A DNA stretch of 64,000 bases from Octopus sinensis (taxonomy: Eukaryota). Made by a program: the position numbers and the translations under genes. Below are positions 1 through 64,000 of the stretch, in pieces (the stretch's first letter is position 1; each line of letters begins with the position of its first letter). The notes under the pieces were generated by a model. The model was not told the DNA's origin and did no database searches. It was given only the letters and a program-made list of their open reading frames with translations. The DNA lies in the NCBI RefSeq assembly GCF_006345805.1, contig NC_043017.1, positions 28,644,001 to 28,708,000 of the forward strand, given 5' to 3'.

Positions 1-26
1 ATTATTATTATTATTATTATTATTAT

Positions 27-74
<48 letters not shown>

Positions 75-689
75 CATTGAGTGAAAGAGCAGTGCATGCC
101 ATATCAAAGTGACACTGGGGTAAAATATACGAAGCCCAGTATACCCATCAAGACTACCCGTCTGATAAGGCTACACCAGGCACAAGCATCACATCCATAT
201 GTGCTCTACGTTAAAATCTCTTTTAATTGTGTATCTACTTTTTGTCTAGCGTCGTTCCAAATCCTCGGCGATACACTGCATACATGAATGAAACTTTTAA
301 GGATATTACTGAATACATTGATAGGCCATTTAACAAAGCATACCAGATATTGTTAATTTCCAAATTAAATGACGTTATATGTCAAACCCCCAAAAATGAG
401 AAAACGTGGTGGCATTCATTCTCACATCAACAATCCCCTTCTTAATATGTGATCCGTACGAGTTATAACACTCGTTTTTAGTTCCTGCTTGAATGGCAAA
501 CGAAAGATAATTTTCAATTAAGCTTCAGAACAATTTTTGCTCATTCGTAGACCTCCTAAAATCGCTGGTATTGCAACCGCCTTGAAATGCCACATTTTTT
601 CAATTTCAGTGAACAAGTGTTTATATTTCCTGATCTTGTCAAATTCTTTTACCGAGATATTATGATCACATATAATAGTCACGTCTTGT

Positions 690-702
690 ATAATAAAATA
701 AT

Positions 703-773
<71 letters not shown>

Positions 774-828
774 CAACAATAGTAATAATAATAATAATAA
801 TAATGAGAATAATAATAACAACAACAAA

Positions 829-861
<33 letters not shown>

Positions 862-892
862 CATTATTATTATTATTATCATTATTATCATC

Positions 893-946
<54 letters not shown>

Positions 947-975
947 TTCATTATTATTATTGTTATTATTATTAC
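690..975. repeat. (AAT)n followed by (ATT)n microsatellite
   Basis: Direct reading; strand switch near 829. Confidence 0.95.
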
Positions 976-1555
976 TAAGAGTTGAACCAATAGTAGATTA
1001 TCAATATAGTAATATTTGAAGTAACGTAATTTATCTCGTAGGTAATTTCACAAGTTCCCAAAGCAAATATATTTAATATCTGTGAACACATTGGAGTGAA
1101 ATCACATACATTTTATGCAAATGCATGGATATATATATATATATATATAATATATATATATATACGTTCATGTATACACACAACATATGATGTGTCAGTG
1201 CATATATTTCGGCGGCAGTGAATAATTTAAAATTCCTACCGAGTACTTCCATAAGTGGTTCCCTTTCTCCACCCACCTCAAACAATAAATTGTAAAGTGC
1301 GAATAAGAATGTGAAATTTGCAGACAATCAAAAAGCAAATATTATGCAATTACCAGAAGAGGATTACTAAATAAAATATGAAATATGCTCAGATAATCGC
1401 TATCATTCTGGATATGTGACTAACATTAAATTGCAAGTGTGTCACGTACTTATGCCCACATACAGGCGCCTAGTCCCGCACACACCTTGATGTATATGTG
1501 CGTGCGCGTGCGTGGTTATGCGTGTGTTCATATATATATATATGTATATATTATT

Positions 1556-1606
<51 letters not shown>

Positions 1607-1658
1607 CATATATATACATATATATATATGTATATATACATATATATATATGTATATA

Positions 1659-1700
<42 letters not shown>

Positions 1701-1786
1701 ATATATATAAGTGTATTTGTATGTCTGTGTACGTATGCATGGGTCTCTATAGATCCACCCACAAACACTCTCCCCAAAACAAACGC

Positions 1787-1825
<39 letters not shown>

Positions 1826-3030
1826 GAATGAGAGAGAGATAGAGAGACAGAGAGATATAGAGAAAGTGAGAGAAAGAGAAAGAATGTATATTTCAATCAA
1901 TATTCTTGCTTCTCAATATTTTTGTGTGTTTGTGCGTACTTACGTATCCATGAATGTATATATATATATGTTTATTTCTCTTAATATATGTGTATTCATG
2001 CACACGCTCTCTCTCACAGACACAGATATATGCATACGTGCAAAAATATATGCATACACGGGTCGCAATATGGCTACCAATCACTTTACTGGGAAAAAGG
2101 GAAAAAAACGCGTCTATCCTATTATCTATATGGAACTATCAATTTTAACGCACATGTAAATTGAAATATAGTACGAATACAAGATCTGTTATAAATAAAT
2201 AATTATATATATCGAGCTGTACATTTATTTTCCAGCTATTTTAAACTCGTACATTTAATACCCTGTAATATAGATAACGTTCCGTAACTTACTGTTAAAT
2301 ATATATATATATATATATATATACAAATGCAAAAAAATGGTACAAGAGCGCAACAGATGACAATAAAACATCCGGACAAATAGACGATACAAAAACAGGC
2401 AGGGAAAGCAAGGACGGGTCATTCGTGGCCTTTTTTCCTCAGTCAGGTTTCAAGACTATCCTTACAGTTTCGACCGGTTATACTTGAGACAGTTCAAATC
2501 TGGTTGTCTCGAAACATTTAACCTAAGTGTATTAAATATCGAAGACAAAATATTTGTTTCATGGCAGTTGAGCCAAAAAATAAATATTGTGCTTGATTAA
2601 ACAGCGGTCACGTGGAAAGAACGGAGAGGGGTGGGGCCAGTAGTATTGAAGAATTAGGGCTAGAACGAGAGAGAAAATCAAAGGCACATGGAGAAGATAC
2701 AATGGTGATAAATGAGGAAAAGTAGGTAGATTAATGAAAAGCAAGGCCAAGAAATATGAGAGAGTGGTAGTGAGAAAAAAAAAGAGAACAGACAGAAGAA
2801 AGTATGAGGGAGCCCATAAGAAAGGAAAAAATAGTTGTACAGAATTTAGATACATACTTACAAGGTGAACAAATTTGCATGTACGCTGCTATATGTATAT
2901 ATATAAAGTTTTAAAAAATGGATCAAGAACAGGCGACAATAACACATCCGGACAAATAGAAGATAGAAAGACAACAAAAAGACGGAGAGGAAGAAACAAA
3001 GACGCGTCACATACGTATATATGTGTATAC

Positions 3031-3439
3031 ACTTTTACACTTTTACTTGTTTCAGTCATTTGACTGTGGCCATGCTGGAGCACCGCTTTTTAGTCGAGCA
3101 AATCGGACCCCAGAACTTATTCTTTGTAAGCCTAGTACTTAGTCTATCGGTCTCTTTCACCGAAACGCTAAGTTACGGGGACCTAAACACACCAACATCG
3201 GTTGTCAAGCGATGTTGGGGGGACAAACACAGACACACAAACACACACACACATCACATATATATCTACATATATACGACGGGTTTCTTTCAGTTTCCGC
3301 CTACCAAATTCACTCACAATGATTTGGTCGGCCCGAGGCTATAGTAGAAACACTTGCCCAAGGTGCCACGCAGTGGGACTGAACCCGGAACCGTGTGGTT
3401 GGTAAGCAAGCTACTTACCGCACAGCCACTGCTGAGCCT
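3031..3439 (-). mobile_element. SINE family A (tRNA-derived head, internal (TA)(TG) microsatellite, (AAAAGAGT)n tail)
   Basis: Head GGCGCAGGAGTGGCTGTGTGGTAAG (A-box) ... GGTTCAGTCCC (B-box); shared with about 10 other copies in the window. Confidence 0.9.
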
Positions 3440-3907
3440 TTAATGTGAATTTCTATATTTGTCGCCCTATTCCGTTTGATATCTGATTTGACACACGCAC
3501 ACACATGCAACGTGGTTGTAATAGTTTCCGAGTACCAAATCCATTGACAAGGCTTTGGTTGGCCCAAGACTAAACTGAATACTTTATTCACTGACTTCTT
3601 CCTACCACTTAACGCGTACACTTTAGTCAATTAGCTATCGTGTGCTCAGTCAAAACTTTTACAATTTTTTCAACGTCAGATGTTAAGCAAGTGAAAGATA
3701 AAATGTTTTTATATTTGTTTTCAAATAACTGTATCAAGACTTATTAAAACTTTACCGACCTGCTGAAGCAATATACTATATGTAATGCCTTTCCTTTTCT
3801 TCCATAGATGAATAACCCCTGGCCGGGATGCATTGTTAGTATGTATGTATGTATGTATGTATGAAGGCATGCATGCATGCATGTATGTATGTATGTATGC
3901 ATGTATG

Positions 3908-3939
<32 letters not shown>

Positions 3940-3970
3940 AATGTATGTGTGTATGTATATATGTATGTAT

Positions 3971-4185
3971 ATAAAGTTAATCCGAACAAGAAAGCACAAA
4001 AAAACACAATAACGCGAGGACGTGGAACAGATATAGTATTATTGGACGCTCAGGAAAGAAGGAAAGAAGGAGGGTTTAACGTTTCGAGCGGAGCTCTTCG
4101 TCAGAAACATAGGAGAGGGAAAGATCCAGAGAAGGGAAGACAGAGGGAAAAAAAATCACCAACGGTACACACGCGGTCACATTTT
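3971..4185 (-). mobile_element. ~210 bp dispersed repeat carrying a hammerhead-like motif (putative PLE pseudo-LTR family), copy 1
   Basis: Homologous to 10394-10530, 16810-17010, 41425-41629 and 63652-63869. Confidence 0.75.
4074..4108 (-). ncRNA. Minimal type I hammerhead-like motif with canonical CUGACGA core
   Basis: Minus strand reads GUUU-CUGACGA-A-GAGC(UCC)GCUC-GAA-ACGU-U/AAAC. Stem I is only 4 bp. Confidence 0.55.
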
Positions 4186-6061
4186 ATGTATGTATATATG
4201 TATGTATGTATGTATGTAGGTATGTATGCATGTATGCATGTATGTATGTATGTATACATGTATGTATATATGCATGTATGTATGTATACATGTATGTATG
4301 TATGTATCTATGTATGTATGTATGTATGTATGTATGTATGCATGTATGTATGTATATATTCAATACGTATACTAGCAATGATTTCCGACGTACCCGGTGT
4401 TATGACCTACCTGTCTCTCTCTCTCTTTCTATATATATATATATATATGTATGTATGGATGCAAATATGTGTATGTTTGTGCGTGTATGTGTGTGTACGT
4501 GTGTATGTTTTTGTGTGCGTGCCTGTATGCATTCTTGAGCAACGAACCGTAGAAACAGAAGCCAATGCATACTGACTGTTCCGTAGTATATTTAAGCGCG
4601 TTCCAGTGATCGCTTCTTCTGAACTGATTTAAATATATATGCAGAAACGATATAGTGAGAACCTCTGCAACAGAGCGTTTCTCATCGATCAACACAAGAG
4701 GACTGAAGTCTCACACACGTTCCTTCATGTATATACATCATGTGTAATATATAGTATTAAGCCTATTACGCCCACTTATTATTGTTTTTTATTATTCGAA
4801 GTTTTTTCTCATAACCACGCGGTTCTTGCCTTTGACTTTCTACTCCCATTTAATTCTAACAATGTTATCAAGCAAATTTATGGACAAGTTACTACAAATT
4901 AGAGTAAGCTTCAACTAAGCCAGTTTTGCAAATTTTAAGATTAAGTTAATAAATCATCAGCCGAATTTCAAAATAATTGTTTGTTGTAAATGCAATATAT
5001 AATTATGTAACTACTTAAATATTTAAACCACGGGAATTATATCTGTTTTGCGTTCCATAAAACTTCACTAATACTACCCGTCAACTAGAATAATCTCGCG
5101 CACTACAAAATATTACGTCCTGCATATCTTGGACAGGCAAATCTATTTGTAACCTTACGATTGGTCAATAGTGCAAGAAAATATGCTACTAAATCGATTC
5201 GCTCATAAAAACTTTTGGTTCTGTAAAAGGAAAAAAAAGACAAGCATTAATGGAAGACATAGTCTAAATCGATGATTACAGCATTTATCTTAATGGAACA
5301 GTTAACACAAAATATGTGTAATGTGGCTTGAATTTGAATGATACAGTAGCAACTGCATATCATTCAAGTGCGTACAGAGGGCCTCTTTGATCTTCGCCTT
5401 TTTTTTTCATTGCCAATGCCGTCAAAGAAAAAATATCAATAAGGATTTTACAGAAAAAAAAAAGTATTAATGCACAATCTTCTAAGAGAGAAACAACTGC
5501 TTGTGTCTGCTCATGAAAAAGGCCGAACACTGCACATCTGCAATCCCATTAAAAAATTTCCTGTGACAATACTTTGGAGATGATCAAGCTATTAGGAAAG
5601 ACATTTCAAACGTACAAAGTCAGCTGGGTCACTCTGACATAGAAGTCTTGTGACTAATGGAATACTGTTAGATCCACAGCTTGCTTTAAGTGAAGCATGC
5701 ACAAATTATATTGAAATTGAAATTCGAAATGCCTGGTTTTATTCACGATGTTGCTTCCTGTTTTAGTTGGTCCCACGACAATCCTAGTATATTTCTATGT
5801 AAAATATTTTCCACTCACGATCATTTGTTTTTTACATTTATCTTGGATTATATTTCCAATGTACACGAGCAGGTCTTAAAATCAGTACCACAAGAACATG
5901 AGTTAGATCGGTAGCCACTACACACATTTTTTCCCTCTCCTTGTTTCTCTCCTTAAATTTTTCTGTGTTCCTTTCTGTGAGTTTTTTCAATTGCCGTTAT
6001 ACAGAGACATCTGTTTGCTGTCTTCACCACCTGTCTTCGTCTATTTTTCGTGAATTCTCCC

Positions 6062-6113
<52 letters not shown>

Positions 6114-6215
6114 CCCTATATATACGCGTGCACGCACACACATGCACATACACACTCAACGACACATACTCACACACACAAGATATACATAATGTAATGA
6201 ACTATAATAAGCATG

Positions 6216-6246
<31 letters not shown>

Positions 6247-6441
6247 ATATATAATATGATATAACATATATATCTGTGAATGTGTGTGTGTTTGTGTGCG
6301 TGCGTGTATATATATATATATATATATATATAAGGTCTTAAATACACGCGCGCACGCATACGCACACACGTGCACATACACACTCAAAGACTCACACTCA
6401 CACGCAAAAGATATACATAATGTAATGCACTATAATAAGCA

Positions 6442-6488
<47 letters not shown>

Positions 6489-7381
6489 GTTATATATAAT
6501 ATTATATGACATATATATATGTGCATTTGTGTGTGCCTGTTTGTTTCTTTTAGTTGTCAGTGGTGGTCCATTATACTATGTGAGTAATTTACATATCGAG
6601 AAATTATTATGAGCTAAGTCGACGAGACCAAAAATGCTTAGCAAGCATCGTATTAATATTCAGAAGTCTTCACCTGATCTTGAATTGTGACAGTGTTTTA
6701 GGAATACTGGTTTTAATTTATAACAGCAATAACCAAAATGGATTTCCCATGCACGATTCAGAATACTGTCCGGCAGCGTCTCAGATAAGTAGGCAACCAT
6801 GACTTCCGAATGACTGAAAACTGGATTCAAATTTCGAAAGAATAAAGATGGCTATTGAAAAGCATAGGTACGTAGGTCAGCAATCATCTGTCACAGATTA
6901 GTTAAAGATGTGCCGAAAGAAAGGAAATGTACATGCGTAATGCAAATTTTATTATATTGATCTGAATAGATTCCAACTAGGAAACTGCATTTTATCAATT
7001 CACAAAAGTGTCTCAATACTTATTTGCTATCGCCCCACATGGTAATAGCTTTTGCTGGCCGAAAATGTTGGCATTCGTCATTTTTTTCGATAGTAATATG
7101 AGGAAATACGAACATCAACGTGATTTGAAAATAAAATGCCGAATTGAACACTGCGAAACAGTATCCTACGTAAAGTACTGTGTATGTAATCTCAAATTTT
7201 ATAATAACCTCATAATATTCAAATATTTTCTTAAACACTTCGTAGAAGACTACAATGTGCAAAACCAAATATATGACATCCTAGACGTAACACCAAAATA
7301 ATCTTCTAACTTGTTTTTTCTTGAGGTCACTGGGTGAGACTTGGAGCCAACTTGTACAAATACAAGGCAAAATTCAAACAT

Positions 7382-7432
<51 letters not shown>

Positions 7433-7457
7433 TAATAATAATAATAATAACAATAAT

Positions 7458-7935
7458 ATGGCATAAAAGATGGGCTACAGCAAGTATTCTTCTCAATGCC
7501 ACAGATTTTCTTGTCAGTTGTTGGACCTTAACCAGTTGACCATGTCCCTTAATGGCTGACGAAATGTTCATCACTGACCACGAGCAGAAGTAGTTGGAGA
7601 GCCTCATAGCCGTGTGTTGAAAGGAATTCTATGAGGTTTGGATAATTCACCTCTGGAAACTTGGGTGGTTCGTTCAACATCCTTAAACAATCTTTATTCA
7701 GGGACCTTTTGAGCGGGATGGGCTACTCGACCAGAAGAAAATTTTAACTGGGCCCCACCTGCAAGGTCATGTGCTGTTTTTCTTGATATGAGATTACCAT
7801 GTTGCGCACATACGGTTGTGATGCATGTGTCTGGCGTACCCTTATCAGACGGGTAGTCATGATGGGTGGGTATACTGGGCTTCGTATATTTTACCCCAGT
7901 GTCACTTTGATGGCATACACTGCTCTCTCACTCAA
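7458..7935 (+). mobile_element. Retroposon 3' segment with (AAT)n tail; second, inverted copy at 75-212
   Basis: ...CCCCAGTGTCACTTTGATGGCATACACTGCTCTCTCACTCAAT(AAT)n; reverse complement found at 75-212, next to (ATT/AGT)n at 1-73. Confidence 0.65.
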
Positions 7936-8105
7936 TAATAATAATAGTAATAATAATAATAATAATAATAATGATAATAATAATAATAATAATAATAATA
8001 TAATAATAATGATAATAATAATTATAATAATAATAATTATAATAATAATGATAATAATAATAATGATAATAATGATAATAATAATAATAATGATAATAAT
8101 AATTC

Positions 8106-8141
<36 letters not shown>

Positions 8142-8238
8142 TAATAATGATAATAATGATAATAATAATAATGATAATAATAATAATAATAATAATGATG
8201 ATAATAATAATAATGATAATAATGTTAATAATAATAAT
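7935..8238 (+). repeat. (AAT/GAT)n microsatellite
   Basis: Direct reading. Confidence 0.95.
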
Positions 8239-8946
8239 ATCAAATTTCACCATTTGAGTTTCCTGAAACGAGGATTAAAGAATAAGTGAAGAAATATTTT
8301 TATATCTCTGTGGTACTTTGATTTGCAATTGTGAATTTTCTGCATTATAATCCTAGTCACAGTATGTGGAATTACCTTGATGGATAGCACGACGCCTATG
8401 AGTGATATATGGTAATTACAATATGTCTAGTTCAGGCGTTATTACACGTTCTTGTAAAATGTAAAATCACAATAATGGCAAATTTCCTGTCAACTTCACA
8501 CAACCACCCAAGTTACACATTAAAACATTATGTTCTGTTGTCTTAATGTAACATCATTAATACTTCAGCTATGAAATTTCCACTTAACATACTCTTTATG
8601 TTTTCCTAGCCATTTTCCCCAAAGGATTTGGTTGAGCAGATTTCAACGAAAATACCCTGCCATGATGCAAAAATTTCGTAAAAGTACACTACACAAACAA
8701 TAAATATAAATTATTCGTTCAAACCTCCGTTCAACCAATAATATTCCTCAAGACGCAGAAATACTTTTCACCGTTTAACAAGGCTACATCTCTCTCCCCT
8801 CTCTCTCTTAGAAATAAAAAGAAGATTTTAAAATGTTGTTTTTAAAGATATATCCTTATACAACACAAATTATTACATTTTTAACAGAATTTTGCAAACC
8901 TAGCAGTTGCTTCTATCAGATGAATCTCACTATTACATAGATGTAC

Positions 8947-9044
<98 letters not shown>

Positions 9045-9093
9045 GTGTGTGTGTGTGGGGGGTGGGTGTGGGTGTGTGTGTGTGTTTGTATTG

Positions 9094-9216
9094 GTTTCAA
9101 ATTTTGGCACAAGTCCAGTAATTTTAGAGCGGTAAATCGATTCCATCGAACCCCAGTGCTCAACCGGTTTTTATTTTATCGACCCAGTCAGATGAATGTC
9201 AAAGTCGACATCGGCG
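9094..9216 (-). mobile_element. SINE family B fragment
   Basis: Core and tail similarity. Confidence 0.6.
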
Positions 9217-10393
9217 TGACCTCGACCGAGATCGTAGTACGGGCGAAATACCGTCGAGCATTTTGCATGATCGTAGGTATGTTGGACATTGATACTGTTC
9301 TAGTGCAAAAGCAGCGTAGATTCTCAGTCATGCAAACAACTAGTAGAACTTCCTTCCAAATTACGGGCATACCAATAGTGTTGCATGTTACGCCCTCAAC
9401 TTGGTAACATCAAAATTGTTGAATATATTTGTAGCCGTAGAGATAAGAATGTAAAACTTATGAACACGTGGATTTGTATTAATTTTTGCGAAGATGATTT
9501 TGCAATGATTTCGTGTCAAAATTCCCTTCTTGATTTATATGAAATATAATGTGTTGTAAACACATAAACATTAAACTCAATTCAGAAGAGAATTAGCTGT
9601 GTGAAGATAAACACTTTAAACGAATCAAATATTTGAAGTTGTTTATGTTTCCGTAACTTCCAAGAAAATCAACGAAGTTTACTTCAAATCCCATGCTGTT
9701 TACAATATTTATGCTGTTTTGTCGAATATTTCACTAACGAAATTTTTAACAATATAAAATTTAACAAATTATATAAAATCCGGTGGCAAAATTCACCCAT
9801 TTCTCTCAAATGCAGTTCTCAAAATATGAAGGACACCATATAGTGTTACATATAGTGCTTCAAAATCCTGAATTGTCATGTCATTAGCAATTGGAAAAAC
9901 GCATTAAATAATCTATTACAGATTTATATTTAAGTATTTTCATACACTTATAACAACAATAAAATGCAAATTGAATATTTACCTTTTTCAAAACGACATC
10001 TATAAAATTCGTATTGTCATTATAAAGGTTATAATTAATATGATTATTATATTGGTTATAATTAACTCTAAATAACATATACAACATATGAATTAACGTC
10101 AGTTTTGTGAAAAGTAATTTGTCATTTGGCAATTAGTGTTAATACATTCAAAGTCAATATCATTATTTTATTATATTCTGCACATTATTGCTTCGGGGAG
10201 GAATGACAATTTGCGTAAAAATGCTATAGAATCTGAAACAGTTTTACGCAAATATCTTGATGTATTTCAACAGAATTAATATAACATTAATCACTAGAGA
10301 TATATGTGATGTTTGTTAAATTGTAAATGTATGGATCTGTGTGTGTATATATATATACCTGAAATTGATGTATGTATTTATGTATGTGTGTGT

Positions 10394-10530
10394 GTTAGTA
10401 AATCCCAAAAGAACAAACACAAAATATACAACCACGCGAGGACGTTGTATATAAAATGTTTTAGCAGACGCTAAGGGAAGGAAAGAAAGATGGTATAACG
10501 TTTCGAGGAGATGCTCTTCTTCGGAAGTGT
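10394..10530 (-). mobile_element. Diverged partial copy of the ~210 bp hammerhead-like repeat
   Basis: Shares CGCGAGGACGT...GACGCT...GGAAAGAA...AACGTTTCGAG...GCTCTTC layout; core reads CCGAAGA on the minus strand. Confidence 0.6.
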
Positions 10531-10823
10531 CTATCTTATCTAACCCGTCCAATAGAACTCACCTATTGATATCTGAAAAGTTCGATGAAATAACTCATGA
10601 ACACTGCGATAGCTTCGACCAAAAGATGCTCCATAACATCAACCGGTCTGAACCAGGGGAGATAATAAACGAATGATTATTTTTCTATTATCTCCCCTTG
10701 TTCAGATCGGTCGATGTAATGGAGCATCTTTTGGTCGAAGCTGTTGCAGTGTTCGTGAATTATTTCATCAGACTTTTCAGATATCAATTGGTGGGCTCTA
10801 CTGGACGACTTAGATAAGATAGT
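10531..10823. repeat. Long imperfect palindrome (foldback), arms ~137 bp, loop ~18 bp
   Basis: 10531-10667 is the reverse complement of 10686-10823 with scattered mismatches. Confidence 0.9.
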
Positions 10824-10983
10824 CATGTAATCCCTTACGGCCGATGTAGTTTAACTCTCTTTTAGTTCAAGGCTTGAGCACCAATTGAAAAATTCAAATT
10901 TGATTGCAAAGAATTCAAATTTGATGGCAAAGTATCTAAACTACATAGAAAACATCTATCTATCTATCTATCTATCTATATGC

Positions 10984-11017
<34 letters not shown>

Positions 11018-11032
11018 GCATATATTTATATA

Positions 11033-11072
<40 letters not shown>

Positions 11073-11889
11073 GGTATATATATATGTATATATATGTGTA
11101 TATATATATGTATATATATATGTGTGTGTGTATATATATATGCATATTCAAAATTGATGGCAAAGAATCCAAATTAGATCGAAAACATCTATATATACTT
11201 TTATATATATGAGTGTGTGTGTAGACATATGTACATATATATGTATGTATTTATGTATGTAAAAAGGAAACCATAGACTTCACGGAATTTCCAGTAATAT
11301 AATGTAAGTCCTCGTTAACATATAAAATGATACTGGTGTGTACCAGAAACACAACTTCAGATTTCCCTTTAAACTACTTCTGCTTCTTACAAATTCCAAC
11401 GTTGACTGAATATATTTGTGTGTGTGAAGAGACTTTTGTATGAATACACACGCGCTAGATCACATGCCACGCACGTGAATATCCTCGTAGTGACTGACGC
11501 CCTATGAAGATGGTCTATTTATTTTCGATGTCCAGTTGCCAAATTAGTACCCTGCATCACCACCCAGGTTCCATTATTTGTCCTACTATGCTGATCGACT
11601 TAAATTTAATCTTTATGAAGATGGTAATGTCTGTGTAAGCTTATCGAAGTCAGTAAATTCTTTGTTATATTTAAAATGATTAAAAGAAACACAGAGCATA
11701 AATTATAAGATATAAAAGCATTTAATTTGAAGCAGACTTTCTGAGTGAAATCTGAAAAAGTTGGATGTACAGTAAATGAATGTATATTAAATGGATTTAT
11801 GTTCGATGGAGGTATATAAGAAAATTGTATATGAGCAAGGGTAACGAAATATGGACTCAGGAGTCCAATATGCTTCAAGTATTTGTTTC

Positions 11890-12336
11890 AATTCAAGGTC
11901 TTTTTTAGTGGTTGAACCTTACTACAATGACGCCTGGTTGTGAGAAACAGCGTGGGACTCGACAGGGAGTAGAGAACAGTCGGATGTATAACGCAATGGC
12001 TATAGTGAAGACTTTTACGGATTCCATGGACAGCGAGGCTCACCAGTGGAGAAGTTCTTAAGCAGATCAGGCCGAAAATGTCGCTAGGAGCTAGGATCAC
12101 CAAGCATAGATTGGCATATTTCGGTCATATTATGCGGAGAAAATCCCTGGAGAAGGACATCATGCTCGGAATGGTCAGTGGCAAGAGAGGAATAGGCCGA
12201 CCAAGAACCCGCTGGCTTGACACCATCAAGAGTGATAACGGAATGGACATAGCCAGTCTGAAGGAAGCGGCCCAGGATAGAACTGCCTGGAGGACACTGA
12301 TCCAATGAGTGACCAAGAGTCGACTTCGACTGAATG

Positions 12337-12338
<2 letters not shown>
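11890..12338 (+). mobile_element. RTE-clade (BovB-like) LINE 3' end
   Basis: RLLRIPWTAR..EVLKQIRPKMSLGARITKHRLAYFGHIMRRKSLEKDIMLGMVSGKRGIGRPRTRWLD...DRTAWR, followed by a (GATA)n tail. Confidence 0.85.
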
Positions 12339-12406
<68 letters not shown>

Positions 12407-12647
12407 CACATAGATAGATAGCGAAAGATGTGCCATCAATGAGCAATATGGTTAGCAACCCACCAGTGGCGCTCGTACGCGCATATATGGAAAAAAAAAT
12501 GCTGAAAATAATTCGGATGTCTTGTTTATTCTTTTTGTGTACATGCAATCTTTACATATATTTTGATAAATAACAATATTATTGACAAACACAAATTTGA
12601 ATGTTATGTTTTCAGAGTTGTTTACTCTGAGTATTGATCATGTCTTT

Positions 12648-13050
12648 CTCTTTTACTTTTTTACTTGTTTCAGTCATTTGACTGCGGCCATGCTGGAGCA
12701 CCACCTTTAATCGAGCAACTCGACACCAGGACTTATTCTTTTGTAAGCCCAGTACTTATTCTATCGGTCTCTTTTGCCGAACCGCTAAGTAACGGGGACA
12801 TAAACACACCAGCATCGGTTGTCAAGCAATGCTAGGGGGACAAACACAGACACACAAGCACACACACGTATATATATACATATATACGACGGGCTTCTTT
12901 CAGTTTCCGTCTACCAAATCCATTCACAAGGCTTTGGTCGGCCCGAGGCTATAGTAGAAGACACTTGCCCAAGGTGCCACGCAGTGGGAATGAACCCGGA
13001 ACCATGTGGTTGGTTAGCAAGCTACTTACCACACAGCCACTCCTGCGCCT
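12648..13050 (-). mobile_element. SINE family A
   Basis: Full-length copy. Confidence 0.9.
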
Positions 13051-13917
13051 ATGTGTGTACATGTCATGTTGATTCTAAGGAGAAATCGCAATATTTTGAT
13101 GTAATAATCTTTCCTAATGAAATGCATAAAAAAGAAAAGAGAGGTCAAATTAGATAAACTGTCGGAACGTAAATTATATGGAATATGAATTGAAATATAG
13201 ATTATTACTAAATGGGTTTCAACAGAAAGTTGAGAGAAAAATCCAAACTCGTATATTTGAAAATGTTTGTTACGTATGCACACATGTAATCGGTTCACTT
13301 AGAATAGTTTGAAAAACAATTAGAGCTAACTGCAGTTATATACCTTAATGAAACTCACTAAATTGATGATTTAAAAGGAAATTGCATGTAGCAAGTTTAA
13401 TAAGTAAACAAATATAATTAGTGGTAGAAGGAGATTGACACTGCGTTTAAGCAATTACGTGAATATAATAGAGGTTAAAATTCTGTTTAATCAATTACTT
13501 TTGTGCAGATTCTATTAGAGAAAACTATTAAAACTTTCAGTGCTATATTATTATGAAGAGTTGTTGCTTTTTGTAGGAATATACCGTTGCTGCAGAAAAT
13601 AATGTGCTGTTTAAATTGCCTTTTTTTAAGAATTTTTATGTATGCAAATGGAGAGATAATGGAATATAGATATAAGAAGAAAAAAAACGTAATAACTCAC
13701 AAGACAATCGTGTGTATGTTTGTACATTATTTTTTTTACTTAGAAATATGTGTTGAAATAATTTAATGTTTGAGATAGTATTATTAGATGTCGAGGTCGA
13801 ATTTTTGTATCCATGATGCAGTGAGACGCTCGATGTAACTTCTGAGGATTGTGTTGTACATGTTTTGACATAATTTGAATTAATAAGATACGTTTATGCA
13901 AAAAAAAAAAAGAGAAT

Positions 13918-14503
13918 TTCCCATTCTTTTCTACTCTAGGTACAAGGCCCGAAATTTTGGGGGAGCAGGCCAATCGATTTGATCCACCCAGTACGCAACT
14001 GGTACTTAATTTATTGACCCCTAAAAGATGAACGGCAAAGTGAACCTCGGCGGAATTTGAACTCAGAACGTAGCGGCAGACGAAATACCTATTTCTTTAT
14101 AACCCACAAAGGGCTAAACACAGAGGGGACAAACAAAGACAGATATAGATATTAAGTCGATTACACCGCCCCCAGTGCGTAACTGGTACTTAATTTATCA
14201 ACCCCGAAAGGATGAACGGCAAAGTCGACCTCGGTGTATTTTGAACTCATAACGTAGCGGTAGACGAAATTCCTATTTCTGTACTACCCACAAGGGGCTA
14301 AACATAGAGGGGACAAACAAAGACAGACGTAGGTATTAAGTCGATTACACCGCCCCCAGTGCGTAACTGGTACTTAATTTATCGACCCCGAAAGGATGAA
14401 CAGCAAAGTCGACCTCGGCGGAATTTGAACTCAGAACGTAGCAGCAGACGAAATACCGTTGAGAATTTCGCTCGGCGTGCAAGCGTTTCTGACACCTCGC
14501 CAC
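13918..14503 (-). mobile_element. SINE family B with a 184-bp internal tandem triplication
   Basis: Head GGCGAGGTGTCAGAAACGCTTGCACGCCGAGCGAAAT; core CCGAGGTCGACTTTGCC.TTCATCCTTTCGGGGTCGAT repeated at 184-bp period (13990, 14174, 14358). Confidence 0.85.
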
Positions 14504-14709
14504 CTTTTTTCCCCATTTCATATTAAAAAGCATGTAGTTTAATTGCAAATTGAATATGTTTTGTTGTTGATATATGAAAGTTTATTCTTTGTTTCTAAAG
14601 AGGTGTGTGTGTTGAGAATATCCTCGAATTGTGAATTAATCTTAAATATTTTAAATATGAAACTGGTATAAACCGTGACCATATAAACACACTTTTCTCT
14701 TTATGAAAA

Positions 14710-14955
14710 CATAGCGGAACTAAATTATTAAAGATTCCGTAGCTTCAAATGATTGAGTGAGGGAGTGAGTGAGTTTGTGCGTAATTGTACAAATAGCTCC
14801 CCTCATCAAAACGTTATAGTCTTTGTATCAAAGCAGATGGTATGCAAATGTTTATTCTGGATTTTTGCTAAACAATTTAATTATTTATTTGTAAGTTTGC
14901 AAAGAAGAAATTGAAATCTAAAGTTGATTATCTGAATGATAGAATTATATATATA
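14710..14955 (+). repeat. Local diverged duplication (partner 17141-17414) containing a candidate 43-nt exon
   Basis: Collinear similarity over ~250 bp; AG|43 nt|GT at 14797-14839 and 17252-17294. Confidence 0.8.
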
Positions 14956-15368
14956 GGTTTCTATGATTAATAGGGGATTAGTTTTTGCTGCACATTTCTT
15001 CATACAGGATCCTGAAGAATATGCCATTATAATATTGGGATGTATTATTGAGATCTTCGTTGGGAGAGAAAATTTTAAGTCATTACAGCAGGATTTCAGA
15101 TAAATTCTGAGTACTTATAATGAGGCAATCATTTACTTTTCCAACATATTGAGGTATCCATTTGTAAGGCACGCATTGGGAGTAAGCTAAATTTCACATC
15201 GATCATGACAACACTACCAATGAGTGTATTACTTGTCGATTCAAGAATAATTGAATAACTAAACTTTTCAAACATTCCAAAATTCGAAACCGCACGCGAG
15301 GTCCTAAAGCATGAATCGAAGGTTCGTATTTAACAGGTCGTAAAAATAATATTCCATCCGATTCATAT

Positions 15369-15430
<62 letters not shown>

Positions 15431-15582
15431 ATAGTTATCGCCATACTAATATGGCATTCTTATAAAAATAAGAAAAAAGCTGTCCGCTTATTAGCTCCAT
15501 GAGGCCATCGCCTTAAGTTAGCTATTTGATACACAAACTGTATCCATATAACCTTCGAACAAGGGAGGTCAGTCGCTCCACA

Positions 15583-15653
15583 CTACTTGACCGGCAGCTA
15601 CAGACGCGTTTCGGAGTATTGCCCCTTTTCAATGCAGCGTAGCCAGCCAGTAG
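15583..15653 (-). ncRNA. Type I hammerhead ribozyme, array copy 1 (U3-A8 variant, minimal palindromic stem III)
   Basis: Minus strand reads GCUGCA-UUGAAAA-GGGG(CAAUA)CUCC-GAA-ACGCGU-C/UGUAGC (core 15597-15638). Stem I extends via UGGCUGGC/GCCGGUCA and CUAC/GUAG. Predicted GUC cleavage between 15603 and 15602. Confidence 0.8.
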
Positions 15654-15944
15654 GTGTCGCTTCCGACAATCTCTGTTCGATGGTTTTATTTACCTAGTTT
15701 CGGTGGAATACATCCACTTGTTTTCAATAATAGAAATATTAAAATAACTAAGTCTCTCTAAAAGAGAACAGCGGCAGCGTTCCCGGAAAATAATAGTTAT
15801 CGCCATACTAATATGGCATTCTTATAAAAATAAGAAAAAAGCTGTCCGCTTATTAGCTCCATGAGGCCATCGCCTTAAGTTAGCTATTTGATACACAAAC
15901 TGTATCCATATAACCTTCGAACAAGGGAGGTCAGTCGCTCCACA

Positions 15945-16015
15945 CTACTTGACCGGCAGCTACAGACGCGTTTCGGAGTATTGCCCCTTTTCAATGCAGC
16001 GTAGCCAGCCAGTAG
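15945..16015 (-). ncRNA. Type I hammerhead ribozyme, array copy 2
   Basis: Same motif, core 15959-16000; predicted cleavage 15965/15964. Confidence 0.8.
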
Positions 16016-16305
16016 GTGTCGCTTCCGACAATCTCTGTTCGATGGTTTTATTTACCTAGTTTCGGTGGAATACATCCACTTGTTTTCAATATAGAAATAT
16101 TAAAATAACTAAGTCTCTCTAAAAGAGAACAGCGGCAGCGTTCCCGGAAAATAATAGTTATCGCCATACTAATATGGCATTCTTATAAAAATAAGAAAAA
16201 AGCTGTCCGCTTATTAGCTCCATGAGGCCATCGCCTTAAGTTAGCTATTTGATACACAAACTGTATCCATATAACCTTCGAACAAGGGAGGTCAGTCGCT
16301 CCACA

Positions 16306-16376
16306 CTACTTGACCGGCAGCTACAGACGCGTTTCGGAGTATTGCCCCTTTTCAATGCAGCGTAGCCAGCCAGTAG
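16306..16376 (-). ncRNA. Type I hammerhead ribozyme, array copy 3
   Basis: Same motif, core 16320-16361; predicted cleavage 16326/16325. Confidence 0.8.
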
Positions 16377-16667
16377 GTGTCGCTTCCGACAATCTCTGTT
16401 CGATGGTTTTATTTACCTAGTTTCGGTGGAATACATCCACTTGTTTTCAATAATAGAAATATTAAAATAACTAAGTCTCTCTAAAAGAGAACAGCGGCAG
16501 CGTTCCCGGAAAATAATAGTTATCGCCATACTAATATGGCATTCTTATAAAAATAAGAAAAAAGCTGTCCGCTTATTAGCTCCATGAGGCCATCGCCTTA
16601 AGTTAGCTATTTGATACACAAACTGTATCCATATAACCTTCGAACAAGGGAGGTCAGTCGCTCCACA

Positions 16668-16738
16668 CTACTTGACCGGCAGCTACAGACGCGTTTCGGA
16701 GTATTGCCCCTTTTCAATGCAGCGTAGCCAGCCAGTAG
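16668..16738 (-). ncRNA. Type I hammerhead ribozyme, array copy 4
   Basis: Same motif, core 16682-16723; predicted cleavage 16688/16687. Confidence 0.8.
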
Positions 16739-16809
16739 GTGTCGCTTCCGACAATCTCTGTTCGATGGTTTTATTTTATATAAATATATGACCCATTTCC
16801 CTCCGGTCA

Positions 16810-17010
16810 TTCAAAATGTGACATTTTTCCCTCTGTTTTCCCTTCTCTGGATCTTGCCTTCTCCTATGTTTCCGACGAAGAGCTCCGCTCGAAACGTTAT
16901 ACCCTGCTTCGTCTTCCCTTCCCTCCTGAGCGTCCAACAATATTATATTTGTTCCACGTTCTCGCGTTCTTGTGTTTTCTCTTTGTGTTTTCATGTTTGG
17001 ATTAACTTTA
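16810..17010 (+). mobile_element. Copy of the ~210 bp hammerhead-like repeat
   Basis: GTTTCCGACGAAGAGCTCCGCTCGAAACGTT at 16868-16898; lies about 30 bp from the end of the 362-bp array. Confidence 0.75.
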
Positions 17011-18999
17011 TATATATAATGTATAGTTCCAGGCTTAAGCGGGAAATACACTTTAAAACATTTCAAACAGATTATGCAGGAGTGCCACACAACTAATGTT
17101 GCTCTTTTAAGCTCATGTAAAGGCAAAAGCCACAAGAAAACATAGTGGAAATAAACGATTAAAGATTAAAGATTTCGTAGCTGGAAATGTTTGAGTGTGT
17201 GAGTGAGTGAGTGGGGGAGTGCGTAATTGTTAAATGAGGTTGTACAAACAGCTTCTCTCATCAAAGTGTTATAGTCTTTGTATCAAAGCAGATGGTAAGC
17301 AAATATTTGTACTGGATTTTTGTTGAACAATTTAATTATTTATTTATAAGTTTGCAAGGAAGAAATTGTAATCTAAAGTTGATTATCTGAATGATATAAT
17401 TATATATATATATAGTTATACGTAATTAGATTGCATATTTCAGAATTTTACCGTTTATAATGGAAAAATTGTTAGTAATATCGATTGGAATTTTAAACTT
17501 GAAAATCATTCCTACTGCTATCAGCAGTGTAGTTTTGTTATCTATGTCGGTAGCAAGTATTTTAAAATTAATATTAATAATTATTTTCAATATAGATTTA
17601 TGACTAAATCGCGGAAGACACCGCGGTATGTATATTTGGTGATCTCGTACAGAAACTTTTGATTTATGGAAGAAAATACGTTCTGGTTGTTTCTTTAAAA
17701 AATCTTGTTTCAGAGATTTTTGGGCATAAATAGCAACTCTTAAATTCTATAAGCTTTTGTAATAGATTGAAAGGAAGAGAACATTCCAACATTTTGAAAT
17801 AAAATATTCATAAGTTTCTCAGTTGAGATTTTTTCCAACAAAATACAATAATCCGCCTGGATCTCTCAATAAATATTTTAGTTTTGCAGAAGGTGCGTTT
17901 GGTATACATCTTTTATAGACTTACCTATTTTTTAGTCGATGTTACACTGAATAAATATAACATTGTCGAGAACGTGGGCGCCAAGAACTTATTTCCTTAT
18001 AAAATATAAATCCATACGTCTTTCATAAAAAAATCTATATGAGGGTGAATATATAAAAATGGAAATTGGTACAATTTCTAAGCTAAAATTCCTAGAAAAT
18101 ATAGTATGTATCAAAATGCAGAATGTTTGAAGTTTATGATACCTTACATATATATATGAATAATTAAACGAATCATAAATGAGAAAGAATGACATATTTA
18201 TTTTTGATTTATAATAATAATACTATTGCCGTATCATGATATCATTTGTTCATAATTTCCGTTCAAAATAAATCATATTTACTCAGAAATAAAGATTAAG
18301 TACGATAAAATCTAAGTAGTATAAATGTGTTATGCTTCTTTTCGGTAACACAATGTTGTATAATAAATTCCAAACACAGTAACGAAGCGACAATATTTAC
18401 TATACATATAATAACATAAATTCTGTTGCTTTTTCAATTCCGTTGATTTTATAGATATAAGAGGGTTATTTTACATTCAGTTATCAAGGTATATAAACAC
18501 CCCTAAAAAGAAGAACAGAACTAACCAACCCTATCTTCAAACCAGATTCTTACTCCGGTGATAACAGTTGAACAATGCAATGCAAACATTACATCAATAT
18601 AAAATGTAGAGCAATCTTCAGGTGCACAAAAATATTGAATTTAATTAAATTCGAATGACTCATTAGTATAATTTTATCCAAAATCACCAAAAGGATAAGA
18701 GGATTATTTTGATTATAATCACCTTATTTTAAATTGTATGGATAATACCATACTAAATTCTGGTGCCTTTGACTTAAGTACCATATCCATCTGAATTTAA
18801 AGATATATATATATGATAGATCGTTAGCCACTACACACATTTTTCTCTCCTTGTTTTTTTCTGTGTCTTTTTCGGCAGAAGAGCGTAGGCTCGAAACATA
18901 AAAGGACTTTTTCAATTCCTGAGCGTCATACTAATACATTTGTTTGTTTTGTACACCACCTGTCTTCTTCTTTTGTTTTTTTCATAAACTCTCCCTATA

Positions 19000-19041
<42 letters not shown>

Positions 19042-20169
19042 TACACACATGCACAAACACATATATATATGCGGGTATCTTTATATATATATATTCAACA
19101 GATACGAAATGTACAATATCTTCTTAGCGTGCTAATTTTATATTTTAGTGAAGAATACTATTTCATTCACGCTAACATCCAAGTATAACTTGTGTATCCT
19201 AATAACGGTTTGTATACGAAACTCTTAAGTGTTTATTATGGTTACGTAAACGTATATTATTTTCTCTCTAACCTTTCCAGTTTCTATCGATTTGCATTCA
19301 CTGCAAGATCTTAATTCCTTCTCTTTTGTTTCCTTATAAATTGTCTTAATTACTCTCAATGATTCTCTTACAATGTGTAGCGTATATTTCTAATATAAGA
19401 TGAATTAAGATCGTAAAATATTTTAAGGTATCAATATAATATTAAAATATTTAATTTTGTCTGCAATATATAACCAATTTTCTATTCTAGTATACTTAAT
19501 TAAAATTCAAATATGTACGATTAAAAATCTAAATATGACTTTTTAAAGAATTTTAACTTAATTTTAGAATGAGAAATATTTGCTAAAATTTCTAACGTTC
19601 TGTTTTAGAAATCTAAATTTTTTTCTGACATACATTATGTCTTAGCAAAACAAGTCGTTAGAATAATATTCTCATAACATTCAACGTGTCGTATGTTTAC
19701 TATTTCCTAAACATTCCATCGTATATTCAATAATTCCGGTTAATTTAATTTATATGTATTTTATTATTAACTACAATTTATGCCATCTTCTAATCTAGTT
19801 ACCATACATTATTCGTGCTAAAATTATCTTAATCTTAAGTCCATAATTGCTATGGTATTTCCTCGACCATTTAATTTCAAATTTTCATTCCACTCGTCTG
19901 ATGGATATTTCTTATGAATGCACGTCTTGAAATCAAACTCAGAGTCCGTGGCCGTTTTTTTAGGATATGTGAATAGCTTTGATGCGGCCTTAAGATTATT
20001 GATGTAGGTACCTCTTGTGTGGACGCCCCCAGACGATGAAGTAGGCTAGCCCAATACGTACATATAGAGGGAGAAGTCTAGGCGACGAGGATTTCGTAGC
20101 TCACACAGCCACTGTGTAGTATTGCGATATATCAATGAAGAAATTTTCATATACAGATCACGACGTCAT

Positions 20170-20640
20170 TAGTTTCTGAAGCAAAGGAAATCACGTTTCA
20201 AATAACACTTACACAAACCAGTTATCGTATTACCCCGTTCTGCTATAATGAAATGGGGAGGAACAGCTGATTCGAAAATCCTTATTTTGCCAGCAAATCT
20301 TTAGTTGAAAGGTATGAAAGGTGTTTCTCAATCGGTGTAGACGTGTTCCTCTTTTAAAAGAATATGGTGTCAAAATTTCACAACTGCAATATTTGCATCG
20401 GATCCTTTTCATACGGAGCAATGGTTTTCTTTGGTAGAAGTTAATAATCAATAACATAGTGCTAAAACTGCTTGTATATAATTGTTGACTAAATGCAGTC
20501 CAGTAAACAAACTTAAAGGCACCTGTTTCCATGATCAAAGGCTCCTGCTTCCATCATCAACGGTGTATATTTCTGTACTTCTATCCTGACAGACTTCAGT
20601 TAATCGCTGCTTTGAAATCATTGATTGACGTTACGGGTTT
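20170..20640 (-). mobile_element. Possible piggyBac-like transposase C-terminal remnant
   Basis: KRIRCKYCSCEILTPY...RNTFH resembles the Cys-rich RC..C...T...C..C...LC...RNCF..H domain; heavily decayed. Confidence 0.35.
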
Positions 20641-21016
20641 CTCGCAGAGCGGAAACCGTGTTATTCACTAGGAAGAGCTAAAATATAACAACGAAAGGAT
20701 TTTTCATGTTTAAGCGCTAAGATTTTCAGCAAAGATTTGAGCTCAGTTTGATAGCAAGAGTTACTGCAACTTCATTCTCCTCTATGCATCTATCATTGTG
20801 TCATTGCGACTATTACAATCGAAGAAATCGCTGTATTGTTTTCTTATTCTCAAAACAAACTCCGCATTCTGAGAACATTTCACGTTTCTGTTTCCTCTGA
20901 GTGCACGCCCGACGATTGCACCATAACCTTGTTAGAAACGCTTTTATCAAATCACCAAATGAAATATTGGTTTTAAATTTTTGCTCACGGCCAGCAAGCT
21001 CAGGTGTGTGTGCGTG

Positions 21017-21187
21017 ATAAGTCGATTACATAGGCCTCAGGGATCAACTGGTGCTTAATTTATCGACTGCGAAAGGATGAAAAGCAAAGTCGACATCGGT
21101 GGAATTTGAATTCAGAACGTAACACCGGACGAAATGCCGGTAAGCATTTTGTCCGGTGTGCTAAAAGCTTCTGCCAGTTTGCCTCCT
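21017..21187 (-). mobile_element. SINE family B
   Basis: Head and core similarity. Confidence 0.75.
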
Positions 21188-21649
21188 TAGCTTCAAATGA
21201 AATAACGTGAAATATTGTTTCCTCTCTTCGCACGCTAAAACTTCTCCATTAAACAGAATTTCTATCCAAGACGGAGACAGAAATATTTAATGGAAATTGC
21301 AGGCACTCTCATGAAAATGGAATATAATTTGAATTAATTAATTTAAAGAGATTGTTTCTAACATCTTCGAGTTGAAAGACGCCTACAATTACCGCTATAT
21401 TTTTTCCCCCTTTGTTGTGTTCCTTCAAGAAAGAGAGAATTTTAAAGCAGTTTTCTTCTATGTAATTCAGTATATCTTTCAGCAAAAAAAAAAAAACAAC
21501 AACATTAAGTCATTTTTCGCCCATGTGATTTATTTCGAAAAGTCACTATAATTGTCGTGAGCCCACGCTACCCATGTCTATTATTCATCCGCTGTGTAGT
21601 ATTACATTCAGCTGGTAATGTACATTTAGCAATTTTCGGGCACAAGTTT

Positions 21650-21770
21650 CGCGAAGAAACTGCGCGCTAGGAGGCGAGAAAAGACGGCCTCGCGTTACGG
21701 TGGTCATCGGTAGGCGCCGCGCGGCGCCCCCGGCCTAGGCCGAATCGCGCGGTCGGCGAGGCAGGATGTC
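21650..21770. promoter_or_regulatory. Small GC/CpG-rich island, possible promoter / 5' UTR
   Basis: About 120 bp of GC-rich, CpG-rich non-repeat sequence in an AT-rich background. Confidence 0.35.
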
Positions 21771-21772
21771 AG

Positions 21773-21902
21773 ATGTCTTTTACTTTAGTTTGGACTTACA
21801 GTTTCGGTCGTATAATTTCCGTTGCAAATTTACAGTATATTACAGACACATTCTCCATTAATGGAAGCACGAATGTCACCATCTGTGATGTCACTATATG
21901 TG
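21773..21902 (+). CDS. Candidate coding exon (MSFTLVWTYSFGRIISVANLQYITDTFSINGSTNVTICDVTIC), unidentified product
   Basis: ATG just downstream of the GC island, open frame ending at a G|GTAAG donor; two N-x-S/T sites. Confidence 0.25.
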
Positions 21903-22363
21903 GTAAGACCAAATATGGACCCAACAAATAAATATGGAATTTAATTCTTGCAAGTAATCTTAAATTTAACAATGAGTGACAATTTAGTGTAAATAATTTA
22001 CGAATCTTTTTATATTTTTGTTTATTAGCTTTGATATAATTTATTGTGTTCTGATATTTCACATATAAGGCGATTTAAAGATATAATCGCTCAGAGATAA
22101 GCATTAATTATCTTTCATACGTAGTCCACTTAGTTTTTATTCCACATCTGCGTTTCAAATTTCAAGCGATTACCTCTGGTTATCAAAGTCATTATCGTTG
22201 GAATTCGTGGCTTCTTGAGTGACATGCAATCTGTAAACCAGTCCTTTTTGGAGCTGCCTGCAAAGAACAAAATCTTTAAATAACCACTCCAGAAAAGGTT
22301 GGTAATATGTATTCCAAGGAAATAAAATGCTCGTTTTGTTCTACAGAAAAAAAAACCTCATTG

Positions 22364-22584
22364 TACTCTTTTACTCTTTTACTTGTTTCAGTCATTTAAC
22401 TGCGGCCATGCTGGAGCATCGCCCTTAATCGAGCAACTCGAACCCGGGACTTATTCTTTTGTAAGCCCAGTACTTATTCTATCGGTCTCTTTTGCCGAAC
22501 CGCTAAGTAACGGGGACATAAACACACCAGCATCGGTTGTCAAGCAATGCTAGGGAGACAAACACAAACACACAAACATACAAG

Positions 22585-22618
<34 letters not shown>

Positions 22619-22831
22619 ATACACATATACATACACATATATATACACATATATATATACATATATACGACGGGCTTCTTTCAATTTCCGTCTACCAAAT
22701 CCACTCACAAGGCTTTGGTCGGCCCGAGGCTATAGTAGAAGACACTTGACCAAGGTGCCACGCAGTGGGACTGATCCCGGAACCATGTGGTTGGTAAACA
22801 AGCTACTTACCACACAGCCACTCCTGCGCCT
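22364..22831 (-). mobile_element. SINE family A
   Basis: Full-length copy, head-to-head with the next copy. Confidence 0.9.
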
Positions 22832-22900
22832 CTATATTCTCTCTATATATAAAAAATAAATAAATAAATCTCGTTGTGTTCTTCAGAAAAAAAAATCTAT

Positions 22901-23318
22901 AGGCGCAGGAGTGGCTGTGTGGTAAGTAGCTTGCTAACCAACTACATGGTTCCGGGTTCAGTCCCACTGCTTGACATTTTGGGCAAGTGTCTTCTGCTAT
23001 AGCCCCGGGCCGACCAAAGCCTTGTGAGTGGATTTGGTAGACGGAAACTGAAAGAAGCCTGTCGTATATATGTATATATATATATATGTATGTGTGTGTT
23101 TGTGTGTCTGTGTTTGTCCCCCTAGCATTGCCTGACAACCGATGCTGGTGTGTTTACGTCCCTGTCACTTAGCGGTTCGGCAAAAGAGACCGATAGAATA
23201 AGTACTGGGCTTACAAAGAATAAGTCCTGGGGTCGATTTGCTCGACTAAAGGTGGTGTTCCAGCATGGCCACAGTCAAATGACTGAAACAAGTAAAAGAA
23301 TAAAAGAGTAAAAGAGTA
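22901..23318 (+). mobile_element. SINE family A
   Basis: Full-length copy. Confidence 0.9.
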
Positions 23319-24231
23319 TTAGAGAGAGACTACATTTTTCAAAATATTGGTCATAGCAACAAGGAGTCGAATATCATGGAGTTTGAACGGTTATTAAAAA
23401 AAATATATTACTCCGTGCATTAGAAAGATAAATAGAAATCTAGCGGGAAATGAACTTCAATCTGACTGAGCAGAAACTGAATATTACGAAACATTGATTT
23501 CATTCATCTGCCATTATTGCTACATACAAAAATCATATGCGGAGCAATATTGTTAGTTGGTGTGTATGAGAAAATATTAATGGAAAGGAAATTTATTTTA
23601 GCAAAGTAAATAATAAGATATCGAAACTTCTCGAGAAACAATTTTTATGAAAGTAAATATCATACAAAGTTTTGAGAATGCAAATAAATATAATTTACAA
23701 TCTCTGTAACAGAAAGCACCACACTGCGCGGGAAATAATGAACTCGGTATTCAGAGCTAGAGTGCTTTATATATATATGTAATATAATATGAAATAATGC
23801 ATATTTACATTTATACATATATACATACGTATACGTACGCATGCACACACACACACATATATTTATAGATATATGAATATGTATATATATATATATACGC
23901 ACATAATGACATGTACACATACACACACATAATCCCACACACACCTACACGCACATAAGCACACATACACACACGTAGTTTATGTAAATCACATCTTTGT
24001 AAGTACATGCCAAAAAACATATGTAAACATTTACAGATCTCTAGATATTCTGCAACGTACTTGTGTGACCCTTTTCCTTCTGTGTGTGTTTTTATATACA
24101 TTACATACATGTAATACTACTACTCCTATTCCTCCTCCTCCTCCTACTACTACTAATGAATTTTAAACTCCCAGGCGGAGGGAATGAATAAGAATAATAT
24201 TACTGCTGCAACTAATAATCCAATCCAATTT

Positions 24232-24383
24232 CAGCCACAAGGCCTGGTATTTATTTCATCGATCCCAAAAAGATGAAAGACAGAGTCAACCACAGTGAAA
24301 TTTGAACTCAGAACGCAAGGACGGACGAAATGCCGCTTAGCATTTTGACCGGTGTGCTAATGAATCAGCCAGTTTGCTGCCTT
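24232..24383 (-). mobile_element. SINE family B
   Basis: Head and core similarity. Confidence 0.7.
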
Positions 24384-24745
24384 GATGCTACTACTACTAA
24401 AAATAAGGGCATATATGTGCGTTTTTCTTCTGAAACATATAACAACAGCAACAAAACCTAACTGCAGAAAAGATAATCTGAAAAAGACAAACATAACACA
24501 AAGAAATTAATATTTACTTTAATGTTTGAAGATTAAATTCTAGACATTGCTTCAACAATCACGGATTAATATTGAAGGATGTGAAATTAGTCAGAGTTGA
24601 TTGCATTCGGTGTCTGGGGAGGAAGAATTTCAGAGAGATATGAAATAGAACAACGATTTCAATTTCTTTCAAAATATTTTCAACAACTCTCTTAAGCAAT
24701 TAGTATTGCATAAGCGTATATTATAACAAATAACATTACCATTCA

Positions 24746-25128
24746 TCTATCTCTATATAAACGGCAGTTTGTCTGTGCGTTTTCTGTGTGTCTGTTTTCT
24801 CGTACCCTCACTCTGACCACGGCTTTCAACCGATTCTGATGAAACTTGACACACACATAGCCCAATGTCATAATTCAAAACTAACGCAGCGAAAATTTTG
24901 AAAAGTTCCCCCAGTTCTGAAAAAAATCGATAAATTCGACATGGGGTCGAGAATCAGAAACCCAAACCACAGACCGTCTAGGGGACGCAACTCCACCTTT
25001 TTTAACTCTCAAAAAAATTTACCATAATTTTTTTTCCATTTTTTTGCTATTTTTTGGCTATAACTCTCTAAAAATGCTTTATAGTTATTTCCCTTACAAA
25101 CCTGAGCAACGCCGGGCGATACTGCTAG
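24746..25128 (+). mobile_element. Non-autonomous Helitron (variant 5' half)
   Basis: A|TC start; 3' CCTGAGCAACGCCGGGCGATACTGCTAG|T hairpin + CTAG; no TSD. Confidence 0.75.
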
Positions 25129-25529
25129 TTATAAATAATGGGGATTGTATTAAACTGGCCAATGACATTTTTCTTCTGTGTTACGTTTCAACTTAACCTT
25201 TAAAACTATTATTCAGTCAAAATTTTTAAATATATGTCGCTTGCAGTATATTCGTAGTTCATAATTCATTTAAAGTATTTTATATAATTGCTCTTCCTGC
25301 ATCTATTTGACCAATATTTTTAACTACTTTCTCCAATGTATTTTGTATCAAACATATTATAGGCAATAAATACCCGAGCTTTTGTTTTCTTTTATAGAAG
25401 ATTAAATTTTGGTAAAAGTCTGAGCTGCATCCGAAGAAATATATATTATGAAACAAAAATAAACACAAAATTTTTTACACGAATCTGTTACCAACACGGC
25501 AGTCAACTATTTGAGGCCGAACACGAGTT

Positions 25530-25800
25530 TGATGTTGAATATATCCACGAATTTTCTGCTCAGATTGCTCTTCTCAAGACTGCAAGATGGCTTCGTGCAA
25601 TTCATGCCACGTTGTAGGGTTTTTCAGTTCAACTTTATCGGCCAAAACTTTGAAAATGCCTTCATCTAATGGATTCCACGCGTAAACATGTGTTGAATAG
25701 AAACTCACTGAATAAATCTTAATTAACTGTGTTGTCAATTGTATGCACCTGACATATGCTAACGTATATGCACCCAGACTTTTCACACAGAGGATATTTG
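25530..25800 (-). mobile_element. Possible Tc1/mariner transposase C-terminal remnant
   Basis: WNPLDEGIFKVLADKVELKNPTTWHELHEAILQS resembles DLNP.E..W..LK..V.......EL..AI...W. Confidence 0.35.
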
Positions 25801-26092
25801 CTAAGTTTCCAAATTATCTGACCCCTCAAATGTTCTCCATTCACCCAGCTCCCTCCCTCCCATTACACTTGTTATTTATACATACGTACCCAATTCTTAC
25901 ATTTTGGACTCGAGGTGCTGAAGCCATACCCGGCAAAAATTCATAGAATATTCGGAAATAATTGCTGTTGTAACGCTAGTTATTAAATATATATCTATAT
26001 GTACCTAAATACATATTTAGATATACATTAAGTGTATCTGCATACACATATACATACATATACACTCACATGCATATATATCTTTATATACA

Positions 26093-26146
<54 letters not shown>

Positions 26147-26849
26147 ATATATCTTATAAACACACACACACATATATACATATACACATGTGTGTATGTA
26201 TGTGTGGCATACACACACTCACACGCATATATATATATATATACATATATATTTTTATATACAAACTCAACCAACTCGTATATGTATATTTATATACATA
26301 CATACATATATATATATATATATTATATATATATATATATATATACATATATAGGTAAATAAATATAGATAGGTATATGCATGAGTACATAACTATACAT
26401 ACACACATGCTTACATACATATGTATATAAATAAAATACTTCTTTAAACACGCGTTCAAGTTATTTTCTTTTTGCATCAAATTGATATATATGAAAGACC
26501 AAAAATATTGTCAAGAACATGAACAGTTACAATGACTAATAAATTGCCTAAAACCACCCAAAACAACATTAATGAATAATTCTATTGTTCTATGTTAAAT
26601 TAACAACTGCACGAATTCAACTTTTGAAGCAGCTCAATTTGCTTTTTTCGAATTTCAAATTGCTCTGTCTTAACGTTTTAAATTAATAAAATAAGTACGA
26701 ACTGTTTTCTTTCATATACTCAATAATCCTTCAATATGTATTTCTGACACTTTTGACATGAAGTTCAAAGTTAGTACGTATGTCATCTCTCATCTTATTT
26801 TCTTCTCTCACAGAGTCCTCAAGCATGCTTTCCATTGGAACATGTCATA

Positions 26850-27540
26850 AACAACTAATCGACTCCAATTGATCCGGTTGAATCCCAAGGCGAGACCAGC
26901 CGAGCTAATTGATGTCATCCAACTATTGTTCCCTTAATCTCGTTCCGGTCGGTTTTGCTTGTAAAACCTGGCCAGCAATTCCTTCGTTTGATGGTCTTAC
27001 CGCATGTTCGTAGCATTGGCGCAGTAATATCGCAATTGGGAGAAGTGATGACTCTACTTGGAGCGATTCTCCTATCTCCGAGCAAGGTACTCTGTCCAGT
27101 AACAACTTTAAGGACCCATCGGAAGAAACTCATTTCTTCCGCTTGTATTCGCCATAATATTCTTTTGGTCATTGCATGATTCATAACCATATGTAAGGTA
27201 AGCAGCAGAAACAAAAAACTGAAGATAGTGGGTATGGCTTTTACACTAACCTTTTTCTGAAAATGGAATGTTGAAGCGGGCACAAATGCTCCTGTATTAC
27301 CTGAACTAATTCAAACTCCTGTTTCAATCACAGTCCTCAGATTCACGAAAGTCCTCGCTTGAGTCAGTGAACCTTGAGAAAATGAGTGTCTCAGTATTCG
27401 CAGCACTGATTTCCATTCTTGCTGAGCTGCGTTCAGCAAGAAAGTCCGCATCCAATTCTAACAGCCAGTGACTTGTAAGTCTCCAGCCTCTGCACTCATT
27501 ACTGGCACCGCAGCGGAATTTCCATCATACGTCCAAATGT
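26850..27540 (-). mobile_element. Decayed RTE-clade LINE RT/C-terminal fragment
   Basis: Minus frames RMEISAANTETLIFSR, TKRILWRIQAEEMSFFR and YEHAVR..EGIAGQVLQAKPTGTR.R resemble RTE motifs. Confidence 0.65.
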
Positions 27541-28809
27541 AATGGACCAACCACACAGTTATGATATCTAATTGCGAGATAGGAGGAACCTTCCGGAAGA
27601 ATAAGCAGCCTCAGACCAAACAGCGATAACCTCCCAAGGGAAATGGAGATTTGGGCAAAACTGTTAGATCCCAAAAACCTCTCACACCTCAGTGATATAG
27701 TTACGACGAAATAAGTAGGAACCTCCTAAAAAACACCACTTCTTCGCGGGTTCATGTGGGACCCAGAGATACAAAGATCATACATTAGTAATTGTCAAGT
27801 CCAACGATGAGATAAGGCATGGGATTGTCGAAGTGTTTAAACTTAAAATTTGAACTGAAGTTATATGACAGAAGGGACGTGATAACCTTGACGACACAAC
27901 CCTAATAATGTTGTGCAAACCTCATTTCAGTATGCAGAACATTTTAAGTTTTTTGTTCATCAAATAATATCATAGTTATAAGAACACGACAAAACAGTCT
28001 AGAACACAAGTCATGTACACATGGGAGTTGATAAAGACAAGCTCAGAACAGAAAAGAACAAAACATCCGAGTAACTCAAATGGAATACTATTTGGATGGC
28101 TATGTTAACCGTATTCACACGGATTTTGGTTGCATATTCAGTGCGTCTCAGCTAAGGCCATCGCAAGAGAATCTTCACTTAAGAAGATACGAACAGAGAA
28201 ATGGTGTGCAGCTCCGTTTAAAGTTCAAACTATAAATGTGTTACAATGATATCATGTCCCAGATCACTAAAACAGACTGTGTACGGACACTGGAATTGAA
28301 GGCGCCATCAACTAATAACCATAACCATTGAATGTGATGTATATACAGAATATTCCATACGATACCATTAGAATTAGAACAACCTCTATGATAAACATGT
28401 TCCACTAAATTCTTATAGATGTCAGAGCTGTTCTTGCAGGCTGCCACCACTTCAAATTAACTATGGCACACTTGGTAGCTTGTTCGCGCGTCCCACGTTT
28501 GAATTTCTTGGTTTAAAAGATATATTTATTCCCCTAAAAATTAAATCACTTTATATCCCTTTACTGATTTCATTGTAGGTCTCTTGAAAACTATATACCC
28601 TGTAAGTACTACAGTCTTCGTTTCTGACTATAAACAAATTATATTTCTTTCGAAAGTTTCTGACGATTTATAGCTACAGTGTCATGCATGACATATGGGG
28701 CTATCTACAATATTCACTAGGTGGCGTGACTATTGCGAATTCCAACAAAAGAAATATTTAAGTTATATCATGAAACACTTGATAAATGTAACCTGAAGTT
28801 CTAAATATG

Positions 28810-28813
28810 ATAT

Positions 28814-28861
<48 letters not shown>

Positions 28862-28894
28862 TATATATATATATATATATATACATATATATAT

Positions 28895-28957
<63 letters not shown>

Positions 28958-28972
28958 TATATATAAAGAGGG

Positions 28973-29009
<37 letters not shown>

Positions 29010-29010
29010 T

Positions 29011-29049
<39 letters not shown>

Positions 29050-29237
29050 TAGATATATATAGAGAGAAATAGAGATAGATAGATAGAGATAGATAGAGAT
29101 AGAGATAGAAATATTACATACATGCATCATGTATTCAATACTAAATTAAATGTATAATTTTTCTCTTAAGTTTAAATTATAGATAGATACATACATGCAT
29201 ATATATATACATATATATATAAACACACGCATGAAAC

Positions 29238-29296
<59 letters not shown>

Positions 29297-29309
29297 GTAT
29301 ATATATACA

Positions 29310-29347
<38 letters not shown>

Positions 29348-29425
29348 ATATATATATACATATATATATATATAAACACACGCATGAAACTATATATATA
29401 TATATACATATATATATATAATATA

Positions 29426-29472
<47 letters not shown>

Positions 29473-29480
29473 CATATATT
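28810..29480. repeat. Compound (TA)n/(GATA)n microsatellite
   Basis: Direct reading. Confidence 0.9.
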
Positions 29481-31126
29481 TATAGTTTCATGCGTGTGTG
29501 TTTATGTCTGTATACACTAAACATTATATATATACTATTAAATGCACCATTTTATTTGATGCACACGTTCTTCCAAAATGCATCTGGTTGCAGTAAAGCG
29601 TGCCGTAAGTAAAGCAAATCTGGAACTCAAAGATACGGAACAATCCGAATGAAGCTGAAAAGGATGTTAACATAGAAAACGAAAGATCTGCAGGTAGAAT
29701 AAGAACCCTCAACTGTTTCCTGGTGGCATAAAACTTTTTATCTAATTTCATATTCAAGTTTGATGGACGGTGAAGTAGAAAAGCATCGACTTTACAAGTA
29801 ACACTTTATTAATTCCATCATGTAGACATCTCAAGGGAACATAAAGAAGGAAATGATAAATATTTACTCTATTAACACTATAATCGCGCCAACATGGCCG
29901 CGATACTTCATGTTTGATAAATAGGTATTTTTGATGGGGTTAATTTTTATTCGACGACGCCATTCCATTTATCCGTTTACCCAAGTGTGTAAGTTTAGTT
30001 AGTTTTACAATGCTTTTAGTCCATCGAGAATATGGTGTTAAAAGCTAATAGCCATCTTTGAATCAACAGAACACATTAATTATGCATGTATATACATACA
30101 TATATATGAGTGTGCATATGTATGTATATGCACATGTATATATATATATATATACCCATTAATGGGGATGCGTATAAACATAAAAAGTTATACACACACA
30201 CACACACATATATATATATATCAGGTCTAGTTACAATATAGATTCATATATAATTATGCAGAAACACATAAGTATAAACTGTAGACAGACAGACAGACAC
30301 GCATACACACGCACGCACACAAACACATACATGTATGTAAGTGTGTATGAATACATATGTGTGTGTGTTTGTGTGTATAGATATATACTTACACAGAAAC
30401 TCACACACACGCATATATACACATACCTAACTACCTACATACCTACATACATACATGCATTGATACACACGTATACACACTCACCTACATACACATATAT
30501 ATGCATTTAGAAGTTGATAATTCTGTGTTCTTTGGGGGTGTTCTGTTGGTGTTATGGTAAATTGGAGAAAGGAAGGAGACAAAAGCGAGAAAATATAAAT
30601 GAGACATTGAGATAATATAAGAGAAAGAGAAGGAGTAAGGCGGTGATAGTCGGAGAGCGAGTGTGAGAGAGAGAGAGGGACGTGGTGAGACTAGCAATTA
30701 ATGAGGGAATTTGAGAAAAAAAATATATGTGCAAGAAACTATAGTATAACACAATCGAATAATACTATAAAAAAAAAAGCGGTTCACTTAAACTAATGCA
30801 TTCTCACGCTTCTCTATGTACTGTAATATAGTGTGACTAAAGGACAAAGAAGAAAGGCAAAAAAAAAAAACGAAAAAAAATAAATAGGAAACTAAGAATG
30901 ACAGTAATAAATTTCAAAGTCTCCCTCTTTGTTGTAGGGAAAAAAAATATCGACAAAAATGAAGAGAACGAAATTGATAGAAACAAAAGAAAAATCCTCT
31001 AACATGAATAAGAAAGGAGAGAATTGCTAGAAGAGGGAGTTGTGTTGTCAAGCCTACGATTAAAACATCTGAAAAATTGTAAAAGGAAACGCATACGTTT
31101 ATCAATGCAGATCTCTTTGCAGCAGC

Positions 31127-31322
31127 TGTGTGTATGTATGTATGTATGTATGTATGTATGTATGTATGTATGTATGTATGTATGTATGCATGTATGTATG
31201 TATGTATGTATGTATTTATGTATGTATGCATGTATTTATGTATGTATATATGTATCTATGTATGTATGTATGCATGTATGTATGTATGTATGTATGTCTG
31301 TATGTATTTATGTATGTATGAA

Positions 31323-31355
<33 letters not shown>

Positions 31356-31730
31356 TTATGTATGTATGCATGTGTGTATGTATGTATTTATGTATGTATG
31401 TATTTCTGTATGTATGTATGTATTCATGTATGTATGTATGTATTTATGTATGTATTTATGTATGTATGTATATATGTGTGTATGTATTTATTTATGTATG
31501 TATGTATATATGTATTTATGTATGTATGCATTTATGTGTGTATGTATTGATGTATGTATGTATTTATGCATGAATGTATGTATCTATTTATGTATGTATG
31601 CATTTATGTATGTATGTATTGATGTATGTATGTATTTATGTATGTATGTATGTATCTATTTATGTATGTATGCATGTATTTATGTATGTATGTGTGTATG
31701 TATGTATGTATGTATGTATGTATGTATCGA
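31127..31730 (+). repeat. ~600 bp degenerate (TATG)n microsatellite
   Basis: Direct reading; source of the YVCM ORFs. Confidence 0.95.
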
Positions 31731-32539
31731 TGTATGCACATATATGCTATTCAATATGTGTCTGTGTATGTATATATGTATCGATGTATGCATATATATG
31801 CTGTTCAGTGTGTGTCTGTTTATCTCTTTTAGTTTTGTGTACAAATGTGTCTGTGTATGTATAGGGTGTGTATGTTTTCCCTCGTTTATGTATAATAGAT
31901 GTGTATATATTTGTATGTCTGGCTGGATTACAGAGTGTCGCCTCACTTGAGACGAAGCAAATATTTACAAACAAATCTTTAAAGAACTTTGGTGAACCAG
32001 TTCATTACTTTCGCGTAATGTTACTGTTGCTGTTGTTATTGTAGTTGCTGCTTTATATTTGTCATTCATATCATTCGTATTGGACATTTCTATTCTTATT
32101 ATATCTTTTTAATGCTTTTATATTTATATCTTCAGTATTTATTTTTATTCATTCCACGCATAAATTCTTTTCCGAAAAATATTTTAATTTTATTTTCCCA
32201 TTTCATTTGAATTTTAAGTATTATTTTATGTTCTTTTAAGTCTTTCTCGTTTTTTTTTATTTGACTTCCTTTTACTCTCGTTTAGGTTGCAAAATATTCT
32301 GTGAAATATGTATTCATTTCCCATTCTCAGAGACGTGTAAGCACAAAAATTCACAAGCCATACACAAGCAGATTTAAACTTACGCATTTGCATTCTTTAC
32401 ACGCACATCTAAATGTTTTTGGATACACATATACAGAAAGAAAATGTTAGAAGTGAGTTAGACAGATGTGAAGGATCAAAACAATTGTAATCAAAGGATA
32501 TTTTTGATTTATTCTTGCTTTCCTGCTTTCAGCCAGAGG

Positions 32540-33000
32540 ATGAAGCTGTGCTGGGATTGTCTTTATTTTCTAGATTGTTTATGGTGTAGCATACTAGACA
32601 GAGTAGCACTTTTTTTATGTATCCTCTCTCAATGTGGAATCCTTTGGTATTTCAGAAGGAAATCTGTCTAAATCTTCTTCGAAAATCTCCATATCTTCAT
32701 CTCGCAGAACTCTAGCAGACTACTGAATACACATGAAATATTGTACCTCAAGACGTTAGACTACTGAGTCCTTACCCCAGAGGGAGACACGAGATCTTTG
32801 TTATTACACGATGCCATCAATCTCGGTAGTTGGTACAGCTTTCAAATCCCAAATGGAGAGCAAGCCCTTCCAGGATATTCCATATATTAATCAGTACATA
32901 TTGTTCGTGTGATCTCTCTAAGAAATAGACCATCTCTTCATTTTGCCTCTCCCAGTATCCCATATGTTGTAGTGAGTCGCCTTTGTATAATCGCTCTATA
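32540..33000 (-). mobile_element. Decayed CR1-like LINE 3' coding end
   Basis: Minus frames GYWERQ...FLERSHEQY, W.ILEGL and IFEEDLDRFPSEIP resemble the YWERL..L.LYSLERR.ERY / FK..LD.FL..IPD motifs. Confidence 0.5.
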
Positions 33001-33900
33001 TTGCCCCAAGTTCTGCTTTTAGTCTGACGGTCTGCGGGATTTTGGTAATCTAAAAATCTATGTTTCTATATACTTAATTAGTACTGTATATCTGCTTACA
33101 TACGCACATGAACCGCACAAGCATATACGCATATATATATATATATATACAACTTATAAATAAGGGCAAACGAAAAGATTTCTAATGCTAAATATGCCGA
33201 AATTAGACACCTTGTCCATAATCATATAATTTTTCACAATACGCACGCTACTCAAAAAAGATCGACAGAAATTTCTAAAACATTCCATTATTACCATATC
33301 TTTGTCGACTGGCTGGTCACCTAGATGCAATCATGGACTGGTACACTGGCGTTTTAATACAGAATCTTTTCATGAACTCAGTAAAAACTCCACAAATTGT
33401 TCTTTGTTAACCACGTAGCTAGGAGTAACCAAGTAGATGTTCATGATGCACTCGCTATTGTAAAATCCAATAATTGTGAGTTTCTCGGTGGACCTGCTTT
33501 GCCCGGCCTCCTGTGTTAGCTAAAAACAGATGCTTGGCTCGTACGAGTTAACCCATAAGCATTCTGAAGCATTTCATATGTTTCTGTAACATTCTGACTA
33601 AGTTTTAACACAAGACATGATTGCATAGCGAGTTTCCAAATTGTCTTCACATCCCGACTTTAATCCTAAAATAATAAGGTCTGAAAAACTGTATCTAGTA
33701 GGGTGTGTTCAATGTGCTATAACATAGCACATTTAATTCTGGAAAAACAAATGTTGGCAGGTCGGTTTTGGTAGATATAAAACAGTGATACACTAGAATT
33801 CCAAAATTTAGAACGTTTAAAAATACCTCTCCTAAAAGAAAAAGAAAATCTACTGAAAAGAACCCCTTACATATCAGTTATGTCTACCTGTAAGCTCAAA

Positions 33901-33937
<37 letters not shown>

Positions 33938-34229
33938 GAGCATAACACCCCCACCCCATCCAATGAACGGTGCTGAGTTGTCAAACATTTAAACCAAATT
34001 TTCTCAAAACAACTTGTCCGATTGTTCCATAGGATTCTCCTTTGAGAAAGACTGATTAAACTTATATTTGAGACACCAGCAAAAGAAGAAATAAAGATAG
34101 ACTTTTTTTCTATTCCAAAGAAAAACTATTTTATTCACACAAACGGTTTTATTCACAAAAGCAACAAAAATGGAAGGTGCAGTTTTGTACAGGTTGACGG
34201 GAGAAAAGCATGACAAAAACGGCTTTATC

Positions 34230-34396
34230 GATCGCATTCTCACCTGGAATCAATTTTTGTAATTTTTTCAAGATTCATACACGCCCTGATATCGTCGGTA
34301 TCTACATGTCAAATTTGGGCGCAATCGGATGGAGGATGCCCGAGATCCTAGAATACACACAGACAGACAGAAAGACAGAACGGATTTTATATAAGA
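34230..34396 (-). mobile_element. Helitron-like 5' end of another subfamily
   Basis: Minus A|TCTTATATAAAATCCGTTCTGTCTTTCTGTCTGTCTGTGTG; 3' CTAG end not clearly intact. Confidence 0.35.
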
Positions 34397-35507
34397 TATA
34401 TATATACAAGTCTATCTACTGAATACGTTAGTGAATGATGTGACGTAGAGTTGGCTGGAATTTCTATTAGAGCAATCGTAAGCTTATTTGCTTTCAATCG
34501 TTGGTTGATAAATCAGAAATATCCCATTTCGATAATAAAAAAGACCAAACATACACACAAATATAGACACTGGCACGCACTCAGAACGATTTATATCTCT
34601 AGTGAGAATTCCCCATTAATGGTATGTTTAAGTAACTGTTCACTTCTGTTATCCGAGGTGGTGAACTAAAAACCTTCGCTATTGAGATAACATTTAGTTA
34701 TTACCGCCTTTGTTCACAGCACTAGAATATCAGAATGATTTATGTTTGCCAAAATGGATTGGAAGTAGTACCATTTTGCAATGTAGTAATTAGTTATTGA
34801 ATATCTTCCATAGAAATCATTATTGGCATATGACATTCAGTACGTTAATAAAAAGAATTGATATATTTACGAATAGATTTGTGAATAAATACCGACTGCT
34901 AGTTATTATTTCCTTTCTTAAGCATTGAGAATCTAGTAAATCGCTTCTTATCTCTGTCTTCCAGCATATCATGAGAATACGAGCCAATATTTCCCAGAAT
35001 AGGGCAGCAGCCGTTCGCTGATAACTAACTTTTATATACTATGTGGAGAATAGAACTCTTAACCATCAAGTTAATGGTCACCAAATCAATTGTTTTACAT
35101 TATCGATGCCTAGATTGAATATGGATGGCAATCTGCTCATCCATAACTGGATCAAGAATATTCCGTTAAGAAATAATTGTCTTGTCTATCAATGCATCAG
35201 GAAATATTTGAGTGGTGAAGTTTCGGTACAGATTTGATTGTAACCTAGGTACGTTCAATATAATAGAATTTAAATTTATGTTAAAAACAATATATACACG
35301 TGATATTACACATACTCAAACACGAGTGCTCGCATGCATACAGGTTGTGTACGTTTCTTTACTTATTTATGGATAATATATATATATTTATGGATATATA
35401 TATATATATATAAGACAAAGACGAGTGTGTAAACAACAAACTGATGTATTAGTTTAACGCTCGGGAAGCGAGAAAGCCCGCTACGTTTCGAGTGTACGCT
35501 CTTCGAC

Positions 35508-35561
<54 letters not shown>

Positions 35562-35651
35562 GTAATTAAGATTCAGTTGAATTAGGTATTTAAATTAAGG
35601 TACCAAGCCAGCTACTTATTTACTATGTATATATGTGTGTATATATGTATG

Positions 35652-35876
35652 TTTGTGTGTCTGTGTTTGACCCCCCAACATCGCTTGATAACCGATGATG
35701 GTGTGTTTACGTCCCCGTAACTTAGCTGTTCGGCAAAGGAGACCGATAGAATAAGTACTAGGCTTACAAAGAATGTCCTGGGGTCGATTTCCTGGATTAC
35801 TGGCGGCGATACAGCATGGCCACAGTCAAATGACTGAAAAAAGCAAAAGCGTGCAAGAGTAAAGTGTAAAAGAGTA
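35652..35876 (+). mobile_element. SINE family A, 3' half only
   Basis: Begins at the internal microsatellite. Confidence 0.8.
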
Positions 35877-36581
35877 TATTTCGATTCTTTCAGTAAAATT
35901 AATTCCAACTCTCAGAGTACAAGCAAGTTAACACCTAGTTTTAATATTTGTTATAATAAAAATTAATAGTCCTACCATAACACATGCTGATAGGACATTT
36001 AGTTGGAATTGTTTTGTCCCTGAGTACCAAACAGAAATAAGCAAATGCCTGAAAATCAGTGTTTAAGGAAACATATAGAGTATCAACATAAAGCTATAGC
36101 ATATGATCATAAATATTATTACATAATTTCATATCTTACAATTTGGAAATCTAGATATCATCATCGTTCTTCTTCATTCTCTAAATTTAAAATAGGCATT
36201 GGGTATTTTTGGGTATTTATTAGATAGAGTCAGTAAGTATGAATTAAATTTATCCATCGTTAGGTACTCACCATCATGAAATATTGGCAATTCTACACGT
36301 GATTTTTGCATTGAAGAAATGAAATAAATAGTTACTTCTAAATTAATTTAATTAAAGTGTAATAGTAATTTTACAATGAAATATTGTCATATATTTCAGA
36401 AAATATCTACATATTTCGTTTTTTTTAATTATAACGCTTTTTTCCATATATTATATAATAAGGATAATTATTTTCAAAATATGTTTAATATATTTAATAG
36501 ATAGATAACGAATTGTCCTGACATCCAGTCTCCATGTTTGTAATTCTCATGACGAAAAATTCATGTTTATTTTATATTATA

Positions 36582-36914
36582 CTAGCAGTATCGCCCGGCG
36601 TTGCTCGGGTTTGTAAGGCAAATAACTATATAAGCATTTTTAGAGAGTTATAGCCCCAAAAATAGCAAAAAAATGCATTAAAATGGAAAAAAAATTATGG
36701 TAAATTTTTCTTAAAATCGTTGACTCATCGTAGACATTTTTAGAGAGTTACTTCCCTTATATAATAGAGAAAGAAATGCATTAAAATGGAAAAATGATGG
36801 TAATTTTTTTTTAAATCGTAGACTCATCGTAGACGCGCGCTAATACCCAGAAGGGCTCGCTGGGAATCTAAATCGTAGGAGACAGACACACAACTTGACT
36901 TTTATATATAAAGA
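36582..36914 (-). mobile_element. Non-autonomous Helitron
   Basis: Minus strand A|TCTTTATATATAA...CCCGAGCAACGCCGGGCGATACTGCTAG|T; internal deletion relative to 48090. Confidence 0.8.
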
Positions 36915-38218
36915 TATTTTTAGAGTAGAAAATTATCTTACTTAGATTATATTGTTGCTTAACGTTCTTTTTTTGTATGAGTTCGCGTACTGGAGATATT
37001 TTCTTAGATCAATTCGAATCTAACGCATTTTGGATCATCTTGAATACGTTGTATTTACTTGTATTTCTAAATATACCAATTTGAATTATGTTTTTTAAAT
37101 CTAAATATATCGATACAATAGGTACCGATGGTCAGCTTTGTATGGTGAATTTAAGGGTATTTCAATACACTTAAATTTAACAACCTGAATTGTTTTCTTG
37201 AATACATTTTGATATTTTCATCATCCACCAACAGTCATCAACCCAAAACGTGATTATAAGATTTAATATTTACTTAAATTTAAGTATATTATATTTTATA
37301 TTTCGTACAACATAGGCCATCATAATCTTCCAGACCATGAAGTTCATCCGAATTAGATGTCCTGATCGAATGATGTGGCATGAACCTTTGGTTTGGAATT
37401 TAGTCAGATCGGCCTCTGGCTTGCTGATATATCTCATGTTTACACGTACCGAATGCAGATGATAATTGCACTTCGCTAACAGAACTGCTTGATCCAGGCC
37501 GTTGATAGCCAGTTACTTGTTTGCTCAATTAACATCTGATACTATTTGGCATTAATTCCATAGAATTCACTGGTCGAAGAAGTCCTCATCCACCATGTTA
37601 CATCCCCTGGATTAGAATACTTCATGCTATTTAACTATTGCTGTGATCCTGATAGGTTCCAGTACTCCGTATCAGAGTATAACTGGGAACAGTAGTGGCT
37701 CAGAGATGGTTCCACAATCTCCAAATCCCTGGATGCTCATATGCTCATTGTTGGATGCAATCCAAAGTCCTATCGAGGTAACTATACGCAGGCCCGTGCT
37801 AGAGAATCTATATATTGCACTGATGAGAATCAATCGATATCTATTAATAAATTTCATTAAAGCTTTTCGTTTTAACATTACATATGGACATTAAATGTGG
37901 GCGGAAAATATGAAATGAAATATATGAATGAATGGATTTTTACAACAAAGAGGAGTTCAATGACATTTAAATGTCTGTCATCGGTTCACTTCATTTGGAA
38001 TGAAATGATTTCGCTTTGTAAGGATGACATTAATATTACATCTAAAATATAGATATTCTAAACCGTAGTTTAGGCCCATAGATTGGTTTCTTTGGACGGA
38101 AAATAATAGGATTATCATTATCCAGCAAAGAATAATTAAAAATTGGATTATAAAAGTCCTCATACAAACATACAAGCATTTGCGTATATCATGTATTATG
38201 TAATGCGTACACGCATAT

Positions 38219-38258
<40 letters not shown>

Positions 38259-38411
38259 ACACAGACATGCACGCGCACACAAACATGTATACAGATATAC
38301 ACATATATTTAAGTCTATTTTGAAACGGTAGAAAATACCCCATTATCTACGATTGTGAAGATATATCACTCTCAGGTAAATGTATATATGCATATATATA
38401 TACACATCTAT

Positions 38412-38448
<37 letters not shown>

Positions 38449-38614
38449 CATGTATGTATCTATCTATCCATGTATGTATGTATGTATGTATGTATGTGTG
38501 TATGTATGTATGTATGTATGTACGTATGTATGTATGTATGTATGTACGTATGTATGTATGTATGTATGTATGTATGTATGTGTGTATGTATTTATCTATC
38601 TATATACATCTATA

Positions 38615-38740
38615 ATTATAATTAGGGTTCAGCTAACTGCTTCACCACATAACGAAATTAGAAATAGGAGTTAAAAATTCCCTTTCAGAAAGGGAATTTT
38701 CGGTATGTGGTGAAGCAGTTAGCTGAACCCTAATTATAAT
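38615..38740. mobile_element. Palindromic MITE-like element (43-bp arms, inner hairpin)
   Basis: ATTATAATTAGGGTTCAGCTAACTGCTTCACCACATA(A/C)CGAAA inverted arms with 1 mismatch; inner AAAATTCCCTTTCAGAAAGGGAATTTT. Confidence 0.7.
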
Positions 38741-38856
38741 AATGCGGATAAATTTCTCTATAAAGCTTATTTTAACGTACCGATCTACTTGGTAAAATTG
38801 TTAATTCATTAATCTAATTAATAAATGTTATCCTTAATTTATATAGATATAGATAT

Positions 38857-39012
38857 AGGCGCAGGAGTGGTTGTGTGGTAAGTAGCTTGCTAACCAACCA
38901 CATGGTTCCGGGTTCAGTCCCACTGCGTGGCATCTTGGGCAAGTGTCTTCTGCTATGCCTTGTGAGTGGATTTGGTAGACGGAAACTGAAAGAAGCCTGT
39001 CGTATATATGTA

Positions 39013-39063
<51 letters not shown>

Positions 39064-39273
39064 CTGTGTTTGTCCCGCTAGCATTGCTTGGCAACCGATG
39101 CTGGTGTGTTTACGTCCCCGTCACTTAGCGCTTCGGCAAAAGAGAGCGATAAAATAAGTACTGGGCTTACAAAGAATAAGTCCCGGGGTCGATTTTTATC
39201 GACTAAAGGCGGTGCTCCAGCATGGCCGACATCAAATGACTGAAACAAGTAAAAGAGTAAAAGAGTTAAGAGT
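38857..39273 (+). mobile_element. SINE family A
   Basis: Full-length copy adjoining the PLE fragment. Confidence 0.9.
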
Positions 39274-40098
39274 ATAGGTTGTGGGGTCCTTTGAAGGAGG
39301 GAAGGGGTAGGTTGGAGAAGATGTGCGAGGATGAGTGGTCGGACTGGAGTCGCCGAAAGGCTCGGAGAATGGTACGTTGGAGGGGCAGGGATGGTAGGTG
39401 AGAGGAAACGAGAGACGGGCAAAGACGGTTGGGTGCTGGGAGAAAGATCAGAGGCACGGTCCACGGAACATGCCCTGGAAATGGCTGTGTGGATAGTGGG
39501 GAGTGGATATCTACGAAGGATGAATTGGCGAGTCATGAGTTGAGATTGAGACTCAAAATCATTGTTGTCAATGCAGAGCCTGCTCAAACGGAAGAATTGA
39601 GAATTGGTGACAGGAAACTTGGTGTGGGTAAGGTGGACGAGAAATTAATCTAGGAGTGTTGGTTGCTGTGCTTGTAGTGGATGGAGGTAGTGAGAGCGGA
39701 GTGTTTTCTGTTGAGAAAAATGTCGAGAAATGCAACGGAAGTTTTGGAAATGGTGCAGGAGAATTCGAGGGCAGGATGGAATTACCGAAGAAAAAGAGGA
39801 AGGCGTCTGGTTTTTCACGGGAGGATGATGTCAGACGGATACAGTGATCAATATAACGACGGAGTGGGAATATTTGGGCCTCAACATACCCAACAAATAG
39901 GTTCGCATAATTGTGGCCCATTCTCGTTCCCATAGCTAATCTCGAGAAATGTCCGTAAAAATCCCCGGCGATAGAGAAGCAGTTGAGGGAGAGAACAAGT
40001 TCGGTCAGACGAAGGAGTGTGGAGTTGTTAGGTTGGCGGTTGAGTCGAAGGTCCAGAGAGTGTTTAAATGGAAGAAGTCCTTTGTTGTGTAAGATCAC
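39274..40098 (-). mobile_element. Penelope-like element reverse transcriptase fragment (decayed)
   Basis: Minus translation LLRLTELVLSLNCFSIAGDFY...AMGTRMGHNYANLFVGYVEAQIF...RYIDH matches PLE RT motifs (G.AMG..M.P.YANLF.G, RYIDD), followed by thumb-like RQFILRRYP. Confidence 0.8.
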
Positions 40099-40505
40099 AC
40101 TCTTTACCCTTTTACTCTTTAACTTGTTTCAGTCATTTGACTGCGGCCATGCTGGAGCACCGCCTTTAGTCGAGCAAATTGACCCCTGGACTTATTCTTT
40201 GTAAGCCCAGTACTTATTCTATCGGTCTCTTTTGCCGAACCGCTAAGTGACGGGGACGTAAACACACCAGCATCGGTTGTCAAGCGATGTTGGAAGGGAC
40301 AAACACAAACACACACACACATATATATATATACATATATACGACAGGCTTCTTTCAGTTTCCGTCTACCAAATCCACTCACAAGGCATTGGCCGGCCCG
40401 GGGCTATAGCAGAAGACACTTGCCCAAGATGCCACGGCGTGGGACTGAACCCGGAATCATGTGGTTGGTTAGCACGCTACTTACCACACAGTCACTCCTG
40501 CGCCT
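40099..40505 (-). mobile_element. SINE family A inserted in PLE
   Basis: Full-length copy splitting the PLE RT. Confidence 0.9.
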
Positions 40506-40529
40506 ATATAATTTTTTTTATATCAGGAG

Positions 40530-40740
40530 TGAAGAGAAGTTAACAGCTGCCACAAGGGAAGGAGAAAGGGTTAAAGAGACGGGGATATAGGAGATAGGGA
40601 AGCCACTAGGGAAGGGACACGGTCAAGGTATTTAGAGATCAATTACGCGGAGCAGTTGCCGGTGGAGACGATGGGGCTGTGAGGGTTGTTGGGCTTGTGG
40701 ATTTTGGGAAGGAAATAATAGGTAGAGAGGAAATAATTGG
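40530..40740 (-). mobile_element. PLE RT N-terminal fragment (PKIHK motif), same element split by SINEs
   Basis: Minus frame YFLPKIHKPNNPHSPIVST...LISKYLD. Confidence 0.7.
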
Positions 40741-40741
40741 T

Positions 40742-40905
40742 AGGCGCAGGAGTGGCTGTGTGGTAAGTAGCTTGCTTACATGTTTTCGGGTTCAGTCCCA
40801 GTGTCTGGCACCTTAGGCAATTGTTTCTACTATAGCTTCGACCAAAGCCTTGTGAATGGATTTGGTAGACGGAAACTGAAGAAACCGTCGAATATATATA
40901 TTAAC

Positions 40906-40939
<34 letters not shown>

Positions 40940-40948
40940 TATATATAC

Positions 40949-41036
<88 letters not shown>

Positions 41037-41260
41037 GAAATATATGTGTGGGTGTGCGTTGTGTATCTGTATTTGTCCGCCAACATCGCTTGACAACCGA
41101 TGCTGGTGTGTTTACGTCACCGTAACTTAGCGGTTCGGCTTAAAAGAACGATAGAATAAGTACTAGGCTTAGAAAGATTAAGTCCTGGGGGTCGGTTTGA
41201 ATCGACTAAAGGCGGTGCTCCAGCATGGCTGCAGTCAAATGAGTGAAACAAGTAAAAGAG
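40742..41260 (+). mobile_element. SINE family A inserted in PLE, expanded internal (TA)n
   Basis: Diverged full-length copy. Confidence 0.85.
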
Positions 41261-41406
41261 AGGCGTGGAATGCGGACAATGAGGTAAGGAGGGAGATAGG
41301 AGGAGGAAATGAGGTGATGGATAATGTAGGACACGGTAGATAGGTGTGGGTTTTGAGGGCAAGGGGCAATACAAGGAGGTGTCTTGAAGTTGACGAAGAG
41401 CTTCAG
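41261..41406 (-). mobile_element. PLE fragment upstream of PKIHK
   Basis: Minus frame SEALRQLQDTSLYCPL..KPT resembles the PLE EA.RQL.D...Y..L..DPT motif; collinear with the other two fragments. Confidence 0.5.
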
Positions 41407-41424
41407 ATTTATATATATATAAAT

Positions 41425-41629
41425 AAAATATGACCGCGTGTGTACCGTTGGCGATTTTTTTCCCTCTGTCTTCCCTTCTCTGGATCTTTCCTTCTCCTAT
41501 GTTTCCGAGAGCTCCGCTCGAAACGTTAGACCCTCCTTCTTTCCTTCTTCCCTGAGCGTCCAATAATACTATATTTGTTCCACGTCCTCGCGTTGTTGTG
41601 TTTTTTGTGCTTTCTTGTTTGGATTAACT
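41425..41629 (+). mobile_element. Copy of the ~210 bp hammerhead-like repeat (core partly deleted)
   Basis: GTTTCCGAGAGCTCCGCTCGAAACGTT; directly flanks the 5' side of the PLE RT fragments. Confidence 0.75.
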
Positions 41630-41641
41630 AGATAGATAGAC

Positions 41642-41697
<56 letters not shown>

Positions 41698-41762
41698 TGA
41701 TAGGTAGATAGATAGATAGAAAGATAGAGAGATAGATAGAGAGATAGATAGCTAGATAGATT

Positions 41763-41836
<74 letters not shown>

Positions 41837-41842
41837 CAGATA
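41630..41842 (+). repeat. (GATA)n microsatellite
   Basis: Direct reading. Confidence 0.95.
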
Positions 41843-42402
41843 GAAAGTTAGATATACAGATAGCTGGCTAGCTGGCTAAATATATAGCTAGTTGGTTAGA
41901 CAGATTGATTTTATATGTAAGTATATATGCTGATAAAGATATATATATATATATATGAATATCTGTATTTATGCTTCTGTAGGTTATTGTGTATGTAAGT
42001 ATGCATATACACGCTTTCACATAAATACACACACATACACAGTTACACACACTCGCACACACACACATGCACACACATTCGTGATATGCTGGTGGATTTC
42101 CAAAATATGTTTGTTTTATTTGTTTCATTTCATTTGTAATACAATAAAGAGAAAATATTAAAATAACCACTTCCTTGACATTTTTGGTTTCAGATGAACA
42201 ATAACTGCAGATGAAAATAACGCTACACAAATCTCTGAGAATACTGATGCAACTATTTCAACATTATTCTCTATCTTCGGGAGTGAGTATTTTATATATA
42301 TATATATATATAAATATAAATATATATATAAATGTATATATATATATATATAAATATATATATTATTTATATATATATTATATATATATTATATATATAT
42401 AT

Positions 42403-42444
<42 letters not shown>

Positions 42445-42860
42445 AAATATATATATATATATATGTTTTTTTTTACTCTTTATTTCTCCGTCGTAAAGCG
42501 GTCTTTTCATTAGAAATATTGAACGTTATACGCAGTAAAGCTCTCAACGCCAAATAACTAAAGAAACGTATTGAGTTTAACAGCTGTCGCTTTCTTCATA
42601 TTTTGTGTACTAAATATATTTCCCCCGGTATTGGAATTGTAAGAAACTTTGGAATTAGTCACGAGTGAAACTCGCTTTCAGAAGACAAAATACGTTTCAC
42701 TGTACGCATATAAATGCCAAGAAAATATTTTTTGAAAAGTTTAGGAAGCGAGTGCGATATGTAACCAATCAGATATATGAAGAGATGTAGAATATATATG
42801 AGTGTATAAATGCAAAGCATGAGCATGTGTATGCAAATATACATACATAAATACATATTA

Positions 42861-42913
<53 letters not shown>

Positions 42914-42935
42914 TATATATATGTATATATATATA

Positions 42936-42971
<36 letters not shown>

Positions 42972-43202
42972 GTGTGTGTGTGTGTTGTGTATATATATAT
43001 ATGTATATATACATATATATATATATGTGTGTGTGTGTGTGTATATACATATATATATATATTTTTTCTTGTTTCAGCTCAGAGCTGCTTATATATATAT
43101 GTAAATATATATGTAATATATACGATAGATAAATATATAGACAGACAGACGGACAGATAGATAGATAATAAATAGATAGATAGATAGATCGCAAAATAGA
43201 TC

Positions 43203-43271
<69 letters not shown>

Positions 43272-43791
43272 ATTGTTATTTGCTGCGTGCCAAAGTTTTC
43301 AGTTTAAGTCTCACTTTTCAAATTTTCGTTAAAAATTTCACTCATGAAACAAAACATACGAATATGAATGAATGCATTAAATATATAATTATTGACAAAA
43401 TGATGATACACTATTTTACACATACACATATCTTCGGGCACGCACACAGAGACTTAGAGGTGGATACATAGACACATACACAAGCACATATATATATATA
43501 TATAGACATTTAATGTCGCAATCTGCATACACACACGCACGCCCACAGTCACATGCCGACTAAACATAATATATACACCTAGCTGCATATATAATATAAT
43601 ATATATTATATATATAATATATAATATATATATATTGAGAAGGAGAGAGTGACAGAGGAAAAAGTGTGAGTATTATTTTAGAAATTCAAATACACGCACA
43701 CAAACCCACACACATATATATGTATGTATTATATGTACATAAATTTGTGGTGTATGACTCCTGTATGTACATATATACAGATATCAGTATG

Positions 43792-43827
<36 letters not shown>

Positions 43828-43855
43828 CTTATATATATATATATATATATATATA

Positions 43856-43894
<39 letters not shown>

Positions 43895-44242
43895 TATATA
43901 TATTATCATATATATATATATATATAATATATATATATATATAGGTAGATAGATAGATAGATACATTGATAGAGAGATAGACATATTAAAATATATATGC
44001 ATAAATTATATATGTATACGTATATATTATATAATATAATACAATATATATTACTATTTAGATGAATAAGTATATATCTAACATTATAAATAAATAAATA
44101 TGTATGTATACATATGTGTATGCATATGTACATAAAATAGTGTGTGTACATCTGTGTGTGTATACATATATGTATACATCAGTATATATATTCACACACA
44201 TATATATGCATAACTTATATATATATACGATATATATATGCA

Positions 44243-44293
<51 letters not shown>

Positions 44294-44768
44294 CGTATGT
44301 GTATGTATATCTACATATATGGATATAATAGATATACTCGCACACATATAATGCGTGCATTCTGCATAATAAACATGTAGGAATCTAAGAATAAACGGCC
44401 ATCAGTCTCCTATAAGATGATATTAAAATTGAATATTTGCATAGTCTGCCACAAATAAGTACTGAACTTTTCTTTTTGTGGCTTTCTGTGGCATTATCCA
44501 CCGATTTAATATAATGTCGTAAAAATGTTTACTCCAAAAGCCTAAGCAGACAGAAACATTTTAACGACAATAAAGATACATACTTACATATTCATCTGCT
44601 CTACGCGTATCTACATAAATGCAGAACCTCATACATATACTAACTCACTCACACGCATGCTCATGCACGGAAACACACACATACAACAAACACACTTACA
44701 TGCTCACACACTCACAGACTCACATGACATTGTTATATGTCTTTTATTTATATACACTGATATGATGT

Positions 44769-45160
44769 GGAGGCGCAATGGCCCAGTGGTTAGGGCAGCG
44801 AACTCGTGGTCATAGGATCGCGGTTTCGATTCCCAGACCGGGCGTTGTGAGTGTTTATTGAGCGAAGACACCTAAAAAAAAGCTCCACGAGGCTCCGGCA
44901 GGGGATGGTGGTGATCCCTGCTGTACTCTTTCACCACAACTTTCTCTCACTCTTACTTCCTGTTTCTGTTGTACCTGTACTTCAAAGGGCCGGCCTTGTC
45001 ACTCTCTGTGTCACGCTGAATATCCCCGAGAACTACGTTAAGGATGCACGTGTCTGTGGAGTGCTCAGCCACTGACACGTTAATTTCACGAGCACGTTGT
45101 TCCATTGATTCGGATCAACCGGAACCCTCATCGTCGTAACCGACGGAGTGCTTCCATTCC
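44769..45160 (+). mobile_element. SINE family C (tRNA-derived head, ~390 bp)
   Basis: A-box TGGCCCAGTGG and B-box GGTTTCGATTCCC, followed by a non-tRNA body; not a foldable intact tRNA. Confidence 0.75.
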
Positions 45161-45598
45161 ACACTAATATATATTGCTTTTTACACGTACAGAAATAATG
45201 TATAGAGGAAGATATATTTTACTAAATATTTGTTGGTGTAACTTCGAAGCTTGGCATAATTACGTTTTATGATGTCAATTCGGAAGAGTTGAATTTTGAA
45301 TTCAGAACTCGTAGATGTTTATATGTACAAGATTAATTGAAGATTACATTATGTTTGCCGATTGTTCGATAAACACCCTTATTTGATTGGATCTTTGAAA
45401 TGACACATGCCTGAGCACAATATGAAATCGTATTATTCTTCACAGCCTTTGATGGATGACGTATATTCATGCAATTGGTCTATCACATATTCAACAGAGT
45501 GGACAAGTCATTTTGCTTTTGGGTTTTCTTTGAAGCGCATTTAAATGAATAGTCGTACTCGCGATGAACTAACATATTCATCATACATGCTTGCGTTG

Positions 45599-45636
<38 letters not shown>

Positions 45637-45784
45637 CAAAGACTGTCCGACGAACGGGAAATGAAACTCAGAGTAACAGGTTTTGTTGAATTTTTGCTGC
45701 TTTAAATAAAGCATATTACTCTACCACTGTATTTGAGTACTCTTTCTTCCACCTTGTTCACATTTATGTGTACTACGGTATATA

Positions 45785-45832
<48 letters not shown>

Positions 45833-45941
45833 TATATACAGATAAAGGGTGAAATATAATTAATTTAATAAAATCAATAAATTCTACCTTGTAGTATTTC
45901 GGTATGAAAAGGACCATATTCGGTAAAATTTATATAATTAT

Positions 45942-46102
45942 AATAAGGGTTTTTTGCAACAAAGTTCTTAAAACATACCGAAAATATTAGAAATAGCAGT
46001 CAAAGGGCTACTATTTCTATTACTAGTAATAGAAATAGTAGCACTTGACTGCTATTTCTAATATTTTCGGTTTTAAGCAACGTGTTGTAAAAAACCCTTA
46101 TT
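45942..46102. mobile_element. Palindromic MITE-like element with perfect 36-bp central palindrome
   Basis: AATAAGGGT...ACCCTTATT ends; centre GCTACTATTTCTATTACT|AGTAATAGAAATAGTAGC at 46007-46042. Confidence 0.7.
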
Positions 46103-46109
46103 TGATTGG

Positions 46110-46149
<40 letters not shown>

Positions 46150-47000
46150 TATATATATATATATATTATATATATATACGCACACACCATAAATACACGT
46201 CGAACTGAAATCGTGGAAGGAATTTTTTTTTTAATTCGTTATCTCTATATTGAATCAATATGATAAGAAATAAATGAAATAATAAGAAACACATGTGGCG
46301 TATATTCTCAGAATATATGAATGAGAAAGGAAGGGGTGAAAAAGAAAGCAACTCTTTGCGAGTATATGTGTGTATGTGTGGGCGTGTGCAATGGAAGTAT
46401 GTGATTGTTTGTATGTGTGATTATTATGTACTTATCTATATATAAAATAATACAATTAGCCGTCATTTTTGACGGTACGGGGGTCAGCGAGTAATATCAT
46501 AAATGACGATAAATCGTGAATGATTGGAAGCGAGCACATCAAAAGATGGAATCTTTATTACTAAAGACAGAAAGAAAATTATTAATAATACTCCATACAG
46601 GGATCCATGGAAAAGGAAAGAAGGGGGAAGGGAAATAGAAGTAATAGAAAAAGAACAATGTAAAGTGACAGTTGAAGGTTACTTTTTTTGTACACACATA
46701 TATATACGTTTGTCGAAAGACACAAAAATGAGAGAAATATTTTAGACCAAGGTATATTAAGCATACCACTATATATTTATATAATCATAAGCACGCATAT
46801 GTAAATACGTGTACACTAAAATATATGCATATGTCCATATCAATATATTTACACACACAAACACACAAGCACACATATTATGCCATATATATATCTATAT
46901 ATATATATATATATATATACATACATACAGATTCATATAATATTCCAGATATAGATATGTATATATATATATGTGTGTGTGTGTGTATGTATATAATTAT

Positions 47001-47031
<31 letters not shown>

Positions 47032-47099
47032 TAGTATATAATAATATATATATATACACATACAAGTTCATATATATTATTCCAGATATAGATATTATA

Positions 47100-47134
<35 letters not shown>

Positions 47135-47150
47135 GTATGTATATAATATA

Positions 47151-47195
<45 letters not shown>

Positions 47196-48089
47196 TTATA
47201 TATATATATTATATATACATACATACATATATGTATATATATACATATATACATATATATATTCCCAAGTGCATGCAACTATTCAATGTTATACTCATTT
47301 CTCAAGCATGCACGGAAAATTAATGAATAACATATAGGTAAAGTTACATATACACGTAATAGTTAATGATGCAACAGGAGGGAACCGTATGATATCAAAA
47401 TACAAGTATTATACCAACTATATATGCAACAAAAAAAACAGTATCGTATGATATTAAAATTGATGTGTATACATTATATAATACATGCGGAAACTCATTT
47501 CTGTGAGTCCTTGTGTCACAATTTGACCCCCTCTCTCACTATTCAATGACACTTCTACTATTCCTAGAGTTAGGGGAGAGTAATCGTGGGCATGGAGACG
47601 GTGAGGGCGGTGGCGAAGACAGAGAGACATAGAAAGACAGTGAGAACGAAAAAAAGTAAAAGAGAGGGAGTGAAAGAATGACAATGAAATTTAGGGAGAG
47701 TTGATGATGTTTTATTAAAAGTAGCAGTGTTAATGGTGGCAGTGGGAGAAATAGAGAGAGAGAGAGAGAGAGAAAGTGAGAAGGAGAGAGAGAGAGTAAG
47801 GGTATGTGAGAGAGAGTAGGATATGATGTACAACGTTGTTTAAACATGTCTCTTTGACAAAAATCCCTGTAGCCAACATACTAAACACTTAACCAACTGT
47901 CATTTTTCTTCCTTTTTCTTGATCATGATTGGGATATGAATCTTGAGGAAGCAACTGCAAAAAATTCACCAAAACAAGTCAGAGATCTGTTTGCAGATCT
48001 TCCTATTCGGTGTCAGTTCATTAAAAGCTATATACTAGTTTCAAATTGAATGTATATAGCAAATGTGTAGAAGCTCATATCCATATATA

Positions 48090-48488
48090 TCTTTATATAT
48101 AAAAGTGAAGTTGTGTGTCTGTCTCCTACGATTTAGATTCCTAACTACTCCCACATTTTGCGGTGCAGTTTAACCAAAACCGGGTATCTTATAGTCGTGA
48201 TTCATATCGAGCCCTTCTGGGTATTAGCGCGCATCTACGATGAGTCTACGATTTAAAAAACAATTTACCATCATTTGTCTTCAATTTTAATGCATTTTTT
48301 CCGCTATTATATAAGGGGAGTAACTCTCTAAAAATGTCTACGATCAGTCAACGATTTAAAAAAAAACGTACCATCATTTTTTTCCATTTTTAATGCATTG
48401 TTTTGCTATTTTTTGGCTATAACTCTCTAAAAATGCTTATATAGTTATTTCCCTTACAAACCCGAGCAACGCCGGGCGATACTGCTAG
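48090..48488 (+). mobile_element. Non-autonomous Helitron (full-length reference copy)
   Basis: A|TCTTTATATATAAAAGTGAAGTTGTGTGTCTG...CCCGAGCAACGCCGGGCGATACTGCTAG|T. Confidence 0.85.
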
Positions 48489-48597
48489 TATATATATATA
48501 TGAATTTATAAATAAGGATAATATCGATATTTAAATATCGATATTGTCAAGTAGCCAGCATGGGAAAAATACCATACAGAGGTAATAATTTTTTTAC

Positions 48598-49039
48598 AAC
48601 TAAAAATAAGGGTATCTGAGAGACACCACCATGCCGAAATATCAGTCAAAACCCTGACTCTAAGAACCACCTTAAATGTTCATATCGCACCATGAGTTAA
48701 GACAGAGGGACGAAATAGCCTAGCAAAAAATATTACTGAATAGTTCAAGATCCTGGATTTCTAGCTTTGCTTTAAATAAGCTTTGCCTCGTCAGTTGAAT
48801 ATATCAGATGGGCACATAAATACAAATAAATATATGCAGAACAAACGTTATACTTACATATACGAACGTCCATACATACATATATGTGCACATATGTACA
48901 AGGCCAGTTAAATTGCCCGCCAAAAACACCCCATAAGCACGATATGATCAAAATAAACACCGCAGTGAATATAGTGACGAATTTTACAAATTTATAAATA
49001 AGGCATGGTGGTGTCTCTCAGACACCCTTATTTTTAGTT
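48598..49039. mobile_element. MITE-like element with 38-bp terminal inverted repeats
   Basis: AACTAAAAATAAGGGTATCTGAGAGACACCACCATGCC (48598-48635) vs 49002-49039, 1 mismatch. Confidence 0.65.
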
Positions 49040-49050
49040 ATATATATGTA

Positions 49051-49412
49051 CTAGCAGTATCGCCCGGCGTTGCTCGGGTTTGTAAGGAAAATAACTATAA
49101 AGCATTTTTAGAGAGTTATAGCCAAAAAATAGCAAAAAAAGCATTAAAAATGGAAAACAAATTATGGTAATTTTTTTTAAAAGCGTTGACTCATCGTAGA
49201 CATTTTTAGAGAGTTACTTCCCTTATATTTAAAAAAATATGCATTAAAATGGGAAAAATTATGGTAAATTATTTTTTAAATCGTAGAAGCGCTTGATATG
49301 AATCACGACTATAAGATACCCGGTTTTGGTTAAACTGCACCGCAAAATGTGGGAGTAGTTAGGAATCTAAATCGGAATAGACAGACACACAACCTTTCTT
49401 TTATATATAAAG

Positions 49413-49413
<1 letters not shown>
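49051..49413 (-). mobile_element. Non-autonomous Helitron, inverted relative to 48090-48488
   Basis: Same termini on the minus strand. Confidence 0.85.
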
Positions 49414-49458
<45 letters not shown>

Positions 49459-50379
49459 TCTATATACGCTTCTTACGATGGAGTTAACCAAATGCAAAGC
49501 AGAAATAAAGAATCGTACAACAAAAAAACTTAAAAGTGTCTTGTGAATACATACATGCATGGAATTACGATTTTATGCACCCAACAAGGTATCATTTTAA
49601 AGCTGGAACTTATGTTAACGTAAAAAGAAATGGAATGGTGAAACTACTTTTTTTTTGTTTTCTAAAAAAGCAATGTTTTACATATGCATATATATATATT
49701 GTTGTTTGTAAGAATATATATTACGATTATGTCTGTGTTGAATAGATTCGTTGTCACATCAAGTAACCCATATCCGGTCTGCTTCCGATATCCGCAGCAG
49801 AGTTGTTCTGTTCTGCAAGCTATGAAAGTAAAGCAATTTATTTAAAGTTGCTCGAACTGTACTTATGCTACGGCCCCAGTAATATGACAGATGGAAAATC
49901 TGTCATATGTTATAAGTAATATGTTGGCCACTAAATTGTCATTTAATATCGTTATTGTTTCTATTCTTTTCTATATCATTTAGAACATTTATCATTACTT
50001 ACGTTCGGGAAAAATATGACATTCTTTGACCTGATGAGCAATAACAAAATATTTTACCTATTTTAATTTATAAATTATTCAACTGGGTTATATAACTTAT
50101 ATTCTATAGATTAATACCTGCATGTAATATAATTTATTATTTATTGATTTATTATCGTAAAAGGATATCCTAAAAGGAATTGTTTTTATTTCATAAATGC
50201 TGAAAATCGATCGTGGTAACATGGATGTCAATTGATGAAATATATTCTTTCATCATATACCTCCTCTCTATGCTTATAATTTATAATCTCTTCATAAATT
50301 ATCATTACCAACTGGAATCATTGGACTACAGGAGATTATAATGAGCACCACGGATTAGTTATATCCATATATGGTGCAT

Positions 50380-50438
<59 letters not shown>

Positions 50439-50643
50439 AATATTTTATATATATTTATATTAAATTAGAGATAAAAAACACTATTATAAAACCAAATCAA
50501 ACAGTGAAAAACATAAACCAATACATAGAAATAAAATTAATTAATATAATATACAAAATATATAAAATTCAAAATTTAAATTATTTAAATTTAAAGTTAA
50601 AATTTAAAAAAATTATCTAAATTATTGATTTATACCTATACAT

Positions 50644-50720
<77 letters not shown>

Positions 50721-51317
50721 TATTTTTATTTTATTATTATATTATTATTATAATATTATATTTTTTCATATAAATATAACTATCAAAAAAACTATATATA
50801 TATATATATATACTTGCGCACTCAAAGGAATGTACCTGAAATCAGGGATCCACTACATAACACAGTGACGTCGGTGGAATCAGTATAGAAGGATATCCGT
50901 AAAAAGACGTGCATTTAAAACAGGAGCTGTGATTTCCCATGCTGTGTGACCGCTTCAATGCATGTTGTTATTAAGCAAAAATACCAAATTCTCGCTCGTC
51001 AAGCGGCCACGCTTTGACCCAGTCGACGCTCGCGAAAAGTGCATTTATATATATATATACATATATATATAACATGTTTGTGGTGTAACCTTTGGAATGC
51101 TTTGACTGTTACAAATGATAGATTAACTCTATTATGTAGCGAATAACACAAATGATAGCATTAGTCATATGACAATTTAATAATCAGCATTACACAGCTT
51201 TTGTATTTGATCCTACTGTTACTATGTTATAATTGCCGCTGTGCAATAATCATATTTCACGTAGAATTAAAAGAACAAATACGCAATAAAGTGAATTTAG
51301 TGATATTAGTAAATGGT

Positions 51318-51708
51318 AGGTGGCGAGATGGCAGAAGCGTTAGCACGCCAGGCGAAATGCTTATCGCTATTTCGTCTGTGTTTACGTTCTAAGTTAAAAT
51401 TCCGCGGAGGTCAATTTTGCTTTTCATCGTTTTGGAGTCTATAAATTAATAACCAGTTACATGCTGCGGTCGATCTAATCTAATCGACTACTCCTTCCCC
51501 CAAATTTAGGGCCTTGTGCATAGAGTCCAAAAGGATAGGGGTTAAGTCGATTAAATCGACTCCTGTTTCTAAATGGTACTTATTTTATCGACTACGAAAT
51601 GATGAAAGGCAAAGTTGAGCTCATAGGAATTTGAACACAGAGCGTAAAAACGGATGCCATGCCGGTAAATACTTTGCCCAGCGTGCTAACGATTCGACCA
51701 GCTCGCCG
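51318..51708. mobile_element. Two SINE family B copies, tail-to-tail inverted
   Basis: Plus copy 51318-~51538, minus copy ~51539-51708. Confidence 0.75.
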
Positions 51709-52581
51709 TTTTATGCATGTAGTAATATTGACGGGAATTATGGTTGAGCTATCCAATATTATATTATAGATTCTTTTGTATTTAATTCGCAATATCATTT
51801 ACAATGCAAATTATCTAAAATTTGATAGTTAAAAGTAATTCAAATTCTGACATGAAATTATTCTTATGCCCTGCATGTGGCTGATAATAACATTAATATC
51901 GCATTCTACCGGAAGTACTACAATTAAATTCCCTTCTATAAATCATATGCAAGCCATGAATTAGCCAATATTTGAGAGGCAATGGTATTGTGTATTCCGC
52001 GTCTATCAACTCATAATGTTACGTAAATCGTATCGATCCAGAAGGGGCTACGTGTACACCACCAAAACACGTATTAAATTAATCCATTTCATCCAAGAGC
52101 TCTCCATACTCAACTGAAAGAAAAACAGCCATTAAATAATCGATGAACTGGGCGTGATGGAGACGTTCGAAAAACTGGGAAAAATGTTCCCAGCTGCGAT
52201 TGCAATATTATGCTACTCAGTGAAAATTACAATAATAATTTACGATTTGAAAAAACGTGGAACAAAGAATGTACGTCAAAAATCGCTTTCCCCTTAAAAT
52301 CAATTATAACTGAAGGGTCTTACTGAAAAAAACACGTTTTCTGTAAAAATAATAATAAAAAAGACGTTAGGATTTTTAACAAGAGCTCTCTCTATAACTC
52401 GCATAACCCTAGTAAAAAAATCTGGCTGATCGTTCCATATGGAAAACAAGTTCAAAGTAACCTTCCCTAACTATTTCGTCAAGCTATCCAAAGTTACTTC
52501 CCCCAAAATTTCAGGTACCACTTCATTTTCAACACCTTCCGTATCAGAATTGGCTTTTCCAACACCGATAACCTACTATAG

Positions 52582-52809
52582 ATTGTATCCTTGCATAACG
52601 ACTATATTATTAAAGGTGAGAAGGTTTCACTTAGTGACTGTTATAGCATTAATAATAACCATAACCTTTCCGTAAATAATACTATCAATAGTAATAGTCC
52701 TTGTAATTTTAGTCCAAATATAATTTGTGTTCTCAACGGAAATTGCATAATTACGAACACTGTTTACCAATATAAAATTACTGCAGGAACTAAAGAATTC
52801 TTTTGTTGA
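52582..52809 (+). CDS. Candidate exon/ORF rich in Asn and Cys with three N-glycosylation sequons, unidentified
   Basis: IVSLHNDYIIKGEKVSLSDCYSINNNHNLSVNNTINSNSPCNFSPNIICVLNGNCIITNTVYQYKITAG; splice sites weak. Confidence 0.2.
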   Translation: MVSLHNDYIIKGEKVSLSDCYSINNNHNLSVNNTINSNSPCNFSPNIICVLNGNCIITNTVYQYKITAGTKEFFC

Positions 52810-53398
52810 ACTTGGTTCTATGGAATTGAAACTGCGTATCACAATCAGCATTCTATATTAAAATACATTCATAAACATAATCCTACAGGTTTTAGTAAAC
52901 TAATTTGGTGTCTCAAATAATTTAATATACACATTTCTCTAACTTGGAAAATTTAATCAAGATCATTTCCCTATGGAATAGGGATATAATTCTGCCTTCT
53001 TTGTACGGTCGAACAACTATTTGTCCTCTTTTTCAAATATACACCGGTCAACACCTATATAGAACGTGCTTACAGGTGTTTACAAATGTTTATATATATA
53101 TATGTTTATATCAGTGTTTCACTGCCCACCATCCTTTTTACAACCGATGTTGGTGTATTTACGTCCTTGTAAAACACTGAACAAAGTTTATATCAAAAAA
53201 ATTCCACTGACACCTTTGACGACACACGCATCATAATGAATGATGCTTTAACTCGCATCATAATGAATGAGTTGTTCCCTCACGCGTTCTACTGCAGCAA
53301 ACCAGTAAATAAATAATACACACACAGTATGTGAGGTCGTTCATATATATAAATATATGTGTGTGTCTGTGTGTGTGCGGTCGATCACACATATGTGT

Positions 53399-53429
<31 letters not shown>

Positions 53430-53433
53430 TAAT

Positions 53434-53468
<35 letters not shown>

Positions 53469-53520
53469 TACATATATTAGTCCAAATATAATTTGTGTTC
53501 TCAACGGTCGATTGGATTCA

Positions 53521-53710
53521 AGGCGGCGAGCTGGCAGAAACGTTAGCACGCCGGGCGAAATGCGTGGCCGTATTTCGTCTGCGCCATACGTTCTGAGTTA
53601 AATTCGCCGATGTCGACTTTGCTTTCATCCTTTCGCGGTCGATGTAATCGACTTAATCCCATTGTTTGTCCTCTCTGTGTTTAGCCTTGTGGTAAGTAAA
53701 GAACTATATA
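53521..53710 (+). mobile_element. SINE family B (indel-rich)
   Basis: GGCGGCGAGCTGGCAGAAACGTTAGCACGCCGGGCGAAATGC head. Confidence 0.8.
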
Positions 53711-53998
53711 TTATTTATTATATATATATATATATATATAGATACCACTCGAGTACTGAAGGTGCAGTGTTTGCTTTGATATAAGCTGAAAATCGTCAGT
53801 TACACCAGCTTGTGTAGATATTGCAGTTCAATAAAAGTATTCACGCACACACATACACACACAAACACACACAGTTACACTCACATAGAAACACCAATAC
53901 ATATATAATATATATAAAATATATATATATATAATATATAATATATATAATATTATATAATATATATATATATTATTATATATATATATGACATGTAT

Positions 53999-54442
53999 AG
54001 GCGCAGGAGTGGCTGTGTGGTAAGTAGCTTGCCTACCAACCACATGGTTCGGCTCAGTCCCACTGCGTGGCACCTTGGGCAAGTGTCATCTGCTATAGCC
54101 CCGGGCCGAACCAATGCCTTGTGAGTGGATTGGTAGACGGAACTGAAAGAAGCCCGTCGTATATATGTATATATATATTATATATATATATATATATATT
54201 ATGTGTGTGTGTGTGTGTGTGTGTGATGTGTTTGTGTGTCTGTGTTGTGTCCCCCTAGCATTGCTTGACCCGATGCTGGTGTGTTTACGTCCCCGTCACT
54301 TAGCGGTTCGGCAAAAGAGACCGATAGAATAAGTACAGGGCTTACAAAATAATAAGTTCTGTGGTCGATTTGCTCGACAAAAGGCGGTGCTCCAGCATGG
54401 CCGCAGTCTAATGACTGAAACAAGTTAAAGAGTTAAAGAGTA
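53999..54442 (+). mobile_element. SINE family A (indel-rich)
   Basis: Full-length, with many 1-nt deletions. Confidence 0.85.
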
Positions 54443-55023
54443 TATATATATACGTATGTATATACATACAAACGTATATGCTTACATACATACATACATA
54501 TGGGGCATGCACAGGCACTTAAAATAAATTATATCATTCTTGTGCTTGTTTCAGATTTCTGCTATTAACCCTAGCTATAATTCGAAACTGTGTCACTCAG
54601 TTTCCTACACTCACATTTCGTTATTTTTAATTCCTCGAACTACATCACATCACTGCGTTTTGCATTTGTTCATGTGTAATCGTAGATATAAAAACTGCGC
54701 ACATCTTTTTACATAAATATAAGGCTGTTAGCGTAACCAGAATTCCGAATTCATTTAAATTTTTGGCATGGTGTATCCTAATGCCAGTAATAAACGTGCA
54801 GTTTTCTGATGTCTTTGCAGCCGTACAACATTTTAAATGCACTCCTAAAGGATTTAGCGATTAGCATTTCAATGGAAACATTCAAAGAGGTCGATTGGAT
54901 TGGAACCAATTGCATTAAATGCTTCTAATGGACAGAGCTTTAAAGCAAAAATAGCTGGCAAGAATTTCAGCAAACTGTATACATACACACATCACATACA
55001 TAACATGCATATATATATATGTG

Positions 55024-55100
<77 letters not shown>

Positions 55101-55169
55101 TATATATACAGCAATTATATATATTATATATACATACATCATATATATATATCTATATATAATATATAT

Positions 55170-55200
<31 letters not shown>

Positions 55201-55976
55201 CAAATGTACAGACGCAAACGCCACTCACAGACAAGCACATAAATATGCACACATGTTACACGTGCGTGTGTGTGTGTATAATGAATTCACATATTATTAA
55301 ATCCACTAGTGTAAATGTCTCTCAGCAAAGTTTACGTTCACGAATTTCACTAATAAGAATAACATTATGCATTCGTAAAATAAACTACGTTACTGGAATT
55401 AGAGTTCGATGTCAACATGGGAATACTTTCGCCTTTTCTTATAGTTTTCACTCCCGAGAACGTACAATGGCGCAGCGTATAAGATTAAGAAGAGAGCATG
55501 ATTTTGGAAATGTTTTATCCAACAAATACTAAATCTATTAAAAATATACACGACATTTTTCTTCTAGGCACATCAATATCCAGATCTAAACGAAGTGTGT
55601 ATATTAGGTAACTGAAGATATACTAAAATGAATATGTACGATGGTTTCGTTGCAATACGCGTTAGGCAAATATCTAAAGCTATATACGCACACGTATAAA
55701 TGTAGCAGTGTCTATGTGGTTTCTAAAGCATCTAGAAATAGTAGCGAAATGTTCCTTCAATTTTACACGGATTAGAAGAAAAAGAGTGAGATGTTTTCAA
55801 ATTGTGTAAAATTCTATAAATGATCATTTACCTCACGGCAAGAGGTGCAAATAAGGATAGCTATGTCAAACTTCATTCTTCACCAAGTGCCACATGTTAG
55901 AGGAGGCTCTTAGTAATAACAGTGTAGCACAAACGGCGGTGCATCAGCATGGCCGCAGCTCTGAGCAGAAACTAAA

Positions 55977-56020
<44 letters not shown>

Positions 56021-56440
56021 GATATATATATATATACAATATATATATATATATTATATATATATATTTATATATATATATATATATCGAAACACGCTAG
56101 AGTTGAACTAGACAGCTGATGAAGGGGATTTTCCTTGTGTAGTTTGTGTTGTACTCTGTTTTTCTGTTGTAAAAAACTGGTTTGCTCCATGCTGTTTTTC
56201 CGTTTTCGTTTCTCGTTGAGTTCTGCGTCTAGTTATGGTGTCCTGTACTCACGTATATATATTTATATATGCATGTATATGTACATGTAGATGTAGGTAC
56301 GTACATATATGCTTGTATGTATGCATATATTTTATTTATTACACTATATATATAGATATACAGTGATGCATTGGTTGTGATTGGAGTACGTTTCGTCATA
56401 TGCCGCTTGCCGACATATATATATTATCATATAAAATGTT

Positions 56441-56630
56441 GATCTGGCAGAATCGTTAGCGCACTGGCAAAATGATTTGCTGCATTTCATCACATTTTAT
56501 ATTCTTAGTTCAATATCCGTCGTGGTCGAGTTTACCTAGCATTTCATTCTTTAAAGGGACAATTAAATAAGTACCAGCTGAGCTCTGACTTGATGTTAGC
56601 GACTTACATCTTCCCCGAAATTCTTAGCCC
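56441..56630 (+). mobile_element. SINE family B, diverged
   Basis: Head and core similarity. Confidence 0.6.
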
Positions 56631-56639
56631 TATCTCTCT

Positions 56640-56678
56640 TTCCATCTATCTATCTGTCTGTCGTCTATCATCTATTTA

Positions 56679-56737
<59 letters not shown>

Positions 56738-56783
56738 CTAACTATCTATCTATCTGGTTATCTATCCATCTATCTTCTATCTA

Positions 56784-56826
<43 letters not shown>

Positions 56827-56852
56827 ACTACCTGTCTATCTGTCTACTTATC

Positions 56853-56884
<32 letters not shown>

Positions 56885-56885
56885 A
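56640..56885 (+). repeat. (TATC)n microsatellite
   Basis: Direct reading. Confidence 0.9.
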
Positions 56886-57646
56886 TCTATATATATATTA
56901 TATATATCATATCGATATATATAATATATATATATATATATGCATGTATACTGCGTGTGTAGCACGCATATATGTCAATATAGCTATGTATACATAAGTT
57001 TTGACGTGAGTTTTTTAAAGCCAGTGTTCATATTTGGACCACCTGTTAAACCACATTAAGAACTTATAAGTATATCAGAAATTATTCGGAAAAGAATTAT
57101 CATAATATGACAGTTTAGGAATCAAAACACAAAAGAGGGAGAGAGAACGAGAGCATTTTGATTTATCGGAATCAATAGGGCTTAGGGATGACACTACCTT
57201 GCGTTATTTATTGGCAAGTTTTCATGCAGAAAAGCAACCTTTGCATTTAATCCTTCTGCAGTGTTGGAACATATGCCATGCCAATACGAGAATTGATATC
57301 CATATAAAATCTTTAAAAGCCTCGACAATTTCTAATGTTTTGGGGGTTAGTTTACTTGGAAGTACATACCTTTCAGGGTTGTTGCTTCTATGGTCGTATC
57401 TGTTTCTGTTTGACAAAAGAAATGTGAAAAATCTTTGCTTATTGATTGGTAAATAATATCAGATAATCTTTCAGCAGATGAGCGAAAAGATTAGCCGCAT
57501 ATGTGCTCGTAGGCATTGTACAAATAGCGGCTGAATCTTACTTGAATCATGCATTCCCTGCCTTAAATTCAGAAAGGACATATAGAATTATGTATTGTAC
57601 ATCACCTCTTAAAACTAGACGCTAATATTAAAGCATTGTAAAGCAG

Positions 57647-58070
57647 TACAGAGGCAGAATTGTTAGCACATTGGCCAAAATTATTAGCGGTATTACGTTG
57701 CGAGTTTAAATTATGACGAGGCTTAATTTACCTTTCACTATTTCGGAATCGATAAAATAAGAACCGTTTAAGCACTGGCGTCGATTCAATTGACTTATTC
57801 CTGACTCCGAAACTACTGGCATTGTGTCAGAATTTTAAATCACTATCTAAGCATTGTCTAAGGCGGTGAGCTGGCCGAATCGTAAGCAGGTCGAATAAAA
57901 TGCTTAGCACCATTTGCTTCGTCTTTGCATTCTGAGCTAAAAATCTGTTGAGGCCGTCTTTGCCCTTCATCATTTAGAGAATGATAAAATAACTACTGTT
58001 TGAACAGCGTTGTGGATCTAATCGACTTACCCCTAACACCGTAATTGCTGGCCTTCTTTCACAATTGGAA
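57647..58070 (+). mobile_element. Two diverged SINE family B copies in tandem
   Basis: Copies near 57647-57840 and 57860-58070. Confidence 0.65.
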
Positions 58071-59077
58071 ACGGATATTTAAGCATTGTCTAATTTTAAT
58101 TATATTACTTATGAGGAAATGGTAACAATCCCAGACTACTGGGACCGTTATCCTCATAGACCATGCATCTAAGCCATCCCAAGAGGATGGCATTTTACGG
58201 ACTGAAATCCCTTTCCGCATAGTCCGTACTGATGAAATCTGGCTAGTATCTAAACAGCAATGCCAACGTTATTAACCCTGTCTATGGTACTAAATTATTT
58301 ATATATATTTAAAACAGCTTTTTTTTTCCAAATCTTATCAATTCGAAAATAGATTCAGTGACCGTGGCCATTGCTGTTTCATAGCAGAAACAGGTGATGG
58401 GAATGAGGAATGCACAAATAACAGAGAATCGTATTTGTGGCCTTAATCAGATGTGATGGTCTGCATGTGCAACAGTAGGAAATGATTTGGGTTAAACATT
58501 AAAATTCATATCTCTAAACTGCATATTGTATATATGCTCTCTTTCTTGTTGGCTGTCTGGTTGGCTCAAAATGTAGAATTGCTCCATTAAGCTGACATCG
58601 AATCTATTCGCTTAGGATGTAATCCAATTGCCACCCATTTCGTTAATATCATGGAAGGTGTCTCTGACCTTCTTTCTATGGGTGAATTTTAATCTATTTA
58701 AGTTTCAGCAAATCTTGTTAACTCCACCGCGTTACTAGAGTCTGAGCGAAACTTGAGAGTATTTGTTTATACAGACTTCGTTAAAAATGAGAGGAAGTTG
58801 AAATGGATAATACAAACGCAGAAGCCATATGTCTCGGGGAAAAGCAAATCCAGGAAGCTCTACATCTGGTAATGGCTGAAAACTTGTGTATTCAGATCTA
58901 CTCAATCACACTTGGCAAACAGTTACTACCAATTGTTTGTCTATAACTTCTTTTAACTCTTTTTAGCTTTGCTTAATTTACTAATTTAAGGTATTTCGCC
59001 CCCCCCTCTTTACCTTCCGAACCTCTCGTACTAACGGCGTTACACCGTTGACTTACTATACTATACTATACCCTACT

Positions 59078-59411
59078 ACATTATTTACATTATTTACATT
59101 TGACGTGTATTTCTCCTCATCTTCATTATTGTTAACACAACGTTTCGGCTGAAATACCCTCCAGCCTTCATCAGGTGTCTTGAAAAAAATTCAAACCTGG
59201 GTTCCCATCCCTAAGGTATTTTTCGATATTATCATCAACATCATCATCATCATTATTATTATTATTATGCAGGTCTCTGTCTGGAACGATCTCGGAATCT
59301 TGGGGTTGGTAGCCCGCGCTCTTAACCACTACGCCATATGTCCACGAGCATATGGCGTAGCGGTTAAGATGAGGAAAAAAATCCGTCAAATGTCAATAAT
59401 GTAAATAATGT
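59078..59411 (-). mobile_element. tRNA-headed SINE-like element with 3' hammerhead and (TGTAAATAA)n tail, plus head-to-head internally deleted inverted copy
   Basis: Minus 59340-59270: A-box TGGCGTAGTGGTT and degenerate B-box. Hammerhead at 59178-59135. Tail repeats at 59078-59105 are mirrored at 59363-59411. A 21-bp hairpin forms from 59320-59340 and 59349-59369. Confidence 0.65.
59135..59178 (-). ncRNA. Minimal type I hammerhead ribozyme with intact core
   Basis: Minus strand reads ACAC-CUGAUGA-A-GGCUG(GAGGGUAUUU)CAGCC-GAA-ACGU-U/GUGU. Stem I ACAC/GUGU, 5-bp stem II, palindromic AACGUU stem III. Confidence 0.75.
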
Positions 59412-59882
59412 GCATAATTCCTCATCTCTTAAACATAGAGCTGCATAATCCTGTTGTCTAAGATACACCAGGATAATATAATTACTACTGGAAATAAATG
59501 ATTCTCCCTATCACTGAAAGAAGGGAAAGAAAAGCTAGGCAATAAGTTTGAAATAGAATTAGACCCAGATAAACATACCACTAGATATGTATCATTCGAA
59601 AATAGAGGTTAAACAAAAATTTCAGATTCTAGAGGCATTTCCACTTGAGGAAATACTTCGAAAATAAATGCGTACCATCCACTCTATTTTCGTCCCAAGT
59701 GGGGCAAATTAGAGAATGTCCCAGTTTCATATATGTAGGGAAGGCCGCATTGCAATGGTTCATATGCTCAGAGGCGTTAATATACAACTGTTATGTAAGT
59801 TAGGCAACTGCAGTGAAAGAAACAAGAAGATATATTTTTTTTTTATTTCGCGAATTAAAAATAGGAATTTAAGTCTTGCATA

Positions 59883-60716
59883 GTCGCCGTCATAGTGTCT
59901 AGCCACGAGCACATCGAGCAGGTCGGCGAGACACTGAAAAACTACGAAGCGGTGACAGGAGCGAAAATCAACAGGGAAAAGTCATTGGGCTTGCGACTGG
60001 AAGCACTCCGTCGGTTACGACGACGAGGGTTCCGGTTGATCCGAATCAACGGAACAGCCTGGGCAACTTCCAGAGATCCCTGGCCTGGCAGTGCTACCTA
60101 GAAGCGCTACTCGTTCGGGATAAGCTCTACAGACACGGCTAGAGAAACACGGGGCCGACCTGCCCGAGATGCGGTGAGAGCGACGAAACCGTTCTGCACG
60201 CACTCGTGCAGTGTCCAACAATTTCCTACCTCTGGGCTTATGTCGAACAACTGCTGTCATGGATGAATGTGGCAAGGATGGCACGTATGAATGACGAAGC
60301 CACCTTGAGCATAATCCTATGAATCCAGAAATTGAAAACAGAGAGTTACCCACTTGCAAACAAATGTGATAACATATAAAAATATTGACCGAGGTTACCG
60401 TGGTCTTTTTCGTAGGCTTTTCTTCCCACGGATAAACCTTATCTGCTTCTCCCTTTACACCGTACATCATGACACTGTGATACACGATCCCTATTGATCG
60501 TTTGTTTTCCTCTTCCCCTTTTTTCCGCCTTTTTCTTCTTTTTTTTCTTTTTTCTTTTCTGTTCTTTCTTTTCCTTTTGTTTCTTTTTTTCCTTTTTCCC
60601 TTTTACGATCCCTTTTGATCGAAAACGTACACCACTTTTTTTCATCCCCCAAAAGAAAGGCTTTACCTTGTAATTTGTCCCATCTGTGTGCAGCCCTGTG
60701 TGGCCAATAAAGAAAA
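59883..60716 (+). mobile_element. Tx1/L1-clade LINE remnant, internally deleted, with 3' UTR
   Basis: VAVIVSS...LKNYEAVTGAKINREKSLGLRL (post-YADD), then CPRCGESDETVLHALVQCP zinc knuckle, pyrimidine-rich 3' UTR, AATAAA near 60706, ending at a (TATG/TATC)n tract. Confidence 0.75.
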
Positions 60717-61413
60717 TTATCTATGTATGTATGTATGTATGTATGTATGTATATATGTATGTATGTGTAATGTATGTATGTATGTATGTATGTATCTATC
60801 TATCTATCTATCTATCTATCTGTAAGTATAACACATAAGCACTTCGTGACGTTTCTGTATGTGTATGTGCGCGTGGGAGTGCGTGTACAGGTGTATGTAT
60901 GTGTGTGGGAGGACGTCTGGTGTATACCTTCCGTACCCGGGCGTGCCTTTCTGTGCACATCTTTAATATATTTCAAAATTTTAGATTCTCATTTCAGAAT
61001 TACTCCGTTCATAATCATGTGTGCTATGAATATTAAGAACAACGTTAATGCCACCTTTGATAAGCAGGTATCCCCAAGAACATGTTTGAGGAACAGATAT
61101 ATAAACTGCATTGTCACTGAGCTTTAGCACGAATCAGAGATGGCGGTATATACGTAGTCTTGCTGATACGCTGAAATTACATACGCCTACAGAGTCAGCG
61201 CGCATGCTCAGAAAACCTCAGGCAAAAATATCATGCAAACAGTCTTATAGCGTAGGTTTACTTATTCATTAAATCTTGATATCGAAAGAATAATTATGTG
61301 ATATTGTATAAATGTGAGTCAGCGAAGGAAGTAATTTCTAAGACAATTACTCGAGACAAAATTTTCCATATGCCTGTTTTCAAAGATATGTATATGCAAT
61401 TATACACCCCCAC

Positions 61414-61456
<43 letters not shown>

Positions 61457-61642
61457 TAAGTAATTAAGGGTTTAGCAACGATTTGCCTCACCACACACCG
61501 AATTTAGAAATAGCAGTCAAAGAGTTATAGCTATTCTTTCTACTAAATGCTTAGTATTACTTAAACTTTCCTCGAATGAGGCTTTTACATGCCGAAATCT
61601 ACTTGGTGAAATTAATGATTATATATATATATATATATATAT

Positions 61643-62027
61643 AGGCGCAGGAGTGGCTGTGTGGTAAGTAGCTTGCTAACCAACACATGGTTCCGGGTTC
61701 AGTCCCACTGCGTGGCATCTTGGGCAAGTGTCTTCTGCTATAGCCCCGGGCCGACCAATGCCTTGTGAGTGGATTTGGTAGACGGAAACTGAAAGAAGCC
61801 TGTCGTATATATGTACATATATATATGTGTATGTGTGTGTGTTTGTCCCCCTAGCATTGCTTGACAACCGATGCTTGTGTGTTTACGTCCCCGTAAACGA
61901 GACCGATAGAATAAGTACTGGGCTTACAAAGAATAAGTCCTGGGGTCGATTTGATCGACTAAAGGCGGTGCTCCAGCATGGCCACAGTCAAATGACTGAA
62001 ACAAGTAAAAGAGTAAAAGAGTAAAGA

Positions 62028-62030
<3 letters not shown>
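61643..62030 (+). mobile_element. SINE family A
   Basis: Near full-length copy. Confidence 0.9.
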
Positions 62031-62061
<31 letters not shown>

Positions 62062-62782
62062 GGAGTTAAACGCAGATGTTATTCATATTCTTTTACTTCC
62101 GACACATGTCTCAACGATATCATTGGTATTATTCCAAAGCAAAAAATGGTGTAAAACAATGTAATTTAGGGCTAGGAATAAACGTAACAGTTCAGGGCTT
62201 AGTAAATTAATTTGGTATCTAAAAGACTATAATAAACGATTTAATTTAGATTAGTTGATTCTCTCGATTTCGTTCCCTTATGATAAAGGCAAGGGATTTT
62301 GTCTTCTCTATAATCGAAACTATTTTTAATTCTTTTTTCTCAAAAAACCCTGGTAAACACGGTTACAGTGCGTGCTTATCAATGTAATCATTGGAAGAAA
62401 CACAACTTTAGTACATATAAGTGATATCTACCTTTATATACAGTTTAAAAATTGATTTTCTTCTTGCATTTCCCTTCCACTAGATATATATCTCTTTCCA
62501 AGATTTTAAGGGTTTTATTTAATTCACATATCCTTCTATATTCCTCATTTATTTGGTTTCTGATTTTTTCTTTCCTTTACCATTCCTCTTTCTATAGACT
62601 AACTTTGACGTTATATCGTGTAACGTTTAAAAAAAAATATTTAATAGCTTTCCGTTCATCGTATACATATCCATCATATGTATGTATATATATCAGATTG
62701 GAATGCAGTTCCTTCATGAACCCTAGATTCATGAAGCCAGTTTTCTGGATTGTGTGTTATGTGATGTATATAATATCATATA

Positions 62783-62827
<45 letters not shown>

Positions 62828-62828
<1 letters not shown>

Positions 62829-63221
62829 TAGCAGTATAGCCCGACGTTGCTCGGGTTGTAAGGGAAATAACTATATAAGCATTTTTAGAGAGTTATAGCC
62901 AAAAAATAGCAATAAAAGGCATTAAAAATGGAAAAAAAAATTATGGAAATTTTATTTTTAAATCGTTGACTCATCGCAGACATTTTTAGAGAGATTCTTC
63001 CCTTATATAATAGCGAAAAAAATGCATTAAAATGGAAAAGAACGATGGTAATTTTTTTTTAAATCGTACACTCATGGTAGACGCGCGCTAATACACAGAA
63101 GGGCTCGATATGAGATACCCGGGTTCGACTATAAGATACCCGGTTTTAGTTAAACTGCACCGCAAAATAGGAATCAAAATCGTAGGAGACAGACACACAA
63201 CTTCACTTATATATATAAAGA
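62828..63221 (-). mobile_element. Non-autonomous Helitron
   Basis: Same termini on the minus strand. Confidence 0.8.
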
Positions 63222-63228
63222 TATATAT

Positions 63229-63643
63229 AGGCGCAGGAGTGGCTGTATGGTAAGTAGCTTACTAACCAACAACATGGTTCCGGGTTCAGTCCCACTGCGT
63301 GGCATCTTGGGTAAGTGTCTTCTGCTATAGCCCCGGGCCGACCAATGCGTTGTGAGTGGATTTGGTAGACGGAAACTGAAAGAAGCCCGTCGTATATATG
63401 TATATATATGTATATATAATATGTGTATGTGTCTATGTGTCTGTGTTTGTCCCCCTAGCATTGGTTCACAACCGATGCTGATGTGTTTACATCCCCGTTA
63501 CTTACCGGTTCGGCAAAAGAGACCGATAGAATAAGTACTGGGCTTACAAAGAATACGTCCCGGGGTCGATTTGTTCGACTAAAGGCGGTGCTCCAGCATG
63601 GCCGCAGTCAAATGACTGAAATAAGTAAAAGAGTAAAAGAGTA
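63229..63643 (+). mobile_element. SINE family A
   Basis: Full-length copy between a Helitron and the hammerhead-like repeat. Confidence 0.9.
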
Positions 63644-63651
63644 TATATATA

Positions 63652-63869
63652 TGCGCCTTTCAAAATGTGACCTCGTGTGTACCGTTGGCGATTTTTTCCT
63701 CTGTCTTCCCTTCTCTGGATCTTTCCTTCTCCTATGTTTCCGACGAAGAGCTCCGCTCGAAACGTTAAACCCTCCATCTTCCCTTCTTTCCTGAGCGTCC
63801 AATAACACTATATTTGTTCCACGTCCTCGCGTTGTTGTGTTTTTTTGTGTTTTCTTGTTTGGATTGACT
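63652..63869 (+). mobile_element. Copy of the ~210 bp hammerhead-like repeat
   Basis: GTTTCCGACGAAGAGCTCCGCTCGAAACGTTAAAC at 63736-63770. Confidence 0.75.
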
Positions 63870-64000
63870 ATATATATGCACCGTTACTGAATGTGGTCAA
63901 ATTCTTATTCAATTTAGCTACCTTATTAAGGTGTTTTGCTCCAAAACAAAACGCATAGATCGATCCTGGAATCGAAAGACGGGCTTATGGTTATGAATGC

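What the first reader, a model, noticed from the sequence alone, without database searches (positions are those of the whole stretch)
15428..16776. Near-identical 362-bp tandem array with a hammerhead in every unit: candidate cephalopod retrozyme / circRNA system
Seen: about 3.7 head-to-tail units (362/361/362 bp), almost identical and without a convincing ORF. Each has a complete minus-strand type I hammerhead, with predicted GUC cuts at 15603/15602, 15965/15964, 16326/16325 and 16688/16687. Established: metazoan non-LTR retrozymes are tandem repeats of a few hundred nt with type I hammerheads that self-cleave to unit monomers and circularise, and PLE pseudo-LTRs carry similar minimal hammerheads. 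Inference: a minus-strand transcript would release 361-362 nt monomers (5'-OH, 2',3'-cyclic phosphate) that could be circularised by an RtcB-type ligase and retrotransposed in trans, for example by PLE RT (PLE remnants lie at 39.3-41.4 kb). The near identity implies recent activity. I do not know of this family being described in octopus.
Basis: partly seen in the sequence, partly recalled or inferred. Interest (0 to 1): 0.92.

Follow-up and report, generated by a model that had tools for sequence, protein, structure and literature searches.

The report
Tandem hammerhead-ribozyme repeat (animal retrozyme)
A 362-bp sequence repeated 3.7 times head to tail carries a self-cleaving hammerhead ribozyme motif in every unit, and looks like a very young member of the known animal "retrozyme" class of small circular-RNA mobile elements, unusual only for a compensated base-pair swap in its catalytic core.

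Summary
Positions 15428-16776 are a 362/361/362-bp tandem array of 3.7 copies. The units are identical except for one 1-bp indel and have no credible ORF.

This is the known U3-A8 covariation of the C3-G8 core pair, and it probably contributes to Rfam reporting no hammerhead even at E<=10.

Three independent tests support the motif:
- A structural descriptor gave 0 hits in 200 shuffled windows and in 5000 shuffled units.
- A covariance model built only from four published, in vitro-tested retrozyme hammerheads hits all four copies at 37.4 bits (E about 2e-8). The next best hit scores 12.5 bits.
- The unconstrained fold of a two-unit transcript forms a true double hammerhead, with pair probabilities of 0.83-0.995.

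The 362-nt monomer folds unusually stably (z = -6.5). The array sits inside a (TA)n microsatellite, next to a Penelope-derived minimal-hammerhead repeat. A Penelope RT remnant lies at 39.6-40.1 kb.

Verdict: a non-LTR retrozyme-type element, a new member of a known kind. Cleavage, circular RNA, mobility and host species are untested. Interest is moderate, not 0.92.

The parts
15428..16776 (-). Tandem array, 3.7 units of 362/361/362 bp plus a truncated 261-bp unit. The RNA sense is the minus strand.
   Evidence: TRF. Unit alignment shows a single 1-bp indel. There is no other copy in the window.
16682..16723 (-). Hammerhead copy 1 in RNA order: GCUGCA-UUGAAAA-GGGG CAAUA CUCC-GAAA-CGCG-UC|UGUAGC. 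It cuts between 16688 and 16687.
   Evidence: Descriptor. Covariance model R1, 37.4 bits, E about 2.4e-8, full length with no non-standard pair.
16320..16361 (-). Hammerhead copy 2. It cuts between 16326 and 16325.
15959..16000 (-). Hammerhead copy 3. It cuts between 15965 and 15964.
15597..15638 (-). Hammerhead copy 4. It cuts between 15603 and 15602.
16326..16687 (-). Predicted released monomer 1, 362 nt from cut to cut.
   Evidence: Cut sites.
15965..16325 (-). Predicted released monomer 2, 361 nt. It carries the 1-bp deletion.
15603..15964 (-). Predicted released monomer 3, 362 nt. This is the monomer I folded.
   Evidence: Circular MFE is -118.9 kcal/mol, z = -6.5 against 300 dinucleotide shuffles, 64% of bases paired. 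The MFE contains hammerhead helices I and II.
15365..15427 (.). (AT)31 microsatellite abutting the RNA-sense 3' end of the array. It is the presumed integration target.
   Evidence: TRF and the sequence itself.
16777..16789 (.). TATATAAATATAT, the TA-rich remainder of the target microsatellite at the other array end.
   Evidence: Sequence.
16812..17025 (+). Neighbouring context, not part of the array. This is a copy of a ~230-bp dispersed repeat with a Penelope-type minimal hammerhead at about 16868-16902. The core is mutated here to CCGACGA.
   Evidence: It is 85-89% identical to copies at 63691-63877, 4152-3956 and 41457-41638. The copy at 4152-3956(-) has an intact core, with its cut near 4078.

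Best explanation
This is a non-LTR (metazoan-type) retrozyme: a short non-coding retroelement made of head-to-tail units, each encoding a type I hammerhead ribozyme on the minus strand.

**Proposed cycle.**
1. A minus-strand transcript spans two or more units. The promoter is unknown.
2. The transcript folds so that the palindromic ACGCGU segments of neighbouring hammerheads pair into a 6-bp helix III, forming a double hammerhead.
3. Each active site cuts after GUC. This releases 362/361-nt monomers with 5'-OH and 2',3'-cyclic phosphate ends.
4. The monomer folds into a stable branched rod closed by an extended helix I. A host RtcB-type tRNA ligase circularises it.
5. The lone hammerhead in the circle has only a 1-bp helix III, so re-cleavage is disfavoured.
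6. A Penelope-like RT/GIY-YIG endonuclease, supplied in trans, nicks AT-rich DNA (here a (TA)n microsatellite).
7. That enzyme copies the circle by rolling-circle reverse transcription. The result is a multi-unit array whose ends fall at arbitrary phase.

The catalytic core uses a U3-A8 pair in place of C3-G8.

**Shown here:** array anatomy, motif, fold predictions, integration context and the presence of PLE relics.

**Inferred from the literature on the family:** cleavage, ligation, reverse transcription and mobilisation.
For: **Array anatomy.** Units are identical apart from one indel. GC is 41.4% against 33.4% for the window.

**Hammerhead architecture.** It has a 6-bp helix I, a 4-bp helix II starting with G10.1-C11.1, a 5-nt loop 2, GAAA, A15.1-U16.1 closing the palindrome CGCG, and C17. 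No such motif appeared in 200 shuffled windows or 5000 shuffled units.

**Independent model.** A covariance model was built only from the coral, mussel and two axolotl retrozyme hammerheads taken from the supplement of PMC7229834. It finds the four copies full length at 37.4 bits, E about 2.4e-8. The next best hit in the window scores 12.5 bits.

**Core variant is known.** The only two departures from the core consensus are exactly the compensatory U3-A8 pair. That pair occurs naturally, and covarying nucleotides at these two positions were reported active in vitro (PMC3088659; PMC4209133). A C3G/G8C swap partially restores cleavage in a PLE hammerhead (PMC11167929).

**Double hammerhead.** The unconstrained MFE of a 487-nt two-hammerhead transcript forms it, with swapped helices I. 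The ACGCGU/ACGCGU pair probabilities are 0.83-0.995. The cofolded isolated domains reach -63.7 kcal/mol against 2 x -28.8.

**Monomer stability.** z = -6.5.

**Integration context.** Both array ends lie in A/T-rich parts of the unit and abut a TA microsatellite. PLE endonucleases prefer AT-rich DNA or (TA)n, and PLE RT initiates internally on its template (PMC11167929; PMC8557442).

**PLE relics in the window.** Five copies of a repeat with a minimal hammerhead are present, plus an RT remnant.

**Published properties of the class.** Units are 170-400 nt, tandem, low in GC and highly self-paired. Ligation by RtcB was shown in vitro, and 75% of families have at most 7 units (PMC7229834; preprint 10.64898/2026.07.22.740005).
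Against: - All four hammerheads are identical, so there is no covariation within the family. I found no second locus or relative.
- No Rfam hammerhead model reports the motif.
- A U3-A8 core may cleave more slowly than C3-G8.
- There are no expression data and no promoter was identified.
- The RNA sense strand has T6 and T5 runs that would stop RNA polymerase III.
- The unit shows no sequence similarity to the PLE-derived repeats or the RT remnant in the window. No intact PLE is present: Pfam found no RT or endonuclease in the 150 longest ORFs.
- Near identity of the units could partly reflect assembly or polishing.
Confidence: 0.75

Rival explanations
1. This is a hammerhead-bearing minisatellite that arose and is kept homogeneous at the DNA level by unequal crossing-over, slippage or gene conversion. 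The ribozyme would be a relic or incidental, with no circular-RNA or retrotransposition cycle today.
For: Only one locus is seen. There is no expression evidence. The core departs from the consensus and Rfam does not report it. The 2026 preprint itself invokes local amplification by unequal crossover for such arrays.
Against: The only two core changes are exactly compensatory. All helices are intact, the loop is palindromic and the long-range double hammerhead is preserved. That pattern is not expected of a decaying relic. The array also sits as a discrete block inside a TA microsatellite with ends at arbitrary phase, as an insertion would.
Confidence: 0.12
2. This is part of a Penelope-like element: tandem pseudo-LTRs of a PLE whose ORF has been lost or lies elsewhere, rather than an independent retrozyme family.
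For: PLE relics surround it. Retrozymes and PLE pLTRs are phylogenetically related in Xenopus. The U3-A8 core was first seen in PLE minimal hammerheads.
Against: - There is no RT or endonuclease coding sequence in or beside the array.
- The unit has no similarity to the window's PLE remnant or minimal-hammerhead repeats.
- Its hammerhead has the canonical retrozyme architecture, with a 6-bp helix I and a 4-bp helix II. The PLE minimal type has a long helix II, a bulged base and a 4-5-bp helix I, and that type is what the neighbouring repeats carry.
Confidence: 0.07
3. The copy number or near-identity is an assembly artefact, caused by collapse, expansion or polishing of a repeat.
For: The units are essentially identical. 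The only difference is a 1-bp change in an A/T-rich stretch, which is typical of polishing noise.
Against: The array has unique, well-defined junctions on both sides. Even one and a fraction units would still carry the ribozyme. This rival concerns copy number, not what the element is.
Confidence: 0.05
4. The resemblance to a hammerhead is due to chance.
For: There is no Rfam hit.
Against: There were 0 hits in about 25.6 Mb of shuffled sequence (both strands) and 0 of 5000 shuffled units. The independent covariance model scores 37.4 bits.
Confidence: 0.01

Closest known systems
Metazoan non-LTR retrozymes (Cervera & de la Pena 2020, PMC7229834), especially the Mytilus galloprovincialis Mg353 element
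   Same: - Tandem units of about 350 bp, low GC, no ORF and no LTRs.
- One type I hammerhead per unit, with a 6-bp helix I ending ...CA, a 4-bp helix II, a 5-nt loop 2 and GAAAC-palindrome-GUC|UG.
- The mussel loop 3 is CGCGCG; here it is CGCG.
- The predicted monomer RNA is highly self-paired.
   Different: - The core is U3-A8 instead of C3-G8. The published screens kept only CUGANGA cores.
- The unit sequence is unrelated.
- Expression and circularity are shown for the mussel, coral and axolotl elements but not here.
Newt satellite 2 and ASBVd double hammerheads (Epstein & Gall 1987; Forster et al. 1988, as reviewed in PMC6155905)
   Same: Helix III is too short to be stable in a single motif. 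Two tandem copies are predicted to pair into an extended helix III and cleave as a dimer.
   Different: Newt satellite 2 forms very large arrays. ASBVd is an infectious RNA. Here the array is a short genomic one and its activity is untested.
Penelope-like element pLTR minimal hammerheads, including the U3-A8 variant family of Schistosoma mansoni Cercyon (PMC4209133)
   Same: Same U3-A8 core covariation, same palindromic positions around helix III, and the same association with PLE-rich, AT-microsatellite contexts.
   Different: PLE minimal hammerheads have a long helix II (7-8 bp), a bulged base and a short helix I. They mostly occur singly, next to or within an RT-EN element. Examples in this window lie near 4078 and at 59135-59176. 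The array motif instead has the canonical 6/4-bp architecture and no ORF.
Plant LTR retrozymes (PMC4918200)
   Same: They are non-autonomous, hammerhead-flanked and proposed to spread through circular RNA intermediates.
   Different: Plant elements use type III hammerheads inside LTRs, have PBS and PPT, are 600-1000 nt long with GC above 55%, and are mobilised by Gypsy-type RT.

Membership tests
Hammerhead ribozyme, type I | Three helices around the core in type I order: helix I strand, core box, helix II hairpin, GAAA, helix III, UH cut site, helix I strand. | tested here: met
   Helix I 6/6 pairs, helix II 4/4 pairs including G10.1-C11.1, and A15.1-U16.1 closing CGCG. The MFE of the isolated domain and of the whole monomer reproduces helices I and II.
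Hammerhead ribozyme, type I | Conserved core C3 U4 G5 A6 N7 G8 A9 / G12 A13 A14 / A15.1-U16.1 / H17. | tested here: inconclusive
   Every fixed core position matches except C3 and G8. Positions 3 and 8 are U and A, not C and G. This keeps the known 3-8 Watson-Crick pair. The covariation is documented in nature, and covarying nucleotides at these positions were reported active in vitro (PMC3088659; PMC4209133). The strict consensus is still not met.
Hammerhead ribozyme, type I | Recognised by curated covariance models. | tested here: not met
   There is no Rfam hammerhead hit at the gathering score or at E<=10. A model built from four in vitro-tested retrozyme hammerheads does hit, at 37.4 bits and E about 2e-8.
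Hammerhead ribozyme, type I | Mg2+-dependent self-cleavage after H17. | not testable with these tools
   This needs in vitro transcription of one-unit and two-unit constructs.
Metazoan non-LTR retrozyme | Head-to-tail repeats of about 150-450 bp, with at least two consecutive units each carrying a complete type I hammerhead. | tested here: met
   The period is 362 bp and four consecutive hammerheads are present. The criterion comes from PMC7229834 and the 2026 preprint.
Metazoan non-LTR retrozyme | Low GC (below 45-50%), no ORF, no LTR, PBS or PPT. | tested here: met
   GC is 41.4%. The longest open frame is 55 codons and has no homologue. The flanks are a microsatellite and unrelated repeats. 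PBS and PPT motifs were not searched for specifically.
Metazoan non-LTR retrozyme | The monomer RNA is predicted to be highly self-paired. | tested here: met
   Circular MFE is -118.9 kcal/mol, z = -6.5, with 64% of bases paired.
Metazoan non-LTR retrozyme | Expressed as linear and circular monomer RNAs. | not testable with these tools
   No transcriptome of the source organism is available here.
Metazoan non-LTR retrozyme | Multiple dispersed genomic copies (mobile element). | not testable with these tools
   Only 64 kb is available and it holds one locus. Public collections searchable here returned nothing.
Penelope-like element (pLTR) | The repeat flanks, or is contiguous with, an RT plus GIY-YIG ORF. 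| tested here: not met
   There is no RT or endonuclease domain in or next to the array. The nearest RT remnant is 23 kb away and unrelated in sequence.
Classical satellite DNA | Long homogeneous arrays of hundreds to thousands of units. | tested here: not met
   There are 3.7 units with unique junctions on both sides.

The most novel reading that the evidence does not exclude
A currently active retrozyme family may exist, possibly the first in a cephalopod if the window is from one. Its fully tertiary-stabilised type I hammerhead would run on a U3-A8 core. Screens that demand CUGANGA, or that rely on Rfam models, would then systematically miss such families, and animal retrozyme censuses would be undercounts. 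The locus would also offer a natural test of how replaceable the C3-G8 pair is in vivo.
Probability: 0.4. Interest if true: 0.55.

Novelty: new member of a known kind. Interest (0 to 1): 0.4.

Why it matters
If it is active, the element extends hammerhead-made circular RNAs to another animal lineage. It would also provide a very young, clean locus with identical units and clear junctions in a (TA)n target. Such a locus is useful for studying how retrozyme circles are copied and integrated, presumably by Penelope-like enzymes.

There is a practical lesson for annotation. This hammerhead has textbook architecture yet is not reported by Rfam, nor would it pass consensus-core descriptors, because of one compensated base-pair swap. 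Surveys should allow U3-A8.

Otherwise it is an ordinary example of a class described in 2020.

Tried and rejected
- **Rfam.** Scans at the gathering score and at E<=10 gave no hammerhead or any other ribozyme on either strand. The only hits were spurious microRNA-like matches to the (AT)n tract.
- **Alternative register.** GCUACG + CUGCAUUGA fails as a hammerhead. The canonical-core descriptor gives no hit in the array.
- **tRNA-like or SINE-like Pol III origin.** ARAGORN finds nothing. The bacterial promoter scan is irrelevant here.
- **Other copies in the window.** None.
- **Relatives elsewhere.**
  - Exact-ORF look-ups for four array or junction ORFs found nothing.
  - A protein search with the 55-codon frame over the ribozyme found nothing.
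  - The family-specific DNA pattern had 0 hits in metagenome and viral contigs.
  - A general U3-A8 type I pattern gave 44 metagenome hits, which seemed to me about what chance would give. Only one (L010) passes the helix tests, and it is a single motif, not a tandem.
- **Pfam.** Scanning the 150 longest ORFs of the window found no RT or endonuclease. The RT remnant was recognised only through homologues.
- **Species identification.**
  - The homologue loci share no DNA with the window.
  - Repeat k-mers are absent from the paper library.
- **MAFFT alignment.** Aligning the window motif with the published ones misplaced the 3' strand, so I tabulated the pairs by hand-set segments.

Full report
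**1. The observation**

Tandem Repeats Finder reports an array at 15427-16776 with period 362, 3.7 copies and 99% matches. It lies directly after an (AT)31 microsatellite at 15365-15427. Cutting the array at a fixed anchor gives units of 362, 361 and 362 bp and a truncated last unit of 261 bp. All aligned positions are identical except one missing A in the second unit.

The unit has 41.4% GC against 33.4% for the window. The longest stop-to-stop frame in the array is 55 codons. That frame has no relative among 5.8 billion proteins. The array, its near identity and the lack of an ORF are confirmed.

**2. The hammerhead**

Rfam gives no hammerhead at the gathering score or at E<=10 with permissive filters. 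The minus strand reads:

...CUGGC UAC GCUGCA UUGAAAA GGGG CAAUA CUCC GAAA CGCG UC|UGUAGC U GCCGG...

This is a type I hammerhead with these parts:
- a 6-bp helix I (GCUGCA/UGUAGC) that continues beyond a UAC/U internal loop;
- a 4-bp helix II that opens with G10.1-C11.1;
- a 5-nt loop 2;
- G12 A13 A14;
- an A15.1-U16.1 pair closing the palindromic tetraloop CGCG;
- C17 as the cut site.

The box that should read CUGANGA reads UUGAAAA, so position 3 is U and position 8 is A. C3 and G8 form a Watson-Crick pair in the active ribozyme. [quoted passage not shown] It was also found in about 1,300 Penelope-associated minimal hammerheads of Schistosoma mansoni (PMC4209133). [quoted passage not shown]

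**3. Is it more than chance?**

It found nothing in 200 dinucleotide-shuffled copies of the window or in 5000 shuffled units.

As a test independent of my descriptor, I took the four retrozyme hammerheads that were tested in vitro, from the supplement of PMC7229834 (coral Amil224, mussel Mg353, axolotl Ax353 and Ax330). I built a covariance model from them alone and searched the window with filters off.

| Hit | Score | Note |
|---|---|---|
| Four array copies | 37.4 bits, E about 2.4e-8 | Full-length matches, no non-standard pair |
| Next best, 59135-59176(-) | 12.5 bits | A Penelope-type minimal hammerhead |

Segment by segment, the window motif has the same layout as the published ones: helix I 6/6, helix II 4/4, a palindromic loop 3 and UC before the cut.

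**4. Fold predictions**

- **Isolated domain.** The 74-nt hammerhead domain folds into helix I, the UAC/U internal loop, the helix I extension and helix II.
- **Two domains cofolded.** They pair through ACGCGU/ACGCGU, at -63.7 kcal/mol against 2 x -28.8.
- **Two-hammerhead transcript.** The unconstrained MFE of a 487-nt transcript is a genuine double hammerhead. The two ACGCGU segments, 362 nt apart, pair with probabilities of 0.83-0.995, and the helix I strands are exchanged between copies as the dimer topology requires.
- **Cut-to-cut monomer.** The 362-nt circle has an MFE of -118.9 kcal/mol. Shuffles average -84.0 (sd 5.3), so z = -6.5 with 0 of 300 shuffles as low. 64% of bases are paired, and hammerhead helices I and II are part of the MFE.

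This matches the published logic for metazoan type I hammerheads with a 1-2-bp helix III and a palindromic loop. They cleave efficiently only when two copies are present, which protects the monomeric circle (PMC4209133; PMC6155905; PMC7229834).

**5. Surroundings**

The unit occurs nowhere else in the window. The array lies inside a TA microsatellite:
- on the left, (AT)31 abuts AATAATAGTT...;
- on the right...GGTTTTATTT abuts TATATAAATATAT.

Both junctions fall in A/T-rich parts of the unit, at arbitrary phase relative to the ribozyme.

From about 16812 to 17025 the plus strand carries a copy of a ~230-bp dispersed repeat. Other copies are at 63691-63877, 41457-41638, 4152-3956(-) and 10526-10397(-), at 72-89% identity. 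Most of these copies also adjoin TA, TACA or TAGA microsatellite runs. The repeat carries a Penelope-type minimal hammerhead (GUUU CUGACGA A GAGC UCC GCUC GAAA CG UU|AAAC). The core is intact at about 4078 and mutated to CCGACGA in the flank copy.

So the window holds both hammerhead classes that were distinguished in coral (legend S1):
- the canonical 6/4-bp type, in ORF-less tandem repeats;
- the minimal type, in PLE-derived sequences.

PLE endonucleases prefer AT-rich DNA or (TA)n, and PLE reverse transcriptase starts internally on its template without needing homology to the target (PMC11167929; PMC8557442). This fits an array integrated in a TA repeat.

Pfam sees no RT or endonuclease in the 150 longest open frames. 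However, ORF 39571-40128(-) has 28 homologues (best E 2.8e-29) carrying RVT_1 and HTH_animal. In homologue locus L045, the only homologue locus whose neighbouring ORFs I scanned, the next ORF has a GIY-YIG domain.

**6. What it most likely is and how it works**

The best-supported reading is a non-LTR retrozyme, and I give it a confidence of 0.75. The cycle I propose is:
1. minus-strand transcription through at least two units;
2. double-hammerhead cleavage after GUC;
3. release of 362/361-nt monomers;
4. circularisation by an RtcB-type ligase (shown in vitro for axolotl elements; PMC7229834);
5. rolling-circle reverse transcription and integration in AT-rich DNA by a PLE enzyme supplied in trans. 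The 2026 preprint 10.64898/2026.07.22.740005 argues that animal retrozymes are non-autonomous PLE derivatives.

Shown here are the anatomy, the motif, the predicted folds, the target context and the PLE relics. Cleavage, circles, mobilisation and the promoter are all inferred.

Zero substitutions across 1.35 kb argue for a very recent origin. The neighbouring repeat copies are only 72-89% identical to their relatives. Rolling-circle copying gives identical units at birth. Gene conversion or assembly polishing could also contribute to the identity.

**7. Rivals**

| Rival | Confidence | Main argument |
|---|---|---|
| DNA-level minisatellite with a relic ribozyme | 0.12 | Hard to reconcile with a core whose only two changes are compensatory and with intact long-range dimer pairing |
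| PLE pLTR fragment | 0.07 | No ORF, no similarity to the PLE relics, and not the PLE-type hammerhead |
| Assembly artefact in copy number | 0.05 | Concerns copy number only, not what the element is |
| Chance motif | 0.01 | Effectively excluded |

**8. Novelty**

Type I hammerheads in tandem repeats have been known since newt satellite 2. The retrozyme concept for animals dates from 2020 and includes a mollusc, the mussel.

In the paper library I found no paper linking hammerheads or retrozymes to a cephalopod. I also could not verify that the window is cephalopod. Octopus vulgaris is reported to have recently active Penelope families (PMC13282606), so a partner would exist if the host is an octopus.

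The U3-A8 core in a canonical, tandem retrozyme hammerhead is unusual. The published coral hammerhead alignments kept only motifs with the CUGANGA core, and Rfam misses this motif here, so such families may be under-counted. I rate the finding as a new member of a known kind, with interest 0.4.

**9. Limits**

- There is one independent sequence only, so no covariation test within the family is possible.
- No transcript data are available.
- No genome-wide copy count is possible from 64 kb.
- E-values from the home-made covariance model are rough.

Noticed in passing
window 16812-17025(+), 63691-63877(+), 41457-41638(+), 4152-3956(-), 10526-10397(-): A ~230-bp dispersed repeat family carries a Penelope-type minimal hammerhead (CUGACGA...GAAACGUU). 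Most copies adjoin TA, TACA or TAGA microsatellite runs. Only the copy with its cut near 4078 keeps an intact core. Three of the others, including the one beside the array, read CCGACGA; the 41457 copy has lost part of the box. The family looks like a solo-pLTR or SINE-like PLE derivative.
   Followed up: partly
window 59135-59176(-): A second, different PLE-type minimal hammerhead is present: GACAC CUGAUGA A GGCUGGAG GGUA UUUCAGCC GAAA CG UU|GUGUU. It has an 8-bp helix II and a bulged A. It sits between the two arms of a 46-bp inverted repeat (59078-59123 and 59366-59411).
   Followed up: partly
window 39276-40128(-), with 38854-39275 and 40099-40519: A degenerate Penelope-like RT remnant is present. 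Pfam does not detect it, but it has homologues at E 3e-29 that carry RVT_1 and HTH_animal; in the one homologue locus examined the RT ORF is followed by a GIY-YIG ORF. The remnant is bracketed by inverted copies of a ~420-bp repeat that occurs at least 9 times in the window.
   Followed up: partly
window 14703-14955 and 17134-17410: Two direct repeats, 82% identical and about 260 bp long, lie on either side of the array region. Both end in TA runs. They could be copies of an interspersed repeat or an old local duplication. No other copy is in the window.
   Followed up: no
window 14000-14457: A 184-bp unit is repeated 2.5 times at 89% identity. Related dispersed copies lie near 9133, 21018, 24244, 51318-51707 and 53520-53712. 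It looks like a SINE family, but ARAGORN finds no tRNA in 12-19 kb.
   Followed up: no
L010 255-300(+) (metagenome contig Ga0049105_1110516): A single U3-A8 type I hammerhead-like motif with a palindromic CCGG loop 3 (GCCA UUGAAAA GUCC AUUACC GGAC GAAA CCGG UC|UGGC) lies in an unrelated contig. It is not in a tandem repeat, and it was the only one of 44 pattern hits to pass the helix tests.
   Followed up: partly
window 15440-15455 and equivalents in each unit: The RNA-sense 3' end of the array lies 12 nt after a perfect 6-bp hairpin (GCCAUA UUAG UAUGGC). The sense strand also has T6 and T5 runs about 125 nt downstream of each cut site, which would terminate RNA polymerase III. Multimeric transcripts therefore probably need Pol II or read-through.
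   Followed up: no
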